Positions 1-64,000 are shown, counted from the stretch's first letter. The stretch: 64,000 nucleotides of DNA from Candidatus Scotarchaeum otlingeri (GCA_002011075.2 MTMA02000006.1:411529-475528); one strand, 5' to 3'. Made by a program: numbers and translations. The notes: generated from the sequence alone by a model not told the origin.

Positions 1-750
1 GCAGAGTCCGCTGCATGGAACCCCGCGATCTTCCTATGGACGACCGCTGATAGAGAACCTTTCCTTGATTTATTAGAGATGTTGACGGGGGCCAGATGGA
101 GCTACAGCTTCATTGTACCTGGAGGTGTGAGGGCTGACCTGCCTCAAGGATTCAAGGAGGCTGCCTTTGAGGCGATAAAGTTTTTTAGAGAGAGGCTGGA
201 TGTCTATGTAGATTCATGGATAGATAATTATCTATTTGAAGTTCGAACCAGGAATGTAGGCGTTATCCCACGGGATAAAGCTATAGAATGGGGCGCAGCG
301 GGACCATCATTAAGAGCTTCAGGTGTAGAGTATGATACTAGAAAACACGATCCCTATGCGGCTTATGAAGAGCTTGATTTCAAGATTATAACAGATACTT
401 CAGGGGATTCCTATGCTAGGGGCGGTGTAAGGGTAAAAGAGATGTATGTAAGCCTAGATATAATAGAACAGGCGCTGGAGAATATTCCCGATGGACCTAT
501 AAAGCGTTCCTTACCCCAAAGGGCACCTCCTGGAGAGGCATACGCCCGAGTTGAGACGGCGAGAGGCGAGATAGGAATGTATGTGGTATCCGATGGTAAA
601 GATAAGCCTTATAGAGTAAAGATAAGTCCCGCTAGTTTCAGAAACATATTTTTAATCGAGATGCTCCCCAAGATCGAGGAGCTACGTTTCGCCGATGTCC
701 CTGTGATATTTTACTCATTAGATCCATGGTTTTTAGATGCTGATAGATGA
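1..750 (+). CDS. nuoD: NADH-quinone oxidoreductase subunit D, C-terminal part (gene begins upstream of window)
   Basis: Frame 1 is open from base 1 into the listed ORF at 79. The translation ('PGGVRADLPQGF', C-terminus 'SLDPWFLDADR') is NuoD/49-kDa-like and it heads a nuoH-I-J-K-L-M-N string. The cysteines of the hydrogenase-type C-terminal DPCxxCxxR motif are replaced (W, D), so this is complex-I type, not a [NiFe] large subunit. Confidence 0.85.
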   Translation, partial: AESAAWNPAIFLWTTADREPFLDLLEMLTGARWSYSFIVPGGVRADLPQGFKEAAFEAIKFFRERLDVYVDSWIDNYLFEVRTRNVGVIPRDKAIEWGAAGPSLRASGVEYDTRKHDPYAAYEELDFKIITDTSGDSYARGGVRVKEMYVSLDIIEQALENIPDGPIKRSLPQRAPPGEAYARVETARGEIGMYVVSDGKDKPYRVKISPASFRNIFLIEMLPKIEELRFADVPVIFYSLDPWFLDADR

Positions 751-1789
751 GGAGGGATATAAAATGTATCTACAGATTGATGAATTGATCCGATTTGTCG
801 AAGCGAATTTCGATATCATATTTAAGATCGCTATCTTCCCAGGTATAGCATTCATATTTGGATTTCTTATATTTGCGGTATGGTACGAACGTAAATTTTT
901 GGCTAGACTTATGGTAAGAATGGGCCCCGTACATGCCGGAAAAGTGATGGGGTGGCTCCAGCTAATAGCTGATGCGATAAAGCTTATTACAAAGGAATTT
1001 ATTGTGCCACGATTTACTCTTAGAAGCCTTTTCTTTCTCTTACCTATATTACTACCTGTTATACCCGCGGCAATGGTAGTACTTATACCATTTGGACCCG
1101 GCTTTATTCTATACAATGCCATGGGTAATGGTTTAATACTATTCTTGGCTCTCTCAACAATATATCCTGTTCTTAATATGTTAACAGGCTGGGTTTCTAA
1201 TAATAAATTTACGATTATAGGTGCGTTTCGAACAATTTATTTGGACGTCGCTGCAGAGATACCGCTTATTCTCTCCATCATTGGAGTGGTAATAATGGCA
1301 GGTACTTATGATCTTGTGGGCATAGTGGAGGCGCAGTCTAATATGTGGTTTATAATTCCCCAAATATTAGGATTCATAGTATTTTTCATCGGCTACCTCG
1401 GAATGACCGAAAGAGTTCCCATGGATTTTCCTGTCGCAGAGGTTGAATTAGTATTTGGCATAAAGACCGAATACTCGGGTCCACTATACCTTCTGCTTAT
1501 GGAGGCTGATTATGTTAATTGGTTGGCATGGTCACTTCTAATGGTCGTATTGTATCTAGGGGGATATAATGGTCCAAACATATTAGGCAACCCGGTTTAT
1601 TCTGGAATATTTTGGACATTATTTAAACTGCTTATTGTTTTAACAATAGTACTAATCATAAAAATTGGATATGCACGGTTACGGGTGGACCAGGCTGTCA
1701 GGATGGGTTGGAAATACCTTATTCCTCTGGCCGTTATTAATTTGGTGCTTACTATATTAATTAAATATATATTAAATATTTATCAATAG
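737..1789 (+). CDS. nuoH: NADH-quinone oxidoreductase subunit H
   Basis: Polytopic membrane protein with the NuoH signature region 'AVWYERKFLARLMVRMGPVH', in the expected operon position after nuoD. The true start is probably ATG 764, preceded by GGAGGG at 751-756, rather than ATG 737. Confidence 0.9.
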   Translation: MLIDEEGYKMYLQIDELIRFVEANFDIIFKIAIFPGIAFIFGFLIFAVWYERKFLARLMVRMGPVHAGKVMGWLQLIADAIKLITKEFIVPRFTLRSLFFLLPILLPVIPAAMVVLIPFGPGFILYNAMGNGLILFLALSTIYPVLNMLTGWVSNNKFTIIGAFRTIYLDVAAEIPLILSIIGVVIMAGTYDLVGIVEAQSNMWFIIPQILGFIVFFIGYLGMTERVPMDFPVAEVELVFGIKTEYSGPLYLLLMEADYVNWLAWSLLMVVLYLGGYNGPNILGNPVYSGIFWTLFKLLIVLTIVLIIKIGYARLRVDQAVRMGWKYLIPLAVINLVLTILIKYILNIYQ

Positions 1790-2281
1790 GTGAAGAGAAT
1801 GTCTAAAAAGAATCTAATAAAACGGGTTTTGGAACCATTTGTGGTAGTAGCAAAACATGTCAGTAGACCCCCTATTACGCATAAATACCCGATAGAAAGA
1901 ATGAAGGGATATGAAAGGACGAGGGGAAGACACATTTTATATTTAGACCTATGTACGGGATGTGGCATATGCGCATGGGCTTGCCCGGATCTAGCTATAG
2001 AAATGGTTCCGGTGGAGGGAAGAGAATTGACACATCCACAAATAGATTATGGAAAATGTAGTTTCTGTGGTTTCTGTGTAGACTATTGTCCTACCCATGC
2101 ATTGAAAGAGACGCCTATTACAGAGATAGCTAGTTTCACGCGTGAAGGCTTAATATATGACCCTATACGGCTATCTCAAGAACCCGATATAAAAGAGCTC
2201 TTGCCAGAGTTGAAGTATGAATTAAACCCTATAATTGACAGGAAATATGGAATTCGTTATGCTAGGAAGAGGGTTAAGTGA
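1790..2281 (+). CDS. nuoI: NADH-quinone oxidoreductase subunit I (2x[4Fe-4S] ferredoxin-type)
   Basis: Two CxxCxxCxxxCP motifs ('CTGCGICAWACP', 'CSFCGFCVDYCP') and position between nuoH and nuoJ. An in-frame ATG at 1799 behind GGTGA is an alternative start to GTG 1790. Confidence 0.9.
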   Translation: MKRMSKKNLIKRVLEPFVVVAKHVSRPPITHKYPIERMKGYERTRGRHILYLDLCTGCGICAWACPDLAIEMVPVEGRELTHPQIDYGKCSFCGFCVDYCPTHALKETPITEIASFTREGLIYDPIRLSQEPDIKELLPELKYELNPIIDRKYGIRYARKRVK

Positions 2282-2535
2282 TGGACCCATATACAACATA
2301 TATATTTATATTGCAGGCATTGCTGGTTATATTAGCTATAATCGCTGCCGAGCATAAGAACATAGGATATTCGGTGCTTTCATTATTTATTATAACTGTT
2401 TTAACCGGGATACTATTTTATATAGTCGGCGCTTTCTATGTCAGCATAGTACAGATAGCCGTATTTTCTGGGGCTATAATGATCTTCTTCATTATGGTAT
2501 TTATAATGACGAGAGGTGGAAAGGAAAGTGGATAA
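2278..2535 (+). CDS. nuoJ: NADH-quinone oxidoreductase subunit J, N-terminal three-helix portion
   Basis: 85-aa hydrophobic protein with the NuoJ-like segment 'VQIAVFSGAIMIFFIMVFIM'. Its ATG overlaps the nuoI stop (GTGATGG). Confidence 0.65.
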   Translation: MMDPYTTYIFILQALLVILAIIAAEHKNIGYSVLSLFIITVLTGILFYIVGAFYVSIVQIAVFSGAIMIFFIMVFIMTRGGKESG

Positions 2536-2791
2536 AATAAGTGTAGCGGGAGCATTGACCATTATTGTATTGGCTTTAATAGGCTTAAATATATTACTAA
2601 ATATACCGCTCGAGAGACTAGCTACAGCTCCACCCGGAATCTTACTATCGAATCTATCTGATATAACATTTTATGAAACGATGTATCTATGGCGTGAAAG
2701 GATATTTGATACAATCTTCCAGTCATTTGTATTATTCGCTGCATTATCCGGTATATTAATTTATGTTTTATGGAGGGGAGGAGGAAGATGA
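2516..2791 (+). CDS. Small membrane subunit, probable C-terminal half of a split NuoJ
   Basis: 91-aa ORF with two hydrophobic helices, in a different frame and overlapping the preceding ORF by 20 nt, located between nuoJ(N) and nuoK. Assigned by position and topology only. Confidence 0.4.
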   Translation: MERKVDKISVAGALTIIVLALIGLNILLNIPLERLATAPPGILLSNLSDITFYETMYLWRERIFDTIFQSFVLFAALSGILIYVLWRGGGR

Positions 2792-3105
2792 TTGAAGCTA
2801 ATCAAATGCTTATACTCACTGCCTTTATATTAATCATAATAGGTCTATACATAGTCATCACCAAAAGAAACTTACTTAGAATACTAGTAGGCGTCGAGAT
2901 AATTGCTACAGGTGTTAACATCAATTTTATAGCGCTTTCTTTATTGAAACACCCAGGATTACTTGATCCATTACCACATGTATTGGCGATCACAAGCATT
3001 TTACTAGACGGTGCATTAGTAGGTGTAGGCCTTGCGATAACCCTAATAGTTTACAGAAAATATGGCACTCTAGATATAGATACGCTAAGGAGGCTGAGGT
3101 GGTAA
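2770..3105 (+). CDS. nuoK: NADH-quinone oxidoreductase subunit K
   Basis: About 100-aa three-helix protein ('LLRILVGVEIIATGVNINFIA') typical of NuoK/ND4L, immediately upstream of nuoL. The likely start is ATG 2788, behind GGAGGAGG. Confidence 0.8.
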   Translation: MEGRRKMIEANQMLILTAFILIIIGLYIVITKRNLLRILVGVEIIATGVNINFIALSLLKHPGLLDPLPHVLAITSILLDGALVGVGLAITLIVYRKYGTLDIDTLRRLRW

Positions 3106-3109
3106 TAAT

Positions 3110-5140
3110 ATGATACCCTATGCTCCCTGGATCGTTTGGACAGTCCCTATTATAATCGCTTTTATACACCCCTTATTAGAAAAAATAAGCGGGAAGCTTA
3201 GAGACTTTATGGCTATCTTCGCAGTTTTTATATCCGCCGTCTCTGCTGCATCCATGATACCGGATGTAATAAAAGGAAGTGTTGTAATAAACGGAGTTGA
3301 ATATCATATACCTTATGACTGGAAACTTGAGGGGTGGCTTCCTCTACCCACCGGTTCAATAGAAGTGGGAATGCTAATCGACCCCCTCAGTGTTTTTATG
3401 GCGAATATTGTAGGCTGGATTGGGCTTCTTATTATGATATACTCTATTGAATATATGCATGGAGATGAGTCGATAACCAGATACTGGATGCTAATGAACC
3501 TATTTATTGGTTTTATGCAACTATTGGTTTTAGCGGATAATTTTCTAATTATGTTTTTCGGTTGGGAAGGCGTCGGCTTTGCCAGCTATGCATTAATTGG
3601 TTACTACTACAAGGATGAAAAGAAGTATTGGATAGGTCCTTATTCACCAACCCACGCGGGAATGAAAGCATTTATTATGACTAGAATTGGAGACGTAGGG
3701 CTCCTTGTCTCCATAGTAGTAATCTATATATATTCGGGAACAACTAATTTCTTAGCATTATCAAGTAACTTTGGTTGGATGGGAAATCTAGCTAGAGATG
3801 GATTACTAGCTATAACCCTATTATTACTATTCCTTGGACCCGTAGGTAAATCTGCTCAATTCCCGCTCCACGAATGGCTACCTGAAGCGATGGCAGGTCC
3901 AACTACAGTTAGTGCATTAATCCACGCTGCGACGATGGTTAAGGCAGGTGTATACCTAGTCGCCCGAGTTACACCAATACTATACTTAGGATACGCATCA
4001 CTAGGAGAACTGATTTATCCATCATTAAACACCTTCTTCATAACAGTGGCTTGGATAGGTGGATTTACAGCTTTCTTGGCGGCTAGTATGGGCATGGTTT
4101 CAGATCAAATCAAGAAGGTACTCGCCTATTCAACGGTCAGTCAATTGGGATATATGATATCGATAATCGGCGTCGCCGGCCTATTGATCGAGAGCGAAAA
4201 GCTGTTTTTTGAGGGTTATATAGCGGGAATAAGCCATCTATATAGCCACGCAGTATTTAAAGCCCTGTTATTCTTGAGCGCAGGAGCCGTTGGTCATGCT
4301 ATTGGAAGCTACATGTTGAGAGACGCAGGCGGACTCAAGAAGTATCTACCAAGAACATACCTTGTTATGTTCATAGGGCTTGCTGCCTTATCTGGAATAC
4401 CACCGTTAAATGGTTTCTTTAGCAAAGATGGTATATTACACCTATTGTACGCAGAACACATGTGGCCATTATTCATACTCTTATCATTGACAGCCATACT
4501 AACCGTATTTTACAGTTTTAGGCTTTTAGGCCTCATATTTTATGGAGAACGAGAAAACCTAGAGCATGGACATGATACGCATCTACATGATCCTGGGCCA
4601 TTTATGATGATCCCCCTACTAATACTGGCCGGAGCATCGGTCGTAGGCGGGTTCTTATTGCCTAACCTACATGGGTTCTTCGAGTTCTGGGCCGTCGAAG
4701 GCCTCGGTATACATATAGAGAAGATAACACTCCAGAGTTTCCTTACATCAACATTTACATCTCCTATTCTATTAGTCTCTCTAGGAATCATTATAGTGGG
4801 TATTTATCCTGCCTACTCAATCTACATCAGAGGCGCACTATCGGCTGAAGAGCTTCTCGAAAAATATAGTGTTTTAAGAGGTATATGGAGGTTCCTATTC
4901 GAAAGGTGGTACATAAACGCTATATATTACAAGGTATTCGTAGATGGAACCCGTTTCTTCTCAGAAATATTATTTAAATTTATTGAATGTAATGGAGCGG
5001 GACAAAAGATAAAGTCTTTCTACTCTAGCTTGGCAGAAGAATTTAGATATATCCAAACAGGATACTACAGGATAAACATGATATATGTGTTACTCGGGTT
5101 ACTAATGATAATTATATTAGCCTTAATTCTGGGGGTGTAA
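3110..5140 (+). CDS. nuoL: NADH-quinone oxidoreductase subunit L (antiporter-like)
   Basis: 676-aa Mrp/ND5-type antiporter-like protein ('GWEGVGFASYALIGYYY', 'KSAQFPLHEWLPEAMAGPT'), the largest of the three antiporter-like subunits. Confidence 0.9.
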   Translation: MIPYAPWIVWTVPIIIAFIHPLLEKISGKLRDFMAIFAVFISAVSAASMIPDVIKGSVVINGVEYHIPYDWKLEGWLPLPTGSIEVGMLIDPLSVFMANIVGWIGLLIMIYSIEYMHGDESITRYWMLMNLFIGFMQLLVLADNFLIMFFGWEGVGFASYALIGYYYKDEKKYWIGPYSPTHAGMKAFIMTRIGDVGLLVSIVVIYIYSGTTNFLALSSNFGWMGNLARDGLLAITLLLLFLGPVGKSAQFPLHEWLPEAMAGPTTVSALIHAATMVKAGVYLVARVTPILYLGYASLGELIYPSLNTFFITVAWIGGFTAFLAASMGMVSDQIKKVLAYSTVSQLGYMISIIGVAGLLIESEKLFFEGYIAGISHLYSHAVFKALLFLSAGAVGHAIGSYMLRDAGGLKKYLPRTYLVMFIGLAALSGIPPLNGFFSKDGILHLLYAEHMWPLFILLSLTAILTVFYSFRLLGLIFYGERENLEHGHDTHLHDPGPFMMIPLLILAGASVVGGFLLPNLHGFFEFWAVEGLGIHIEKITLQSFLTSTFTSPILLVSLGIIIVGIYPAYSIYIRGALSAEELLEKYSVLRGIWRFLFERWYINAIYYKVFVDGTRFFSEILFKFIECNGAGQKIKSFYSSLAEEFRYIQTGYYRINMIYVLLGLLMIIILALILGV

Positions 5141-5145
5141 GAAGA

Positions 5146-6615
5146 ATGCTGCTTATATTTCTAGTATTTATACCATTAATCGCATCGGTGATAATATATC
5201 CATTAGGTAAACTCCTAAAACATAGAGTGGGGTATCTAGCCAGTATACCTATTATAGCAAGTCTATCGGGATTGTTATATATAGGAATCAAGAATTATCC
5301 CAAATTAGAGATCTTTGAGGTTGTTGAATGGGTTAAAACACCCTATATAAATGTGTCTCTTGGGTTTTTGATTGATGGAATTAGTTTCCCCATAGCCTTA
5401 ATCATAGCGTTAGTAACTGCATTGGCATGTATCTATTCTGTGTCATATCTAGAGCATGAGGAAGGGCATAGCGCGTATTTTAGCTATTACCTCATCTACA
5501 CTACAGGTATGCTTGGGGCTGTATTAAGTACAAACCTCATACAATTCTTCTTTTTCTGGGAACTCATGCTTGTTCCCAGCTATATGTTGATAGCAGGGTG
5601 GGGATACGGCGATAGAAGACGAGTAGCCTACAAATATTTCCTGTATACACAGCTAGGTTCAATCTTAGTATTACTCTCCATATTATATCTAGGTGTTACA
5701 CTGAATACATTTGAAATAGGATTACTAAATATATCGAATCTATTGTTATCTATACCGGAAAGGCTGATTTTAACCATTTTATTCGTAGTAGGGTTTGGCG
5801 TTAAGATGGCGATTGTACCATTACATGGCTGGTTACCTGAAGCCCATGCAGAAGCCCCTACCCCAATTAGTGTTATACTAAGTGGCGTTATGATAGAAGT
5901 TGGCCTCTACGCGATTATAAGAATAGTATTTCCCATCTCTTTACCTATATGGATTGGAAGCGTCTCCGCCACCATATTGATGAGTTTAGCCTTGCTTTCG
6001 ATGATATACGGAGGGATTATGGCTCTAACTCAATATGATGTAAAGCGGTTGCTGGCATATAGCAGTATTAGCCAAATGGGTTATATGTTTTTCGGTGTTG
6101 CTGCAGCTACAGCTACTGGTATAGAAGGAAGTGTCTTTCATATATTTAACCATGGTTTATTGAAAGGTCTTCTATTCATGGTTGCCGGTGTATTAATACA
6201 TCAAGTGGGAATAAGAGACATGAGGAAGCTTGGTGGACTGGCCTCTAGGATGCCTCTTACGGCAGGACTGGCGATGATAGGAGCAATGGGTATAGCTGGC
6301 CTCCCAGGAATATCAGGATTTATAAGTGAATACCTTATTTTCTTAGGAGCATTTTCATCAGCCTCAATATATAAGTATCTATTGGTGCTGTTGGCCACCT
6401 TAGCAACAGCAATATCCGCTGCATACATGACGCTATTCATTAAACGCGTATTCTTCGGCCCATTGAAAGAGGAATTTAATGATGCGACAGACCCGCCTTA
6501 CTCAATGATAATACCTATGCTCATACTAGGGATAACTGCAGTAGTACTGGGAATATATCCAGCCCTGATTCTTGAGTATATTATACCCAGCTTGGGATTT
6601 TTGATGGGGGGATGA
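5146..6615 (+). CDS. nuoM: NADH-quinone oxidoreductase subunit M (antiporter-like)
   Basis: 489-aa ND4-type protein ('FFFWELMLVPSYMLI', 'VKMAIVPLHGWLPEAHAEAPT'), in operon order after nuoL. Confidence 0.85.
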   Translation: MLLIFLVFIPLIASVIIYPLGKLLKHRVGYLASIPIIASLSGLLYIGIKNYPKLEIFEVVEWVKTPYINVSLGFLIDGISFPIALIIALVTALACIYSVSYLEHEEGHSAYFSYYLIYTTGMLGAVLSTNLIQFFFFWELMLVPSYMLIAGWGYGDRRRVAYKYFLYTQLGSILVLLSILYLGVTLNTFEIGLLNISNLLLSIPERLILTILFVVGFGVKMAIVPLHGWLPEAHAEAPTPISVILSGVMIEVGLYAIIRIVFPISLPIWIGSVSATILMSLALLSMIYGGIMALTQYDVKRLLAYSSISQMGYMFFGVAAATATGIEGSVFHIFNHGLLKGLLFMVAGVLIHQVGIRDMRKLGGLASRMPLTAGLAMIGAMGIAGLPGISGFISEYLIFLGAFSSASIYKYLLVLLATLATAISAAYMTLFIKRVFFGPLKEEFNDATDPPYSMIIPMLILGITAVVLGIYPALILEYIIPSLGFLMGG

Positions 6616-6616
6616 A

Positions 6617-8137
6617 GTGATGGTTGAGGTAGTGCTAAACAATATTTTTGAGTTATCTGCCTATTTATCGCCTATATTCATACTGGCTGCCTTTGCGGTA
6701 ACAACTCCCTTCATCAACTATATCCTTAAGCAGATGGGTAAGGAAAAATATCTAGGGGTCTGGACTAGCTTTGCATTCTTATCTTCTCTAATTGTATTGA
6801 CTATCTCCCTGATAGGGATAAGATGGCTAGGTGAACCTATAATACTTAGATTAGGATTTTCACCTATTGAATCAACCCTCATAATAGATCCATTGGGACA
6901 ATTCTTTGCATTTATCTTCCTGATAGTGTCTCTAGCCGCAGCTATCCATTCAATAACATATATGGAGAGAGACTTAAACCTAGGAAGCTACTACCTACTA
7001 ATGCAATTTATGACTATAGGGCTAGTTGGACTCACATATACTAATGATCTATTCACGTTTTTCGTGTTATGGGAGTTAATGGCTATAAGTAGCTATGTGT
7101 TAGTGGCATTTAGATATCATCTAGATGAACCGGTTGAAGCCGGCGTAAAATATATTCTGATGAGCGGCGTTGGGTCTCTGATTATGCTATACGGCATTTC
7201 CTATGTATATGGATTTGTAGGGAGCTTAAATGCAAAGGCTATTCACTTTGGATTAACAGCACTACCATTTATACCTCTGATTTTCGTATTAAGTCTACTA
7301 TTAATAGGGTTCGGGATAAAGGCTGCATTCTTCCCATTTTGGACATGGCTACCGGATGCCCACCCCGCTGCCCCTAGTCCTATAAGCGCCTTATTATCGG
7401 GAATCGTTATTAAAGCGGGTATTCTCGGTATAATTAAGTTTATAGTACCCGTTGTCGGCTTTATACGTCTTGAATTAGGGTTGACAATGGCTGTTATAGC
7501 GGGGTTAACGATGACGGTAGCTAATCTTTTGGCTTTAATGCAGGACGACATTAAGCGGCTGTTAGCGTATAGTAGCATAACGAACATAGGATTCATATTA
7601 ATAGGGGTAGCGGCGGCCATATATGGTGCAGGTATATCTGGAGTGGCTTCATCCCTATTTCACACCTTTAGTCATGCATTAGGTAAGGGCCTTGCTTTCT
7701 TAGCGGTAGGCTCAATTATTTATAGATTGGAGACCCGGAGCATTAGTAAGATAGAGGGCCTAGGAAGAAAGATGCCTTTCACAGCTGCAGCATTGATTAT
7801 CGCCTTATTAGGCCTGGCAGGTATGCCGCCTTTACCTGGATTTTGGAGTAAATGGCTATTGATATACTCTTCTATACAAGCTGGTCTATGGGGATTAGCC
7901 TTTATAGGCGTATTCAACAGTGTATTGGCTGTGATTTTCTATTTATGGCTATTACAACGGTTATTCTTCGCTGAACCTACAGAGAAAGTTTTAGATGAAG
8001 GTAAAGAACCCCCGTTCCCAATTAAACTAGCGTTAGCACTATTAATGGTTATAATGATAATAATCGGCTTCTACCCGGCTCCAATCTTCGATATGGTCAT
8101 AAATGCTGCCGAGGTATTTATGATGCTATTTGGCTAG
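6617..8137 (+). CDS. nuoN: NADH-quinone oxidoreductase subunit N (antiporter-like)
   Basis: 506-aa ND2-type protein ('FVLWELMAISSYVLVAF', 'FPFWTWLPDAHPAAPSP'), the last gene of the nuo string. Confidence 0.85.
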   Translation: MMVEVVLNNIFELSAYLSPIFILAAFAVTTPFINYILKQMGKEKYLGVWTSFAFLSSLIVLTISLIGIRWLGEPIILRLGFSPIESTLIIDPLGQFFAFIFLIVSLAAAIHSITYMERDLNLGSYYLLMQFMTIGLVGLTYTNDLFTFFVLWELMAISSYVLVAFRYHLDEPVEAGVKYILMSGVGSLIMLYGISYVYGFVGSLNAKAIHFGLTALPFIPLIFVLSLLLIGFGIKAAFFPFWTWLPDAHPAAPSPISALLSGIVIKAGILGIIKFIVPVVGFIRLELGLTMAVIAGLTMTVANLLALMQDDIKRLLAYSSITNIGFILIGVAAAIYGAGISGVASSLFHTFSHALGKGLAFLAVGSIIYRLETRSISKIEGLGRKMPFTAAALIIALLGLAGMPPLPGFWSKWLLIYSSIQAGLWGLAFIGVFNSVLAVIFYLWLLQRLFFAEPTEKVLDEGKEPPFPIKLALALLMVIMIIIGFYPAPIFDMVINAAEVFMMLFG

Positions 8138-9324
8138 TCAAATGTATACTCCACCTTTCTATCACTAACTAGTTCCACTACCTCTTTCTTTATACCCTCT
8201 GTCTTCTCGCCATTATATACCCTGAATATCAATTCAGCGATCTTATCCATTTCATTCTCCACAAAGCCTAGCCTTGTAATCTCACATGTACCCAACCTTT
8301 TTCCGTAATCAACGATTATATTAGCCTTTTCTAGTCTCCTTACTAATAAATTATAACCATCCTTAATTCCTAGAATAACCTGATGTGTCTCTGTAAACTT
8401 CTTTTCACTATATAACACCGGTACGCCGAACTCATACAATGCCTTAGCCAATCGCCTTGCGTTCCTAACCACCTGAGAAGCATATGTCTCACCATACTCA
8501 ATCATTTCCGCCATCGAAATCGCTAATGCAGCAATCCTGTTATAATGTGGATTATCAACTATTCTCATAACTATATTTCGTTTAAAATTGTCCATCACAT
8601 TCTTTGATGTAGCGATTAATCCCCCTTGGGGTCCCGGAAACGTCTTATGAGTGCTCCCGACCACCGCATCAGCGCCCTCCTTTAAGGGATTCGGATAAGC
8701 TCGACCTGCTATTAAACCTAATACGTGAGAACCATCATACACAAAATATAAGCCATACTCCCTCGCTAATCTACAGATTTCTCTAATAGGATTGATAAAA
8801 GGAATAAAACTAGGCCCTAAAATTATTAATCTACCACCATATCTTCTTATTTCTTCTTCCAAACTCTCAATATCTATATTGGCTTCCTCAACATTGTAGG
8901 GGATACTCCTAACTCTAAGCGAAAGCATTTTTGGTAGGCCATATGGCATCAATCCGGGGTAACCACCATATCTAGTGTCTAAGCTATAGATTATATCGCC
9001 AGGTTTAGTAAGTGATATTAAAGCCGCCAAATCTGCTATATGACCAGATAATGCCCTTAAATCACTATACTCGGCGCTGAAAAGCTTATTTGATAATTCA
9101 ACACCGATGCCGTAAATTTCGTCTATGAACTTGGTTCCGGAATAGAAGTTGTCTGCACCAACGGGAACCTCGGCAGGTTCCCATAGAGAGTACCGATGGC
9201 CTAAATCAGAGGATAATGCGTTTCTAACATATTTACTGGTGATGTTTTCCGATGGTATTAGATTAAGGGTCTTAGCTCTCCAAGTATCGTGTGCATCAAT
9301 CAGTTTCAGTAGATTTTGTATCAT
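8134..9324 (-). CDS. glyA: Serine hydroxymethyltransferase
   Basis: SHMT motifs 'NLIPSENITS' near the N-terminus and the PLP-lysine region 'GSTHKTFPGPQGG'. Its 3' end overlaps nuoN convergently by 4 nt. Confidence 0.85.
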   Translation of the reverse strand: MIQNLLKLIDAHDTWRAKTLNLIPSENITSKYVRNALSSDLGHRYSLWEPAEVPVGADNFYSGTKFIDEIYGIGVELSNKLFSAEYSDLRALSGHIADLAALISLTKPGDIIYSLDTRYGGYPGLMPYGLPKMLSLRVRSIPYNVEEANIDIESLEEEIRRYGGRLIILGPSFIPFINPIREICRLAREYGLYFVYDGSHVLGLIAGRAYPNPLKEGADAVVGSTHKTFPGPQGGLIATSKNVMDNFKRNIVMRIVDNPHYNRIAALAISMAEMIEYGETYASQVVRNARRLAKALYEFGVPVLYSEKKFTETHQVILGIKDGYNLLVRRLEKANIIVDYGKRLGTCEITRLGFVENEMDKIAELIFRVYNGEKTEGIKKEVVELVSDRKVEYTFD

Positions 9325-9424
9325 ATTTAATCACCTTATTTAATAAAGATGTTTAGAAAATAGAATATAAGTAAATCCATTAATATATAGATAATAACGT
9401 CTATATTTAGGAGGATATATCGAC

Positions 9425-10177
9425 ATGCTAAATATCGATATAAAGCTCGAAAAAGAATTGGAAAACCCGATTTTGGTAGCTGGATTACCAGGTATGGGAT
9501 TAACAGGGAAGCAGTCAGTAGATTATCTAATAGGTAAGTTAAATGCAATCAAGATAAGTAGTATAAGAACACCTTTCTTAGGTGTACCAGCTATATCCAT
9601 CCATAATGGGCTTGTAGAGGATATACCCGAGGAGATATACTCCTTCTTTTATGCAAAGCTAGATAATAAAGATATATTATTATTTACCAGCCAATCCCAA
9701 CCTGCAACGCCGGAGTGGCAGCATATAGTGGCGATGCGAGCTATAGAAACCATTAAAGAGTATAATGTAGAGTTGATATATACATTAGCTGCAACACCAA
9801 TTCCATACTTTAAAGAGGAAGTAGATGTATATGGTGTAGCCACTACACCGGATCTTGTTGAAATGCTGAGATTGAATGGAGTGAAGCCATTGTCAGGTGA
9901 AGGAGCTATATCAGGAATAAATGGATTGTTATTGGGATATGGGAAGAAGCTTGGAATAAATGGAATATGCTTGTTAGGAGAAACATATCTTGTTAGCGGA
10001 ATGGATAAAATAGCTCCCCTAGCCGTATTAAAAGCGTTATCTAAGATATTGAAGGTTGAGTTCGACTTATCTCAGATGGAGAAGGAAGCCTTAGAATTCA
10101 AGGAGCAAGTATCTCAAGTCATAAAGAGAAGCTATAAAGAGGGTGTTGAGGAGGATAAGCCTAAATATATTTATTGA
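9425..10177 (+). CDS. PAC2-family (proteasome assembly chaperone-like) protein
   Basis: 250-aa protein beginning 'LENPILVAGLPGMGLTGKQSVDYLI', the characteristic PAC2/DUF75 N-terminal pattern. Recognised by eye only. Confidence 0.6.
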   Translation: MLNIDIKLEKELENPILVAGLPGMGLTGKQSVDYLIGKLNAIKISSIRTPFLGVPAISIHNGLVEDIPEEIYSFFYAKLDNKDILLFTSQSQPATPEWQHIVAMRAIETIKEYNVELIYTLAATPIPYFKEEVDVYGVATTPDLVEMLRLNGVKPLSGEGAISGINGLLLGYGKKLGINGICLLGETYLVSGMDKIAPLAVLKALSKILKVEFDLSQMEKEALEFKEQVSQVIKRSYKEGVEEDKPKYIY

Positions 10178-10237
10178 TAAAACATCGGAATGGTATTAAT
10201 ATATTCTTTGCCAAAATTCTTTTGATTGTAGACATAG

Positions 10238-11119
10238 GTGTGTCTAATGAGCGAATTACTTATAGGACTGCATGTATCTATAGGCGGAGGTATAGACAAA
10301 TCTGTTGATCGTGCATGGCAACTTGGATGTACCACTTTTCAGATATTTACGAGAAACCCTAGAGGTTGGAAATACAAGCCCCTAGAGGAGATGGAGATAC
10401 AATTATTTAGGGAAAAGATGAAAAGTAGGGGTTATAAAAAAGTGGCTTCCCATATGCCTTATCTACCTAACCTTGCCTCACCAAACGAGGAAATATATTC
10501 AAAATCAGTTAATAGCCTTATCAATGAATACATTAGAACAGGGCAGTTAGGCATTCCATATCTTGTTTTACATCTGGGAAGTCATATGGGTATGGGTGAG
10601 GAGATCGGTAGGCGAAGGATTATGGAAGCAATAAATAAAGTTTTAGAGTTGAATGAACATAATGTTATGATACTTCTTGAAAACACAGCAGGAACTAGGA
10701 ATAGTTTAGGAAGTAGGTTCGAAGAGATACGTATACTAATGGACATGATCGACGATGTTAGGATAGGAGTATGTTTCGATACGGCTCATGCATATTCCGC
10801 TGGATATGATCTTAGAGACGAAGAATCCGTGGATAAGGTAGTAGAGGAATTCGATAATGTTATTGGGTTAAAACATCTAAAGGTGATTCACTTAAATGAT
10901 ACAGACGTAAAACTGGGCGGGGGTCGGGACCACCATGAGCATATCGGCTTAGGAGAGATAGGCGAGGAAGGATTCAAAGCGGTAATAAATCATCCAAAAT
11001 TCAGATTACTACCAATGATAATGGAGACCCCGGTTGACGAGAGAAGAGATGATTTAGGGAATATGATGGTTGTTTGGAGATTAGCAGGTGTTAAGCCGCC
11101 TAAACATATTAAAATATAA
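10238..11119 (+). CDS. nfo: Endonuclease IV (AP endonuclease, deoxyribonuclease IV)
   Basis: TIM-barrel Nfo motifs: 'GLHVSIGGG', 'LVLHLGSH', 'LLENTAG', 'CFDTAHAYSAGYD', 'IHLND...DHHEHIGLGEIG'. The likely start is ATG 10247. Confidence 0.85.
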   Translation: MCLMSELLIGLHVSIGGGIDKSVDRAWQLGCTTFQIFTRNPRGWKYKPLEEMEIQLFREKMKSRGYKKVASHMPYLPNLASPNEEIYSKSVNSLINEYIRTGQLGIPYLVLHLGSHMGMGEEIGRRRIMEAINKVLELNEHNVMILLENTAGTRNSLGSRFEEIRILMDMIDDVRIGVCFDTAHAYSAGYDLRDEESVDKVVEEFDNVIGLKHLKVIHLNDTDVKLGGGRDHHEHIGLGEIGEEGFKAVINHPKFRLLPMIMETPVDERRDDLGNMMVVWRLAGVKPPKHIKI

Positions 11120-11171
11120 TGGTTTATAATCCTTCCTATCATAGAATAAAAAATGGTTTGAAGTACTTTGT

Positions 11172-11489
<318 letters not shown>

Positions 11490-11718
11490 CTATCACCATA
11501 ATTAAGGAAAGCATATTTGTATATTAAAGCTTATGTTAATATTTAATCCATATAAATTAAAAGAGTGTATATTATTCAATAACGGATTTCAATGCTATTA
11601 TGAAGCATAAAGGTAATTATTGTTGGACGAACCCAACTATATTAATGGGGGTATTCATTTCTATATTTAAACTAATAATAAACTAAAGAATTATTATAAG
11701 TATAATAAGGGTAGAGAG

Positions 11719-12606
11719 ATGACCGTCTCTTTAAATGTCAAGCCAGATTGGTTGAAAGCCTATCTTAACACAAACAAGAATTTCTATTATCTCTCAAAAT
11801 TAACTAGAAGTTTAGAGATTAATACAATATGCACATCTGCTAGATGCCCAAATATATATGAATGCTGGGGATCAAAGACAGCAACATTCATGATTCTTGG
11901 TGATACATGTACCAGAAACTGCAGATTCTGCAATGTAAAGAAAGGTAATCCAGGTGGATTCATAGATAAGGATGAAATTGATAGGTTACTAGACGCTATA
12001 AAAAAATTAAAGTTAAGATATGTAGTTATAACTTCCGTTGATAGGGATGATTTACCCGATGGAGGAGCTTCTCACTTCGCCAACGTAATAAATGCAATAA
12101 AAGAAGAGTTTTCGGAAGTAATTGTTGAGGTTCTAACACCAGATTTCGGGGGTAGCCATGAATCTATAATAAAGATACTTGACGCTAAGCCCCATGTATA
12201 TGGACATAATATAGAAACGGTAGCTAGGCTAACCCCGATTGTTAGAGACCGAAGGGCGTCATATTCCCAATCATTAAATGTCCTGAAATTCGTCAAGAAA
12301 TACAACTCAAAGATTCTAACTAAATCTTCTATTCTTCTAGGTTTAGGGGAAACAGAGAAAGAGGTTATACAGACTATGAGGGATTTACATGATGCTCAGG
12401 TGGATATATTGACTATAGGTCAGTACTTACAGCCTACCCGTAAGCACTACCCTGTCAAAGAGTATATCCATCCTGAAATTTTCAAGTATTATGAGGATAT
12501 TGGGTATAAGATGGGATTCGGGGTGGTTGTAAGCGGCCCGTTAGTTAGAAGTTCTTATCGAGCGGCAGAGTATTATATAAAGCAAGTAGTATCAGGGTTA
12601 CAATGA
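11719..12606 (+). CDS. lipA: Lipoyl synthase
   Basis: Auxiliary cluster motif 'CTSARCPNIYECW' and radical-SAM motif 'CTRNCRFC'. Size 295 aa, convergent partner of lipB. Confidence 0.9.
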   Translation: MTVSLNVKPDWLKAYLNTNKNFYYLSKLTRSLEINTICTSARCPNIYECWGSKTATFMILGDTCTRNCRFCNVKKGNPGGFIDKDEIDRLLDAIKKLKLRYVVITSVDRDDLPDGGASHFANVINAIKEEFSEVIVEVLTPDFGGSHESIIKILDAKPHVYGHNIETVARLTPIVRDRRASYSQSLNVLKFVKKYNSKILTKSSILLGLGETEKEVIQTMRDLHDAQVDILTIGQYLQPTRKHYPVKEYIHPEIFKYYEDIGYKMGFGVVVSGPLVRSSYRAAEYYIKQVVSGLQ

Positions 12607-13242
12607 TAATATCGATGAGTCCTTAGTTATCAATAAGGGTTCACCATATAGTTCTTCCAACGAGTTTCTAAGTCTTTTTTTGACATCATCTACCTCTATA
12701 TTCTTTCCCGTCTCCTTAGATATAGATGTAATTACTATTGGATCTAATCCGCATGGATTGATTTTCTCAAAATATGATAAATCTATATTTACATTTAATG
12801 CAAATCCATGATATGTGACCCATCTATCGACCGCCACGCCTATGGAAGCAACTTTCTTATTATCAACCCATACCCCTGCATGCCCCTTTATCCATCTCGC
12901 ATTTAATCCAAATTCACTTAATACGTTAATGATGGCCTCCTCCATTATCTTAATATGATCAGTTAATCGTAACTTCCTATCATCGAGTTTAATAATAGGG
13001 TAACCAACAACTTGACCGGGTCCATGAAATGTTATATCTCCCCCACGGTTTACTCTATATACCTTAATACCATCTATCGTATCAGGATAATCCTTCCCAG
13101 ATTTACCAACGGTGTAAATAGGTGAATGCTCACAAAAGAAAATAACATCTCCAATATTGCCCTTTGCCCTCTCACTCACCGTTTTAATCATAATAGACAA
13201 TGCATTTACATAATCTTTTTTTCCTAAATCTATGTATAGCAT
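12598..13242 (-). CDS. lipB: Octanoyltransferase (lipoyl(octanoyl) transferase)
   Basis: LipB motifs 'HSPIYTVG', 'RGGDITFHGPGQVVGYP', 'NPCG'. Overlaps the lipA 3' end by 9 nt. Confidence 0.8.
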   Translation of the reverse strand: MLYIDLGKKDYVNALSIMIKTVSERAKGNIGDVIFFCEHSPIYTVGKSGKDYPDTIDGIKVYRVNRGGDITFHGPGQVVGYPIIKLDDRKLRLTDHIKIMEEAIINVLSEFGLNARWIKGHAGVWVDNKKVASIGVAVDRWVTYHGFALNVNIDLSYFEKINPCGLDPIVITSISKETGKNIEVDDVKKRLRNSLEELYGEPLLITKDSSILSL

Positions 13243-13328
13243 AGCCCATCTTGAAAATATGATTTAATAATATAAGAATTAAATATATTTTAAAAGGCTT
13301 AATCCTCTTTAGGAGGCTGAATGATAAC

Positions 13329-14540
13329 ATGAGTAAAACATTAATTGATAATGTGGTTGATGGCATCAAAGACGCTTTATTCCAGATATATGAGGTCGCT
13401 AGGATGACTCCCCTTAACATATCAAACAACCTAAGCAAGATGACGGGAGGAAGTATCTATTTGAAACATGAAAATATGCAAAGGACTGGGTCGTTTAAAC
13501 TAAGAGGAGCCTATTACTCATTGAGAAAGGCCAAGGAGGAGGCTATAATTACGGCTTCTGATGGTAATCATGCCCAAGGAGCAGCGTTATCAGCTTCTTT
13601 CTTAGGTAAAAAACTCGTTGTCGTCATGCCCGAATATACTTCAAATGTAAAAATTAACGCTACAAGAGATTATGGCGGAGAAGTCATACTATATGGAAAG
13701 ACTTATGACGATGCTATAAATTATGCAGTCGAGTATGCAGAGGAAAAGAAAGCTAGATTTATTCACCCATATGATGAACTAAATATTATTGCGGGAAACG
13801 GCACTGTTGCCACTGAAATTTTAGATGATCTACGCAATATAGACATGGTAATTGTACCCATAGGTGGAGGTGCACTTATATCGGGTATCGCTTCATATCT
13901 TAAGAAGACAAAGCCCAGTGTAAAGATAATCGGTGTCCAGTCTAAAGCCAGCCCGTCTATGAAGCTATCTTTAGATAGCGGAAAGTTGATGAAGATATCA
14001 CCTAAACCAACTATCGCCGAGGGCATATCTATATCTTCCCCGGGAGAATTATGTTTCAAGATAGTTAGTGAGACTGTTGATGATATTGTAATTGTAGATG
14101 ATGATGAAATAGCATATGCATTATACATATTATTTGAAAGAGTGAAGACGGTTGCAGAGCCTGCTGGCGCAGCGAGTGTAGCCGCATTACTAAATGGATA
14201 TATAGAACCGAAAGGTAACACTGTAGCCATTATCTCAGGGGGAAACATAGACGCTCCCCTTCTCTCAAAGGTTCTTCTTCAGGGAATGAATAAAAGCGGG
14301 CGTTTAGTCAAGCTAGATGTAGCCCTAATAGATAAACCTGGAGAATTAGAGAGGTTCATAGACATTATAACCAATCATAGAGCTAATATAGTTAATATAT
14401 TCGTTGATTATGTAGCTAAAGTATTGACACCGAGTTATTCAAAGGTAACTATCCTAATGGAGATACCTACAAAAGAAGAATTGGAAATTATAGTTTCCGA
14501 AATCAAAAATAGAGGATATAGTCTCCTGAATGTGGAATAG
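13329..14540 (+). CDS. Threonine ammonia-lyase (threonine dehydratase) with C-terminal ACT-like regulatory domain
   Basis: PLP-lysine motif 'GSFKLRGA', 'SDGNHAQG', glycine loop 'PIGGGALISG', and an about 80-aa C-terminal regulatory-type extension. Confidence 0.85.
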   Translation: MSKTLIDNVVDGIKDALFQIYEVARMTPLNISNNLSKMTGGSIYLKHENMQRTGSFKLRGAYYSLRKAKEEAIITASDGNHAQGAALSASFLGKKLVVVMPEYTSNVKINATRDYGGEVILYGKTYDDAINYAVEYAEEKKARFIHPYDELNIIAGNGTVATEILDDLRNIDMVIVPIGGGALISGIASYLKKTKPSVKIIGVQSKASPSMKLSLDSGKLMKISPKPTIAEGISISSPGELCFKIVSETVDDIVIVDDDEIAYALYILFERVKTVAEPAGAASVAALLNGYIEPKGNTVAIISGGNIDAPLLSKVLLQGMNKSGRLVKLDVALIDKPGELERFIDIITNHRANIVNIFVDYVAKVLTPSYSKVTILMEIPTKEELEIIVSEIKNRGYSLLNVE

Positions 14541-14551
14541 GTGAGTAAATA

Positions 14552-15019
14552 ATGAAGATAGTGAAGGAAGAAAAAAACGTGCTTAATATGGTGGAGATGT
14601 TGATGGAAGACCTATCGGATCCTGCTTCCCTAAGGGCCATAAGTAGAGTGCCAGAACCAAAAGGAGGAATGAGATATAGAGAAGTCTTGCAAAGACTATA
14701 TTTATCGCTAGGTATATTTCATGCATCCGTCGTTATCGAGTTTAGGGACGGCAAGAGGAAATATTATACATTTCTGGCCCGTGCAATACCCGACGAAGCC
14801 GCCAAGGATTTCACGGAATGTGAGGTAGAGGCTATAGGATATATCGTAGAAAGAGAAAAAGATGGAGATATTGTATACCGGATATTCGAGAAGTCTAAGT
14901 TAAATAATGTAAAGAAGTTATATAGCCTCATAAGTAAAGTAGGCGATAAATATAGATGGAGCGATATAGAAATATATCTAAAGAAGATAATGGAGTACGA
15001 CACATATTTCTGGCTATAA
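14552..15019 (+). CDS. Hypothetical protein
   Basis: 155-aa ORF 11 nt downstream of the threonine dehydratase gene on the same strand. No motif recognised. Confidence 0.5.
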   Translation: MKIVKEEKNVLNMVEMLMEDLSDPASLRAISRVPEPKGGMRYREVLQRLYLSLGIFHASVVIEFRDGKRKYYTFLARAIPDEAAKDFTECEVEAIGYIVEREKDGDIVYRIFEKSKLNNVKKLYSLISKVGDKYRWSDIEIYLKKIMEYDTYFWL

Positions 15020-15101
15020 CATAAATTAACTAAATAACCTAGATATATCATATTTATTATTATAACAAAAGACTGAATCGATAGAAGTATTTATTATATT
15101 A

Positions 15102-16454
15102 ATGGGTGATAAGTCTTTGGATAACGATGCTATGGACATTATTGAAAGATACCTCTATGGAACTTGGATGCTTCAGAAAAAGTGGTCGCCTCAACTACTA
15201 ATTTCCGACGGCGAAGGCGCATACTTGATAGACAAAGATGGCAAAAAATATCTTGATTTTTCCTCTCAACTTGTATGTGTAAACTTAGGCTATAAGAACA
15301 GAGAGTTAATAAAGGCTCTCCATAAACAAATCGATAAAATTGCATATGTCGGGCCTGCCTTAGGATTAGAAATCAGGGCTGAAGCGGCTAAAGCATTTGC
15401 TTCTATAGCCCCGAAGAATTTAATTAAATTCGTTTTCTCGAGTAGCGGTACAGAGGCAAATGAAGATGCCTTAAAAATAGCCCGTCTCTATAAAAATCCA
15501 TGCTATAAAATAATCGCACGATATAGATCATATCATGGATCCACAGCTACATCGATGTCCTTGACAGGAGATTTAAGGAGAACTGTAGTCGAGTACCATA
15601 CGAATGTAAGGGGTACGGTATTTGCACCAGATCCCTATTGCTATAGATGCCCCTTTAATTTGGAATACCCTAAATGTGGAGTGGCATGCGCAGAATATCT
15701 CGAGTACATGATCGAACGAGAAAAAAATGTAGCCGCGATCTTTATGGAGCCGATAACAGGTACGAATGGCGTTATTGTGCCTCCACCGGAATACTATAAA
15801 ATAATTAGAGAAATAGCTGACAAATATGGGGTTCTACTAATATTTGATGAAGTTATGAGTGGATGGGGTAGAACGGGCGAATGGTTTGCCCATCAAAGAT
15901 GGGGTGTTGAAGCCGATATTATGACTACGGCTAAAGGGGCTTCGTCGTCATATGTTCCTATAGGTATTACAGCAACCACTAAAGCTATATCGGATTACTT
16001 TGAGGATCATTTCTTTGCGGTTGGACATACATTTGCATATCATCCGCTCGCCATGGCCGCCTTAACCGCTGTAATTAGGGTAATGAAGGAACACAACTAT
16101 GTTTATCATGCTAAGAGGTTGGGTGGATATATCCGTAAGAGACTATTTGAATTGATGAGTAAACATCCTTCTATAGGTGATATTAGGGGAGTAGGCCTAT
16201 TTTGGGCAGTAGAACTAGTTAAGAACCGAAATAGAAAGACTCCCTTCAACACAGATGAGGATAAGATTCTGGGTAGGCCTCTGGTTACTGGAGAGGTAGC
16301 ATCTCGAATGAGAGAATTAGGAGTACTTGTTATGTATTGGATTACTCATCTTGTAATTGCACCTCCACTAATAGTTGATACTGATGATATAGATAGGGGA
16401 ATTGATGCGCTCGATGAGGCTCTAAAGGTCGCAGATGAGAAAGTAGAAAAATAG
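15102..16454 (+). CDS. Class-III (omega-type) PLP-dependent aminotransferase
   Basis: 'SSGTEANEDALKIAR', 'FDEVMSGWGRTG', and the PLP-lysine region 'TTAKGASSSY'. 450 aa. Confidence 0.85.
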   Translation: MGDKSLDNDAMDIIERYLYGTWMLQKKWSPQLLISDGEGAYLIDKDGKKYLDFSSQLVCVNLGYKNRELIKALHKQIDKIAYVGPALGLEIRAEAAKAFASIAPKNLIKFVFSSSGTEANEDALKIARLYKNPCYKIIARYRSYHGSTATSMSLTGDLRRTVVEYHTNVRGTVFAPDPYCYRCPFNLEYPKCGVACAEYLEYMIEREKNVAAIFMEPITGTNGVIVPPPEYYKIIREIADKYGVLLIFDEVMSGWGRTGEWFAHQRWGVEADIMTTAKGASSSYVPIGITATTKAISDYFEDHFFAVGHTFAYHPLAMAALTAVIRVMKEHNYVYHAKRLGGYIRKRLFELMSKHPSIGDIRGVGLFWAVELVKNRNRKTPFNTDEDKILGRPLVTGEVASRMRELGVLVMYWITHLVIAPPLIVDTDDIDRGIDALDEALKVADEKVEK

Positions 16455-16460
16455 TGGTTT

Positions 16461-16808
16461 TTATAATCCTAATTTACTTTTTACTTCGTTTGTTGCATTG
16501 GTACTAAGTATGTCGTCTTTATCAAAAACCTCGATCTCTATATCCTTTATTATCAGATGATTATCTGGAGATAAGTCATACTCTAGATTTATGTTTACTA
16601 TCGCCGTTTTGGGAACTTTAAATTTATCAACTAGAACTTCGTAGATCTTCCTATTCAATTCTGAGAGGTCCTGATTTATTGTTTTAGCATCTATCTCGCC
16701 GCTCTTATACTTGTCTCGGAAGGCGGCGTTGAATGCTCTCCTGAGTTTTAGAGCATAACCACTAAATCTTATGGGTCCTGTTCTAACTTCCATAGAATCT
16801 ACACCCAT
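16461..16808 (-). CDS. Hypothetical small protein
   Basis: 115-aa ORF convergent with the aminotransferase gene, hydrophilic, with no catalytic motif. Its family is not recognised with confidence. Confidence 0.5.
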   Translation of the reverse strand: MGVDSMEVRTGPIRFSGYALKLRRAFNAAFRDKYKSGEIDAKTINQDLSELNRKIYEVLVDKFKVPKTAIVNINLEYDLSPDNHLIIKDIEIEVFDKDDILSTNATNEVKSKLGL

Positions 16809-16903
16809 ATAATAGATTGAAATCAGATATTATATAAAAATCATATGACGATATAGCGGTATAGTCATTTGTTAAGGAATATTTTATTTGATTCGGTTCT
16901 CAT

Positions 16904-17704
16904 ATGATTATTGACCAGGCCATGGAAGAAATAGATATGTCTAGGGTTCTGAGTCCCAACTATAGATTTATATTATTTCTAGGGTTCGATGTAGATATCG
17001 ATAGCGCTGAGGTGTGGAGAAATGCCGATTATATAGAGAGGAGCTATGGGCGTTATGGAGCTGTAAAAGGTGTTAGAAAAGTAATTAATATACTAGAAAT
17101 ATTTGGGGTAAAGGCTACTTTTTTTGTACCTGGATGGGTGGCGGAGAACTACCCGGAAATAGTTAACCTAATAATGACTTCGGGATATGAAGTAGGTGCT
17201 CATGGGTATCTACATGAGAAATTGGATCAGGTTGAGAATGAATACGACTTACTATGCAAGATGGATAAGATCTTGAAGCCCTATTATTCTAAGATCAAGG
17301 GGTTTAGATCGCCTTATTGGCGGTTTTCAGAGGAGTCCCTAAGATACTTAGTTAAACTAGGCTATAATTATGACAGTTCTCTCATGGATAATGACGTACC
17401 CTACATTATGGATATCGATGGTTCCAAACTATTGGAGCTACCTGTAGATTGGAGGCTTGATGATTGGCCTCATCTAAAGACAGGTTTAATTAGCTTGAAG
17501 GACTTATATAATCGGTGGATATATGAGTTCAAGACAGCTACGAGAGAAACTCTATATATATCGCTGACATTTCATCCACAGTTAATCAGCCGTGGAAGTA
17601 ATATAGAGCTTTTGAAAAGGATCATCCATAAAGCCTTATCTATGAATGCACAAATACTTTCAGGCAGAGAATTATGTGAAACAATATTCTCGGCATATAT
17701 CTAA
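16904..17704 (+). CDS. Polysaccharide deacetylase (NodB-homology) family protein
   Basis: NodB-type motifs 'FDVDID' (Asp-Asp), 'ATFFVPGW' and 'EVGAHGYLHE' (His-His metal ligands). Confidence 0.7.
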   Translation: MIIDQAMEEIDMSRVLSPNYRFILFLGFDVDIDSAEVWRNADYIERSYGRYGAVKGVRKVINILEIFGVKATFFVPGWVAENYPEIVNLIMTSGYEVGAHGYLHEKLDQVENEYDLLCKMDKILKPYYSKIKGFRSPYWRFSEESLRYLVKLGYNYDSSLMDNDVPYIMDIDGSKLLELPVDWRLDDWPHLKTGLISLKDLYNRWIYEFKTATRETLYISLTFHPQLISRGSNIELLKRIIHKALSMNAQILSGRELCETIFSAYI

Positions 17705-17763
17705 AAGAGTACTCCTTTGAGGATAAGGATTAATTTACCCTGTATTAGCTTCTATATTATTGT

Positions 17764-18549
17764 ATGGAGCGTCTATCTACGGGTGTACCGACATTAGATG
17801 CATTAATTGAGGGAGGAATTCCTAGGGGATTCTTTGTCGCCGTCGTTGGAGAACCTGGCACGGGTAAAACAATTCTCTGTATACACTTCATATCTAAGGG
17901 GGTCGATGAGGGAGATAAATGTATATATGTAACCACAGAAGAAAGTAGGAAAAGTATTATAACCCAAGCCAGACAATTCAATATCGATTTCGAAAAGGCG
18001 ATTAATGAGGGTAAAATGATTCTTATAGATGCATTGATGGGTGGCCAAGAAAAATGGAACCTGAAGTCTCTATCTCCAGATGAACTCACAGAGATGATAA
18101 TAAATGCCAAAAAAGAGTTGGGTTATGGAAGGGCCCGTATTGTAATAGACTCTTTATCAGCATTTTGGTTAGATCGTCCCGCTATGGCTAGACGATACGC
18201 CTACTATTTTAAGAAAGTTTTTAGTAAGTGGGATTTTACTATATTGGCCACCAGTCAGTACGCCATTACTACAGCTGAAGCCTTTGGCTTCGGTGTAGAG
18301 CATGTAGCCGATGGAATTATAAGGTTTAGGAGAAGTATTAAAAATGGCCTCTTAAGAAGATATCTATTGATAGAGAAGATGCGACAGACTAATCATAGCC
18401 CCGTTATGCATGAGCTTAAGATCATACCAGGTAAGGGGCTGATGATTCTAAAACCTACTATTATACGTAGAGAGGATCTAACCCTTCCGAAACAAGTTAA
18501 AAATAAAATTGTTAAAGCGAGGGATAAAGGGGAATCAGAGATACCTTAA
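17764..18549 (+). CDS. KaiC/RadA-paralogue (aRadC-type) RecA-superfamily ATPase
   Basis: 'STGVPTLDALIEGGIPRGFFVAVVGEPGTGKT' with an intact Walker A, and the Walker B-like 'RIVIDSLS'. Single-domain KaiC-like size (261 aa). Confidence 0.8.
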   Translation: MERLSTGVPTLDALIEGGIPRGFFVAVVGEPGTGKTILCIHFISKGVDEGDKCIYVTTEESRKSIITQARQFNIDFEKAINEGKMILIDALMGGQEKWNLKSLSPDELTEMIINAKKELGYGRARIVIDSLSAFWLDRPAMARRYAYYFKKVFSKWDFTILATSQYAITTAEAFGFGVEHVADGIIRFRRSIKNGLLRRYLLIEKMRQTNHSPVMHELKIIPGKGLMILKPTIIRREDLTLPKQVKNKIVKARDKGESEIP

Positions 18550-18724
18550 AGGTAGCTGTTCATCTTATACCGAGGGATAGAGTGAACTACAAATAGTTAT
18601 GCATCATCTTTGACTCATATAACCCTATAAACATTGATCTAACAAATCTATAGGGAAAAATTATTATTTTATTATTATTGCTACAATACTATTATTCTGG
18701 GTAGTAATAGTAGAGGGAGAGGCC

Positions 18725-19606
18725 TTGAGGATCATTGTACCTGGGGATACGGAGGATTTTCAGTTATCGCTAAGAATGCTGAAAACAGTTCAAATTGGCG
18801 GTCATAGAGTAAAATTAACTCAATATTTATACAATAGGATAAGTGAGGAGGGAGAAGTAACAGTACCAGAGCTATATTTTATAATAATGGGATCCTTAGG
18901 CGGGAATATAGATCTCCCATTAATTCCACAGGTTAATAAAACTTATAGAGCATTTTTATCTCGACTAACTTATCTTATAAAAAAAGGAGGGGTCAAGATA
19001 CTCAATATCGATGAAAGAGACTATGAGTACAAGCGACTGATGAAATATCTCTTGTATTGCTTAAAGAGCGATATCTCAACTTTTGAAGCAGAGTATCGTA
19101 ATAAGAGATATGTCTTTAGAGTTTTGACCCTCCGAGATATACTGAAACACTCCTACTTGAGCTTCTTTATAGTCGCTGAGAGATTAGCGATACCACAGCA
19201 TATAGAGGAGCTTGTAGAGAAACTGGGGATAGGGCGTAGCCTTATAGAGATGTATCTTAAGGTCATGAGGATGTATAGGTTAATAAGAGTGACTAAGGGG
19301 CGTTATGTATTTAGGAATAGAGATTTATATGTTAGGGTTAGGGAGGCGGGGGAAGTTAAAAAGTATAAAGTACTTGATAAGTTGATGAGATATAGTAAAG
19401 CCATCCGCCTATACTGGGAGGGATATGATATTAGGGATATCGCTAGAGCTACAGGCTTTAGTATACAATATCTGCATTACATCTTACATAGAAGCGTTGG
19501 TGGAAATAGGATACTGCTATATGCCGATAGGCTTTATAAGGATGGTCTTCTTCCAGAAGAAGATTATATTACATTGGGTAGTTTTATAAGTTCTCACCAA
19601 AAGTAG
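18725..19606 (+). CDS. Hypothetical protein with HTH-like segments
   Basis: 293-aa basic ORF (TTG start as listed) directly upstream of reverse gyrase. Segments 'IEELVEKLGIGRSLIEMYLKVMRMYRLIRV' and 'IRDIARATGFSIQYLHYILHRS' look like (winged) helix-turn-helix units. Judged by eye only. Confidence 0.5.
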   Translation: MRIIVPGDTEDFQLSLRMLKTVQIGGHRVKLTQYLYNRISEEGEVTVPELYFIIMGSLGGNIDLPLIPQVNKTYRAFLSRLTYLIKKGGVKILNIDERDYEYKRLMKYLLYCLKSDISTFEAEYRNKRYVFRVLTLRDILKHSYLSFFIVAERLAIPQHIEELVEKLGIGRSLIEMYLKVMRMYRLIRVTKGRYVFRNRDLYVRVREAGEVKKYKVLDKLMRYSKAIRLYWEGYDIRDIARATGFSIQYLHYILHRSVGGNRILLYADRLYKDGLLPEEDYITLGSFISSHQK

Positions 19607-19670
19607 CTAAATAAAATATTATTAATAATAGAACCGATATTTAGAGCTAACGAGTTATGGTATATTAGGT

Positions 19671-22600
19671 ATGGATATGAGCGGTGGAACCGTCTTAGGT
19701 ATATATAGAAAGGCCTGTGTGAATTGTGGGGGAGAAGTAGATGACTATAGATTATATAACGGATTACCATGTAGGCGATGTATTCCATATGAGGAAATAG
19801 ATATAACCACTCCACATATAGATGAAGATATTATATACTCATACCTCAAAGATAGAGGGTTATTAAAAGGCTATAGATACATCTATAGCATTAGAAAAGA
19901 ACTTAGGGAATTGGAGGGTTTTTTTCACAAAGCTACTGGCAGCCGGCTTTGGAGCGCACAGAGAACATGGAGTATCAGGGTATTCAAAGGCGATAGTTTC
20001 TCTATAGTTTCACCTACAGGCACTGGAAAAACTCTTTTTGGCGTTATTATGGCCATATTTCTTACGAGAAAGAAGGGTAAAAGGGCTTATATAGTTGTCC
20101 CGACTACACAGTTAGTCCAGCATGTCTACGAACGTATCACTGACATAATTAATTCTATAGGTATCAATAGAAAAATATTATATTATCACACTGGAATGTC
20201 ACGCAAAGATAAGCATAGCTTCACAAAGAAACTATCCGACGGAGAATTCGATATACTAATAACTACATCCACTTTTCTATCAAGGAAGTTTGAATTACTG
20301 GACGGCCTGACTATGGATTTCCTATTCGTAGACGATGTTGACGCCGTCCTTAAGAGCAGCAAAAATATAGATAGATTACTACTATTGATGGGCTATTCAC
20401 CGGCTACCGTCATGAAGGCGCTCGATGTAATTAGGCTTAAACGCCGGCTGGCTAGAACCAAAGATGAGAAGGAGAAGAATAGAATGATCATGGAAATTAA
20501 CAGATTAAATAAATCTATAGCCAAAGAGAAAAAGAAGTTGCGTTCCGTACTGATAGTCTCAAGTGCAACTGGAAGGCCTAAAGGACTTAGAGTAAGGTTA
20601 TTCAGAGAATTACTTGATTTCGAGGTAGGGACGAGAACGGAATCGATCAGGAATATAATAGATACATATCTATACATAAGGGGGGATATGGCTGAAGCAG
20701 CCTATAATTTAATAAAAAAATTAGGTAGAGGTGGACTTATCTTTATCCCTGTAGATAAAGGAGTGAAATATGCCGATTATCTAGATGAATATCTCAAATC
20801 GAGAGGCATTAGATCCGCTGTCCTGGTATCTGGTAGATCTGGTTCTCTACAGAAATTTATCAACGGCGATGTAGACGTTCTAATAGGCATGGCGGTATAC
20901 TATGGAATATTAGTTAGGGGCCTAGACCTCCCGGAGAGGGTTAGATATGCACTTTTCTTAGGGATACCTAGATTTAAATTTACAACTAAATTTGAGGATC
21001 CTAATCCAAGTATGATACTTAGGGCTTTAACACTTTTATACTCTGTAATCGAGGATGAAAAAAAGAGGAGAGAAATAGAAAAATATATAAATAGGGTTCG
21101 GAGGCTAGTCTTAGAAGCTTCATACCAAACTCTAGCAAATATAAGAGAAAAATTATTGAGGGGGGAGCCGCCCAGGACATTTAATGAGGAACTAGTATAT
21201 AATGCGTTTAGGTTTATCAGGAACGAGTTGGGGGACCCTGTCATCCTTGATGCATTGAAAAAGCATCCCGAGATCAGTGTTAGGGAAGAAGATGATAAGG
21301 TATATCTAATGATTCCGGATATAATGTCATATGTTCAGGCAAGTGGGCGTACAAGTAGAATGTATGTAGGTGGGTTAACTAGGGGGCTATCTATAGTATT
21401 GGTGGATGATGAAAAGCTTTTGAGGGGATTGATGAAGAGGAGCAGATGGATAATAGAGGATATAGAGTGGAGAGACTTTGAGGATGTAGATGTTAAAAGA
21501 GTTATTTCTGAGATAGATAGGGATAGAGAGCAGATAAGGCTGCTGCGTCTCGGTAAACTAGATAAAGAGTTTAGAGACCCTATTAGAACAATATTATTCG
21601 TTGTTGAATCGCCGAATAAAGCCAGGACGATATCGTCATTCTTCGGTAAACCAAGTATCAGGAGAAAAGGGAAGTATAGAGTATATGAGGTTTCAACGGG
21701 AGATAAAATATTAATTATAGCTGCCAGTGGTGGGCATGTATATGATATAATCACTGATTATAGATATGAAAAAAGAGAAAACATATATGGTGTTCTGAAG
21801 TCAGACGGATACTTTACCCCTATCTATACTTCTATAAAGAGGTGTCCAAGGACAGGATATCAATTTACGAGTGATGACCCTGGAGATTTGAATAGGTATT
21901 GTCCAGATGGAAATATTATCGATAAATTTGATATCGTTAGATTTCTACAGGATATCGCTGTCGAAGTCGATAAGGTAATAATAGGTACAGATCCCGATTC
22001 GGAGGGCGAGAAGATAGGATGGGATATTGCTGTTTTACTGAGGCCCTATACTAAACATATAGATAGAATAGAGTTTCATGAGGTGACTAAGAAAGCCATA
22101 TTGACTGCGCTTGATAACCCCAGAGAATTCAATAGAAACTTGATAGAAGCCCAACTGGTTAGGAGGATAGAGGATAGATGGATAGGCTTTGCATTATCAG
22201 AATGGCTTACGAGAGAGATGGATTCGGATAGAGCTCTATCAGCGGGGAGGGTCCAGACCCCGGTGCTGGGTTGGATTATAGAGAGATGGCGTGAATGGGG
22301 AAACCCCGAGAATAAAAGGAGATTCTATAGTATAACCCTTGAAAACGGCGTGAAACTGGATTATACAGAAGATGAAATACCTAGTAGATATTCATCGCCC
22401 GAGCTCTTGAAGAATATTAAGCTATCGATTCTGGAGAAAGAAGATTTATTTGAGGCTAGTAATCCTCCTCCACCTTATATCACGGCGACTATGATCGAGG
22501 ATGCTACCGCTGTATTAAACATAGGGGCCGATTCTATTATGAAGATTGCTCAGGAATTATTCGAGATGGGCTTAATAACATATCACCGAACAGATAGCAC

Positions 22601-23366
22601 TAGAGTATCAAGTTATGGACAATATTTGGCCAAAGAATATATAGAAAATATGTGGCCAGATGAGGCTGATAAGCTGTATGTCGGTAGGTCATGGGGAGAG
22701 GGCGGAGCACATGAATGTATTAGGCCCACCCGCCCTGTAGATACAGATACTATTTGGAATATGATTATGGAGGGGTCGATGGTAACAATTAGACCGTTCA
22801 CCAAAATACACGCCCGTCTATATGACCTCATATTTAAGAGATTTATAGCGAGTCAGATGGCGCCGGCTAAGATTAGGCGTCAAAGATTATTATTGGAATT
22901 TGATGGCAGTAGGAGGGAAGTGGTATTTACTACAGAAGTTGATTTTGAGGGGTTCCTAAGGTTATATCCGGGGTACATCAAGAAATATGATAGTGTCAAT
23001 ACAGATATTATAGGGGTAAAGGATGTATATACCTATGTAAAGCCTATGAAGCCGCTTTATAAGCAGAGCGATCTTATTAGGCTTATGAGGGAACGAGGTA
23101 TAGGTAGACCATCAACATACTCTAAGATTATAGAGGTTTTACTTAGGAGAGGATATGTAATTGAGACCAAGAAAAATAAGTATTTATATCCTACGAAGGG
23201 AGGAATTAGGGTATATAACATTCTGAAGGAATACTTCGGTGAGATGGTCTCTGAAGAGACGACTAGAGAGCTTGAGAAGATTATGGATGCCATTGAGAGG
23301 GGAACTGCGGGATACCAAGAGTTCCTATCAGAATTATACCGTGAAATTATTAGAATAAATATCTAG
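19671..23366 (+). CDS. rgy: Reverse gyrase
   Basis: 1231 aa. N-terminal zinc finger 'CVNCGG...CRRC', SF2 helicase Walker A 'SPTGTGKT' and motif II 'VDDVD', then a topoisomerase IA module: TOPRIM 'VVESPNKA' and 'DPDSEGE', catalytic Tyr region 'GLITYHRTDSTR'. Confidence 0.95.
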   Translation: MDMSGGTVLGIYRKACVNCGGEVDDYRLYNGLPCRRCIPYEEIDITTPHIDEDIIYSYLKDRGLLKGYRYIYSIRKELRELEGFFHKATGSRLWSAQRTWSIRVFKGDSFSIVSPTGTGKTLFGVIMAIFLTRKKGKRAYIVVPTTQLVQHVYERITDIINSIGINRKILYYHTGMSRKDKHSFTKKLSDGEFDILITTSTFLSRKFELLDGLTMDFLFVDDVDAVLKSSKNIDRLLLLMGYSPATVMKALDVIRLKRRLARTKDEKEKNRMIMEINRLNKSIAKEKKKLRSVLIVSSATGRPKGLRVRLFRELLDFEVGTRTESIRNIIDTYLYIRGDMAEAAYNLIKKLGRGGLIFIPVDKGVKYADYLDEYLKSRGIRSAVLVSGRSGSLQKFINGDVDVLIGMAVYYGILVRGLDLPERVRYALFLGIPRFKFTTKFEDPNPSMILRALTLLYSVIEDEKKRREIEKYINRVRRLVLEASYQTLANIREKLLRGEPPRTFNEELVYNAFRFIRNELGDPVILDALKKHPEISVREEDDKVYLMIPDIMSYVQASGRTSRMYVGGLTRGLSIVLVDDEKLLRGLMKRSRWIIEDIEWRDFEDVDVKRVISEIDRDREQIRLLRLGKLDKEFRDPIRTILFVVESPNKARTISSFFGKPSIRRKGKYRVYEVSTGDKILIIAASGGHVYDIITDYRYEKRENIYGVLKSDGYFTPIYTSIKRCPRTGYQFTSDDPGDLNRYCPDGNIIDKFDIVRFLQDIAVEVDKVIIGTDPDSEGEKIGWDIAVLLRPYTKHIDRIEFHEVTKKAILTALDNPREFNRNLIEAQLVRRIEDRWIGFALSEWLTREMDSDRALSAGRVQTPVLGWIIERWREWGNPENKRRFYSITLENGVKLDYTEDEIPSRYSSPELLKNIKLSILEKEDLFEASNPPPPYITATMIEDATAVLNIGADSIMKIAQELFEMGLITYHRTDSTRVSSYGQYLAKEYIENMWPDEADKLYVGRSWGEGGAHECIRPTRPVDTDTIWNMIMEGSMVTIRPFTKIHARLYDLIFKRFIASQMAPAKIRRQRLLLEFDGSRREVVFTTEVDFEGFLRLYPGYIKKYDSVNTDIIGVKDVYTYVKPMKPLYKQSDLIRLMRERGIGRPSTYSKIIEVLLRRGYVIETKKNKYLYPTKGGIRVYNILKEYFGEMVSEETTRELEKIMDAIERGTAGYQEFLSELYREIIRINI

Positions 23367-23471
23367 TTTCTAAGATGTTTATATCTTTTGTATCATGTAT
23401 ACATTGTAATAAAGGTTTAATCTAAATAATATTTGTCATTAGGGGATATCATAATATAGGTTGAGTATATT

Positions 23472-23708
23472 ATGTGCCTAGGATATCCGGGTAAGATAAT
23501 AGATATCAAGGATCACTTTGCAAAGGTCGATTTCGGTGACGGTGTAGTTAGAGATAATATTATCATTGCTTTGGTGGATGCAAAGGTAGGAGATTATGTT
23601 ATTGTACATGCGGGTTATGCTATACAGGTAATGGATGAGAAGGAGGCTATGGAGACGATTAAGTTATGGAAGGAGTATCTCGAGTTTGTCGATAAGGAGG
23701 TAAAATAG
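23472..23708 (+). CDS. hypC: Hydrogenase maturation protein HypC
   Basis: 78 aa starting 'MCLGYPGKI' with the essential Cys2, and 'GDYVIVHAGYAI'. Confidence 0.9.
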   Translation: MCLGYPGKIIDIKDHFAKVDFGDGVVRDNIIIALVDAKVGDYVIVHAGYAIQVMDEKEAMETIKLWKEYLEFVDKEVK

Positions 23709-23709
23709 G

Positions 23710-24837
23710 ATGTCTGAGATAGATATTAAAGACATTTTAAGGCTTTATAGAGATCCTAAGATTGCCCGTAGACTCGCGTTTAAAATCCGAGATATAGCCA
23801 AGGATTTGGAGGATGTACTAATTATGCATGTGTGTGGTACGCATGAATGGACGATAACCCACTACGGGATAAGAAGCCTTTTGCCTGATAATGTAGAGCT
23901 AAGGGCCGGTCCAGGATGTCCGGTATGTATAACTCCTGCTAGCGATATAGATAATATTATTAAGCTTGGTATGGAGGGTGTCGTCGTAACTGTTTATGGC
24001 GATATGTCCCGTGCTAAAGGGGGTAAAGGGATGTCTCTAGAGGAGGCGAGGAGTAGAGGTGCTGATATAAGGATAGTCTATGGGATACAAGATGCATTTA
24101 TGATGGCTCAACGCGATCCAAACCATAAATATGTTTTTTTCGGAGTCGGATTTGATACTACGGCTCCAGCGACAGCCTATATGGTTAAGAAAGGGGTTCC
24201 AGATAATTTATCTATTTTAAGTAGCTATAGATATGTTCCTCCTGCTGTGGGCGCGTTGATGATGGCGCCCGATTTAGCTGTAGATGGTATAATAAACCCG
24301 GGGCATTCAAGTACTGTAACAGGTATGAAACCATATAAAGAATATTTTGATAGGAATAAGAAGCCTATGGTTTTTGCAGGTTTTGAGCCTATTGATGTAT
24401 TGCTCGCTATTTACATGATTCTAAAACAGATAGAAACCAAGGAGTATAAAATGGAAAATGAATACACTAGATCTGTTACTTGGGATGGTAATGTTAAAGC
24501 TATGGAGACGCTTCTCGAGGTCTTCCTGCTTTCAGAGGGGTATTGGAGAGGCTTTGGAGTAGTCGATAAATCTGGATTTGTCTTCCGGAATACCCATAAA
24601 TATGTGGATGCTAGATACATATATGGCTTATCAGAGCCTAGGGATAAAGAAGATTTTGTGGCTGGAGCTAGATGTGCAGATGTTATTAAAGGTAAGATAG
24701 ATCCTGTGGAATGCCCCCTCTATATGAAGGAATGTACGCCTAACTATCCCCGGGGGCCGCCTATGGTCTCTATTGAGGGTACATGCAAGATTTGGGCGGA
24801 CCATAAGGTTACTGGAATTATTAAATGTAGGTTCTAA
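23710..24837 (+). CDS. hypD: Hydrogenase maturation protein HypD
   Basis: 'MHVCGTHE', 'GPGCPVCITP', 'FFGVGFDTTAP', 'PGH'. Starts 2 nt after the hypC stop. Confidence 0.9.
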   Translation: MSEIDIKDILRLYRDPKIARRLAFKIRDIAKDLEDVLIMHVCGTHEWTITHYGIRSLLPDNVELRAGPGCPVCITPASDIDNIIKLGMEGVVVTVYGDMSRAKGGKGMSLEEARSRGADIRIVYGIQDAFMMAQRDPNHKYVFFGVGFDTTAPATAYMVKKGVPDNLSILSSYRYVPPAVGALMMAPDLAVDGIINPGHSSTVTGMKPYKEYFDRNKKPMVFAGFEPIDVLLAIYMILKQIETKEYKMENEYTRSVTWDGNVKAMETLLEVFLLSEGYWRGFGVVDKSGFVFRNTHKYVDARYIYGLSEPRDKEDFVAGARCADVIKGKIDPVECPLYMKECTPNYPRGPPMVSIEGTCKIWADHKVTGIIKCRF

Positions 24838-24858
24838 GGATATGGGGGGTGATGATAT

Positions 24859-25911
24859 ATGACGGATGTAGTTAAAATGGTTCATGGGGCTGGCGGTCAA
24901 GCGATGCAGAGCTTCATAAAAGAATATATCCTAAGGCATTTAGGTTGGGGAACCGGTGAAATACCCTTATCCTCACTCGATGATTCTGGAGCAATAGATG
25001 GTGTGGTGCTTAAGAGTGATTCATATACGGTTAAACCATTATTCTTTCCAGGTGGAGATATCGGTAGTTTGGCAGTAGCGGGGACAATCAATGATATACT
25101 TATGATTGGAGGTAGACCCATAGCATTAGCACTGGGGTTAATAATAGAAGAAGGATTCCCATTTAGTGATTTAGATAGGATATTAAAGAGTATTTCTAAT
25201 ACCGCTATGAAAGTAGGTGTACCAGTGATTACGGGAGATACAAAAGTTGTCGAAAAGGGTGCATTGGAGAACCTTGTTTTGAATATGTCAGGCCTCGGCG
25301 TCAGACACCCATATCTGGATCATAATCTGGAGGTAGTGAAGAAATATAGGGATGGATTTGATGAAAAATGGCTTTTGGACTCAAATATCAAACCAGGAGA
25401 TAAGATAATAATTACCGGGTATATCGGTGATCACGCTATTGCATTACTATCAGTGAGGGAAGGTGTCAATTTTGAGGCCGATATCAAATCAGACGCCGCC
25501 CCATTAAATGGCTTGGTAGAGGCGGCATTAAAGATGGGAGGTGTAGTTGCAATGAAAGATCCTACGAGAGGAGGTTTAGCGAACCTTCTCAATGAATGGA
25601 GTGAGAAGTCTGGAGTAGGGATCAAGATATATGAGGAATGTATACCAATAAGGGATAGCGTGAGAAATGTATGTGAATATCTTGGTTTAGATCCGCTTGA
25701 ATTAGGTAATGAAGGTAAAGCGGCAATTGCGGTAATACCTGAATTAGCGGATAAGGTTTTGGAAGCTATTAGACAGAATCCACTGGGTAAAGATGCAGAG
25801 ATCATCGGTGAAGCGACCGATGAATATGACTTTGTGATTATGGAGACCGTTATAGGTGGTTTGAGGGCGGTTCCACCGCCAATAGGAGACCCTATTCCAC
25901 GGATATGTTGA
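24859..25911 (+). CDS. hypE: Hydrogenase maturation protein HypE
   Basis: PurM-like fold ('HGAGG', 'DDSGAI', 'MKDPTRGGLA') and the C-terminal 'PRIC' cysteine tail typical of HypE. Confidence 0.9.
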   Translation: MTDVVKMVHGAGGQAMQSFIKEYILRHLGWGTGEIPLSSLDDSGAIDGVVLKSDSYTVKPLFFPGGDIGSLAVAGTINDILMIGGRPIALALGLIIEEGFPFSDLDRILKSISNTAMKVGVPVITGDTKVVEKGALENLVLNMSGLGVRHPYLDHNLEVVKKYRDGFDEKWLLDSNIKPGDKIIITGYIGDHAIALLSVREGVNFEADIKSDAAPLNGLVEAALKMGGVVAMKDPTRGGLANLLNEWSEKSGVGIKIYEECIPIRDSVRNVCEYLGLDPLELGNEGKAAIAVIPELADKVLEAIRQNPLGKDAEIIGEATDEYDFVIMETVIGGLRAVPPPIGDPIPRIC

Positions 25912-25925
25912 GGTAGGGATTAGGC

Positions 25926-26147
25926 TTGTCTATCGATAAGTTTGAGATGGGAGCGGTGGGACGTGTCATTTCAGTTATTGGGGAGCATGTCATTGTAGAT
26001 ATCGGCGATGCCAAGGTTAAGGTGTTATCTCCCTTTGTAGAGGTTAAGGAGGGTGATTTAGTTATTGTTCATAGGGGCTTTATCCTCAATGTTATTAGAG
26101 ATGAGGATGTTATCGATGGCATTAAGAAGCTAGAGGGAGATATATGA
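25926..26147 (+). CDS. HypC-like OB-fold protein lacking the N-terminal cysteine
   Basis: 73 aa (TTG start as listed, internal Met at codon 8 gives 'MGAVGRVISV'). Collinear with HypC ('GDLVIVHRGFILNVI' vs 'GDYVIVHAGYAIQVM'), but Cys2 is replaced by Gly. The stop overlaps the hypF start by 4 nt. Confidence 0.55.
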   Translation: MSIDKFEMGAVGRVISVIGEHVIVDIGDAKVKVLSPFVEVKEGDLVIVHRGFILNVIRDEDVIDGIKKLEGDI

Positions 26148-28441
26148 ATCTGGCGCTTGAGATTCTTGTCTCAGGCATAGTACAAGGGGTTGGCTTTAGA
26201 CCTTTCATAAAAAGGATAGCGGTGAAGTCAGGGGTCGAGGGATATGTCCAGAATTTAGGTGGCGGTGAGGTCATTATATATGTTGAGGGATATAGAGATA
26301 AAGTAATTAGATTTCTTAAATTATTTAGAGAAGAGAGGCCTCCCCCATCTGAAATAATTCATATGAAGGTGGAGAAAGTACGGGCGAAGGGTATAAAAGG
26401 TTTTACCATTTTGAAGAGCAGAAAGAATTTGTTGCTGCCTTCAATTATACCTCCCGATATAGCGATATGCCCAGAGTGTATAGATGAGATAGAAGGACCT
26501 TCTAGGTGGCGATATTATCCATTCAACTCATGTGCATGGTGTGGACCTAGATTTAGCATGATGTATAGATCCCCCTACGACAGAGAAAATACCAGTATGA
26601 ATATTTTCGATTTATGTAAAGACTGTCTAGATGAATATAGAGATGTAAATAATATACGACGGTTCCACGCCCAAGGCATAAGCTGCCCCATATGTGGACC
26701 AAGAATATGGTTAACAGATAATAAAGGTGTAGAAATAGATAGTAAAGACCCTATATCCAGCGCTGCGAGGTTATTGGATGAAGGATATATTATCGGGATA
26801 AAGGGAATAGGCGGATTCCATATAGCTACATTGGCCAATGATGACGATGTGCTGCAGGAATTGAGGCGTCGCAAACGTAGACCCATGAAGCCCTTTGCAC
26901 TTATGGCTCTTGACATCACATCCGTAAAGAAAATAGCCCATTTAAATGAGAATGCTGTCTCATTACTATTATCGCCTCAGAGGCCTATTGTTCTTCTACC
27001 AAGAAGGGATGATACCGATCTCTCCAGATATATCGCTCCGGGCCTCGACTTTATAGGCGTCATGCTACCTTACAGCGGAATACATCACCTATTTCTTAAG
27101 GCAACTAGAGAAAGCTATGTTATCATGACAAGTGGTAATTATTATAATAAACCGATGGAGAAGGACAATAGTTCAGCGTTGAAAAGACTCGGTGGTATAG
27201 TCGACTATTTCCTTTTACATAATAGAGAGATCGTGAATAGAGTCGATGATAGTGTAATTAGATTTACCCTCGATAACCCTGTATTTTTGAGGCGTGGAAG
27301 GGGCTATGCACCCCGCTGGATAAAGCTTCCACATAAACTCAATAAAAATATAATTGCCTTTGGAGCAGATCTACAGGATGCAGGGGGAATCGGCTTTAAT
27401 GATAAGGTAATCCTCACCCAGTTCATAGGTGATATTGATGAATACGAGAATCTTATGGAATTGGATAAATATTTGAAATGGTTCATAAATACTTACAATA
27501 TCGATCTAAATGAGAGCATTATTGTAGCAGATAAAAATCCTGCTTATCACTCTAGGTTTCTAGCGCTTAAATGGAAAGACGAATTGGACATACCATATTA
27601 TGAGGTACAGCATCATGTCGCACATGCATATGCAGTTCTAGCGGAATATGGTAAGCTGGAGGGTATCGTTATAGCGATGGATGGAGCTGGATATGGAGAT
27701 GATGGCCAGATTTGGGGCGGTGAAGTACTACATATCTACCATGACGGTTCCTATAAACGTATAGGTCATATTGAGTATAATAAGATGCCTGGAGGTGACC
27801 TAGCCACATACTATCCAGTTAGGATGCTATTATCAGTATTATCTAACTCATTAGGGCTTGAAAAGGCATTATCATATATACATGAAAACGGGATTTCCAA
27901 ACATTTCAGAGATGACAAGGATATTGAGGCGACCGTTTATCAAATAAAGCGTGGCACCCTATATACATCAAGCACAGGCAGGATACTTGATTCCGTATCT
28001 GTACTCCTAGATGTATGTGGATATAGATCCTATGAGGGTGAGCCCGCAATGAAACTTGAGGCCGTTGGCCATCAAGGGAATTTAATAGAGGATACCGAAT
28101 GCAAAATCTCTAATGCCAATGGCATGAAGATACTTTTAGCTTCAAAACTAATCTATGAATTACTAGAGTATGTAGCTACTAAAAGAGAAGATGTAGCCTA
28201 TACAGTCCAGTATAACATAGGGTATGGATTGGGGTCAATAGCTGCCGAAGCAGCGGATAAGGCAGGCTATAGATACATATATGTTACGGGAGGCGCAGCT
28301 GTCAATGATATCATAGCGTTAGGCATAAAAGAAGTTCTAAAAGAATATAACCTCTCTCTCCGGATGCACAGGTACACTCCACCTGGAGATGGATGCATAG
28401 CATTAGGGCAGATTTATTCTCGAATTTACCATCAGGCATAA
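26144..28441 (+). CDS. hypF: Carbamoyltransferase HypF
   Basis: 765 aa. Acylphosphatase-like 'VSGIVQGVGFRPFI', four CxxC zinc-finger motifs ('CPECIDEI', 'CAWCGPRF', 'CKDCLDEY', 'CPICGPR'), a YrdC-like domain 'IKGIGGFHIA' and a Kae1-like C-terminal domain. Confidence 0.95.
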   Translation: MNLALEILVSGIVQGVGFRPFIKRIAVKSGVEGYVQNLGGGEVIIYVEGYRDKVIRFLKLFREERPPPSEIIHMKVEKVRAKGIKGFTILKSRKNLLLPSIIPPDIAICPECIDEIEGPSRWRYYPFNSCAWCGPRFSMMYRSPYDRENTSMNIFDLCKDCLDEYRDVNNIRRFHAQGISCPICGPRIWLTDNKGVEIDSKDPISSAARLLDEGYIIGIKGIGGFHIATLANDDDVLQELRRRKRRPMKPFALMALDITSVKKIAHLNENAVSLLLSPQRPIVLLPRRDDTDLSRYIAPGLDFIGVMLPYSGIHHLFLKATRESYVIMTSGNYYNKPMEKDNSSALKRLGGIVDYFLLHNREIVNRVDDSVIRFTLDNPVFLRRGRGYAPRWIKLPHKLNKNIIAFGADLQDAGGIGFNDKVILTQFIGDIDEYENLMELDKYLKWFINTYNIDLNESIIVADKNPAYHSRFLALKWKDELDIPYYEVQHHVAHAYAVLAEYGKLEGIVIAMDGAGYGDDGQIWGGEVLHIYHDGSYKRIGHIEYNKMPGGDLATYYPVRMLLSVLSNSLGLEKALSYIHENGISKHFRDDKDIEATVYQIKRGTLYTSSTGRILDSVSVLLDVCGYRSYEGEPAMKLEAVGHQGNLIEDTECKISNANGMKILLASKLIYELLEYVATKREDVAYTVQYNIGYGLGSIAAEAADKAGYRYIYVTGGAAVNDIIALGIKEVLKEYNLSLRMHRYTPPGDGCIALGQIYSRIYHQA

Positions 28442-28551
28442 GATATACCTCAGTAGTTGAGATATATAATTAAAAAATATATTCAAAATATAACCCAATC
28501 CAGCCATAATATTATTTTGACTCTTGCCTTACCATGAGGATAGGGGTGTGA

Positions 28552-29232
28552 ATGATGCCAATTAAAGGTGTTATTGAACCAGATGAAGGGGAAATAATGG
28601 ATATTGAGTTGCAAGAAGACTTTCTGAGAAGAAACAGAGAGCTAGCGGATGAAGTCCGGTTATTATTAGATAAGTATGGAGTCACCGCTATTGATGTAAT
28701 GGGTTCGATCGGAGCCGGTAAGACATGTTTGATTGAAGCTATGACCAAACGTCTAAAGGATAAGTATCGCATAGCTATGATTGGTGGTGACGTAGCTACA
28801 ACAATAGACTCAGAAAGGGTTTCTAAACATGGCATTGATGTACTTCAAATTAATACCGGAGCGGAATGTCATTTAGATGCCAACTTAATAATGAAAGCCA
28901 TAAAAGAATTTGATCTTGAAAATATCGATCTACTGTTTATAGAGAATGTCGGGAATCTAATCTGTCCAGCTGATTATCCATTAGGCACCCATAAAAGGAT
29001 AGTGGTTATCAGCATAACTGAAGGACCTTATAGTATAGTTAAGCATCCACTAATATTTAGAGAGGCCTCTATATGTGTGATTAATAAGATAGACTTGTCT
29101 GAGGCTATGGAGGTAGATCCAGAGAAACTCGCTAGCGACGCAATAAAAATAAACCCTGAAATAATAGTAGTAAAAACAAGTTGTAAACAAGATATTGGTA
29201 TAGATGAGTTGATAGCGAAATTAGGTTTATAG
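28552..29232 (+). CDS. hypB: Hydrogenase nickel-incorporation GTPase HypB
   Basis: P-loop 'GSIGAGKT', 'ENVGNLICP', 'INKIDL' (NKxD). The true start may be an internal Met ('MDIELQ'). Confidence 0.85.
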   Translation: MMPIKGVIEPDEGEIMDIELQEDFLRRNRELADEVRLLLDKYGVTAIDVMGSIGAGKTCLIEAMTKRLKDKYRIAMIGGDVATTIDSERVSKHGIDVLQINTGAECHLDANLIMKAIKEFDLENIDLLFIENVGNLICPADYPLGTHKRIVVISITEGPYSIVKHPLIFREASICVINKIDLSEAMEVDPEKLASDAIKINPEIIVVKTSCKQDIGIDELIAKLGL

Positions 29233-29242
29233 GTGACCGTAG

Positions 29243-29611
29243 ATGCATGAAGCTTCTATGACTATGCAGCTGATAGATTACTTAGACAAGGTGGCTCAAG
29301 AAAATAATGCAAAGAAGATACTAGATATATATCTTGAGGTAGGTGAGTTTACCCATCTTAATCCTGACCAGATCCGCTACTTATTCGACATATTGAAAGA
29401 AAGAAATGAGGTTCTCAAAAAATCGAAGCTCCATATCGAGAGAAGGAAAGGAATCGTCAAATGCGATTCATGCGGCTATATAGGTAATATAAATATCGAT
29501 AATGAATATGATTTATATCTACCTGTTTTCTCTTGTCCTAAATGCGGCTCATTAGTAAAGGTAGTCGAAGGAGATGAATTTATAATTAAGAAGATTAGGA
29601 TGATAAAATAA
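29243..29611 (+). CDS. hypA: Hydrogenase nickel-insertion protein HypA
   Basis: Starts 'MHEASM' (MHE nickel site) and has zinc site 'CDSCGY...CPKCGS'. 122 aa, directly after hypB. Confidence 0.85.
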   Translation: MHEASMTMQLIDYLDKVAQENNAKKILDIYLEVGEFTHLNPDQIRYLFDILKERNEVLKKSKLHIERRKGIVKCDSCGYIGNINIDNEYDLYLPVFSCPKCGSLVKVVEGDEFIIKKIRMIK

Positions 29612-29612
29612 T

Positions 29613-31235
29613 CTACTTCTTCTTTCTCTTAGGCGGCTTCATTAATTTATCTAATTTCTTATCTAATTCCTTTAGCTCCTTTAGATATTCCTCCCTGAGT
29701 TCATTATATGTCTCCGATGAGATCTCTCCTTTAGAATTTAGATGTTTAATAGCCCTCAACTTAATTCTAACAAGTTCTCTCCTCAGCTTTAATGCCTCCA
29801 TCTCCACCATCCACTTCATCTCCTTATCTTCATATAAAGCATGCATCTCCTCATCCAACTTCTCCATTTCCTTCTGAACTTCCCTACTCAGCATCCTATA
29901 GATTTTTATATCGATCAATCCCTCATCATATTTGAGTTCAAGTTCTTTAAGAGCATCTTGCAAGGCTATATACCTGGACTTAAGTTTTTCATACTTTAGA
30001 TGGATAGGTGTAACTTTCACTTTACAGAAGTAGTCGGCCAAATGTTTCCCACCGAAACCGACGAATAAAAGTGACGCTAAAGTGATTATCAATATAATGT
30101 TGAATATTATTTCTGCATTCGTGATCGCCGAAATTAATATTAAGTTTGCGACTGCCGCAGAAACTGTGCCTCTAGCACCAGCTAACGATATAAAGAGCTT
30201 CTCATTCGTCGTAAACTCGGCAAATCCGGTTGTTGAAATAAATACTGCAATAGGTCTAACAACAAACAAGGCTATAAGCATCAGTATAATTCCTGTATAT
30301 GCATTGGATAGTAGTCCCTCTATAGAGATCGCTGCTCCTAGAGTCATGAATATAATGACTTCCGCTATAAATACTATATTCTCCCAAAAAGAAAGGGTCT
30401 CCATACCTTCAATTGGCACTATCCCCCGGGGAGCAAAATAATGCCTGAAGACGATCCCTGATACTACTACAGCTACTGCTGGATTAACAAATGAATATGT
30501 TGTTAATATGAATGTGGATAATGTATATGTTGCAAGGAATAATAGCAGAGAAAAGTATAGAAGGTGTTCCTTCATCTTTAGCTTATCCACAATTCCACCT
30601 ACAACTACTCCCATCGTGTATCCTAGTAATATTCCGCCCATAAATTGCCTGAAAAACTCTAGTGTCACGAAATTTGGATCTATATTGCCGCCTTGGATTA
30701 CACCCAGCAAGATAGTTATTAGAACTATCACCATAGCATCATTAAAGGCAGATTCACCTATCAAGGTTGATACGATCTCTTCCTTGAGCGTCAATCCAGC
30801 GGTAATAACTTCAATCGCTGCCACATCAGTTGCAGCGACGGCCGTCCCGATCAAGGTCGAGGTTACAAAGTCCAATTTAAATAAATAATATCCAACCGCA
30901 GCGAAGAGAGCCGCCGATATCACTACACCTAATGTTGCAAGGGAGAATATCGGGCGGTATATTCTCTTTAATACCTCAATATCAAAATCCATCCCCTCAT
31001 AAAACAGGATAAGTGGAATTAAGAGGTGAGTTATTGTCTCTAGCGAAACTCCTAATTCTAGTGGGTTGAATATAGTTAATCCAATAGGGGAATATGGCCC
31101 TATAAAATAACCTGTTAACAATAAAGGAATGATGATAGGTATCCTTATTTTCTCTGCTATTTTAGCACCTATAATACCGGATAATAGAAGTATAATAAGT
31201 TGAATTTGAGTCGTATAGCCTATAATATCAACCAA
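29613..31235 (-). CDS. Cation:proton antiporter (CPA1/NhaP-type Na+/H+ exchanger) with charged coiled-coil tail
   Basis: About 400-aa polytopic domain ('GESAFNDAMVIVL' is a CPA1-type motif) followed by about 130 aa of K/E-rich heptad-like sequence ending 'KPPKRKKK'. Confidence 0.8.
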   Translation of the reverse strand: MVDIIGYTTQIQLIILLLSGIIGAKIAEKIRIPIIIPLLLTGYFIGPYSPIGLTIFNPLELGVSLETITHLLIPLILFYEGMDFDIEVLKRIYRPIFSLATLGVVISAALFAAVGYYLFKLDFVTSTLIGTAVAATDVAAIEVITAGLTLKEEIVSTLIGESAFNDAMVIVLITILLGVIQGGNIDPNFVTLEFFRQFMGGILLGYTMGVVVGGIVDKLKMKEHLLYFSLLLFLATYTLSTFILTTYSFVNPAVAVVVSGIVFRHYFAPRGIVPIEGMETLSFWENIVFIAEVIIFMTLGAAISIEGLLSNAYTGIILMLIALFVVRPIAVFISTTGFAEFTTNEKLFISLAGARGTVSAAVANLILISAITNAEIIFNIILIITLASLLFVGFGGKHLADYFCKVKVTPIHLKYEKLKSRYIALQDALKELELKYDEGLIDIKIYRMLSREVQKEMEKLDEEMHALYEDKEMKWMVEMEALKLRRELVRIKLRAIKHLNSKGEISSETYNELREEYLKELKELDKKLDKLMKPPKRKKK

Positions 31236-31348
31236 GCGACATCCCTAAATAATATGATAAAAATTTATTTAAAATATATCTTTCAATAGCCATCATATTA
31301 GAGGGATACAAGAAGTCTCATAATTAATATTTATGGGGTGACATAGAT

Positions 31349-32131
31349 ATGGAAGTTCTCAGACATCTTATTAAAGTAACGGAATTGATGAGAAAAGCTA
31401 TTTTTGAAGAAAAAGAGAAGTGGCTTGGATATGTAGACATAAAAGAACTCGAGCATAAAGTAGATAATGCCTCCGCTGATGTACTCAAAAAATATCTTGA
31501 TGATAATAACCTCAGATTTAGAGTGATAAGCGAGGAAGGCTTCAAGGATCAGGGGCCTAGCGGGGAGTTATTAATAGTTGACCCTATTGACGGAACCAGA
31601 AATTTTGTAAAGGGGGTACCCTTCTCTTCTATATCGATAGCGGTCGCTAAAAGTGATACGATGGATTCAGTATATCTAGGTGTAGTTAGAGACATCTTTA
31701 GAAATGACGTTTATTGGGCCATTAAAGGGGAAGGAGCATATAAGAACGGAGTTAAGATAAATGTAAGTCGCATAAAAAAGGTGTATAAAGCACAAATTAG
31801 TTTATCCATAACTCTAAGTAGATGTGGCGCAAGTCCGATTCACAATCTATTACCATATATTCCTTTTCCCCGTTATCTAGGTTCCGCTGCATTAGAGACC
31901 TGTTTTGTCGGCGAGGGCGTCTTAGACGGATACGTCGACATTAGAGATAAATTAAGGGTATTTGATATAGCCGCCGGTCAATTGATCGTTAAAGAGGCGG
32001 GTGGAAAAATAATCATATGGCAAAACAGAAAGAAAGAAATCTCCTTATCAAGCGTCCACGGCATCTCAATTATTGCGGTCTCTACACCCCATCTACTCGA
32101 GGCCATTATGGATATACTACGATTATCCTAA
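31349..32131 (+). CDS. Inositol monophosphatase / fructose-1,6-bisphosphatase family protein
   Basis: IMPase motifs 'ISEEG', 'LIVDPIDGTRNF', 'FDIAAGQLIVKEAGG'. Confidence 0.8.
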   Translation: MEVLRHLIKVTELMRKAIFEEKEKWLGYVDIKELEHKVDNASADVLKKYLDDNNLRFRVISEEGFKDQGPSGELLIVDPIDGTRNFVKGVPFSSISIAVAKSDTMDSVYLGVVRDIFRNDVYWAIKGEGAYKNGVKINVSRIKKVYKAQISLSITLSRCGASPIHNLLPYIPFPRYLGSAALETCFVGEGVLDGYVDIRDKLRVFDIAAGQLIVKEAGGKIIIWQNRKKEISLSSVHGISIIAVSTPHLLEAIMDILRLS

Positions 32132-32193
32132 ATTTAGAGGTATAATACCCTCAGATTAAATTATATATCCCACATAACTCTCCAAGTATATTT

Positions 32194-32763
32194 TTGGGGA
32201 TATTTATGGAGAAATATATAAAAGTAAGCCGTTTTTATACTCTTCTCCATCCCCGTATAACTACATTGATAACAACCTATTGCGGCAATCAGAAATATAA
32301 TGTTATGCCATGTACATGGCATACTCCAGTTACATGGGATCCAGATTTAATATTAATAGTTGTCGATAAAGAAAACTTTACGCATGAATGTATCAGAAAG
32401 ACGGGGGAATTTGTCGTGAATATTCCTGATGATAAGATCATAAATAAGATAATGAAGCTTGCAGTACATGGCCATAAGCGAGATAAGTTCAGATCAGCAA
32501 ATATAGAAGTTATTCCCTCGCGTCATGTGAAGCCGCCGATAATAAAAGGTTCTATTGCATATATGGAGGTAAAGCTAGAGAGGGAAGTCGAGCTAGATGA
32601 GGAGTCGCTATTTATTGGAAGGGTATTAGACGCTCGAATACGTAAAGATGTTTCGAATAAGTATGGCACATGGGATTATGCTAAGGCAAAATTGATACTT
32701 CAACATTGGCATAATGTGTTTATTAAGATAGATCCAGAAAGTATGATATATGCCCCCGAATAA
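32194..32763 (+). CDS. Flavin reductase-like (FMN-binding split barrel) domain protein
   Basis: About 185 aa with 'HPRITTLITT...NVMPCTWHTPV' and 'FVVNIP', the usual N-terminal pattern of flavin-reductase-like domains. The likely start is ATG 32206. Confidence 0.55.
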   Translation: MGIFMEKYIKVSRFYTLLHPRITTLITTYCGNQKYNVMPCTWHTPVTWDPDLILIVVDKENFTHECIRKTGEFVVNIPDDKIINKIMKLAVHGHKRDKFRSANIEVIPSRHVKPPIIKGSIAYMEVKLEREVELDEESLFIGRVLDARIRKDVSNKYGTWDYAKAKLILQHWHNVFIKIDPESMIYAPE

Positions 32764-33222
32764 TTATGGGAATTTCTCCATATAATCCCTCTGCGCCTTT
32801 TTTTCCTGTTCAGACACTAGATTTTCATCTACATAAATGTCTATTCCAGCGATTAAACTAAGTAAAATAGCGTGGCTTGGAATCATTTTTAATTCTTTAT
32901 GCATACCATTCTTCTTTACAAGAGTTGCAGCATATATATCTCTATCCTTATCTAATGTATCTATAATTATCGATTCTATTGTTTGCGATACAGCCTTCTC
33001 TAAATCAGGAAGATCGGATAGAACTTCACCTAAACTCATCCTATAGTCATCCATTAAACTTTCCTTTAGCCTCAAACATTCTATTGCGATAAACTTGGGT
33101 ATATTAAACATTGTGAATACCCTTCCATCCTCCAGTAGAAGATTCACTCCAGTACTCTCTACGAATCCCTTCTGAGATGAAAATGTAAAGAATTCATAAT
33201 TCACGACTTTCAGCTTGACCAT
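32764..33222 (-). CDS. Bifunctional nuclease (BFN/DUF151)-like protein
   Basis: The pattern 'NLLLEDGRVFTMFNIPKFIAIE' ... 'IYAATLV' ... 'MIPSHAILLSLIAGIDIYVDENLV' is collinear with the BFN domain layout (...PIWIG..EA ... FYA.L ... RPSDAIALAL....PI.V.E.V). Similarity judged by eye. Confidence 0.4.
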   Translation of the reverse strand: MVKLKVVNYEFFTFSSQKGFVESTGVNLLLEDGRVFTMFNIPKFIAIECLRLKESLMDDYRMSLGEVLSDLPDLEKAVSQTIESIIIDTLDKDRDIYAATLVKKNGMHKELKMIPSHAILLSLIAGIDIYVDENLVSEQEKKAQRDYMEKFP

Positions 33223-33366
33223 ATATTATGTACACCCACACCTCAATACCAAATATGAACCTCTTTCTTATATATAATTACCTATATCCTAAAAAATTAT
33301 TTAAATAAATAATTTGAAGCGCATCATAAAGGATTAAAATCATGATTTAGTCATATAACTTCTTTC

Positions 33367-34131
33367 TTACCTCTTAAGTAGATTCCTCATATATATACAT
33401 TCATCAAGAATTATTTTGACAGCCCCACTCTTCAGGCTTCTCCTATATACATCCTCTGGAGCATCCTTTATAATGACAAAGGGAATCATTTCAGTCGTTT
33501 CCCTCATAAGTAAATGTGCAGTTGAAGCCAAATCATCTACAACATTCATCCAAGTAACCAAGAGTTCCTTCCCATATAAGTCATATCTTCCCCTCAAGTC
33601 TATACTTTGATTCAGACCCGCCGAGCCAAGGGCAAAACCCACAGTGCCTCTCCGCATAGGCATTACTTTGCTATCGACTATTATTATCCCTGAATCAACG
33701 CCAAACCGTTCATCAACCTCTCTTTTTATCCACATAGCCTCATCATCCGGATAATCTGGCCACCTACAAGCATAGCCAACAGGAACATTTTTTCTATCTA
33801 ACCCTGCATTAATAACTAAGATATCATCTTTAATGGTGATTATTCCATTGTAATCATGGCTTATTATTTTGTCCGCCTCCTTTATAACCGCCTCTACAAA
33901 CCTAGGGTCCAACCCAGTTTCATTAGAGAGCTTAATAGCCTCCTTAGAGGGTCTAATGTCATAGTAGTATATTAGGTATCCTCTGCAGATTGACAAGACT
34001 TTAGCAGATATAGCTATAATATCGTTAGTCTCTATCTTGATGCCATTATCATTTATGGTGTTTACCAGTATGTTTATCAAGTCACTGTTAATTTCTATTA
34101 GACCGGTCTTAATAGGTAAAACGATCATCAC
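33367..34131 (-). CDS. CofE-like (F420-0:gamma-glutamyl ligase family) protein
   Basis: 254 aa with 'DIIAISAKVLS', 'NAGLDRKNVP' and 'GIIIVDS', resembling the CofE ligase domain. Confidence 0.55.
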   Translation of the reverse strand: MMIVLPIKTGLIEINSDLINILVNTINDNGIKIETNDIIAISAKVLSICRGYLIYYYDIRPSKEAIKLSNETGLDPRFVEAVIKEADKIISHDYNGIITIKDDILVINAGLDRKNVPVGYACRWPDYPDDEAMWIKREVDERFGVDSGIIIVDSKVMPMRRGTVGFALGSAGLNQSIDLRGRYDLYGKELLVTWMNVVDDLASTAHLLMRETTEMIPFVIIKDAPEDVYRRSLKSGAVKIILDECIYMRNLLKR

Positions 34132-34178
34132 GCTTCAAATATATAGATTTACATCTATGAATAATTATTGTATCATAT

Positions 34179-35186
34179 ATGTGGCGAGAGAAGAAGAGGG
34201 TACTTAGAAGAGGCATAATAGCTGTATCATTAGCTACATTGGCCCCGATTATCATGCTACTATTGATACAGATACCTATCAACGAAGTTATGAATATACC
34301 TCCTCATGCTGTTCTGATAGCCTCACTCTTATCAATAGGGATAATTCTATTGAAAGGTTTCCGTATGATAATTCTTTCAAAGATATTTGATGTAAATCTT
34401 GGGTTCAGCAAAGCTATTTTAATCAGAAGTGCGAGTGAAGTATTGGCATTAATTTCACCTGGCTTCACGGGTGATGAAGTATTTAGAGCTTACTACTTAC
34501 ATAAGAAAGGAGTTGATCCGGGAAGGTCTATATGGATCTCTTATCTGGATATTTTCAGTGACGTATCTATTGCCTCTATTATAGGTATGCTGGGAGGCAT
34601 ATATCTTGCTTTTAGAAATAACTATCTCTTTTCCACTATAATCATAATTATTTCGCTAGTAATCTTGTTTCTCCACATATTTATATTTAATAGCATGAGG
34701 AGAGGGAAGGCGGATTTACCTAGGATTATCGTACGAATAATCCAAATTATTGCTGGTAAAAGATACTACGAGAGGCTCATAAACTGGGTGAAGCGAAGGA
34801 TCTCAGAGGTAAACCAAGTCTCACTTAATCTTCCAGAGAGATTGCTTATAAAAAACTTATTACTTTCATATTTCATAACTATCCTAATGGCATTTATGTC
34901 GGGAGCCGCTCTAATGTCTCTATTTACATCATTGAATTTTCAAATCGGGATTATAAACTCGACGTTATCTGTACATGTATATCTTGTCTTGACCGCTTTA
35001 CCGATTACAATAGGCGGTACAGGTGTTACCGAGGTTTCATTAGCAATATATTCCTTTACTTCAGCTGGTAGTATTCCATGGCTAGCAATAGCGGGATATA
35101 GATTCTCAACATATCACATACCCCTCCTATTTACAGCTCTAATGATGGCCTTATTATTGGGAAAATATAAAATAAATAATTATTAA
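34179..35186 (+). CDS. Integral membrane protein (UPF0104 / lysyl-PG-synthase TM-region-like, flippase-like)
   Basis: 335 aa, about 8 hydrophobic helices, with a basic loop in the middle. The family call is tentative. Confidence 0.45.
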   Translation: MWREKKRVLRRGIIAVSLATLAPIIMLLLIQIPINEVMNIPPHAVLIASLLSIGIILLKGFRMIILSKIFDVNLGFSKAILIRSASEVLALISPGFTGDEVFRAYYLHKKGVDPGRSIWISYLDIFSDVSIASIIGMLGGIYLAFRNNYLFSTIIIIISLVILFLHIFIFNSMRRGKADLPRIIVRIIQIIAGKRYYERLINWVKRRISEVNQVSLNLPERLLIKNLLLSYFITILMAFMSGAALMSLFTSLNFQIGIINSTLSVHVYLVLTALPITIGGTGVTEVSLAIYSFTSAGSIPWLAIAGYRFSTYHIPLLFTALMMALLLGKYKINNY

Positions 35187-35231
35187 GGAATACTAAACCA
35201 AATAATATAGATGTGCCTTTGGTGATAACTA

Positions 35232-36374
35232 TTGAAGGAATATGATGTTATAGTAGTTGGAGCAGGGCCGGCGGGGATACCGGCCGCAAGATCCTCAGCA
35301 GAAATAGGGGCGAAAACGCTTCTCATTGAAAAGAACCAGACGATCATGGCTCAGAAGCCATGCGGAGAAGCCACCAGTTTAAGTACATTTAATGATATGG
35401 GCCTGGATCCAAAACCGTATATCGTTCTACAGAAGGTTAGGAATAGGGTCTATGCCCCTAATGGAAAATATCTGGATCTGGGAATTGAGGCGTTATCAAT
35501 TAATAAAACCATGTATCTACAGGAGCTCGCGCTTAAGGCCGCTGAAGCTGGAGCCGAGATACATGTAAAAGAGAGGGTGGATGGCATAGTATACAAGGGA
35601 GGAGTTATGGAGGTTAAGACTACTAATGAAGTATATCGAGCGAAAGTCGTTATAGGTGCAGATGGTTATAACTCTACAGTAGCACGAAGCCTAGGTATCA
35701 CGGAGAAGTCAGAACCTATACCCACAGTAATATATTTGATGGTCAATGTAGATCTAGAAGATCCGGATGTCGCTAAGTTTTTCATCGGCACGACCATTGC
35801 ACCTAAAGGATATGCATGGATATTTCCCAAAAGCGAAGGGGTGGCCGAAGTCGGAGTAGGCGTAAGAGGAGGCCAAGCTAAATATTATCTTGATAAATTT
35901 GTGGAGCAGCATAGAGATGAGCTTGGCAAGGCGCAAATAATTGATTATCGAGGTGCTTTGGTTCCTATAGGGGGTATGATTGAAAATAATGTGGGAGACG
36001 GATTCATATTAATAGGAGATGCCGCCGGCACCGTGATACCTCTAACAGGCGCTGGGATACACTCCTCTGGAGTAGCTGGCTTAATAGCTGGTGAGGTCGC
36101 TGGGAGGGCTGCATTGGAAGGAGACTCTTCGAAGCAACGGTTACTTGAGTTCCGGAAGAGATATGAGGACCCCTGGGGGGAACGGATAAAGAAAAGTCTA
36201 AAAGCTATGAGGGCGTTAGAGTCGTTGACCGATGACGAGTTTAATATGTTAGTAGATATACTTTCAGATGAGGATGTCGTTAATTTGGCAAGTGGTATTA
36301 ATCTATCAGCGACAGCCAAGAAATTATTGAGGCATCCTAAACTGGCTCTAAAGTTTGCGAGGTCTCTATTATAA
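35232..36374 (+). CDS. Geranylgeranyl reductase family FAD-dependent oxidoreductase (digeranylgeranylglycerophospholipid reductase-like)
   Basis: Rossmann motif 'YDVIVVGAGPAGIPAA', 'GADGYNS', 'LIGDAAG'. 380 aa, TTG start as listed. Confidence 0.85.
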   Translation: MKEYDVIVVGAGPAGIPAARSSAEIGAKTLLIEKNQTIMAQKPCGEATSLSTFNDMGLDPKPYIVLQKVRNRVYAPNGKYLDLGIEALSINKTMYLQELALKAAEAGAEIHVKERVDGIVYKGGVMEVKTTNEVYRAKVVIGADGYNSTVARSLGITEKSEPIPTVIYLMVNVDLEDPDVAKFFIGTTIAPKGYAWIFPKSEGVAEVGVGVRGGQAKYYLDKFVEQHRDELGKAQIIDYRGALVPIGGMIENNVGDGFILIGDAAGTVIPLTGAGIHSSGVAGLIAGEVAGRAALEGDSSKQRLLEFRKRYEDPWGERIKKSLKAMRALESLTDDEFNMLVDILSDEDVVNLASGINLSATAKKLLRHPKLALKFARSLL

Positions 36375-36377
36375 CTA

Positions 36378-37238
36378 TTATGGCCGCCATAAAAGACTTA
36401 ATATGTCCTCTATAGAACCCACCTCTATAATCTTAATGTCATATCCCTTCTCCTTAAGGTATTCTTCAACATCTATTTTGACCGGCTTATAAGTTATTAT
36501 TACAAAGCCAGGAACTATCTCGGTCCTTTCCTCGACATAAACAGTCACTACCCTCTCCCCCTTTGGCACTAAAAATATTTTAGCTCCATTCTCAGCAGCA
36601 GCTAGAGCTTTCTCCATTATAGCCCCTACCCTCCCTATGCTGCCATCGGGATTAATCGTGCCGGTCAGATACACGTTCTGATTCAAAGTCTTATTTAACA
36701 AGAAACTTATCAATAATACTGTGATCACGGCGCCTGCACTGGGTCCATCAACAATCTCCACCTCCTGATCAGCTGTCACTGATAATATAATGTCGAAGAA
36801 GGAGAGGTTAATACCTGTATAATTAACGGCGACGATTCTGGCGACTTCAATGCTTGTCTGCAAGTCTATACCTATCTTAGGCTCAGTATTAACGAATATC
36901 CGTCCCTTGCCTGGCACGATGGAGATGCTTATATTTAGAACCACACCTTCGTAGCCCCCAGTACCACTCTTAACCGCAACTGCATGGAAAGATAGGCTTC
37001 TAAAAAGACTCGAGGCTAAATCTATTCCTGTGGTATTTTCGTATATATAGGTAGTTAGCGCCTTATAGTACTCAAGTTGTTTCTGAAATACATTTATTTT
37101 ATTCTCTAGGTCTATTAACTCCTTTCTTAAAGCTAAATTATCGCTGTAAAGCTTTATGTAGCTATTTCCCAAGGCTATAAGCAAAATTATCAGTATAATA
37201 TTAGATGCCGCTAAGATAATTCTTGTTCTATCCCTCAC
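36378..37238 (-). CDS. Membrane-anchored S16 (Lon proteolytic domain) peptidase without ATPase module
   Basis: N-terminal TM helix plus a coiled-coil, then a Lon protease domain with the catalytic-serine motif 'DGPSAGAVITV' and 'TGTINPDGSIGRVGAI'. Confidence 0.7.
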   Translation of the reverse strand: MRDRTRIILAASNIILIILLIALGNSYIKLYSDNLALRKELIDLENKINVFQKQLEYYKALTTYIYENTTGIDLASSLFRSLSFHAVAVKSGTGGYEGVVLNISISIVPGKGRIFVNTEPKIGIDLQTSIEVARIVAVNYTGINLSFFDIILSVTADQEVEIVDGPSAGAVITVLLISFLLNKTLNQNVYLTGTINPDGSIGRVGAIMEKALAAAENGAKIFLVPKGERVVTVYVEERTEIVPGFVIITYKPVKIDVEEYLKEKGYDIKIIEVGSIEDILSLLWRP

Positions 37239-37428
37239 CGCCGACCCCCCATTTTATATCGGATTAATTAATTAGAAAATAAAGGTTATTATAGTTACCT
37301 TGCATACTTAATATCAAAAAATAACAGTCTTCTGAAGTTCCATAAAGTTATGGAATAGACAGTTTGAGGAACCGCATTTCGAGCATTATTTATAATTATT
37401 TATAGAAGGAGGCTTCTCTATTTATCTT

Positions 37429-37488
37429 GAGCGATGACGAGCGAGGTCCTCAATGAATTAATGATTAGGTGAGGACGGGTCGGAGCTC
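37429..37488 (+). ncRNA. Candidate C/D-box sRNA (degenerate boxes) or structured hairpin RNA
   Basis: GC-rich island in AT-rich spacer. Layout: GAGC-g-AUGACGA (C-like)-12 nt-AUGA (D'-like)-4 nt-AUGAUUA (C'-like)-12/13 nt-CGGA (D-like)-GCUC, with a 4-bp terminal stem GAGC/GCTC. Caveat: the two 'guides' are mutually complementary (GTCCTCA 37446-52 / TGAGGAC 37470-76) and the D box is non-canonical. Confidence 0.35.
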
Positions 37489-37490
37489 GA

Positions 37491-37547
37491 GGCGATGATG
37501 AGTCGGGGCTTATGAAGATGGATGATTTAAACGAATTGCCCTGAGCC
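37491..37547 (+). ncRNA. Candidate C/D-box sRNA (2'-O-methylation guide)
   Basis: GGC-g-AUGAUGA (C box, 37495-37501), about 10 nt, AUGA (D'-like, 37512-15), AUGAUUU (C'-like, 37522-28), exactly 12 nt, CUGA (D box, 37541-44), then GCC pairing with the 5' GGC. About 57 nt, typical archaeal sRNA size. A TATA-like 'TTTATAA' lies at 37389-95 upstream of the tandem pair. Confidence 0.6.
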
Positions 37548-37583
37548 CTATAACTGAGTAGTTTAATAGTTTAACTTTTCTTT

Positions 37584-38372
37584 GTGTGGATATACAATGA
37601 CTATATAGAAGTAGCTAACCTAATCATAAACATAGAGAACGTATACAAATCACTTAATAAGAACCTTCTATCCTATAGCAAGGGACTACATATGGATAAG
37701 AAAATATCAACTGGTATTCCAGAGGTAGATGAGTTACTTGATGGGGGATTAGAGCCTTCCGCCATAACCGAATTTTATGGATATAATTGGAGATTGGTTA
37801 AAATGCTTATGCACAGGATAATAGGGGAGATATCGTTAAGGAGATATATAGATATTATTTACAACCAATTGTTTGACGGATTAGATCCGTATTTACTGCT
37901 AAGGATCGTGAAGAAACTTGGTGGTAACTGGGACATCGCCGAATCAAATATACGGTTGATACGTTGCTTTAAACCTGAGGATCTAATCGAAGCCCTATCT
38001 CACTATAGGGGCGATCTACTTGTAATTGTAGACCCCTATCTACATATAGATGACCCGATTAAGAAGTGGGTTGAGGCGTCAAGCATATCCGCCGCCATAT
38101 ATAAACTTCTATTAAATGAAGTTACGATCATAGTTTTTAATAAAACATTTCACATTGGATACAGGCCTTCAGGAGGCAATTTTCATCACCATATTATACA
38201 CTATCTAGTGAGGGTGGAGGCGGGTGGAGAGGGATATATCTTGCTTAAGCTGGAGAAGAGTCCCCTCAAGAGAGGGGGGTATAAATTGCTTTCCACAGAC
38301 TCGTTTATAGGGATAGAGAGTTCTAAGCAGCAAGTATTATATAGTTGGATGGAGGTATATCGAGATGGGTAG
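37584..38372 (+). CDS. RecA/RadB-like protein lacking the Walker A P-loop
   Basis: From Met at 37692: 'ISTGIPEVDELLDGGLEPSAITEFYG', the RadA/RadB/KaiC N-terminal signature, is followed by 'YNWRLVKML' where GxxGxGKT is expected. The Walker-B-like 'LLVIVDP' is retained. The listed GTG 37584 start is less likely than ATG 37692. Confidence 0.6.
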   Translation: MWIYNDYIEVANLIINIENVYKSLNKNLLSYSKGLHMDKKISTGIPEVDELLDGGLEPSAITEFYGYNWRLVKMLMHRIIGEISLRRYIDIIYNQLFDGLDPYLLLRIVKKLGGNWDIAESNIRLIRCFKPEDLIEALSHYRGDLLVIVDPYLHIDDPIKKWVEASSISAAIYKLLLNEVTIIVFNKTFHIGYRPSGGNFHHHIIHYLVRVEAGGEGYILLKLEKSPLKRGGYKLLSTDSFIGIESSKQQVLYSWMEVYRDG

Positions 38373-38610
38373 GTCTGCACCTACATTTACGCACGCGTTT
38401 GACGAATATATAAAGAAATTTAGAAGTATAGCGTCTCGATACCTCCCTGAGGAGGATATGGAGACCATAGAAACCATTATACGGGAGGCTAGACGTATAC
38501 AAAACCTCTTTATAGCATTACCTATGGATCCGGTGGAAGCTCTCCTATTAGGCGGCATACTATCTTTATACAGGGAGATTAAAACTGTTACTCTTAAAGA
38601 ATGCCTGTAG
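38365..38610 (+). CDS. Hypothetical small helical protein (operon partner of RecA-like and PolB genes)
   Basis: 81-aa ORF overlapping the upstream gene by 8 nt and ending 18 nt before the polymerase gene. No motif recognised. Confidence 0.5.
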   Translation: MGRSAPTFTHAFDEYIKKFRSIASRYLPEEDMETIETIIREARRIQNLFIALPMDPVEALLLGGILSLYREIKTVTLKECL

Positions 38611-38628
38611 ATAACCGGAGGGTTTTTC

Positions 38629-40674
38629 TTGAGATATGAAGGATGGTTATTGAAGCTGGAACGCTTAGACGAAGGATTTAACCTAATATTTATAGGGAAA
38701 TATGGCGGTCTAAAGATGCTGCCGGTAACATATTTTCCCCGTATCTATCTATCGCCGGCGAATGGCTTTTCCATCGAAGAATTGAGGAGGCTTATGGAGC
38801 GTCAGGAGATATTTAAAGATGTCTATCTTGAGCAGTGGCTCTTACCTCCCTGGTATGAAAAAGAGGTCTCTGTAGTTGTGGCTTCCCTATGGTCTATAAG
38901 AGAATATGAAGACACTATTAATAGGATATTATCGCTTGGTGTAGCGAGGATATGGAATACGATGCCTAGGCTAGAACAACGCTTTTTATCGGAGTATGGG
39001 CTTCCACCGTCGAGATATGTGGAGATAGATGGCGAGGGCTCCGTATCGATTCAGGATGATGAATCCGGGTGTATCGAGCCCCCCTTTAAGAGAATGTTTA
39101 TAAGGCTTGTTAACTGGTATGGAGATAACTTTAGACCCAACATCTCTCTACCTGAAAATGTAGTTGTGGAGGTCAGGTATGGATTTAGAGATTTTGGGGA
39201 ATATTATAAAATAGACTCCCTCGACTTATCGGATCTAAGTAATATAATAACATATTTTGATCCAGATATAGTGGAATGCTATTCGCAGAGGGTTCTAAGG
39301 TGGGTTTCGCGGGACAAGGAGGTAGAGTCAGCTTTAAAGAAGAGGCCGAGGGTATATTTGGATTATAGTAGGTCGGTTATGGGTCCTGATGAATACCCCG
39401 GGATAGTCGAGTTATCTAGGATATCATATGCCCCCCTGGATATTGTGTCACGGATGACTATAGGCGGTATATTAACTGGTATAGAGGCGATGGAAGCTAT
39501 TAAAAGACGCTACTTAGTTCCACATATTAATACCGCCCTAGAGAACTGGAAGACTCCTCATAAACTGTTAATGGCCGATAGAGGCGGGTTATATATGAAT
39601 CCCATGCCAGGGATTTTTTGGGGCGTAGCGCAATGCGACTTCTCTAGTTTATATCCGTCGATTATGGTTAAATATAATATTAGTCCAGAAACTGTTAACA
39701 ACCCATATGAGAAAGAGGGATATCTTGTAGCGGAATCGGGTCATTTAATCTCGTTTAAACGAAGAGGGATAATACCCATATCTCTATCTAAACTGGTGGA
39801 GTATCGTCTTCGGCTTAAAAAGAAGTATAGGGAAACTGGGGATAAGATATATAAACTGAGGTATACGGGTCTAAAGTGGATACTTGTCGCTAGCTTCGGA
39901 TATCTCGGTTACCGGAATTCTCGTCTAGGGAAGATAGAGGCATATGAGTGTGTAACGTCACTTGCACGTGCAATTATGAATAAAACTGTCGATATAGCTA
40001 GAAATATGAAGCTCAAAATACGCCATGTCCTTGTGGATTCGATATGGGTGGATGAAGGATCTGAAGATGATTACCAGGAGTTTATAAAGGAGGTGTCTGG
40101 TGAGATAGGTATACCGATTGAGATAGACTGTATATACATATGGATAGTCTTTTTACCCAATTCTTCTAAAGAACCCCTAGGCGTATCCAACAGATACTTT
40201 GGAGTTACACTCGATGGTTCATTAAAGATTAAAGGGATAGAAGCGATACGTAGAGATACCCCTCCATTTATCGCTGAAACTCAGTATAAAGCGTTAAAAC
40301 TATTATCACTGGGTAATACGCCTGAAGCCTTATATAAACAGTGTCTAGAGGCCTTAAAGCTGTATAGGGAGGCCGCCGATAAACTAATAGATGGAGATGT
40401 GGAGCCCGGAAAGCTGGTCATAACTAGAAGGGTTGGCCGGAATTGGTGGGAATATCGTGGTAAGGGACCCGCTATATATGCAGCTAAGAAGATCAAAGCA
40501 AAGGAGGGTGATGTAATTAAGTATATCGTCTATAATGGTGAGGGTTATCCGGTTGAAAAAAACTTTCGGGGATATGATGTAAAATATTATTTAGATGCGT
40601 TAGCGAGGTCTAGAGCACCCATAGACTTTATTATTTCAAGGCTGGAAAAAGAGCAGTCAATTATATCAGATTAA
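38629..40674 (+). CDS. Family-B DNA polymerase, PolB2/Dpo2-like (exonuclease motifs degenerate)
   Basis: Motif A 'CDFSSLYPSIM', motif B-like 'KWILVASFGYLGY', motif C region 'HVLVDSIWV' (DTD replaced by LVD), and the 'KIKGIEAIRRD' KxY-region. At the Exo I position 'FIRL' replaces FDIE. At the Exo II region 'DPDIVECYSQRVLRW' lacks the N...FD acidic residue. 681 aa, TTG start as listed. Confidence 0.8.
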   Translation: MRYEGWLLKLERLDEGFNLIFIGKYGGLKMLPVTYFPRIYLSPANGFSIEELRRLMERQEIFKDVYLEQWLLPPWYEKEVSVVVASLWSIREYEDTINRILSLGVARIWNTMPRLEQRFLSEYGLPPSRYVEIDGEGSVSIQDDESGCIEPPFKRMFIRLVNWYGDNFRPNISLPENVVVEVRYGFRDFGEYYKIDSLDLSDLSNIITYFDPDIVECYSQRVLRWVSRDKEVESALKKRPRVYLDYSRSVMGPDEYPGIVELSRISYAPLDIVSRMTIGGILTGIEAMEAIKRRYLVPHINTALENWKTPHKLLMADRGGLYMNPMPGIFWGVAQCDFSSLYPSIMVKYNISPETVNNPYEKEGYLVAESGHLISFKRRGIIPISLSKLVEYRLRLKKKYRETGDKIYKLRYTGLKWILVASFGYLGYRNSRLGKIEAYECVTSLARAIMNKTVDIARNMKLKIRHVLVDSIWVDEGSEDDYQEFIKEVSGEIGIPIEIDCIYIWIVFLPNSSKEPLGVSNRYFGVTLDGSLKIKGIEAIRRDTPPFIAETQYKALKLLSLGNTPEALYKQCLEALKLYREAADKLIDGDVEPGKLVITRRVGRNWWEYRGKGPAIYAAKKIKAKEGDVIKYIVYNGEGYPVEKNFRGYDVKYYLDALARSRAPIDFIISRLEKEQSIISD

Positions 40675-40677
40675 TAG

Positions 40678-41283
40678 TTATCTGCGATTTATTTCTATCA
40701 CATCGAATTTATATTTGTATCCGAAGTCGAATGCTTCCAGATTGATTTCTAAATATCTATCTGGCAGAGATTGTCTCATGGATTCGATATAATATCGTTT
40801 ATCTATGCCAAGTATATTTAGTTGCGCTATGGCTCCAAATAATATAGTATTTGCCAATATAGCATTTCCAAGTTTGATAGCTGATTCATGAGCAGGAATA
40901 ATATATACCCTTGAGGCGGTCTTAGCTATTTCCCTTATCAACTCTTCTTTCTTGGGTATAGGTTTATCTGGTGCAGGGGGAGGTATAACTCTGCTATCCA
41001 TCAATATATAGCCCTCTCTATCTAGATAATTTATATGCCTATATGTTTCGATAGCCTCTAAACCAATTATCCAATCAGCTCCCTGTTTGGGTATTAGAGG
41101 AGAATAAATTTTTTCACCGACTTTAAGATGAACTATCACGCTCCCCCCTCTCTGTGCCATTCCATGAACTTCGCTAACAGTAACATCTAAATCCGCTAAT
41201 ATCGCTGTATTACCCATCATCCTGGACAGTGTTAGTATTCCCTGGCCACCAACTCCCGTCAGAATAGTGTTAATAGTTTTCAT
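40678..41283 (-). CDS. iorB: Indolepyruvate:ferredoxin oxidoreductase subunit beta
   Basis: 201 aa starting 'INTILTGVGGQGILT' (gamma-domain GxGGQG motif), immediately downstream of iorA with abutting stop/start. Confidence 0.8.
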   Translation of the reverse strand: MKTINTILTGVGGQGILTLSRMMGNTAILADLDVTVSEVHGMAQRGGSVIVHLKVGEKIYSPLIPKQGADWIIGLEAIETYRHINYLDREGYILMDSRVIPPPAPDKPIPKKEELIREIAKTASRVYIIPAHESAIKLGNAILANTILFGAIAQLNILGIDKRYYIESMRQSLPDRYLEINLEAFDFGYKYKFDVIEINRR

Positions 41284-43146
41284 CTATATCCCCCTCATCT
41301 GGAATGCCTTAAAGGGACAAATCTGGTCACAGACTCCGCATCCAGTGCACATCGATTCATCAATCCACGCTTTATCTCCCACCATGAATATCGCTGGGCA
41401 CGCGAATTGATCTACACAGATCCGGCATCCGGTACACTTATCATCATCAACATAATAAGTCGGTATAACCTCTCCTTTTCTCCTGACTCGCCTTACGTAT
41501 ACAAGGCTACATTCCCTCCTAGCCACCAATACCCCTGGCTTACCCTCATCCTTTATATAGCTAATTAGATCTTTCAATGCATTTAAGGTCTCTTTCACAT
41601 TATAGGGATCTACAACCTTGACTCTTTTTACACCTACGCCCCTTGCAATGTCTTCGATAGGTATCCGCTCGGCGCCTCTACCCAGAGCTGTATATCCGGT
41701 ACCTGGATTTGGCTGGTCCCCTGTCATCGCGGTTACCTCATTATCCATAACTACTAATAGCAATGGCGAAAAGTTATATACAGCATTAATTAAACCGGGT
41801 ATACCTGCATGATAGAATGTGGAGTCGCCTATTGTAGCTATAACCATATTATCTTGTGTATGGGCCAGTCCATTGGCGATACCGATGCCCGAACCCATAG
41901 AGATAGTGGTATCTACCTCCTCATATGGCGGTTGTACACCCAAGGTATAACAACCTATATCACCTGGATATATGGCATTTACCCTACTCATATTGACCGC
42001 TTTCCGTAAAGCAAAGAATGTCGCTCTATGGGGACATCCTGGACATAGAACAGGCGGCCTTCCAGGGATAGGAATATCACGCTGGTAATCCTCCTTACCC
42101 TTATAAGGTAGACCTAAAAACTCGGATAAGGCTTTGTATACCCTATCTAAATTTAACTCCCCTTTATATCCCACTAGATCCTTACCCCTGATCTCCACAT
42201 CACTACTTCCATAAAAACTATTCTTGATACTCATCTCTACGACAGGCTCTAACTCCTCTACAACTAAGACTCTAGGATGAGCCTCTAGAAACTTATCAAC
42301 TAGTTTCATAGGAAAAGGCACAGAACTAGATATCTTTAGGATATCGAAGCTCTTCTCTATAGATGCCGCCGCCTCCTTAACATATCCATATGCAGATCCT
42401 ACCGCTATAACGCCATCCTCCGCTCCGTTATCCTCAATCCAATTAAAAGGAACATTGTTAACAGCATCCATGATCTTTTCCCATCTACTAAGCTGTATTT
42501 CTCTTCTTATCCTGGCATTTCTGGGTAGAAGTACCCATCGACCTATATTTCTCTCGAACTTTCCCTTAACCTTCCTATCTCTGATCTCTCCATATTCTAC
42601 AACTCCCCTTGTATGACTTAGCCTTGTAGTAGTTCTAAGTATAACTGGGGTCTCATGATCCTCAGAGAATCCAAATAAATATCTAGTTAATTCCTTTGCT
42701 TCATGAGGATTATATGCTTCGAACACAGGGATATAACTTAATATACCTATCCACCTATTATCTTGCTCATTTTGACTACTATGCATAGAGGGATCTTCCG
42801 CCGATACCAATAGGAATCCTCCATTCACCCCCGTATATCCTAAGCTCACTAGACTGTCCATTGCGACATTGACTCCTACATGCTTCATCGCTACAAGAGA
42901 TCTAATACCAGTTATAGAGGCGCCGAAAGCAACTTCCAAAGCAACTTTTTCATTTACACTCCATTCAACATAGAACCCTAAGTCTTTTGCTGCTAAGATA
43001 AGTGTCTCCATAACTTCTGTCGAGGGTGTGCCAGGATATGCCGCTGCTAGACCGATGCCTGCCTCTATTGCCCCTCTGGCAATAGCCTCATTCCCTAGGA
43101 GAAGCATCTTTTTTCCGGGTTGATTTAATGCGATAGGATGCGTCAA
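41284..43146 (-). CDS. iorA: Indolepyruvate:ferredoxin oxidoreductase subunit alpha
   Basis: 620 aa. N-terminal pyrimidine-binding domain ('LLGNEAIARGAIEAG'), TPP-binding 'GDSTFYHAG', and C-terminal 2x[4Fe-4S] 'CTGCRICVDQFACP' / 'CTGCGVCDQICP'. Confidence 0.9.
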   Translation of the reverse strand: MTHPIALNQPGKKMLLLGNEAIARGAIEAGIGLAAAYPGTPSTEVMETLILAAKDLGFYVEWSVNEKVALEVAFGASITGIRSLVAMKHVGVNVAMDSLVSLGYTGVNGGFLLVSAEDPSMHSSQNEQDNRWIGILSYIPVFEAYNPHEAKELTRYLFGFSEDHETPVILRTTTRLSHTRGVVEYGEIRDRKVKGKFERNIGRWVLLPRNARIRREIQLSRWEKIMDAVNNVPFNWIEDNGAEDGVIAVGSAYGYVKEAAASIEKSFDILKISSSVPFPMKLVDKFLEAHPRVLVVEELEPVVEMSIKNSFYGSSDVEIRGKDLVGYKGELNLDRVYKALSEFLGLPYKGKEDYQRDIPIPGRPPVLCPGCPHRATFFALRKAVNMSRVNAIYPGDIGCYTLGVQPPYEEVDTTISMGSGIGIANGLAHTQDNMVIATIGDSTFYHAGIPGLINAVYNFSPLLLVVMDNEVTAMTGDQPNPGTGYTALGRGAERIPIEDIARGVGVKRVKVVDPYNVKETLNALKDLISYIKDEGKPGVLVARRECSLVYVRRVRRKGEVIPTYYVDDDKCTGCRICVDQFACPAIFMVGDKAWIDESMCTGCGVCDQICPFKAFQMRGI

Positions 43147-43236
43147 TTTATCCCCCGAAAATTCTATTAGTTCCTAAGTATCTATATTGCTTTGTATATG
43201 TAATTTATTAATGAGTAGGTTCTGCGAATATTATTA

Positions 43237-44490
43237 TTGAGGGTGGAGGCATTGGTTGAACTTTTAGATGTTCTGGCCGCCCGTACAGACAGGATGCGGA
43301 CCTCAGAGATACGTGACCTTCTTAAGATGATATCGAAAGATGTCATTTCATTTGCTGGTGGCCTCCCGGATCCCAAGACCTTTCCCACATCAGAGGATCT
43401 CAAGGATATATTCGAGTTCATAAACTCCGTAAGAGATAAGGCTTTTCAATACGGAGTTACAGAAGGGTTGCCAGAACTAAAAGAAGAGTTATCCAAATAC
43501 TTATCGAGGATAGCAATCAAAGCAGATCCAGAGGAGATAATTATAACTAGTGGGAGTCAACAAGGAGTAGATATGCTTGGAAGAATCTTTATAAATCAAC
43601 GTGATATTGTAGTAGTTGAAATCCCTACTTACCTAGCTGCCATTCAAGCATTCAATATGTATAAACCAAACTACTTGGGTATTCCTATGGATGAAGATGG
43701 AATGATAATTGAACAATTAGAATATGAGTTACACCATCTTCTTATAAAAGACAAAAAACCCAAGTTTTTATACACTATCCCTACATGTCAAAATCCAACC
43801 GGTATCTCTATGTCATTAGAGAGAAGGAAACGCCTTCTCGAATTAGCCTCTGAATATGATTTCTTTATCGTAGAAGACGATCCATATGGACATATAGTTT
43901 TCGACGCCAATGAGTTGAAGCGTCTGAAAGCGATGGATAAAGAAGGGAGGGTAATTTATGTCTCAACATTTAGTAAAGTCTTCTCCCCAGGTTTGAGAAT
44001 AGGTTTTGTAGTAGCAGATATGGAAGTAACTAAATATCTGGTATTATCTAAACAGGCACTTGATTTATGCTCACCAAATTTAACCCAATTCATAACGTAT
44101 TATGCATTAAAAAATGGGTTAATCGATAGGAATATACCCAAGATAAGAAAGATATATAAAAGTAAGAGGGATGCTATGCTGAATGCAATGGAAGAATACA
44201 TGCCTAATGGGGTCAAATGGACTAAACCTGTAGGCGGGATGTTCATCTTTACATGGCTACCTGAATATATAAATACAAAGATGCTTCTATACAAGGTTCT
44301 AAATGAATATAAAGTTGCGTATGTCCCTGGACGTTCCTTCCATGTAGATGGAAGTGGATGGAACACTATGAGACTAAGCTATTCATATCCACCTGAGGAC
44401 ATGATAATCGAGGGGATAAGAAGACTTTCTGAAGCTGTAACATGGGCTATAAAGAAGTTCCAGAAATATAACATAAAACAGATAGACTAA
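43237..44490 (+). CDS. Class-I/II PLP-dependent aminotransferase (aromatic / 2-aminoadipate aminotransferase-like)
   Basis: 'ISFAGGLPDPKTFP', 'PTCQNPTG', and the PLP-lysine region 'STFSKVFSPGLRIG'. Divergent from iorAB. TTG start as listed. Confidence 0.85.
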   Translation: MRVEALVELLDVLAARTDRMRTSEIRDLLKMISKDVISFAGGLPDPKTFPTSEDLKDIFEFINSVRDKAFQYGVTEGLPELKEELSKYLSRIAIKADPEEIIITSGSQQGVDMLGRIFINQRDIVVVEIPTYLAAIQAFNMYKPNYLGIPMDEDGMIIEQLEYELHHLLIKDKKPKFLYTIPTCQNPTGISMSLERRKRLLELASEYDFFIVEDDPYGHIVFDANELKRLKAMDKEGRVIYVSTFSKVFSPGLRIGFVVADMEVTKYLVLSKQALDLCSPNLTQFITYYALKNGLIDRNIPKIRKIYKSKRDAMLNAMEEYMPNGVKWTKPVGGMFIFTWLPEYINTKMLLYKVLNEYKVAYVPGRSFHVDGSGWNTMRLSYSYPPEDMIIEGIRRLSEAVTWAIKKFQKYNIKQID

Positions 44491-44522
44491 TCCACCCTCT
44501 CCACTTCTAAGGCAATATAGAG

Positions 44523-45134
44523 ATGAAAGCCATAAGGTTAGGATATAGTCTACAACCCGGCGTAGAGCATACCACATATAGTGAAATTGATATAACTATC
44601 TATCCAATCCATAATCCTTGGAAGAATATCTACATACTGAAACTCAATGAATCGGATAAAAAGCGTATAGTAACTATCTCCGATGAAGTGGATAAATATC
44701 ATATTACGATAAGGAGCGAAGATAATTACCCTATATACTACATTCTTGTAAGTACTAACCCCCTTAGACTTCAAGTTGATGAACTAGACTCTGTAGAACT
44801 ACCGAATATGAAGACAGAGGGAGAAGAGGATATCTACATCTACAAGTTAGGCGATAGCTTATATGGCCAAGGAAGCTGGATTTCAGACGGATTTCATAAC
44901 CATATGATAGAGATGTGGTGGATAGATGTCTCATTGCCAACTATCTCTATATTAAGAGGATGGTGCAAGGATGATCCTCTTGGGAAGATGACTATTCATG
45001 GTAAGGAGATAGACCTAGAAAACTACGAATTTTATGGAGTATATTTTACAGAGGCTATACTAGTAATCTCCAGATTGAAGCGGTATAAGATACATTATGG
45101 AGATATAGATCTTACTTCTAATAAACTGATATAA
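44523..45134 (+). CDS. Hypothetical protein
   Basis: 203-aa soluble ORF 32 nt after the aminotransferase gene. No recognisable motif. Confidence 0.5.
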   Translation: MKAIRLGYSLQPGVEHTTYSEIDITIYPIHNPWKNIYILKLNESDKKRIVTISDEVDKYHITIRSEDNYPIYYILVSTNPLRLQVDELDSVELPNMKTEGEEDIYIYKLGDSLYGQGSWISDGFHNHMIEMWWIDVSLPTISILRGWCKDDPLGKMTIHGKEIDLENYEFYGVYFTEAILVISRLKRYKIHYGDIDLTSNKLI

Positions 45135-45269
45135 TGGTTATAAAGCTATATTTCTGAGAATAAATTTGGGGTTTCTTAATTCATCTTTTTACTTATGTCT
45201 TAATAATGAGGTGATAGAAGATTTTTATGTCAACCTTTATTTTAATATTATAAACATGAGGTCGTTAAG

Positions 45270-46049
45270 ATGGACATCGCATCATTGATATTAATACCGA
45301 TCGGTTTACTGATAAGCATAGTGAGCGCGGCCATAGGGATAGGAGGCGGCTCCCTCCTCGTTCCACTATTTCATCTAGCTTATTCTCTTGAGATGAGGTT
45401 TGCGGTGGGAAGTGCATCCCTCGGTGTATTGGCCCTAGGAATGTTTGGAAGCCTAAAATATTATAGAAGTGGTTATATCAGTAAGAAACTGGGGCTATTA
45501 GTGGCTTCAACGGTGATTCCCGCGTCAATGCTTGGCGCATATCTCACTGTGATTATAAATAGTGAAGTATTGGCATTCATATTTTCAATAGTATTATTCT
45601 ATGCAGCGATAAGAATGTTTATCCTAAGGATTCCGGAAGAAGGAGCTACAGATACCTCTATACACAATGTGCATTGGAAATATATCCCTATTTATCTAGT
45701 GATAGGGGTATTATCGGGCATGCTAGGCATAGGGGGAGGAGCGATGCTTATACCTGTATTTATCCTTATTCAGAGGATTCATACAAGGATAGCTATAGCC
45801 ACCTCTACGCTGATAATACTATTCAGGACGCTATTCACCGTACCTGTATATTATATGGTGAATAACATTATATTTGAATATGCCATCCCTATAATGATAG
45901 GGATGGGGATAGGTGCCTATATGGGGGCATTCATCTCCGTAAGGACCAGAACCCCTATACTACGTAAAATATTCGGGTTATTCTTGGGTTTTATCTCACT
46001 GAGGATGGCTTATCCTCTTATCATTAATATTTTATCATTTATAATTTAA
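45270..46049 (+). CDS. TauE/SafE (TSUP) family anion exporter
   Basis: 259 aa, about 8 TM helices, with the duplicated 'GIGGGSLLVP' / 'GIGGGAMLIP' motifs characteristic of TSUP transporters. Confidence 0.75.
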   Translation: MDIASLILIPIGLLISIVSAAIGIGGGSLLVPLFHLAYSLEMRFAVGSASLGVLALGMFGSLKYYRSGYISKKLGLLVASTVIPASMLGAYLTVIINSEVLAFIFSIVLFYAAIRMFILRIPEEGATDTSIHNVHWKYIPIYLVIGVLSGMLGIGGGAMLIPVFILIQRIHTRIAIATSTLIILFRTLFTVPVYYMVNNIIFEYAIPIMIGMGIGAYMGAFISVRTRTPILRKIFGLFLGFISLRMAYPLIINILSFII

Positions 46050-46125
46050 CATACGTTTAATACGGTTAGTCGTTGGATAAGATTTATAAATATAATACGT
46101 ATTTCGAGTTTATAGGTGTCATATT

Positions 46126-48000
46126 TTGACATTGCTAGAGGAAAAAGAGACATTAGACTACAATATTATCAAGCAAAAATATATAGTCAATAACCGTGTA
46201 AATTATGAAAAATTGAGGGAGGTCAGTGACCCAGAAACTTTTGATAAGGTCGGCCGTATCATCCGGGATATATACCTACCTGAGAGTAACACCGATTTCA
46301 AACTGAAGCTCCAGACTACACCTAGGATTAGGGAAGACGAGGAACTCATAACAAATAGTCTTAGTCTATGTCCCGAATGTAATGCATTGCTGAACACAGT
46401 GTTATTTAGAAAGGACGGCGGTGTATGGCTTAGGAAGCTTTGCCCTGATCATGGGGAGACAGAAGAGCTTTACTGGGGAGACTACGATTTCTACATGAAA
46501 AGCAGAGAACAATCGAGAGACGGTCGGGGAATAGAAAATCCCCATACTGAAATAATTAATCCCTGTCCCTATAACTGTGGATTATGTCCCCGTCACAAAT
46601 CACATACGGCTCTACTTAACCTTGTTATTACAAATAGATGCGACCTTGCCTGCTGGTATTGTTTCTTCTATGCGGAAGCCTCTGGATATGTATATGAACC
46701 CAGCCTTAACCATATACGATATATGCTCACTGTCGCTAGAAGCACTAAGCCTATCCCCGCCCTTGCAGTTCAGATAACCGGTGGAGAGCCGACCCTGAGG
46801 CAAGATCTAGTTGAGATAGCTAAAATGTGTAAAGAACTAGGGTTTAAGCATGTCCAAATCAATACTAATGGTATAACCGTTGCGTTTAACCCAGACTTAA
46901 CCGTGAAATTAAGGCAACTAGGTGTCAATACATACTATATGAGTTTCGATGGCGTCACGCCCATGACTAACCCAAAAAATCATTGGGAGATCCCCTATGC
47001 GTTAGAAAATGCTAGAAAGGTCGGTCTCGGCGTTGTATTGGTACCCACAGTAATCAAAAATGTGAATGACCATGAAGTAGGTGCTATGGTAAAGTTTGGT
47101 TTGAAGCATAACGAGATTATTAGAGGAGTAAACTTCCAGCCGGTTTCATTAGTTGGTAGAATGACAAAACAGGAGAGATTGAAGTATAGGATAACCATTC
47201 CAGATGTGATCAAGAGAATAGAGGAACAGACCGATGGCATGATAAAAATGGAGGACTGGTATACTGTTCCATTTACAATACCATTATCTCGGTTTATCGA
47301 GGCAGTTACCGGGGTAAGGCAATTTGAGATGAGTAATCACTTCGCCTGTGGAGCAGCAACATATGTATTTCAGGATAGAGATACAGGAAAAATAGTCGCC
47401 ATACCCCAATTTATTGATGTAGAAGGACTATTCGAGTACCTAACAGAGAAGATTGAGGAGCTCGAGAATGGTAAGAGTAGAAAGATGGTGTTGATCAAGA
47501 CACTCCTTAATATTAACAAATTTATCGATTGGAAGAAAGTGCCTCCTAGACTGGCAAAGAGGAAACGTCTCTTCTGGATATTATATAAAATATTGATTAA
47601 GCATGACTATAAATCCCTAGGGGAGTTCCATCTAAATAGTCTATTCTTAGGGATGATGCATTTCATGGATAAATATAACTATGATATCGCAAGGATCCAG
47701 CGATGCGATATACATTATAGTACCCCAGATGGACGGATTGTACCCTTCTGCACATTCAATGTAATGCCAGAGTTATATAGAGACCGATTGCAGAAAGCAT
47801 ATTCAATACCTATAAGAGATTACCTTAATATGCAGAATATCAAAAGCATGAAGGAGGAGAGGTATGTCAGAGACATTAAAAAATTAGAGTCTGGAGAGAT
47901 ATATAAGAAATATTATGAAGGATTCTTTGACCCCTCAAGCTTGACCTATGAGGAGAAGAAGAGAATATCCATAAGATTTGGGATTCCAGTAAAAGACTAA
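46126..48000 (+). CDS. Radical SAM enzyme, tetraether lipid synthase (Tes / GDGT-MAS, MJ0619-type)-like
   Basis: N-terminal zinc-ribbon 'LCPECNALL...KLCPDHGE', second Cys motif 'CPYNCGLCPRH', radical SAM 'CDLACWYC' (CX3CX2C) and C-terminal cysteines. This layout matches my recollection of the MJ0619/Tes family. The radical-SAM call is high confidence, the Tes assignment moderate. Confidence 0.6.
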   Translation: MTLLEEKETLDYNIIKQKYIVNNRVNYEKLREVSDPETFDKVGRIIRDIYLPESNTDFKLKLQTTPRIREDEELITNSLSLCPECNALLNTVLFRKDGGVWLRKLCPDHGETEELYWGDYDFYMKSREQSRDGRGIENPHTEIINPCPYNCGLCPRHKSHTALLNLVITNRCDLACWYCFFYAEASGYVYEPSLNHIRYMLTVARSTKPIPALAVQITGGEPTLRQDLVEIAKMCKELGFKHVQINTNGITVAFNPDLTVKLRQLGVNTYYMSFDGVTPMTNPKNHWEIPYALENARKVGLGVVLVPTVIKNVNDHEVGAMVKFGLKHNEIIRGVNFQPVSLVGRMTKQERLKYRITIPDVIKRIEEQTDGMIKMEDWYTVPFTIPLSRFIEAVTGVRQFEMSNHFACGAATYVFQDRDTGKIVAIPQFIDVEGLFEYLTEKIEELENGKSRKMVLIKTLLNINKFIDWKKVPPRLAKRKRLFWILYKILIKHDYKSLGEFHLNSLFLGMMHFMDKYNYDIARIQRCDIHYSTPDGRIVPFCTFNVMPELYRDRLQKAYSIPIRDYLNMQNIKSMKEERYVRDIKKLESGEIYKKYYEGFFDPSSLTYEEKKRISIRFGIPVKD

Positions 48001-48010
48001 CGGAAGGGAT

Positions 48011-48445
48011 ATGAGGGTCAAAACTTATCTCATCGAAAACTATCATAACATCATACAGGGATATAGATTCAAAACAGAACATAGGCTATATTGTCTAGAT
48101 TCAGGAAATTACATAGAGATCCCAGGTGAACTTAGGGAGATAGGTATCGAGGATATGACTGATTTCGAGGCTCGGTTGGGAAGGTCAACTCTGATAACTT
48201 ATAATGATATAATACTTGCACAGATATCTGAGGTCTACAGAGTAACATATGATATAGAGCGGTGTAAGAACCTCGCTATTATACATAAGATAGAGGAAGA
48301 GAGTGAGAAAAGAACGTATTTCTATATAGAGCTATTTAGAGATGGAGACTTGGCTCTAAAATGGAACTCGGAAGCATCAAGTTATGACGAAGCTATCAAC
48401 GAAGTATTGACAAACTATTTATCGGCTGTTTCCTCACATAAATGA
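48011..48445 (+). CDS. Hypothetical protein
   Basis: 144-aa acidic ORF 10 nt after the radical SAM gene. Its 3' end overlaps the convergent regulator gene by 31 nt. No motif recognised. Confidence 0.45.
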   Translation: MRVKTYLIENYHNIIQGYRFKTEHRLYCLDSGNYIEIPGELREIGIEDMTDFEARLGRSTLITYNDIILAQISEVYRVTYDIERCKNLAIIHKIEEESEKRTYFYIELFRDGDLALKWNSEASSYDEAINEVLTNYLSAVSSHK

Positions 48446-48804
48446 CATTCTTCTTCAATAATATCTGGCTCTAGGATCTTATGATATTTGCATAGGTAGC
48501 CTTTCCTCATAAATTCATCGGTCAACTTAATTATGATCTCTGCAACTTCAAATTGACTAGGTCTCTTATCGATAATATGTTTTGTAACATCTTTAACGGC
48601 TGATATAACATCCTCATTTTCATATAAGTTGGCTACCTTTCCCCGAGAGTGTGAAAGATAATATGAAACCACTGCTTGAGTTATACTTAATAGCTCAGCG
48701 ATCTCCTTCTGCTTTAAACCGTAATTTACATACATCTCTCTAACTATCATACTCCTTATAGCGGGTATAACAGTCTTAACAGCCACCTCATAGGGTGTTA
48801 ACAT
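48415..48804 (-). CDS. HTH transcriptional regulator with C-terminal Cys/His cluster
   Basis: The HTH segment 'LKQKEIAELLSITQAVVSYYLSHSRG' and a C-terminal 'CKYHKILEPDIIEEECHLCEE' (C-x2-H ... C-x2-C), suggesting metal or redox sensing. Confidence 0.6.
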   Translation of the reverse strand: MLTPYEVAVKTVIPAIRSMIVREMYVNYGLKQKEIAELLSITQAVVSYYLSHSRGKVANLYENEDVISAVKDVTKHIIDKRPSQFEVAEIIIKLTDEFMRKGYLCKYHKILEPDIIEEECHLCEETADK

Positions 48805-48819
48805 ATCTATCCCCTTACC

Positions 48820-48836
48820 ACATAACTATGTTATGT
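48820..48836. promoter_or_regulatory. Perfect 7-3-7 palindrome ACATAAC-TAT-GTTATGT, candidate operator
   Basis: Read directly from the sequence. It lies 16-32 bp upstream of the minus-strand regulator start codon (48804). Confidence 0.3.
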
Positions 48837-48980
48837 TTATGGTTACATTAAAGTTTCCTATATACTATACCTAATAATATTTAGATAACAATAGAATTTC
48901 TATATAATATTTTAAGAAATTAACAAATAGAATGTTAAATCTTCGTACTTGATATTTTTTATTTGATAAATCTGTAAAAA

Positions 48981-48997
48981 ATATCCTCTGAGGATAT
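48981..48997. promoter_or_regulatory. Perfect 8-1-8 palindrome ATATCCTC-T-GAGGATAT, candidate protein-binding site
   Basis: Read directly from the sequence. It lies in the 289-bp divergent intergenic region between the HTH regulator (48804) and the MBL hydrolase/sufS genes (49094). Confidence 0.3.
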
Positions 48998-49093
48998 CTA
49001 AATATTTGATGGATTAAGCCCTATATCACCCACATCTAATGAACAGAGAATTTATATTATTAATTATATTGACAATGCGAATATATTTTTGGA

Positions 49094-49750
49094 ATGTTTG
49101 AATATAACAATATCAAAATAATATGGACAGGTCACGATGGATTTAAGATCAAAAATAGGATAACTATCTATATAGATCCATATGGATTGTCGAAGCCTGA
49201 GCCCGCTGACCTCGTCTTAATAACTCATGAACACTTTGACCACCTAAGCAAAGGAGATCTGGAGAAGATAGTGACTAGTAAAACGGTTTTGGTAGGTCCT
49301 TATGAAATAAAGAATATTGTAGAGACTCTGCCAGGGGTAAAAGTATATGTTAAGCCTGGCGATATAATTGAGGAAGTGGGTGTTAAGATATGGGCTGTCC
49401 CTGCATATAATATAAATAAATTTAGAAGTCCAGGTGTAGTTTTTCACCCCCGCGAGGAATTGAAGGTAGGATTTGTTATCGAGGTAGATGGAGTCAAGAT
49501 TTATCATGCGGGTGATACTGACAATATCCCTGAACTTAAGGGTATAGAATGTGATATAGCATTACTACCTGTTAGCGGCACTTATGTAATGACAGCTGAT
49601 GAAGCCGTGGATGCGGCCAAAACAATTAATCCTAAAGTGGCGATTCCGATGCATTATGGAGCTATAGTGGGATCTAAAGATGATGCATTTAGATTTAGAG
49701 ATAAACTATCGGCTACAGATATAAAGGTTATCATTCTGGAAAAAGAATAA
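49094..49750 (+). CDS. Metallo-beta-lactamase fold hydrolase (UPF0173-like)
   Basis: Metal-binding motif 'ITHEHFDH', 'YHAGDT' and 'PMHYG'. 218 aa. Confidence 0.8.
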   Translation: MFEYNNIKIIWTGHDGFKIKNRITIYIDPYGLSKPEPADLVLITHEHFDHLSKGDLEKIVTSKTVLVGPYEIKNIVETLPGVKVYVKPGDIIEEVGVKIWAVPAYNINKFRSPGVVFHPREELKVGFVIEVDGVKIYHAGDTDNIPELKGIECDIALLPVSGTYVMTADEAVDAAKTINPKVAIPMHYGAIVGSKDDAFRFRDKLSATDIKVIILEKE

Positions 49751-49770
49751 ATAATGAGAGATGATTAAGG

Positions 49771-51024
49771 TTGTATCCAGACGTCTGGGGTAGGGAGATA
49801 GACATCAAAAAGGAGATATTGAAGGATTTTCCAATTCTTGGTAGGAAAATAGGAGGCAAGAGACTAATATATCTTGACAGTACAGCGACGAGCCAGAAGC
49901 CTATCCAGGTGTTGGATGTAATATATGAATTCTATTCTCGGAGTAACTCCAATGTACATAGGGGTATATATAAATTAAGCGAGGAATCTACAGAAGCTTA
50001 TGAGAAGAGCAGAGAGAAGATAAAGAAGTTTATAGGGGCACGTGATAAAAGAGAAATAATATTTACAAGAAACGCAACTGAATCACTGAATCTTATAGCG
50101 TATTCTTGGGGTTCTCAAATCATTAGGAAGGGGGATAATATCCTGCTAACTGTAATGGAACATCATAGTAATCTCTTACCATGGCGTAGGATAGCCAGAG
50201 AAAAAAAGGCTAATATACACTATATAGGAATAACCAAGGATGGACGTTTAGATCTATCAGAGTTAGATAACTATAGCAAGTTGGAGCCGAAAATCCTGGC
50301 TATTACCCATGTGAGCAATGTATTAGGAACTATCAATCCGATAAAGGATCTCGCTAAATGGATACATGATCTAGGCGGTTTTATAGTTGTTGATGGAGCC
50401 CAGTCCGTCCCTCATATGCCCGTGGATGTTAATGATTTGGATGCGGATTTTCTTGTTTTCTCTGGTCATAAGATGCTTGGTCCAACAGGAATCGGGGTTC
50501 TATACGGAAAGTTTGAGATACTTGATGAGATGGAGCCTTTCTTGGTCGGTGGAGAGATGATCTCTAGGGTCACACTTAAAGATGAAAGCTGGAATGAGTT
50601 GCCATGGAAATTTGAGGCAGGTACACCGAATTATGTTGGAGCAATAGCATTAGGAATGGCTATTGACTACTTAAATGCATTAGGAATGGACTGGGTCTAT
50701 AATCATGAGAGAAGACTTGTACGATATGCGTTGGATAAGTTGCTGGATGTGCCTGGAATAAAGATATATGGACCGTTAGACGATAGGGATAGAGGGGGAA
50801 TCATTAGTTTCACTATGGATAATGTCCATCCGCATGATATTGCAACCCTCCTTGATGAAGACGGTATATGTATAAGAAGTGGGCATCATTGTGCCCAGCC
50901 GCTACATGATATACTAGGGGTACCAGCTACTGCAAGAGCAAGCTTTTATATATATAACTGGGAGGAAGATATTGATGCGTTGACAGCATCATTGATGAAG
51001 ATACATAAGCTATTCGCTATATAG
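49771..51024 (+). CDS. sufS: Cysteine desulfurase (SufS/CsdA-type, class-V aminotransferase)
   Basis: 'YLDSTATSQKP', 'HHSNLLPW', PLP-lysine 'FSGHKMLGPTGIG', and the catalytic Cys loop 'RSGHHCAQP'. TTG start as listed. Confidence 0.9.
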   Translation: MYPDVWGREIDIKKEILKDFPILGRKIGGKRLIYLDSTATSQKPIQVLDVIYEFYSRSNSNVHRGIYKLSEESTEAYEKSREKIKKFIGARDKREIIFTRNATESLNLIAYSWGSQIIRKGDNILLTVMEHHSNLLPWRRIAREKKANIHYIGITKDGRLDLSELDNYSKLEPKILAITHVSNVLGTINPIKDLAKWIHDLGGFIVVDGAQSVPHMPVDVNDLDADFLVFSGHKMLGPTGIGVLYGKFEILDEMEPFLVGGEMISRVTLKDESWNELPWKFEAGTPNYVGAIALGMAIDYLNALGMDWVYNHERRLVRYALDKLLDVPGIKIYGPLDDRDRGGIISFTMDNVHPHDIATLLDEDGICIRSGHHCAQPLHDILGVPATARASFYIYNWEEDIDALTASLMKIHKLFAI

Positions 51025-51038
51025 AGATAAAGTTCCTT

Positions 51039-52190
51039 CTATTTAGATAGAAAAAGTATAGATTCTCTGGCAACACCTATCTTGATGGTTCTATTTCTTG
51101 TTGCCACTCTCTTATTTACAGCCCATAGCTCCCTTGGCTTGAAACCTATTAAATATCCCAACTTTGCTATTACTATATCGCTTTCAATAATCCTATCTGG
51201 AAAGACTCCTCCAGCTACAATTATAGCGGCATCACCATTATCTTTTAGAACTCTATGAATTTCCTTTAATGTTCTCCACATATCTATGAAATATGCCTGT
51301 GCAGCTAAAGGCATCCCATCGATTATATACTCAGGGAAATCTCTTGGTACCTTGATGCTAGGCATTAGCCCCATATATGACCTAACCGGATTAAGATGTA
51401 TACCCCCCATAAACAGCTTGTATTCTATTTCATATACCTTGGTATATTCAATCTTATTGAGATAAGGTGGGCTGGTAATTACATAGTCGATACATTCATC
51501 CTCTAAATCAAGTTTTCTTGCATCGCCGACTCTAATATCAATAGTAGAGGTCTTCCACTCCATTTTTTTCAGATCATTAATCATTTTCTTGATGATTCTT
51601 TTATAGAGTGGTCTTAATGGAGGCGTCTTCCTCCTTATTAATCTAAGCACAGCTCCATCCTTATAGGCATAGGTTACTTTGGAGGCTGCATTCATCAGCC
51701 CTAACATAAAGAAGTTCCTTATCTTCATATCTTGGATATCGAGCAATAATTCTCTGAAAAAAATTATATCCTCCAAATTATGTTTCTCGAAAGCCTTCTT
51801 TATAAAAGGATCAATATTCTTTAAGTCGGGCTTCTTAAACCTATGTTGAAATAATTGAGCCGAGTACTCTCTTAACTCTTCAATATCATAATCCTCAAGC
51901 TTTACCTGTGATACAAATACAAATAGTGGACTGATCTCGCGGCCGACACCATTTATACCCTTCTCTTTACATGCAAGTAGAGTGGTTCCAACACCGAGAA
52001 AGGGATCAAGAACCCAATCTCCCTCCTTGGAATCAAATTTATCGAAAAGCAGAAATATCAGTTCCCGGGAAAACCCCTCCTTGAAATAGAACCAGTTATA
52101 GACTGGTTGTTTCTTATTGGGTATAAAAGTAACTAAGTCTCGAAGATCATGTCGCTCCATATATTTTAAGTCAAATCCCTCTTCACTCAT
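51039..52190 (-). CDS. DNA methyltransferase (N4-cytosine/N6-adenine class, SPPY motif)
   Basis: SAM-binding motif I 'LDPFLGVGTTLLA' near the N-terminus and catalytic motif IV 'VITSPPYL' about 170 aa later (alpha-type order). No restriction endonuclease candidate is adjacent. Confidence 0.7.
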   Translation of the reverse strand: MSEEGFDLKYMERHDLRDLVTFIPNKKQPVYNWFYFKEGFSRELIFLLFDKFDSKEGDWVLDPFLGVGTTLLACKEKGINGVGREISPLFVFVSQVKLEDYDIEELREYSAQLFQHRFKKPDLKNIDPFIKKAFEKHNLEDIIFFRELLLDIQDMKIRNFFMLGLMNAASKVTYAYKDGAVLRLIRRKTPPLRPLYKRIIKKMINDLKKMEWKTSTIDIRVGDARKLDLEDECIDYVITSPPYLNKIEYTKVYEIEYKLFMGGIHLNPVRSYMGLMPSIKVPRDFPEYIIDGMPLAAQAYFIDMWRTLKEIHRVLKDNGDAAIIVAGGVFPDRIIESDIVIAKLGYLIGFKPRELWAVNKRVATRNRTIKIGVARESILFLSK

Positions 52191-52228
52191 TAATCTATCA
52201 CATAAACCATGAATGTCTTTATCTCTGG

Positions 52229-52813
52229 CTATAAGAGTATATCTTCATATTCTATTGCTATTCCCCCATTAAAGATTATCTCCCTAATCGCCTTCTCGCT
52301 GTCACCCGGATTTACGTCGACACCCTTAATTGCATCCAATAATAACACTACTTGATAACCCAGTCTTAATCCATCCAAAGCGGTAGCTTTAACACAGTAA
52401 TCGGTTGCTAAGCCAGACACAAATATCCTTCTAATACCTGCCTTTCTAAGCACATCATCCAGCGACGTATTATGGAAACCGGAGTAGGCCTCTTCATCTT
52501 CATTAAACCCCTTGCTAATGATGATTATGTCGCCGGGTAGTTTCAACTTTTTGGGATACTCCGCCCCGAAGGTATTCTTGATGCAGTGTGGCGGCCATGG
52601 CCCGCCCCGTTCTCTAAAGGAAATATGATTTGGGGGGTGCCAGTCTCTTGTTGCAACGATTAATCTATTTTTATCTCTAAATAGTTTTATATATGAATTT
52701 ATGGGGTTTATAACTCTATCTCCCTCTGGAACTGGAAGGGCGCCTCCTGGTAAAAAATCATTCTGGACATCTACTATTATCAAGGCACTTTCTTTCGTTA
52801 AAGCAATCTTCAT
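52229..52813 (-). CDS. pncA: Nicotinamidase/pyrazinamidase (isochorismatase family)
   Basis: 'ALIIVDVQNDFLPGGALPV', 'TRDWHPPNHISF' and the catalytic Cys region 'GLATDYCV'. Confidence 0.8.
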   Translation of the reverse strand: MKIALTKESALIIVDVQNDFLPGGALPVPEGDRVINPINSYIKLFRDKNRLIVATRDWHPPNHISFRERGGPWPPHCIKNTFGAEYPKKLKLPGDIIIISKGFNEDEEAYSGFHNTSLDDVLRKAGIRRIFVSGLATDYCVKATALDGLRLGYQVVLLLDAIKGVDVNPGDSEKAIREIIFNGGIAIEYEDILL

Positions 52814-53007
52814 GGTCTCACCATTATAATTGAAGATTAATATTTAATTATAAATAAATGGCGGTAATCCACCTTGTTTTACTGTTAAATAGATTTATGA
52901 GCCCGGCTAAGGCAGGATTGAACAATCTAGACCTGTATCATAGAGTTAAGATTTATATATTACTATATTGATATAGAAATGCTAATGTGGTATAAGTCTG
53001 GTGTAGC

Positions 53008-54273
53008 GTGAGAGTAGAAGTAATGACTAACCTGTTCTATATAATCCCTCAAAAATTTGTAATGGCCATTCTATCGACTTTATTTGTCCTTAGAATAATA
53101 GAGTTAAACGCTTCATCAATTCAGATTAGTATATTAGCCATAACACTAATTCTATCTGGACTCTTGGGTTCGACAATCCTCCCTCAAATTATACCAAACA
53201 TAGGAAATTCAAAGCTTATTTTTATCACCAGCTATGGAGGTTTATCTGTAGCTGCATATTTCTCGACAATCAACAATATAAACTTAATCTACATATCCGC
53301 TGTAATTGCAAGCTTTTCATCGCAAATGGTATATTACACGATATATCTCGATATCCATGATAATATCCATGTAGCTAGATCCGATGTATTATCTCGATTA
53401 GAGACGATGGGAGGCGTCTCCTGGATTATTGGATTAATAACGGCGACAACCCTATCATTTAGCTTACCCTTATCACTATTAGGATTATTCACATCTATAG
53501 TAGCCCTATTAGCAGTAATATCTGTGTCATTAAATGGATCCATGAGGAACGGAGGCGAATTATATAAAAATACAAGGTTCACCTCATATTTCCATAGGGC
53601 ATCCCTTCCACATTTAAATTGGGCTGAGAAGATAATTCACTTAAAAAAAGATCTTTTCGCGAAAAGAACCAGATATCTATTCATATCCCTTATAGCTATT
53701 CAATTTGCTATTTCCTTTGCTCTTACTCACTTCATTCCATATCTTAAGAATCTAGGTATAGAAGATTATGCAATTTTCCTACTTACAGTCGTAAGTGCAA
53801 CGGCATCCACCGCGACATATAGTAGGGCCGGCAGGACATTCGAGGGTCAACGGACACTGCTAAACTCCCTTATTCTTAGGTCATTGGTATATTACCTAAT
53901 ATTCATAGCTGTTGTATTCTATGGTTCATCACTAATGTCCAATTATAATTATTTATTACTACTTTTCTTGCTTATCGGCGTCTCATGGGCCTATCTCTAT
54001 ATAAACATATCCTCCATAGTAATAGGACTATCACCAACGGGTATATCATATAGTAGCTTAATGTCGGGCATAGGTAGTGTATCAGGAGCCGCGCTATCTG
54101 GAGTAATATACAGTTATTTGGGATATTCTATTCATCCCGGGGTTTCGATCATCATTCTATTGATAATTGCATATATAATGATGTCGAGACGCCTTATATC
54201 AACTCAGGATATCCCTGCAAGGCGTTTCATTATGATATATCAGCAACGATTTATACATATTAATAACAGATAA
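53008..54273 (+). CDS. Polytopic membrane protein, MFS-like transporter (tentative)
   Basis: 421 aa with about 10-12 hydrophobic helices split by a basic central loop. No diagnostic motif seen. GTG start as listed. Confidence 0.5.
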   Translation: MRVEVMTNLFYIIPQKFVMAILSTLFVLRIIELNASSIQISILAITLILSGLLGSTILPQIIPNIGNSKLIFITSYGGLSVAAYFSTINNINLIYISAVIASFSSQMVYYTIYLDIHDNIHVARSDVLSRLETMGGVSWIIGLITATTLSFSLPLSLLGLFTSIVALLAVISVSLNGSMRNGGELYKNTRFTSYFHRASLPHLNWAEKIIHLKKDLFAKRTRYLFISLIAIQFAISFALTHFIPYLKNLGIEDYAIFLLTVVSATASTATYSRAGRTFEGQRTLLNSLILRSLVYYLIFIAVVFYGSSLMSNYNYLLLLFLLIGVSWAYLYINISSIVIGLSPTGISYSSLMSGIGSVSGAALSGVIYSYLGYSIHPGVSIIILLIIAYIMMSRRLISTQDIPARRFIMIYQQRFIHINNR

Positions 54274-54509
54274 GTGGTGGAGTATATACGTCGCTCGATA
54301 TAGACTCTGACGAACATATAATTATTAAAATAACTAGATAATTAGATTAATGCAATACTAATAGTAACATTAAGGATAGATAGTATTATAAAAGAGACAG
54401 TCATTTTTCACAGGATGTCTGCGTTAAACAAAAGTGAAGATACTAATATCGAAAAGGATATTTAAAGACTTTAAATATAAGGTAGAAATCAGAAAAACTC
54501 ATATAAGTG

Positions 54510-55022
54510 TTAATCAGTCTTCTTCTTTGATATTTTTTCTTGATCTAAGTGCTCAATATCTACTCTGGGATCTTCATTTATAATATCTACTATCACAATG
54601 GTATTTGTCCTCTCGATTTCTTCATAATTTATGAATTTCTCTAGGATATTACCAATAAAATTCTCTCTATTCTTGGCTCTAGCTAAAACTACAAAATCAT
54701 ATTCCCCTAACACATAGTATACAGCCCAGACCCCCTTTATTCTGGAGAGGATTCTCCCTATTTTCTTATGATACCCGGGGCCATATTTGGCCTTTACAAG
54801 AGTAATTGTAAAGTAATCATTTCCAAGCATCTTGGGATTAACTTTAGCATAGTATCCCTCAATAACCCCCAATGACTCCAGTCTTTTTATTCTATAATAT
54901 ACGGTTGATTTAGGCACATCAATTGTTTTGGAAATCTCGTCAAGAGACTTTCTACAATCTTCTTGGAGAATATTCAAAATTTTGGTATCAATTTCGTCTA
55001 ATATATTCTTTTTCATTCTCAA
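54510..55022 (-). CDS. Lrp/AsnC family transcriptional regulator
   Basis: 'LDEIDTKILNILQEDCRKSLDEISKTIDVPKSTVYYRIKRLESLGVIEGY' is the HTH_AsnC pattern, followed by a RAM-like domain. Confidence 0.9.
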   Translation of the reverse strand: MRMKKNILDEIDTKILNILQEDCRKSLDEISKTIDVPKSTVYYRIKRLESLGVIEGYYAKVNPKMLGNDYFTITLVKAKYGPGYHKKIGRILSRIKGVWAVYYVLGEYDFVVLARAKNRENFIGNILEKFINYEEIERTNTIVIVDIINEDPRVDIEHLDQEKISKKKTD

Positions 55023-55189
55023 AAATATCTATATAAAGTCCTTTTTTAATAAACATATAGGCACTTCACAGAGTAATATTTAATATTATTCAAGTTTCAA
55101 TGCAAGACTTAGTATAAAAGACATATATATAGATTTTTACCTTGAATAATATTTAGATATCCAGTTAATTTTATAAATCATTTCTAATA

Positions 55190-56821
55190 ATGATATTAAT
55201 GTATTATATTGCCTATTGGTGTAAAACAATGTCTCAAGTATTCGCAAGAAGAGCAAGCGGTTTAGTGCGCGAAGCAAACCTCCTCGATACAGTTCTATTC
55301 GGCATAATGAATAATGGCGCCGCGGTATCAGTATGGTACTATATTACAGGGGCACCTTATCTATTCCCAGGTGTAAACCAAATTGTAACTTTCCTAGTAG
55401 GGGGATTCCTCGGTATACTTGGTTTTGGAATGATATGGGGGATATTGGGTGCAGCGATGCCTAGAAGCGGGGGTTCATATGTATATAACTCTAGGATTAT
55501 TCATCCGGCGATAGGTACCGCGGTCAGCTTTGCAAATGCGGGCTTCGTAATGACAGCATGGATATGGGTATTGGCTCCATGGATCGCCGACCCCGGCCTA
55601 CCAATATTGGCGGGTGCTATCGGTCTATCTCCAGATGTCGTTGCCTGGTGGACCCAGCCAGTCGGAATGTATATTGTTGCGACAGTGACTAACTTCTTTG
55701 GACTACTTGTTGTAATAGGTGGTCTTAAGAAATTTTTCTATATTCAGAGGGTGTTTATCGGATTAAGCCTACTTGGAGTCGCAGTGGCAGCCATTCTATT
55801 TACCGTGACCAGCCATAGTACATTTGTAGATATATGGAATAGCCTTGCAGGTCAACACGGCTCTCCCACATGGTCAGAAACACTAGCTTTAGTTGACCAA
55901 GAGATAGGGCTTCCAACAGATTGGAATATATTATCTAGTCTTGGCGCGATATTACCCTTAAGCTGGGGGATTATCTATGGATATGTTATCTCATTTATAG
56001 GTGGGGAAGTAAAAAGTCCAAGGAGAAATATCTTCATCGGGCAGATTCTAAATATTATTGTTATGATTACACTGACCGCCTGGACCGCCCTATCCCTTGA
56101 AAAAATGGTTGGTTGGGATGGGCTCCATGTTCTAGCATATATTGATAACGAACTTCCAGCTTGGTATACACTTCCGTTCCCTCCAACATTCTTGAACCTT
56201 GCATCTATGCTTGTAGGCTTTAATATGATACTGGGTCTATTGTTCGGGTTAAGCTTCATATTTGCAGATTTTCTATGGATACCATTTTCATATATCGCTT
56301 TCAGTAGAGGGTTATTTGCTTGGGGTATGGATAGAATAGGACCAATGTGGTTCACAGATATAAATCCAAAGGTGCATCAACCTATTAAGCTTCTTATAAC
56401 CGAATTTATACTGGGCCAGATAGGTATCACGTGGTATGTTACCTCTCCAACCATTTTAGCAGGGTTCTCGGTTGAAGTCATGCAGCTATTCTCGGTATTC
56501 GGTTTTACTGCACTCAGCTGCCTTATATTCCCATTCATAGCTAGGGTAAGACATATATGGGAAGCCTCACCTCATAAGGAATGGAAGATCATAGGTATTC
56601 CCTATGCAGCTATAGCAGGGTTCCTTACTATGATTCTTGTAGGAATATTGATATGGGCCAATTTCTATACAGAGGGAATGGCGTTACTCAACAATATCTG
56701 GGTACCTATCTATATAACAGTCTGGGTTAGCGGATTACTATGGTACTTTGGGTGGAAAACCTTTAGAGCTAAAGAGGGTATAGACGTGACTCTCGCCTTC
56801 AAAGAGCTCGCGCCAGAATAA
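55190..56821 (+). CDS. APC-superfamily amino acid/polyamine permease
   Basis: About 12 TM helices, with 'MPRSGGSYVYNSR' typical of APC transporters. The likely start is the Met of 'MSQVFARR', about 39 nt downstream of the listed start. Divergent from the Lrp regulator gene. Confidence 0.75.
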   Translation: MILMYYIAYWCKTMSQVFARRASGLVREANLLDTVLFGIMNNGAAVSVWYYITGAPYLFPGVNQIVTFLVGGFLGILGFGMIWGILGAAMPRSGGSYVYNSRIIHPAIGTAVSFANAGFVMTAWIWVLAPWIADPGLPILAGAIGLSPDVVAWWTQPVGMYIVATVTNFFGLLVVIGGLKKFFYIQRVFIGLSLLGVAVAAILFTVTSHSTFVDIWNSLAGQHGSPTWSETLALVDQEIGLPTDWNILSSLGAILPLSWGIIYGYVISFIGGEVKSPRRNIFIGQILNIIVMITLTAWTALSLEKMVGWDGLHVLAYIDNELPAWYTLPFPPTFLNLASMLVGFNMILGLLFGLSFIFADFLWIPFSYIAFSRGLFAWGMDRIGPMWFTDINPKVHQPIKLLITEFILGQIGITWYVTSPTILAGFSVEVMQLFSVFGFTALSCLIFPFIARVRHIWEASPHKEWKIIGIPYAAIAGFLTMILVGILIWANFYTEGMALLNNIWVPIYITVWVSGLLWYFGWKTFRAKEGIDVTLAFKELAPE

Positions 56822-56829
56822 ACCATCAC

Positions 56830-56848
56830 TTTTTTCCCTCTATTTTTT
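56830..56848 (+). terminator. Oligo-T tracts, candidate archaeal intrinsic terminator
   Basis: Two T6 runs (56830-35, 56843-48) begin 9 nt after the permease stop codon. Confidence 0.35.
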
Positions 56849-56876
56849 ATTATTATATGTCTAAGAGGTGTGAAAA

Positions 56877-57875
56877 ATGGCTATAGTTAAAATATTTTTT
56901 ACAGTTGATATTCATGGTTCCACCGCATGCTTTAAGAAGTTCATAAAGGCTTTAGAGGTATATAAAGCTGATATAGGCATTTTAGGGGGAGACTTATCTG
57001 GTAAAATGGTTGTACCCATAATCATACAAGATGATGGGTCATACTTATATGACTATATGGGAGAGAAGATATTGGCGAAGAATAAAGATGAACTTAAGGA
57101 TATAGAGAAAAAACTTGCCTATATGGGTAATTATTATTACTACATGACTATAAAAGAATATGAGGATCTAAAGGCAGAGGGGAAGACCATCGAAGGAAGG
57201 ATAGACGAAAAAGCCAAGAAAATTACGCTTGTCTCAGGTAAATTAGAAGATATATTTAGGGAAGTGGTTACAGAGAGAATTCATGAATGGATGGAATATG
57301 CCGAGGAGAAGCTGAAGAAACTGGATAAAAAGATTTACATTATCCCCGGCAATGACGATATACCTGAGGTAGATGAGGTTTTTAGAGCCCATGAGTCAGA
57401 CCACATAATTTTTGCTGATCTACGTAAAGTTGAGATAGATGGTCATGAAATGATAGGCTTATCTTGGTCTAATAGAACTCCCTGGGATACCCCTAGGGAG
57501 GCTGATGAGGAAACTCTATGGAAGATGATAAAGAATTTAGCAGATCAAATAGATGATTATGATAACGCTCTATTCCAGCTTCATGTCCCGCCGCATGGAA
57601 CTCTTCTAGATGAAGCTCCAACGTTATCGGATGATTTAACTCCATCTGTTAGTGAGGTAAGTAATGTGGGGAGTACAGCTGTATTAAGAGCTATCAAGGA
57701 ATATCAGCCATTAATTGGGCTGCATGGACATATCCATGAATCGAGGGGCATACAGAAAATAGGTAGGACTATAATCGTAAATCCAGGGAGCGAATATAGT
57801 GAGGCCATACTTAGAGGTGTTCTACTAATGGTAGGCGATAAGAAGCTTAAGAACTATATATTTACCTCGGGGTAA
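56877..57875 (+). CDS. Calcineurin-like metallophosphoesterase
   Basis: All five MPE motifs are in order: 'VDIHGS', 'GGDLSGK', 'GNDD', 'LHVPPHG', 'GHIHES'. Confidence 0.8.
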   Translation: MAIVKIFFTVDIHGSTACFKKFIKALEVYKADIGILGGDLSGKMVVPIIIQDDGSYLYDYMGEKILAKNKDELKDIEKKLAYMGNYYYYMTIKEYEDLKAEGKTIEGRIDEKAKKITLVSGKLEDIFREVVTERIHEWMEYAEEKLKKLDKKIYIIPGNDDIPEVDEVFRAHESDHIIFADLRKVEIDGHEMIGLSWSNRTPWDTPREADEETLWKMIKNLADQIDDYDNALFQLHVPPHGTLLDEAPTLSDDLTPSVSEVSNVGSTAVLRAIKEYQPLIGLHGHIHESRGIQKIGRTIIVNPGSEYSEAILRGVLLMVGDKKLKNYIFTSG

Positions 57876-57882
57876 CAATATT

Positions 57883-58695
57883 ATGTCTATGAAATTCAGG
57901 TTGCCGGATGAAATTCCGATAGAAGAGTGGCCGAAACCCGAGGAATTTGTGGAGGAGGCGATAAGAATAGTAAGTTATGCAGAGGATAATGGTGTTACCC
58001 TCCGAGTTATGGGTGGATTGGCGATACATATTCATAGTAGGGAGTACGATAAACTATGGAGGGATTTGGGGAGACTAGGTGAAAAAGTCTTTACAGATAT
58101 AGATCTCGCTGGATATAGTAAACAAAGGGATGACCTACTAAAAATTATGGAGGAGCTTGATTATAAGATATGGAAGCAGTCGATGTACTATTTCGCCGGT
58201 AGGAGATATATCTTCTTCGGAAAAATACCTATGGTGGAAGTATTTTTTGATAATTTAAGTATGAATCATAACATAAACCTTAAGGATAGGCTAGAGAGTG
58301 ATAAATATACATTACCCCTAGCCGAGCTTTTAATGAGCAAACTACAGATAGTAAAGATTAATGAAAAAGATATTAAAGATGCAATACTTCTTTTAAGGGC
58401 CCATGATATAGGGGACGATGATGATGACAGGGTCAATGGAAAGGTTATAGCTGAAGTGATGTCTAGGGATTGGGGTTTCTACTATACCTTTACCTCTAAC
58501 CTCAAAACGGTCCTAGAGAAACTTGATAATTATGAGGCCTTGTCTCAAGATGACATAAAAATCGTCTCAGATAGAATAAACCGTCTATTATCACTGATAG
58601 AATCTAAACCTAAATCACTGGGCTGGAAAATGAGGGCAAAAGTTGGAACTAAGAAGAAATGGTACAATGATGTCGATGAATGGATACAATTCTAG
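57883..58695 (+). CDS. Hypothetical protein (weak nucleotidyltransferase-fold-like pattern)
   Basis: 270-aa ORF 7 nt after the phosphoesterase gene. 'RVMGGLAIHIHS' ... 'FTDIDLAG' loosely resembles the GG...DxD pattern of minimal nucleotidyltransferases, but the spacing is long. The call is speculative. Confidence 0.5.
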   Translation: MSMKFRLPDEIPIEEWPKPEEFVEEAIRIVSYAEDNGVTLRVMGGLAIHIHSREYDKLWRDLGRLGEKVFTDIDLAGYSKQRDDLLKIMEELDYKIWKQSMYYFAGRRYIFFGKIPMVEVFFDNLSMNHNINLKDRLESDKYTLPLAELLMSKLQIVKINEKDIKDAILLLRAHDIGDDDDDRVNGKVIAEVMSRDWGFYYTFTSNLKTVLEKLDNYEALSQDDIKIVSDRINRLLSLIESKPKSLGWKMRAKVGTKKKWYNDVDEWIQF

Positions 58696-58705
58696 GTTGT
58701 AAACC

Positions 58706-59356
58706 ATGAGTGAAGAGAAGATACAGTCACTTATGCTATTAATAGAGATCTTTGACGGTCTATCTGTCTTTAGGAGATATAAGATAGAAGACATTGAAGG
58801 TATTGTAAATGAGTTAGGGGATAAACGGATAAGAGATAGATGGAGGAAAATAAGAAAAGATGTTGAAAGGATAGTATATTATCCCCTTGGACTTCCCAAA
58901 GTTCAAACACTGATTAAATTATCTACGCTATTCAAATTCATCAGCCCCATATCAATGATCTACTTAATATTTGTGATAGGAAGACTTCTTCATCCGGAGA
59001 TGCTTCCCTTTCCCTTTCTAACAAACCCAATCTACTTATTAATTGCCCTACTCATAGCAACTATGGCTGGCTTCGGCTTTATGATTACAGACTACCTTAT
59101 CAGACGTACAATAGTAAGACATGAAGAAGCTGATTTCGATAGATTTATTCATATCAGGGGTAAGATGAAGGATATGGCTCAAGAATTGATCAGGATATTG
59201 ATTAAGGAGGTCGCTAAGTATAGGGTGGTTGATAGGAAGAGTTTTGTAATGGAGCTTTATCATGGTGATTATAAGGGTATCAAGCCAGTGAGAATTATAA
59301 ATAAGCATCTATGGATATTTCCACGTTCATATAAAACATATATATATGAAATATAA
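58706..59356 (+). CDS. Hypothetical membrane protein
   Basis: 216-aa ORF 10 nt after the previous gene. Two central hydrophobic helices are flanked by charged soluble segments. Confidence 0.5.
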   Translation: MSEEKIQSLMLLIEIFDGLSVFRRYKIEDIEGIVNELGDKRIRDRWRKIRKDVERIVYYPLGLPKVQTLIKLSTLFKFISPISMIYLIFVIGRLLHPEMLPFPFLTNPIYLLIALLIATMAGFGFMITDYLIRRTIVRHEEADFDRFIHIRGKMKDMAQELIRILIKEVAKYRVVDRKSFVMELYHGDYKGIKPVRIINKHLWIFPRSYKTYIYEI

Positions 59357-59454
59357 TCACATAACAATAATACTATTCAGAGCATTACCTTAACAATTTA
59401 TATTATATCCTTATATCTAAATGACTCCATTTACTCATTATAAGAACCTTATAG

Positions 59455-60849
59455 GTGAATAATCTTATGTCTCTACCTGATTCTCTTAAACGTGAAATGC
59501 AGCTATTTCAATCTAGGACCAAGAGATCTGGCGAGATCTATGAGGAAGCTAAAGAATATATCCCATTCGGGGTAAACAGTAACTATAGATATTCCGCTCC
59601 TTACCCTATATATGTAAGGAAGGCTAAGGGAACCCGGTTATGGGATGTAGATGGAAATGAATATATAGATTATTTCATGGCATATGGTGTGCTTACAACT
59701 GGGCACTCGCATCCACGATTAATTGAAGTTATAAGCGAGAGGATAAAAGAGGGAACTATACTTGGATTCGAATTCGAGGACTCTCATAGACTCGCCAAAG
59801 TGATATGTCGGCGCTTCAATGTGGACATGGTTAGGTTCTCCACCACAGGATTAGAGTGCACACACCATGCAATACGACTGGCAAGAGCCTATACCCAGAG
59901 AAACAAAATAATCAAGTTCCTTGGCACCTACCACGGATCACATGACTATATGCTTGTAAGCACCAAACCAAATATTTATGCCGCGGGACACTACAAATAC
60001 CCAGCCAAGATACCTTCCTCACCCGGGATACCTAAATCAACGCTTGAGGATATAGTTATAGCTCAATTTAATGACCTAGAATCTGTGGAGGATGCATTCA
60101 AAAAGTATCCAGATGATATATCAGCAGTGATTCTTGAGCCTGTACCTATGAATATGGGAGTAATTCTGCCCAAAAAAGGATTTCTTGAGGGTCTAAGGAA
60201 GTTATGCGATGAATATGGAGCTATACTTATTTTCGATGAAGTAAAGACATCTGGGAAATATTATGGAGGGGCATCCGAGGCATTTGGAGTTGAGCCAGAT
60301 ATGAAGGTTATGTCGAAAGCTATTGCAGGGGGTTTTCCATTATCTGTTATAGCGGGTAAAAGAGAAATAATATCTCATTACGGCCCGGGCCTAGTTGCAC
60401 ATGCTGGTACATTCAATTCTAACCCAGTATCTATAACGGCTGGATTGGTTACTCTAGAGGAAATTCTCACTAGAGATGCGATGAATAGGGCTATAGCTAT
60501 TAGCGAGGACTTAGCTAAGGGGTATAGAGATATATTAAGTGATGCGGGTATCGAGAATAGCGTCGTAACTTTTGGAACTAGCGGCAATCTCTACTTTACC
60601 AGCAGAGAAATACATAACTACCATGATATGCTTAAATATCTTCACATCGGGAGGTGGTTTGCATTTTATGTGGCCATGATGAATAGAGGTATCTTACCAT
60701 CAGCCTTTGGATTTGATGAACAGTGGACTGTCTCCATTCTTCATACAGGGGATGATAATCAAAACCATCTAGATGCACTGCAGGATGTTGTACCTTTGCT
60801 AAAGGAGGATATACCAAATATACGTCTATTATCACTGGAAGCTTATTAA
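59455..60849 (+). CDS. Class-III aminotransferase, glutamate-1-semialdehyde 2,1-aminomutase-like
   Basis: 'PFGVNSNYRY', 'WDVDGNEYIDY', 'FDEVKTS' and the PLP-lysine region 'MSKAIAGGFPLS', collinear with HemL-type enzymes. No other tetrapyrrole genes are nearby. GTG start as listed. Confidence 0.8.
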   Translation: MNNLMSLPDSLKREMQLFQSRTKRSGEIYEEAKEYIPFGVNSNYRYSAPYPIYVRKAKGTRLWDVDGNEYIDYFMAYGVLTTGHSHPRLIEVISERIKEGTILGFEFEDSHRLAKVICRRFNVDMVRFSTTGLECTHHAIRLARAYTQRNKIIKFLGTYHGSHDYMLVSTKPNIYAAGHYKYPAKIPSSPGIPKSTLEDIVIAQFNDLESVEDAFKKYPDDISAVILEPVPMNMGVILPKKGFLEGLRKLCDEYGAILIFDEVKTSGKYYGGASEAFGVEPDMKVMSKAIAGGFPLSVIAGKREIISHYGPGLVAHAGTFNSNPVSITAGLVTLEEILTRDAMNRAIAISEDLAKGYRDILSDAGIENSVVTFGTSGNLYFTSREIHNYHDMLKYLHIGRWFAFYVAMMNRGILPSAFGFDEQWTVSILHTGDDNQNHLDALQDVVPLLKEDIPNIRLLSLEAY

Positions 60850-60949
60850 CAGAGAGTATAAGAATTCAAATTTTTTTATCATAACCTTTTTACTTAAATT
60901 ATAATAATTAAGAATAATTAGCCGTATAAGAATTATTTTTTGAGGAGGG

Positions 60950-61909
60950 ATGGAACCATCATCCAATAAAGTACAAAGGATTGAGATACCTATTCCCATC
61001 AAAGCGTTAAAGACTGTAAACGCGTATTTACTAACATCACAGAGAGAGTCTCTATTGATTGATACAGGTATGGGTCTAGAACCATTAAACAAATACCTAA
61101 ATAGAAATATTGATAAAGCCATAATTACACATTTGCATATCGATCATATAGGTGGAGTTACAGATATTATTCGTGAAACAGGAGCAGAAGTATATATCCA
61201 TGAATCCGACTGGAGACGAATAGAGACGTTGATGAATGATCCTATAAGATCCCTCAAAAATATAAAAAGGTTATTCCTGGAAAACGGAACACCCAGTAAG
61301 CTTATCGAGGAAATGCTGAATCTCCATCCTGGATATAGCCTTATGGAAAAATATAGATATCTGGAAGGCGTCAATCCATTAAAAGATAAGGATAAAATAG
61401 GGGTTGGCGAAAGAATACTAGAAGTAATATGGACCCCGGGCCATTCCCCTGGTCATATATGTATCTATGAAAGAAACCTAAAAATATTATTTACAGGAGA
61501 CCATATTCTTCCCGATATAACGCCTAACATCCCTTTAATATCATGGGATACAGACCCCCTCAAAGACTATTTGTCAAGCCTAGAGAAAGTGAAATCCTTC
61601 GCTATCAAGCTTGCGTATCCAGGGCATAATAACCCTATAACTAACTTGACAAAACGTATCGATGAATTAGAGGCGCATCATGAAATGCGTCTTAAAGCAA
61701 TCCTGAAATTAATAGGGGATAGAGAATTATCGGCATATGAAATAGCTTCTCGACTTGAATGGGACGTCGATTTTCCCTCATGGAGTATGTTTCCAACTAT
61801 ACAGAGATATTTTGCTATTGCAGAGACCCTCTCCCACCTAAAATATCTCTATGTAATGGGTAAAATAGAGAGGAGGGAAATGGGAGGGGTATATTACTAC
61901 AAGGCTTAA
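60950..61909 (+). CDS. Metallo-beta-lactamase fold hydrolase
   Basis: 'ITHLHIDHIGG', 'TPGHSPGH', 'FTGDHILP', 'YPGH'. The C-terminal about 70 aa looks winged-helix-like. Confidence 0.8.
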   Translation: MEPSSNKVQRIEIPIPIKALKTVNAYLLTSQRESLLIDTGMGLEPLNKYLNRNIDKAIITHLHIDHIGGVTDIIRETGAEVYIHESDWRRIETLMNDPIRSLKNIKRLFLENGTPSKLIEEMLNLHPGYSLMEKYRYLEGVNPLKDKDKIGVGERILEVIWTPGHSPGHICIYERNLKILFTGDHILPDITPNIPLISWDTDPLKDYLSSLEKVKSFAIKLAYPGHNNPITNLTKRIDELEAHHEMRLKAILKLIGDRELSAYEIASRLEWDVDFPSWSMFPTIQRYFAIAETLSHLKYLYVMGKIERREMGGVYYYKA

Positions 61910-61915
61910 CCACAT

Positions 61916-63835
61916 TCATTTTTCCTTAAGTATTTTCACTACGCTTCTAATTTCATCGATGGCGGATGCATCCTCTATAGTGGAGTAGTCGCCCAGTGGA
62001 CTGTCAGTAATTATCGCCCTTATCAGCCTCCTCATTATTTTTCCACTCCGTGTCTTAGGAACCTTTGAAACGAAAAGTATATCACTTATGACCGCGATGG
62101 GTCCAAGAGTCTTCCTGACGAGCAGCCTGAGTTCATTCTCTAACTCCTTCGATGCTTTATATCCTCCTTTCAATACCACGAAGGCACAAGCAACTTCTCC
62201 CTTAATTGGGTCGGGTCTACCAATAACCGCTGCTTCGGCAACAGCAGGGTGTGAGACTAATATATTTTCGATCTCGATAGTCCCGATTCTATGGCTAGCT
62301 ATTTTTATAACCTCATCTACTCTACCCATAAACCATATATATCCATCCTCATCCTTCATAGCGGCATCGCCGGTATAATAACATCGAGGTATCTTCCCCC
62401 AATAATCCTTGAAATACTTTTCTTCATCCTCCCATATACTGGGTGTTAAACCAGGGAATGGTCTTCTACACACGAAATGTCCCTGAACACCTGGAGGTAA
62501 AGAATTCCCCTCATCATCCACCACATCTGCATCTATACCCGGGAGAGGAATTGTAGCGGAACCCGGCTTAATAGGGAGTAGGGCGATCCCGTAGGGATTG
62601 CCGACCATAGGACCGCTGCTCTCTGTCTGCCACATGTGATCTATTACGGGAATCCGATCCTCAAAAACCTTCTTCTGAAGCCACTCCCATGCAGGGGGGT
62701 TCAGCACCTCACCCGCGCAGAAAACCACCCTCACACTGGATAGATCATATTTTTTCGGATAATCATCACCATACTTCATTAACGCCCGTACGGCAGTAGG
62801 AGATATCCATAATTGGGTCACCCTATTCCTCTCCATAATCTGCCACCATATATCTGGCATAGGATAATCCGGAACTCCCTCATACATAATTGTCGAGCAG
62901 CCGAAGAGTAAAGGTGCATATACAACATAGCTATGTCCCACTATCCAGCCGATGTCCGATGTAGACCACCATACATCGGTAGGCCTCATGTCGTATACCC
63001 ATTTACCCATTGCGTAGATATACACCATGTAGCTTCCATGGGGCTGAACTGTTCCCTTAGGCTTAGCTGTAGTGCCTGATGTATACAATATGAATGCCAA
63101 TTCATCAGATTTCATCGGCTCAACATCAGCCTTTACTCCTTTACCCAAGTCAACAGCGTCATCCCAAAATATATCTCTATCGCGATCCATCCTAATCTCT
63201 TCATCGCTTCTCCGTAGGACGATTACTTTCTCGACGGTCCTTGTATACTTCAAAGCCTCATCAACAACCTTCTTTAGGTGTATAGTCTTACCCCTCCTAT
63301 ATCCCACATCCGCGGTAACCACTATCTTGGAGCCGGCATCATTTATCCTCTCGGCGAGGGCTTCATATCCAAAGCCGCCAAATACAACTGAATGTATAGC
63401 CCCTATCCTAGTAGTTGCTAGCATGGCAACAGCGCCCTCCGGAACCATAGGCATATATATCGTTACCCTGTCTCCTCTATTGATTCCTAGGGCCTTAAGC
63501 GCTGAGGAGAATCTCTTTACATGATAAAGTAGATGATTATACGTATAGACCCTGGTCTCATCGAGTTCACCGCTCTCCCAAATAATGGCGGCTTTATTGC
63601 CCCATCCCCGTCTAACATGTCTATCTACACAGTTATATGATAAGTTTGTTACGCCATCGATAAACCACTTGAATCTTGGATATTTCCATTCGAAGACCTT
63701 ATCCCACTTCTTAAACCACTCCAGTTCTTCCGCGATTTCTCCCCAGAAATTCTCAGGGTCTTCCAGAGCCCTCTTTAGCATCCATTTAAGATGTGGCGGT
63801 ATCTCTACCCTTGGTTTAACCTTCAACTCGTCCAC
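61916..63835 (-). CDS. acs: Acetyl-CoA synthetase (AMP-forming)
   Basis: 639 aa. AMP-binding signature 'YTSGTTAKPKG', 'WQTESSG', 'YYTGDAA' and the C-terminal 'KTRSGKIMRRLIR'. Confidence 0.9.
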   Translation of the reverse strand: MDELKVKPRVEIPPHLKWMLKRALEDPENFWGEIAEELEWFKKWDKVFEWKYPRFKWFIDGVTNLSYNCVDRHVRRGWGNKAAIIWESGELDETRVYTYNHLLYHVKRFSSALKALGINRGDRVTIYMPMVPEGAVAMLATTRIGAIHSVVFGGFGYEALAERINDAGSKIVVTADVGYRRGKTIHLKKVVDEALKYTRTVEKVIVLRRSDEEIRMDRDRDIFWDDAVDLGKGVKADVEPMKSDELAFILYTSGTTAKPKGTVQPHGSYMVYIYAMGKWVYDMRPTDVWWSTSDIGWIVGHSYVVYAPLLFGCSTIMYEGVPDYPMPDIWWQIMERNRVTQLWISPTAVRALMKYGDDYPKKYDLSSVRVVFCAGEVLNPPAWEWLQKKVFEDRIPVIDHMWQTESSGPMVGNPYGIALLPIKPGSATIPLPGIDADVVDDEGNSLPPGVQGHFVCRRPFPGLTPSIWEDEEKYFKDYWGKIPRCYYTGDAAMKDEDGYIWFMGRVDEVIKIASHRIGTIEIENILVSHPAVAEAAVIGRPDPIKGEVACAFVVLKGGYKASKELENELRLLVRKTLGPIAVISDILFVSKVPKTRSGKIMRRLIRAIITDSPLGDYSTIEDASAIDEIRSVVKILKEK

Positions 63836-63921
63836 CCATGTAATGGGAGGACTATAGCTGAATAAGAGCTTATGATATAGATATTTTATATAATTTAATT
63901 ATAAAGAATTAGAGTAACCAC

Positions 63922-64000
63922 CTACCTAACCACTTTCCTAGCCATCCTCTTAAGCTCTTCTTCCCTTAACTCCCTCCTAAGTATCTTACCCACCGTACTC
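63922..64000 (-). CDS. C-terminal end of a second AMP-dependent synthetase/ligase (gene continues beyond window)
   Basis: The reverse-strand translation of the last 79 nt reads '...TVGKILRRELREEELKRMARKVVR*' with stop codon at 63922-63924. 'GKI.RR.LR' is the conserved C-terminal motif of adenylate-forming enzymes. The fragment is short, so this is tentative. Confidence 0.4.
   Translation of the reverse strand, partial: STVGKILRRELREEELKRMARKVVR

Follow-up and report, generated by a model that had tools for sequence, protein, structure and literature searches.

Does a RecA-like protein that seems to have lost its nucleotide-binding loop, encoded with a small protein and a divergent family B DNA polymerase, belong to a functional polymerase cassette, and if so, which one? 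We addressed this question for three genes near the middle of the window (the whole 64,000-nucleotide stretch of DNA that was analyzed, from Candidatus Scotarchaeum otlingeri, an uncultured archaeon; GC of ∼39%). In the source records the genes are unnamed or "hypothetical"; the evidence given below supports confident assignment of the names iRadA, PPB2, and PolB2. The locus is very probably the iRadA-PPB2-PolB2 operon, the archaeal "PolB2 mutasome," with a role in DNA damage tolerance. The original prediction of three co-directional, tightly packed open reading frames (ORFs) agreed with our coordinates, as did the 8-nt overlap and the 18-nt gap at the two junctions. The features are as follows:

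37584 to 38372, plus strand: open frame of the first gene read back to a GTG, 262 aa
37653 to 37660, plus strand: putative TATA-like element CTTAATAA, ∼35 nt 5' of the ATG at 37692
37692 to 38372, plus strand: iRadA (first gene), inactivated RadA/Rad51 core, 226 aa
38328 to 38351, plus strand: PIP-like QQVLYSWM at the iRadA C terminus (residues 213 to 220 of the 226-aa form)
38351 to 38356, plus strand: SD-like GGAGGT within the iRadA 3' end, 8 nt before the PPB2 ATG
38365 to 38610, plus strand: PPB2 (arCOG07300), 81 aa, ATG start, N-terminal arm MGRSAPTF
38617 to 38622, plus strand: SD-like GGAGGG, 6 nt before the PolB2 TTG
38629 to 40674, plus strand: PolB2/Dpo2-type family B DNA polymerase, 681 aa, TTG start

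That GGAGGT lies inside the 3' end of iRadA fits translational coupling in one operon. The PolB2 N terminus read from the TTG at 38629 aligns with the N termini of homologues (xxGWxLD consensus). Upstream of the operon, CTTAATAA was identical in the relative L084, while the surrounding stretch had diverged (pairwise comparison); we regard it as a putative TATA-like promoter element, at a position compatible with an archaeal transcript that is leaderless or has a short leader. A promoter and terminator scan gave results at chance level, with a sigma-70 model that is uninformative for an archaeal host. The hexamer ANTTTC, which we take to be the damage response promoter element of Sulfolobales, was not seen by eye in the ∼140 nt upstream, and this was given no weight. 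Two conserved C/D-box sRNA-like genes lie directly upstream and might conceivably share transcription with the operon; a search of the whole window against Rfam at the gathering threshold returned no match.

The first gene had originally been read from the GTG at 37584, a start that did not hold. The 36-aa extension that it implies is unconserved, the closest iRadA homologues are 223 to 226 aa long, and the corresponding in-frame stretch upstream in L084 contains two stops and no start codon. The homologue lengths and the upstream stops in L084 therefore make the ATG at 37692 the most likely start, and the annotated start of the first gene should shift accordingly.

To which family does this protein belong? 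Single-sequence searches of ORF1 (Pfam, NCBIfam, and PDB) detected RadA similarity over only the first ∼45 residues and below curated thresholds, necessitating a family profile. A word-indexed protein search with ORF1 returned 2 relatives only; when the family profile was used instead, most matches were short bacterial iRadAs (iRadA families: arCOG04294/07763/08101). Searched against the PDB, the family profile (A2) matched the ATPase domain of Pyrococcus furiosus RadA (4a6p; E = 8e-23; positions 10 to 214 of 229). Modeled with AF2, the core of iRadA (residues 33 to 150) reached block-mean pLDDT values of 72 to 94, and the top 50 Foldseek matches of the model were all RadA/Rad51/DMC1 or RAD51 paralogues (best E = 5.5e-7). 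Profile and model thus both placed ORF1 in the RadA/Rad51 family, as expected from the RecA fold originally proposed. Past residue 150 the model is poor (mean pLDDT, 62); the AF2 alignment was shallow near the query, leaving its C-terminal third unreliable.

The proposed replacement of the Walker A motif was borne out: phmmer aligned the P-loop region of RadA with ITEFYGYNWRLVKMLMH, placing GYNWRLVK opposite GEFGSGKT, such that YNWRLVKM occupies the Walker A position. The P-loop was absent from every member of the 38-sequence iRadA family alignment. The Walker B-like stretch noted previously was likewise recovered, the Asp of LLVIVD aligning with the Walker B Asp of RecA in the family profile. 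Judged from these alignments, iRadA is a RadA/Rad51-core protein without a P-loop in which the ATP site has been lost. The 226-aa form begins at approximately residue 6 of truncated RadA ATPase domain constructs (approximately residue 86 of full-length Sulfolobus solfataricus RadA), and as read from its sequence it lacks both the N-terminal helical (HhH) domain and the polymerization motif of RadA.

At the other end of the protein, ∼20 archaeal iRadAs in A2 share the C-terminal column pattern Qxx[LI]xx[WFY][LMIF], and the bacterial iRadAs carry QLxLF at the same site. QQVLYSWM fits this clamp motif column and matches the clamp motifs reported for iRadA (PMC11791011); such motifs are frequent, though not universal, in iRadA. 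Because the model is poor past residue 150, assignment of this PIP region draws on sequence only. The C terminus of PolB2 (..EKEQSIISD) has no aromatic pair.

The second gene had no match in Pfam or NCBIfam. A direct phmmer search found 13 homologues (best E = 2e-10), all of them neighbors of PolB2 genes, and an iterated search extended the set to 58, again all in PolB2 loci. The signature [MVL]GR[TSAN] stood at or near the N terminus in 49 of these 58 homologues, corresponding to the "MGRT" N-terminal arm defined for PPB2 (PMC11791011). With its MGRSAPT arm signature, its length of 81 aa (the family spans 80 to 100 aa), and its neighbor polB2, ORF2 is assigned by sequence to PPB2 (arCOG07300).

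The third gene was confirmed as a family B polymerase: motifs A, B, and C align to archaeal PolB structures (DFSSLYPS as motif A, KWILVASFGYLGY as motif B, and VLVDS opposite GDTDS as motif C), and the protein matches PF00136 (DNA_pol_B; E = 2.3e-27). The match to NCBIfam NF004416 was strong in E value (4e-86), with a score of 290 bits that lies below the 516-bit curated cutoff. D337 (motif A Asp), K416 (motif B Lys), and D470 (second motif C Asp) were invariant among 101 PolB2 homologues. In motif C the first Asp is lost and the second kept, as had been noted; the column at position 468 contains Leu in 53, Ile in 37, Met in 7, and Tyr in 4 of the 101 homologues and never Asp. Most PolB2 proteins, though not every one, have this Asp replaced. 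The AF2 model of PolB2 was confident (pLDDT 94.1; pTM 0.91) and showed the family B fold of palm, fingers, and thumb, with 5mdn as its top Foldseek match (E = 1e-35; TM 0.71). The nearest PolB2 outside the species is 47% identical.

The exonuclease domain was less readily aligned. Even as a profile, the N-terminal 236 aa of PolB2 gave a nonsignificant match to PolB structures (3.9 bits). The claim that Exo I has lost its acidic residues stood insofar as there is no DxE in the strand, but its register had been set ∼1 residue off, the strand being PPFKRMFIRLV. A bridging alignment confirmed that the Exo II acidic residue is gone and revealed a deletion of ∼40 aa before Exo III; in the alignment to PolB structures, Tyr occupies the Exo III Asp position. 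Judged from these alignments, the exonuclease site of PolB2 is dead and the domain partly decayed. One candidate for a surviving Exo I DxE, QDDES (residues 152 to 156), lay opposite the Exo I segment of P. abyssi (VDIET) in the nonsignificant 3.9-bit alignment. It was dropped: the family consensus there is only "ED," relatives that bear PF03104 also lack a DxE at this site, and the acidic residues of Exo II and Exo III are gone in any case. SRDK was likewise rejected as the family D(K/R) motif, its column being unconserved. The best candidate for that motif is D245-Y246 in RVYLDY, where relatives have DK, DR, or DY, in a loop that aligns poorly among the 101 sequences. The originally proposed PolB2/Dpo2 profile was thus found: a polymerase core that is kept, loss of the first motif C Asp, and a dead exonuclease. 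As part of the reading that we hold very probable for the operon as a whole, PolB2 would be an active, proofreading-less family B polymerase, judging from its sequence and by analogy with Sulfolobus islandicus Dpo2.

Are the three genes linked elsewhere? We scanned the best 80 of 575 matching loci from GTDB species representatives. In other genomes, 58 PolB2 loci offered 1.5 kb or more of upstream sequence; both partners were present in 44 of them, upholding the proposed co-occurrence of the RecA-like and small ORFs with PolB2. The order iRadA-PPB2-PolB2 was found in 41 of the best 80 loci, in archaeal and bacterial phyla; the order is mostly the same among loci that have both partners.

The original prediction had left open whether this linkage was already described. 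It was: the operon was reported by Makarova and Koonin (2013) and Makarova et al. (2014; PMC4104785), and Timinskas et al. (2025; PMC11791011) named it iRadA-PPB2-PolB2, the "PolB2 mutasome." The interpretation of the locus as a mutasome-type cassette, with ORF1 and the 81-aa protein as accessory subunits, is therefore the published reading of this operon; the answer removes novelty and leaves function untouched. From AlphaFold prediction in 40 cases, PMC11791011 modeled a complex of 1 PolB2, 1 iRadA, and 3 PPB2 with clamp-binding motifs on iRadA, and a 2026 review notes that the complex still awaits experimental verification. Dpo2 of S. islandicus is an active, exonuclease-free extender polymerase (PMC8764526) that is damage inducible and needed for induced mutagenesis (PMC7390963). 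Purified Dpo2 is active in vitro alone (PMC8764526), which we counted against the preferred reading, as we did the lack of any orc1/cdc6, SRAP, or DUF72 gene in the 6 kb around the operon.

For complex formation, stoichiometry, PCNA binding, damage induction, and the extender role we draw on this literature, which suggests how the operon may work. By analogy with S. islandicus Dpo2, PolB2 would extend mismatched or lesion-opposed primer termini during DNA damage tolerance. iRadA, a RadA core minus its N-terminal domain and ATP site, and PPB2, predicted to be a small three-helix protein that forms a trimer, would serve as structural subunits in the modeled 1:1:3 arrangement. [quoted passage not shown] Given the clamp-binding motif on iRadA here, iRadA probably tethers the complex to PCNA through QQVLYSWM.

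The same three proteins might instead initiate or regulate replication, or restart stalled forks, rather than act in translesion extension. PMC4104785 raises this possibility, many euryarchaeal copies adjoining an orc1/cdc6 (arORC2) gene, and two catalytically inert partner proteins would fit a regulatory or scaffold function. However, the operon has no orc1/cdc6 gene within 6 kb, all 101 homologues keep the catalytic residues of the polymerase, and S. islandicus Dpo2 is an active extender needed for damage-induced mutagenesis (PMC8764526 and PMC7390963). Moreover, Orc1-2 is now seen as a DNA damage regulator (PMC11791011). We consider such a role unlikely.

Less likely still is that the locus is a decaying relic, with polymerase and recombinase both dead and the motif losses reflecting pseudogenization. 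Walker A, the first motif C Asp, and the exonuclease residues are indeed lost, and neither ORF1 nor ORF2 has a Pfam or NCBIfam assignment above threshold. In contrast to this expectation, all three ORFs are intact and under strong purifying selection relative to L084 (75% identical; pN of 0.14 to 0.24 and pS of 0.74 to 0.77), a relative with saturated synonymous sites. The same "defects" occur family wide beside invariant catalytic residues, PolB2 folds with a pLDDT of 94, synteny is kept across phyla, and Dpo2 is biochemically active (PMC8764526).

The operon is flanked by housekeeping genes (an F420-ligase-like gene, a geranylgeranyl reductase, a Lon_C protease, and POR/IOR subunits), a context that is the same in L084 despite its divergence. 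Although archaeal mobile elements often carry divergent family B polymerases (PMC4104785) and the PolB2 phylogeny suggests horizontal transfers (PMC11791011), these conserved flanks, the lack of any integrase, Cas1, or terminal-protein gene near the operon, and a GC content without anomaly (0.40 to 0.42 in the operon versus 0.35 to 0.45 across the window) make it most improbable that the trio is the polymerase module of a casposon, a protein-primed PolB plasmid, or a virus rather than part of host repair.

Returning to the PolB2 mutasome, we compared the locus with known systems. With S. islandicus Dpo2 and its two neighbors it shares the same three families in their commonest order, tightly packed, with a PolB2 lacking the first motif C Asp and the exonuclease site, an iRadA lacking the N-terminal domain and P-loop, a PPB2 with an MGR(T/S) arm, and a clamp motif on iRadA and none on PolB2. 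The differences are of detail only: motif C reads LVD here versus IID in S. islandicus, PPB2 starts with MGRS versus MGRT, and the D(K/R) column seemingly holds D-Y in the clade of this species, within the poorly aligned loop.

More distant parallels bear on the analogy to ImuA-ImuB-DnaE2 (ImuABC) that was originally drawn. Its mutasome-like character was retained; however, the literature likens the operon mainly to Pol V (UmuD'2C-RecA) and Pol zeta. Escherichia coli Pol V (UmuD'2C-RecA-ATP) is similar in that a translesion polymerase sits on one RecA/Rad51 protomer by mimicking a filament interface, the N-terminal arm of a small subunit inserts close to the active site, and the sliding clamp is used (PMC11791011). 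It differs in that its catalytic subunit belongs to the Y family rather than the B family, its RecA is the active, ATP-bound cellular recombinase rather than a dedicated ATPase-dead paralogue, the UmuD' dimer is unrelated to PPB2, and the clamp motif is on UmuC. Eukaryotic Pol zeta (Rev3-Rev7x2-Pol31-Pol32) is likewise a multisubunit B-family enzyme with an inactive exonuclease, a damage-responsive extender past lesions (PMC11791011), but its accessory subunits, HORMA-domain Rev7 and Pol31/32, have no relation to those of the operon, and none belongs to the RecA family. Bacterial ImuABC resembles the operon as a damage-inducible cassette for induced mutagenesis that pairs a RecA-fold accessory protein with a non-proofreading polymerase. 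In contrast, DnaE2 is a C-family enzyme, ImuB is a dead Y-family adaptor without a counterpart here, and there is no homology to the present cassette beyond the RecA fold. A 2026 preprint describes Mycobacterium smegmatis ImuA as a hexameric helicase-nuclease, and thus not inert.

Given that the operon, its mutasome interpretation, and the iRadA clamp motif were all published, the locus adds nothing conceptually new. It provides a thermophile copy in which a confident PolB2 fold (pLDDT 94) is combined with a PIP-like motif on iRadA, making it one more candidate for reconstitution. In this lineage the N-terminal core segment of iRadA (ISTGIPEVDELLDGG...ITEFYG) is, by sequence comparison, unusually RadA-like, being found even by single-sequence search. 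It is conceivable, though improbable, that iRadA caps genuine RadA filaments or D-loops, or docks on them, while bound to PCNA, which would bring PolB2 to recombination intermediates and not only to stalled forks.

The original prediction described a three-gene cassette of a RecA-like gene, an 81-aa protein gene, and a family B polymerase gene. This observation was confirmed: the positions of the three ORFs were exact, as were the 8-nt overlap of ORF1 with ORF2 and the 18-nt gap between ORF2 and ORF3.

Features of the operon in the window
37584-38372, + strand: ORF1 (iRadA, inactivated RadA), 262 aa counted from GTG
38328-38351, + strand: PIP-like (PCNA-interaction) motif QQVLYSWM, iRadA residues 213 to 220
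38351-38356, + strand: Shine-Dalgarno-like GGAGGT, 8 nt before the ORF2 start
38365-38610, + strand: ORF2 (PPB2), 81 aa
38617-38622, + strand: Shine-Dalgarno-like GGAGGG, 6 nt before the ORF3 start
38629-40674, + strand: ORF3 (PolB2), 681 aa, TTG start

The Shine-Dalgarno-like motifs before ORF2 and ORF3 fit the expectation for genes inside a single operon.

ORF3 is PolB2, a Dpo2-type family B DNA polymerase. It matched Pfam DNA_pol_B (E = 2.3e-27), and its best NCBIfam model was NF004416 ("type B DNA-directed DNA polymerase"; 665 positions; E = 4e-86), with a score of 290 bits, below the 516-bit curated cutoff. In an alignment to archaeal PolB structures, DFSSLYPS is motif A, KWILVASFGYLGY is motif B, and VLVDS lies opposite the motif C GDTDS, bearing out the predicted replacement of DTD by LVD. 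Across 101 PolB2 homologues, D337, K416, D470, H466, and G536 are invariant, and the first motif C position is L, I, M, or Y, never Asp. With the family profile, no significant alignment of the N-terminal 236 residues to PolB structures was obtained (3.9 bits); the exonuclease motifs were placed by an alignment bridged via those PolB2-like relatives in which the exonuclease Pfam domain still scores. In this alignment, the Exo I strand reads PPFKRMFIRLV, without a DxE, Exo II has lost its Asp (DPDIVECYSQR--VLRW), and a deletion of ∼40 residues lies ahead of Exo III, whose Asp position is occupied by Tyr in ORF3. The predicted loss of the exonuclease thus stood, although its Exo I register had been about 1 residue off. 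The AF2 model of ORF3 (pLDDT 94.1; pTM 0.91) superposes on archaeal PolBs (5mdn; E = 1e-35; TM 0.71).

Searched alone, ORF1 was matched by RadA/Rad51 models over just ∼30 to 45 residues, below curated cutoffs (Pfam Rad51, E = 4.6e-4, 20 bits, gathering score 22; NCBIfam RadA, E = 4e-6). The segment KISTGIPEVDELLDGGLEPSAITEFYGYNWRLVKMLMH pairs with RadA in a phmmer comparison with PDB sequences, indicating that the GxxGxGKT loop is replaced by YNWRLVKM. To reach the rest of the fold, we built an alignment of 38 iRadA-like neighbors of PolB2 genes from other genomes (A2). Its profile matched the Pyrococcus furiosus RadA ATPase domain (E = 8e-23; positions 10 to 214 of 229), as well as Rad51, DMC1, RadB, RAD51 paralogues, and RecA; a P-loop is missing from all 38 members, and the Asp of LLVIVD in ORF1 falls in the Walker B column of RecA. 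The iRadA AF2 model has a mean pLDDT of 62, with block means of 72 to 94 in the core (residues 33 to 150) and an unreliable C-terminal third; in a Foldseek search of the PDB, its top 50 hits were all RadA, Rad51, DMC1, or RAD51-paralogue chains (best E = 5.5e-7; probability 1.00). ORF1 is therefore a P-loop-less RadA core. The predicted RecA fold, lost Walker A motif, and retained Walker-B-like motif all held up, and the profile, alignment, and structure results together speak against both a non-RecA fold and an intact nucleotide site.

The two nearest ORF1 homologues (75% identity; 226 and 223 aa) start at the Met of MDKKISTG, and the iRadA gene call in L084, a relative's contig carrying the same operon, begins at that same ATG. 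The in-frame stretch upstream of this ATG in L084 is interrupted by two stop codons and lacks any ATG, GTG, or TTG. Two features precede the ATG in the window.

37584-37691, + strand: N-terminal extension of the iRadA ORF, 36 codons, nonconserved in comparison with L084
37653-37660, + strand: TATA-like CTTAATAA, ∼35 nt upstream of the ATG, conserved between the window and L084

Since the extension contains this conserved TATA-like element, it is probably a promoter region rather than coding. Together with the homologue lengths and the L084 gene call and stops, the element indicates that iRadA most likely starts at 37692, giving 226 aa. At this length there is no room for the N-terminal helical domain of RadA, whose absence is a defining iRadA trait (PMC11791011).

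ORF2 had no match in Pfam or NCBIfam. As a single query it retrieved 13 small ORFs, every one adjoining the PolB2 gene of another genome (best E = 2e-10), and two profile iterations gave 58 homologues. The ORF2 N-terminus is MGRSAPTFT, and [MVL]GR[TSAN] occurs at or near the N-terminus in 49 of the 58, typically as MGR(T/S)xP(S/T). An "MGRT" arm is described as the key element of PPB2 (Timinskas et al., PMC11791011); judged by sequence, the ORF2 motif is this arm and ORF2 is PPB2. Archaeal iRadAs in A2 commonly carry a C-terminal Qxx[LI]xx[WFY][LMIF], whereas bacterial iRadAs are shorter (∼170 to 200 aa), with QLxLF-type beta-clamp motifs at the C-terminus (L018, L023, L025, L027, L030, L035, L040, L045, and other bacterial loci). 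No aromatic pair is present at the PolB2 C-terminus (...EKEQSIISD). As published, the clamp motif resides mostly on iRadA and seldom on both proteins, and it fits the clamp type of the host (PMC11791011); at the level of motifs, our comparison independently reproduces this pattern.

Makarova and Koonin (2013) and Makarova, Krupovic, and Koonin (2014; PMC4104785) described PolB2, arCOG07300, and inactivated RadA-family genes as a predicted operon, with a proposed complex for damage repair or replication regulation (PMC4104785). Timinskas, Timinskas, and Venclovas (2025; PMC11791011) coined the names iRadA and PPB2, catalogued operon arrangements, modeled a PolB2:iRadA:PPB2x3 heteropentamer in 40 species, covered the MGRT arm, a RadA-oligomerization-like PolB2-iRadA interface, and clamp motifs, and drew Pol V and Pol zeta as mutasome analogues. 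The original interpretation of the RecA-like and 81-aa proteins as PolB2 accessory subunits is thus supported and is the published reading, the two proteins being already described as Dpo2 subunits (PMC4104785, PMC11791011). The locus is an ordinary member of this described system, and its value lies in correct annotation, including the corrected iRadA start codon. According to a 2026 review, the complex still awaits experimental verification, and our literature search found no later paper reporting it. In Sulfolobus islandicus, experiments showed that DNA damage induces Dpo2 and that induced mutagenesis depends on it (PMC7390963); the enzyme is an active polymerase that lacks exonuclease and is specialized in the extension of termini that are mismatched or lie opposite a lesion (PMC8764526). 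A role of the module in replication initiation or regulation is unlikely. Our analysis determined what the three genes are, how they are linked, the states of their motifs, and the folds of iRadA and PolB2, and from the literature we infer how a damage-tolerance complex might work. DNA damage would lead the operon to yield a PolB2-iRadA-PPB2 complex, in which PolB2 would catalyze through the Asp of motif A and the second Asp of motif C, the filament-interface pocket of iRadA would hold a PolB2 loop, QQVLYSWM would tether the complex to PCNA, and a PPB2 trimer would place one MGRS arm beside DNA. The complex would then extend primer ends set opposite a lesion by another polymerase.

The PolB2 neighborhood survey suggested with the original prediction used a PolB2 alignment in a degenerate-pattern scan of the GTDB species representatives. 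Partners were sought at the best 80 of 575 loci by ORF calling and iterative HMM searches. Among these 80, the order iRadA-PPB2-PolB2 was found at 41, both partners in another order or as overlapping ORF calls at 7 more, and PPB2 alone at 10; at many "PolB2 only" loci the gene sits at a contig edge. With at least 1.5 kb upstream (58 of the 80), both partners are kept at 44 loci, PPB2 only at 6, and neither was detected by the profiles at 8 (L016, L019, L021, L043, L046, L047, L068, and L071), where the partners are too diverged, encoded elsewhere, or absent. These eight belong to Caldarchaeum, Nitrososphaeraceae, one Bathyarchaeota, one Thermoprotei, and one Thermoproteota. Hosts among the best 80 include archaea (Thermoproteota, Geothermarchaeota, Nitrososphaeria, Bathyarchaeia, Thermoplasmata, and Marsarchaeota) and bacteria such as Anaerolineae, Nitrospirota, and Thermodesulfobacteriota. 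When the window is compared with L084, pN for all three genes (0.14 to 0.24) is far below pS (0.74 to 0.77, saturated), indicating purifying selection on iRadA, PPB2, and PolB2; that the cassette is a decaying relic is unlikely. Carriage as mobile-element cargo is likewise unlikely; the GC content of the locus (0.40 to 0.42) lies inside the window range (0.35 to 0.45), and the window and L084, the nearest relative, share a wider context of F420-ligase-like, LPG-synthase TM, geranylgeranyl reductase, and Lon_C protease genes.

At the downstream end, only 3 nt separate the PolB2 stop (40672-40674, + strand) from the end of the convergent POR-gamma stop (40678, − strand), leaving no room for an intergenic terminator. 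The divergent upstream neighbor (36378-37238, − strand; 286 aa) has the Lon protease C-terminal (S16) proteolytic domain alone (Pfam Lon_C; E = 3e-11), with a hydrophobic N-terminus and without an ATPase domain; in L084, the 75%-identical relative, its gene likewise adjoins the operon. The intergenic region ahead of iRadA (450 nt) holds two C/D-box sRNA-like elements in tandem.

37429-37488, + strand: first element, GAGC-GAUGACGA...CGGA-GCUC
37491-37547, + strand: second element, GGC-GAUGAUGA...GGAUGAU...CUGA-GCC

Rfam returned many archaeal C/D families, all below threshold (best sR11; 26.8 bits against a gathering score of 39; E = 0.005). The block is ∼85 to 90% identical in L084, where the surrounding intergenic DNA is barely alignable, and a compensatory change distinguishes the terminal stems of the first element in the two genomes (GAGC/GCUC in the window versus GAAC/GUUC in L084).
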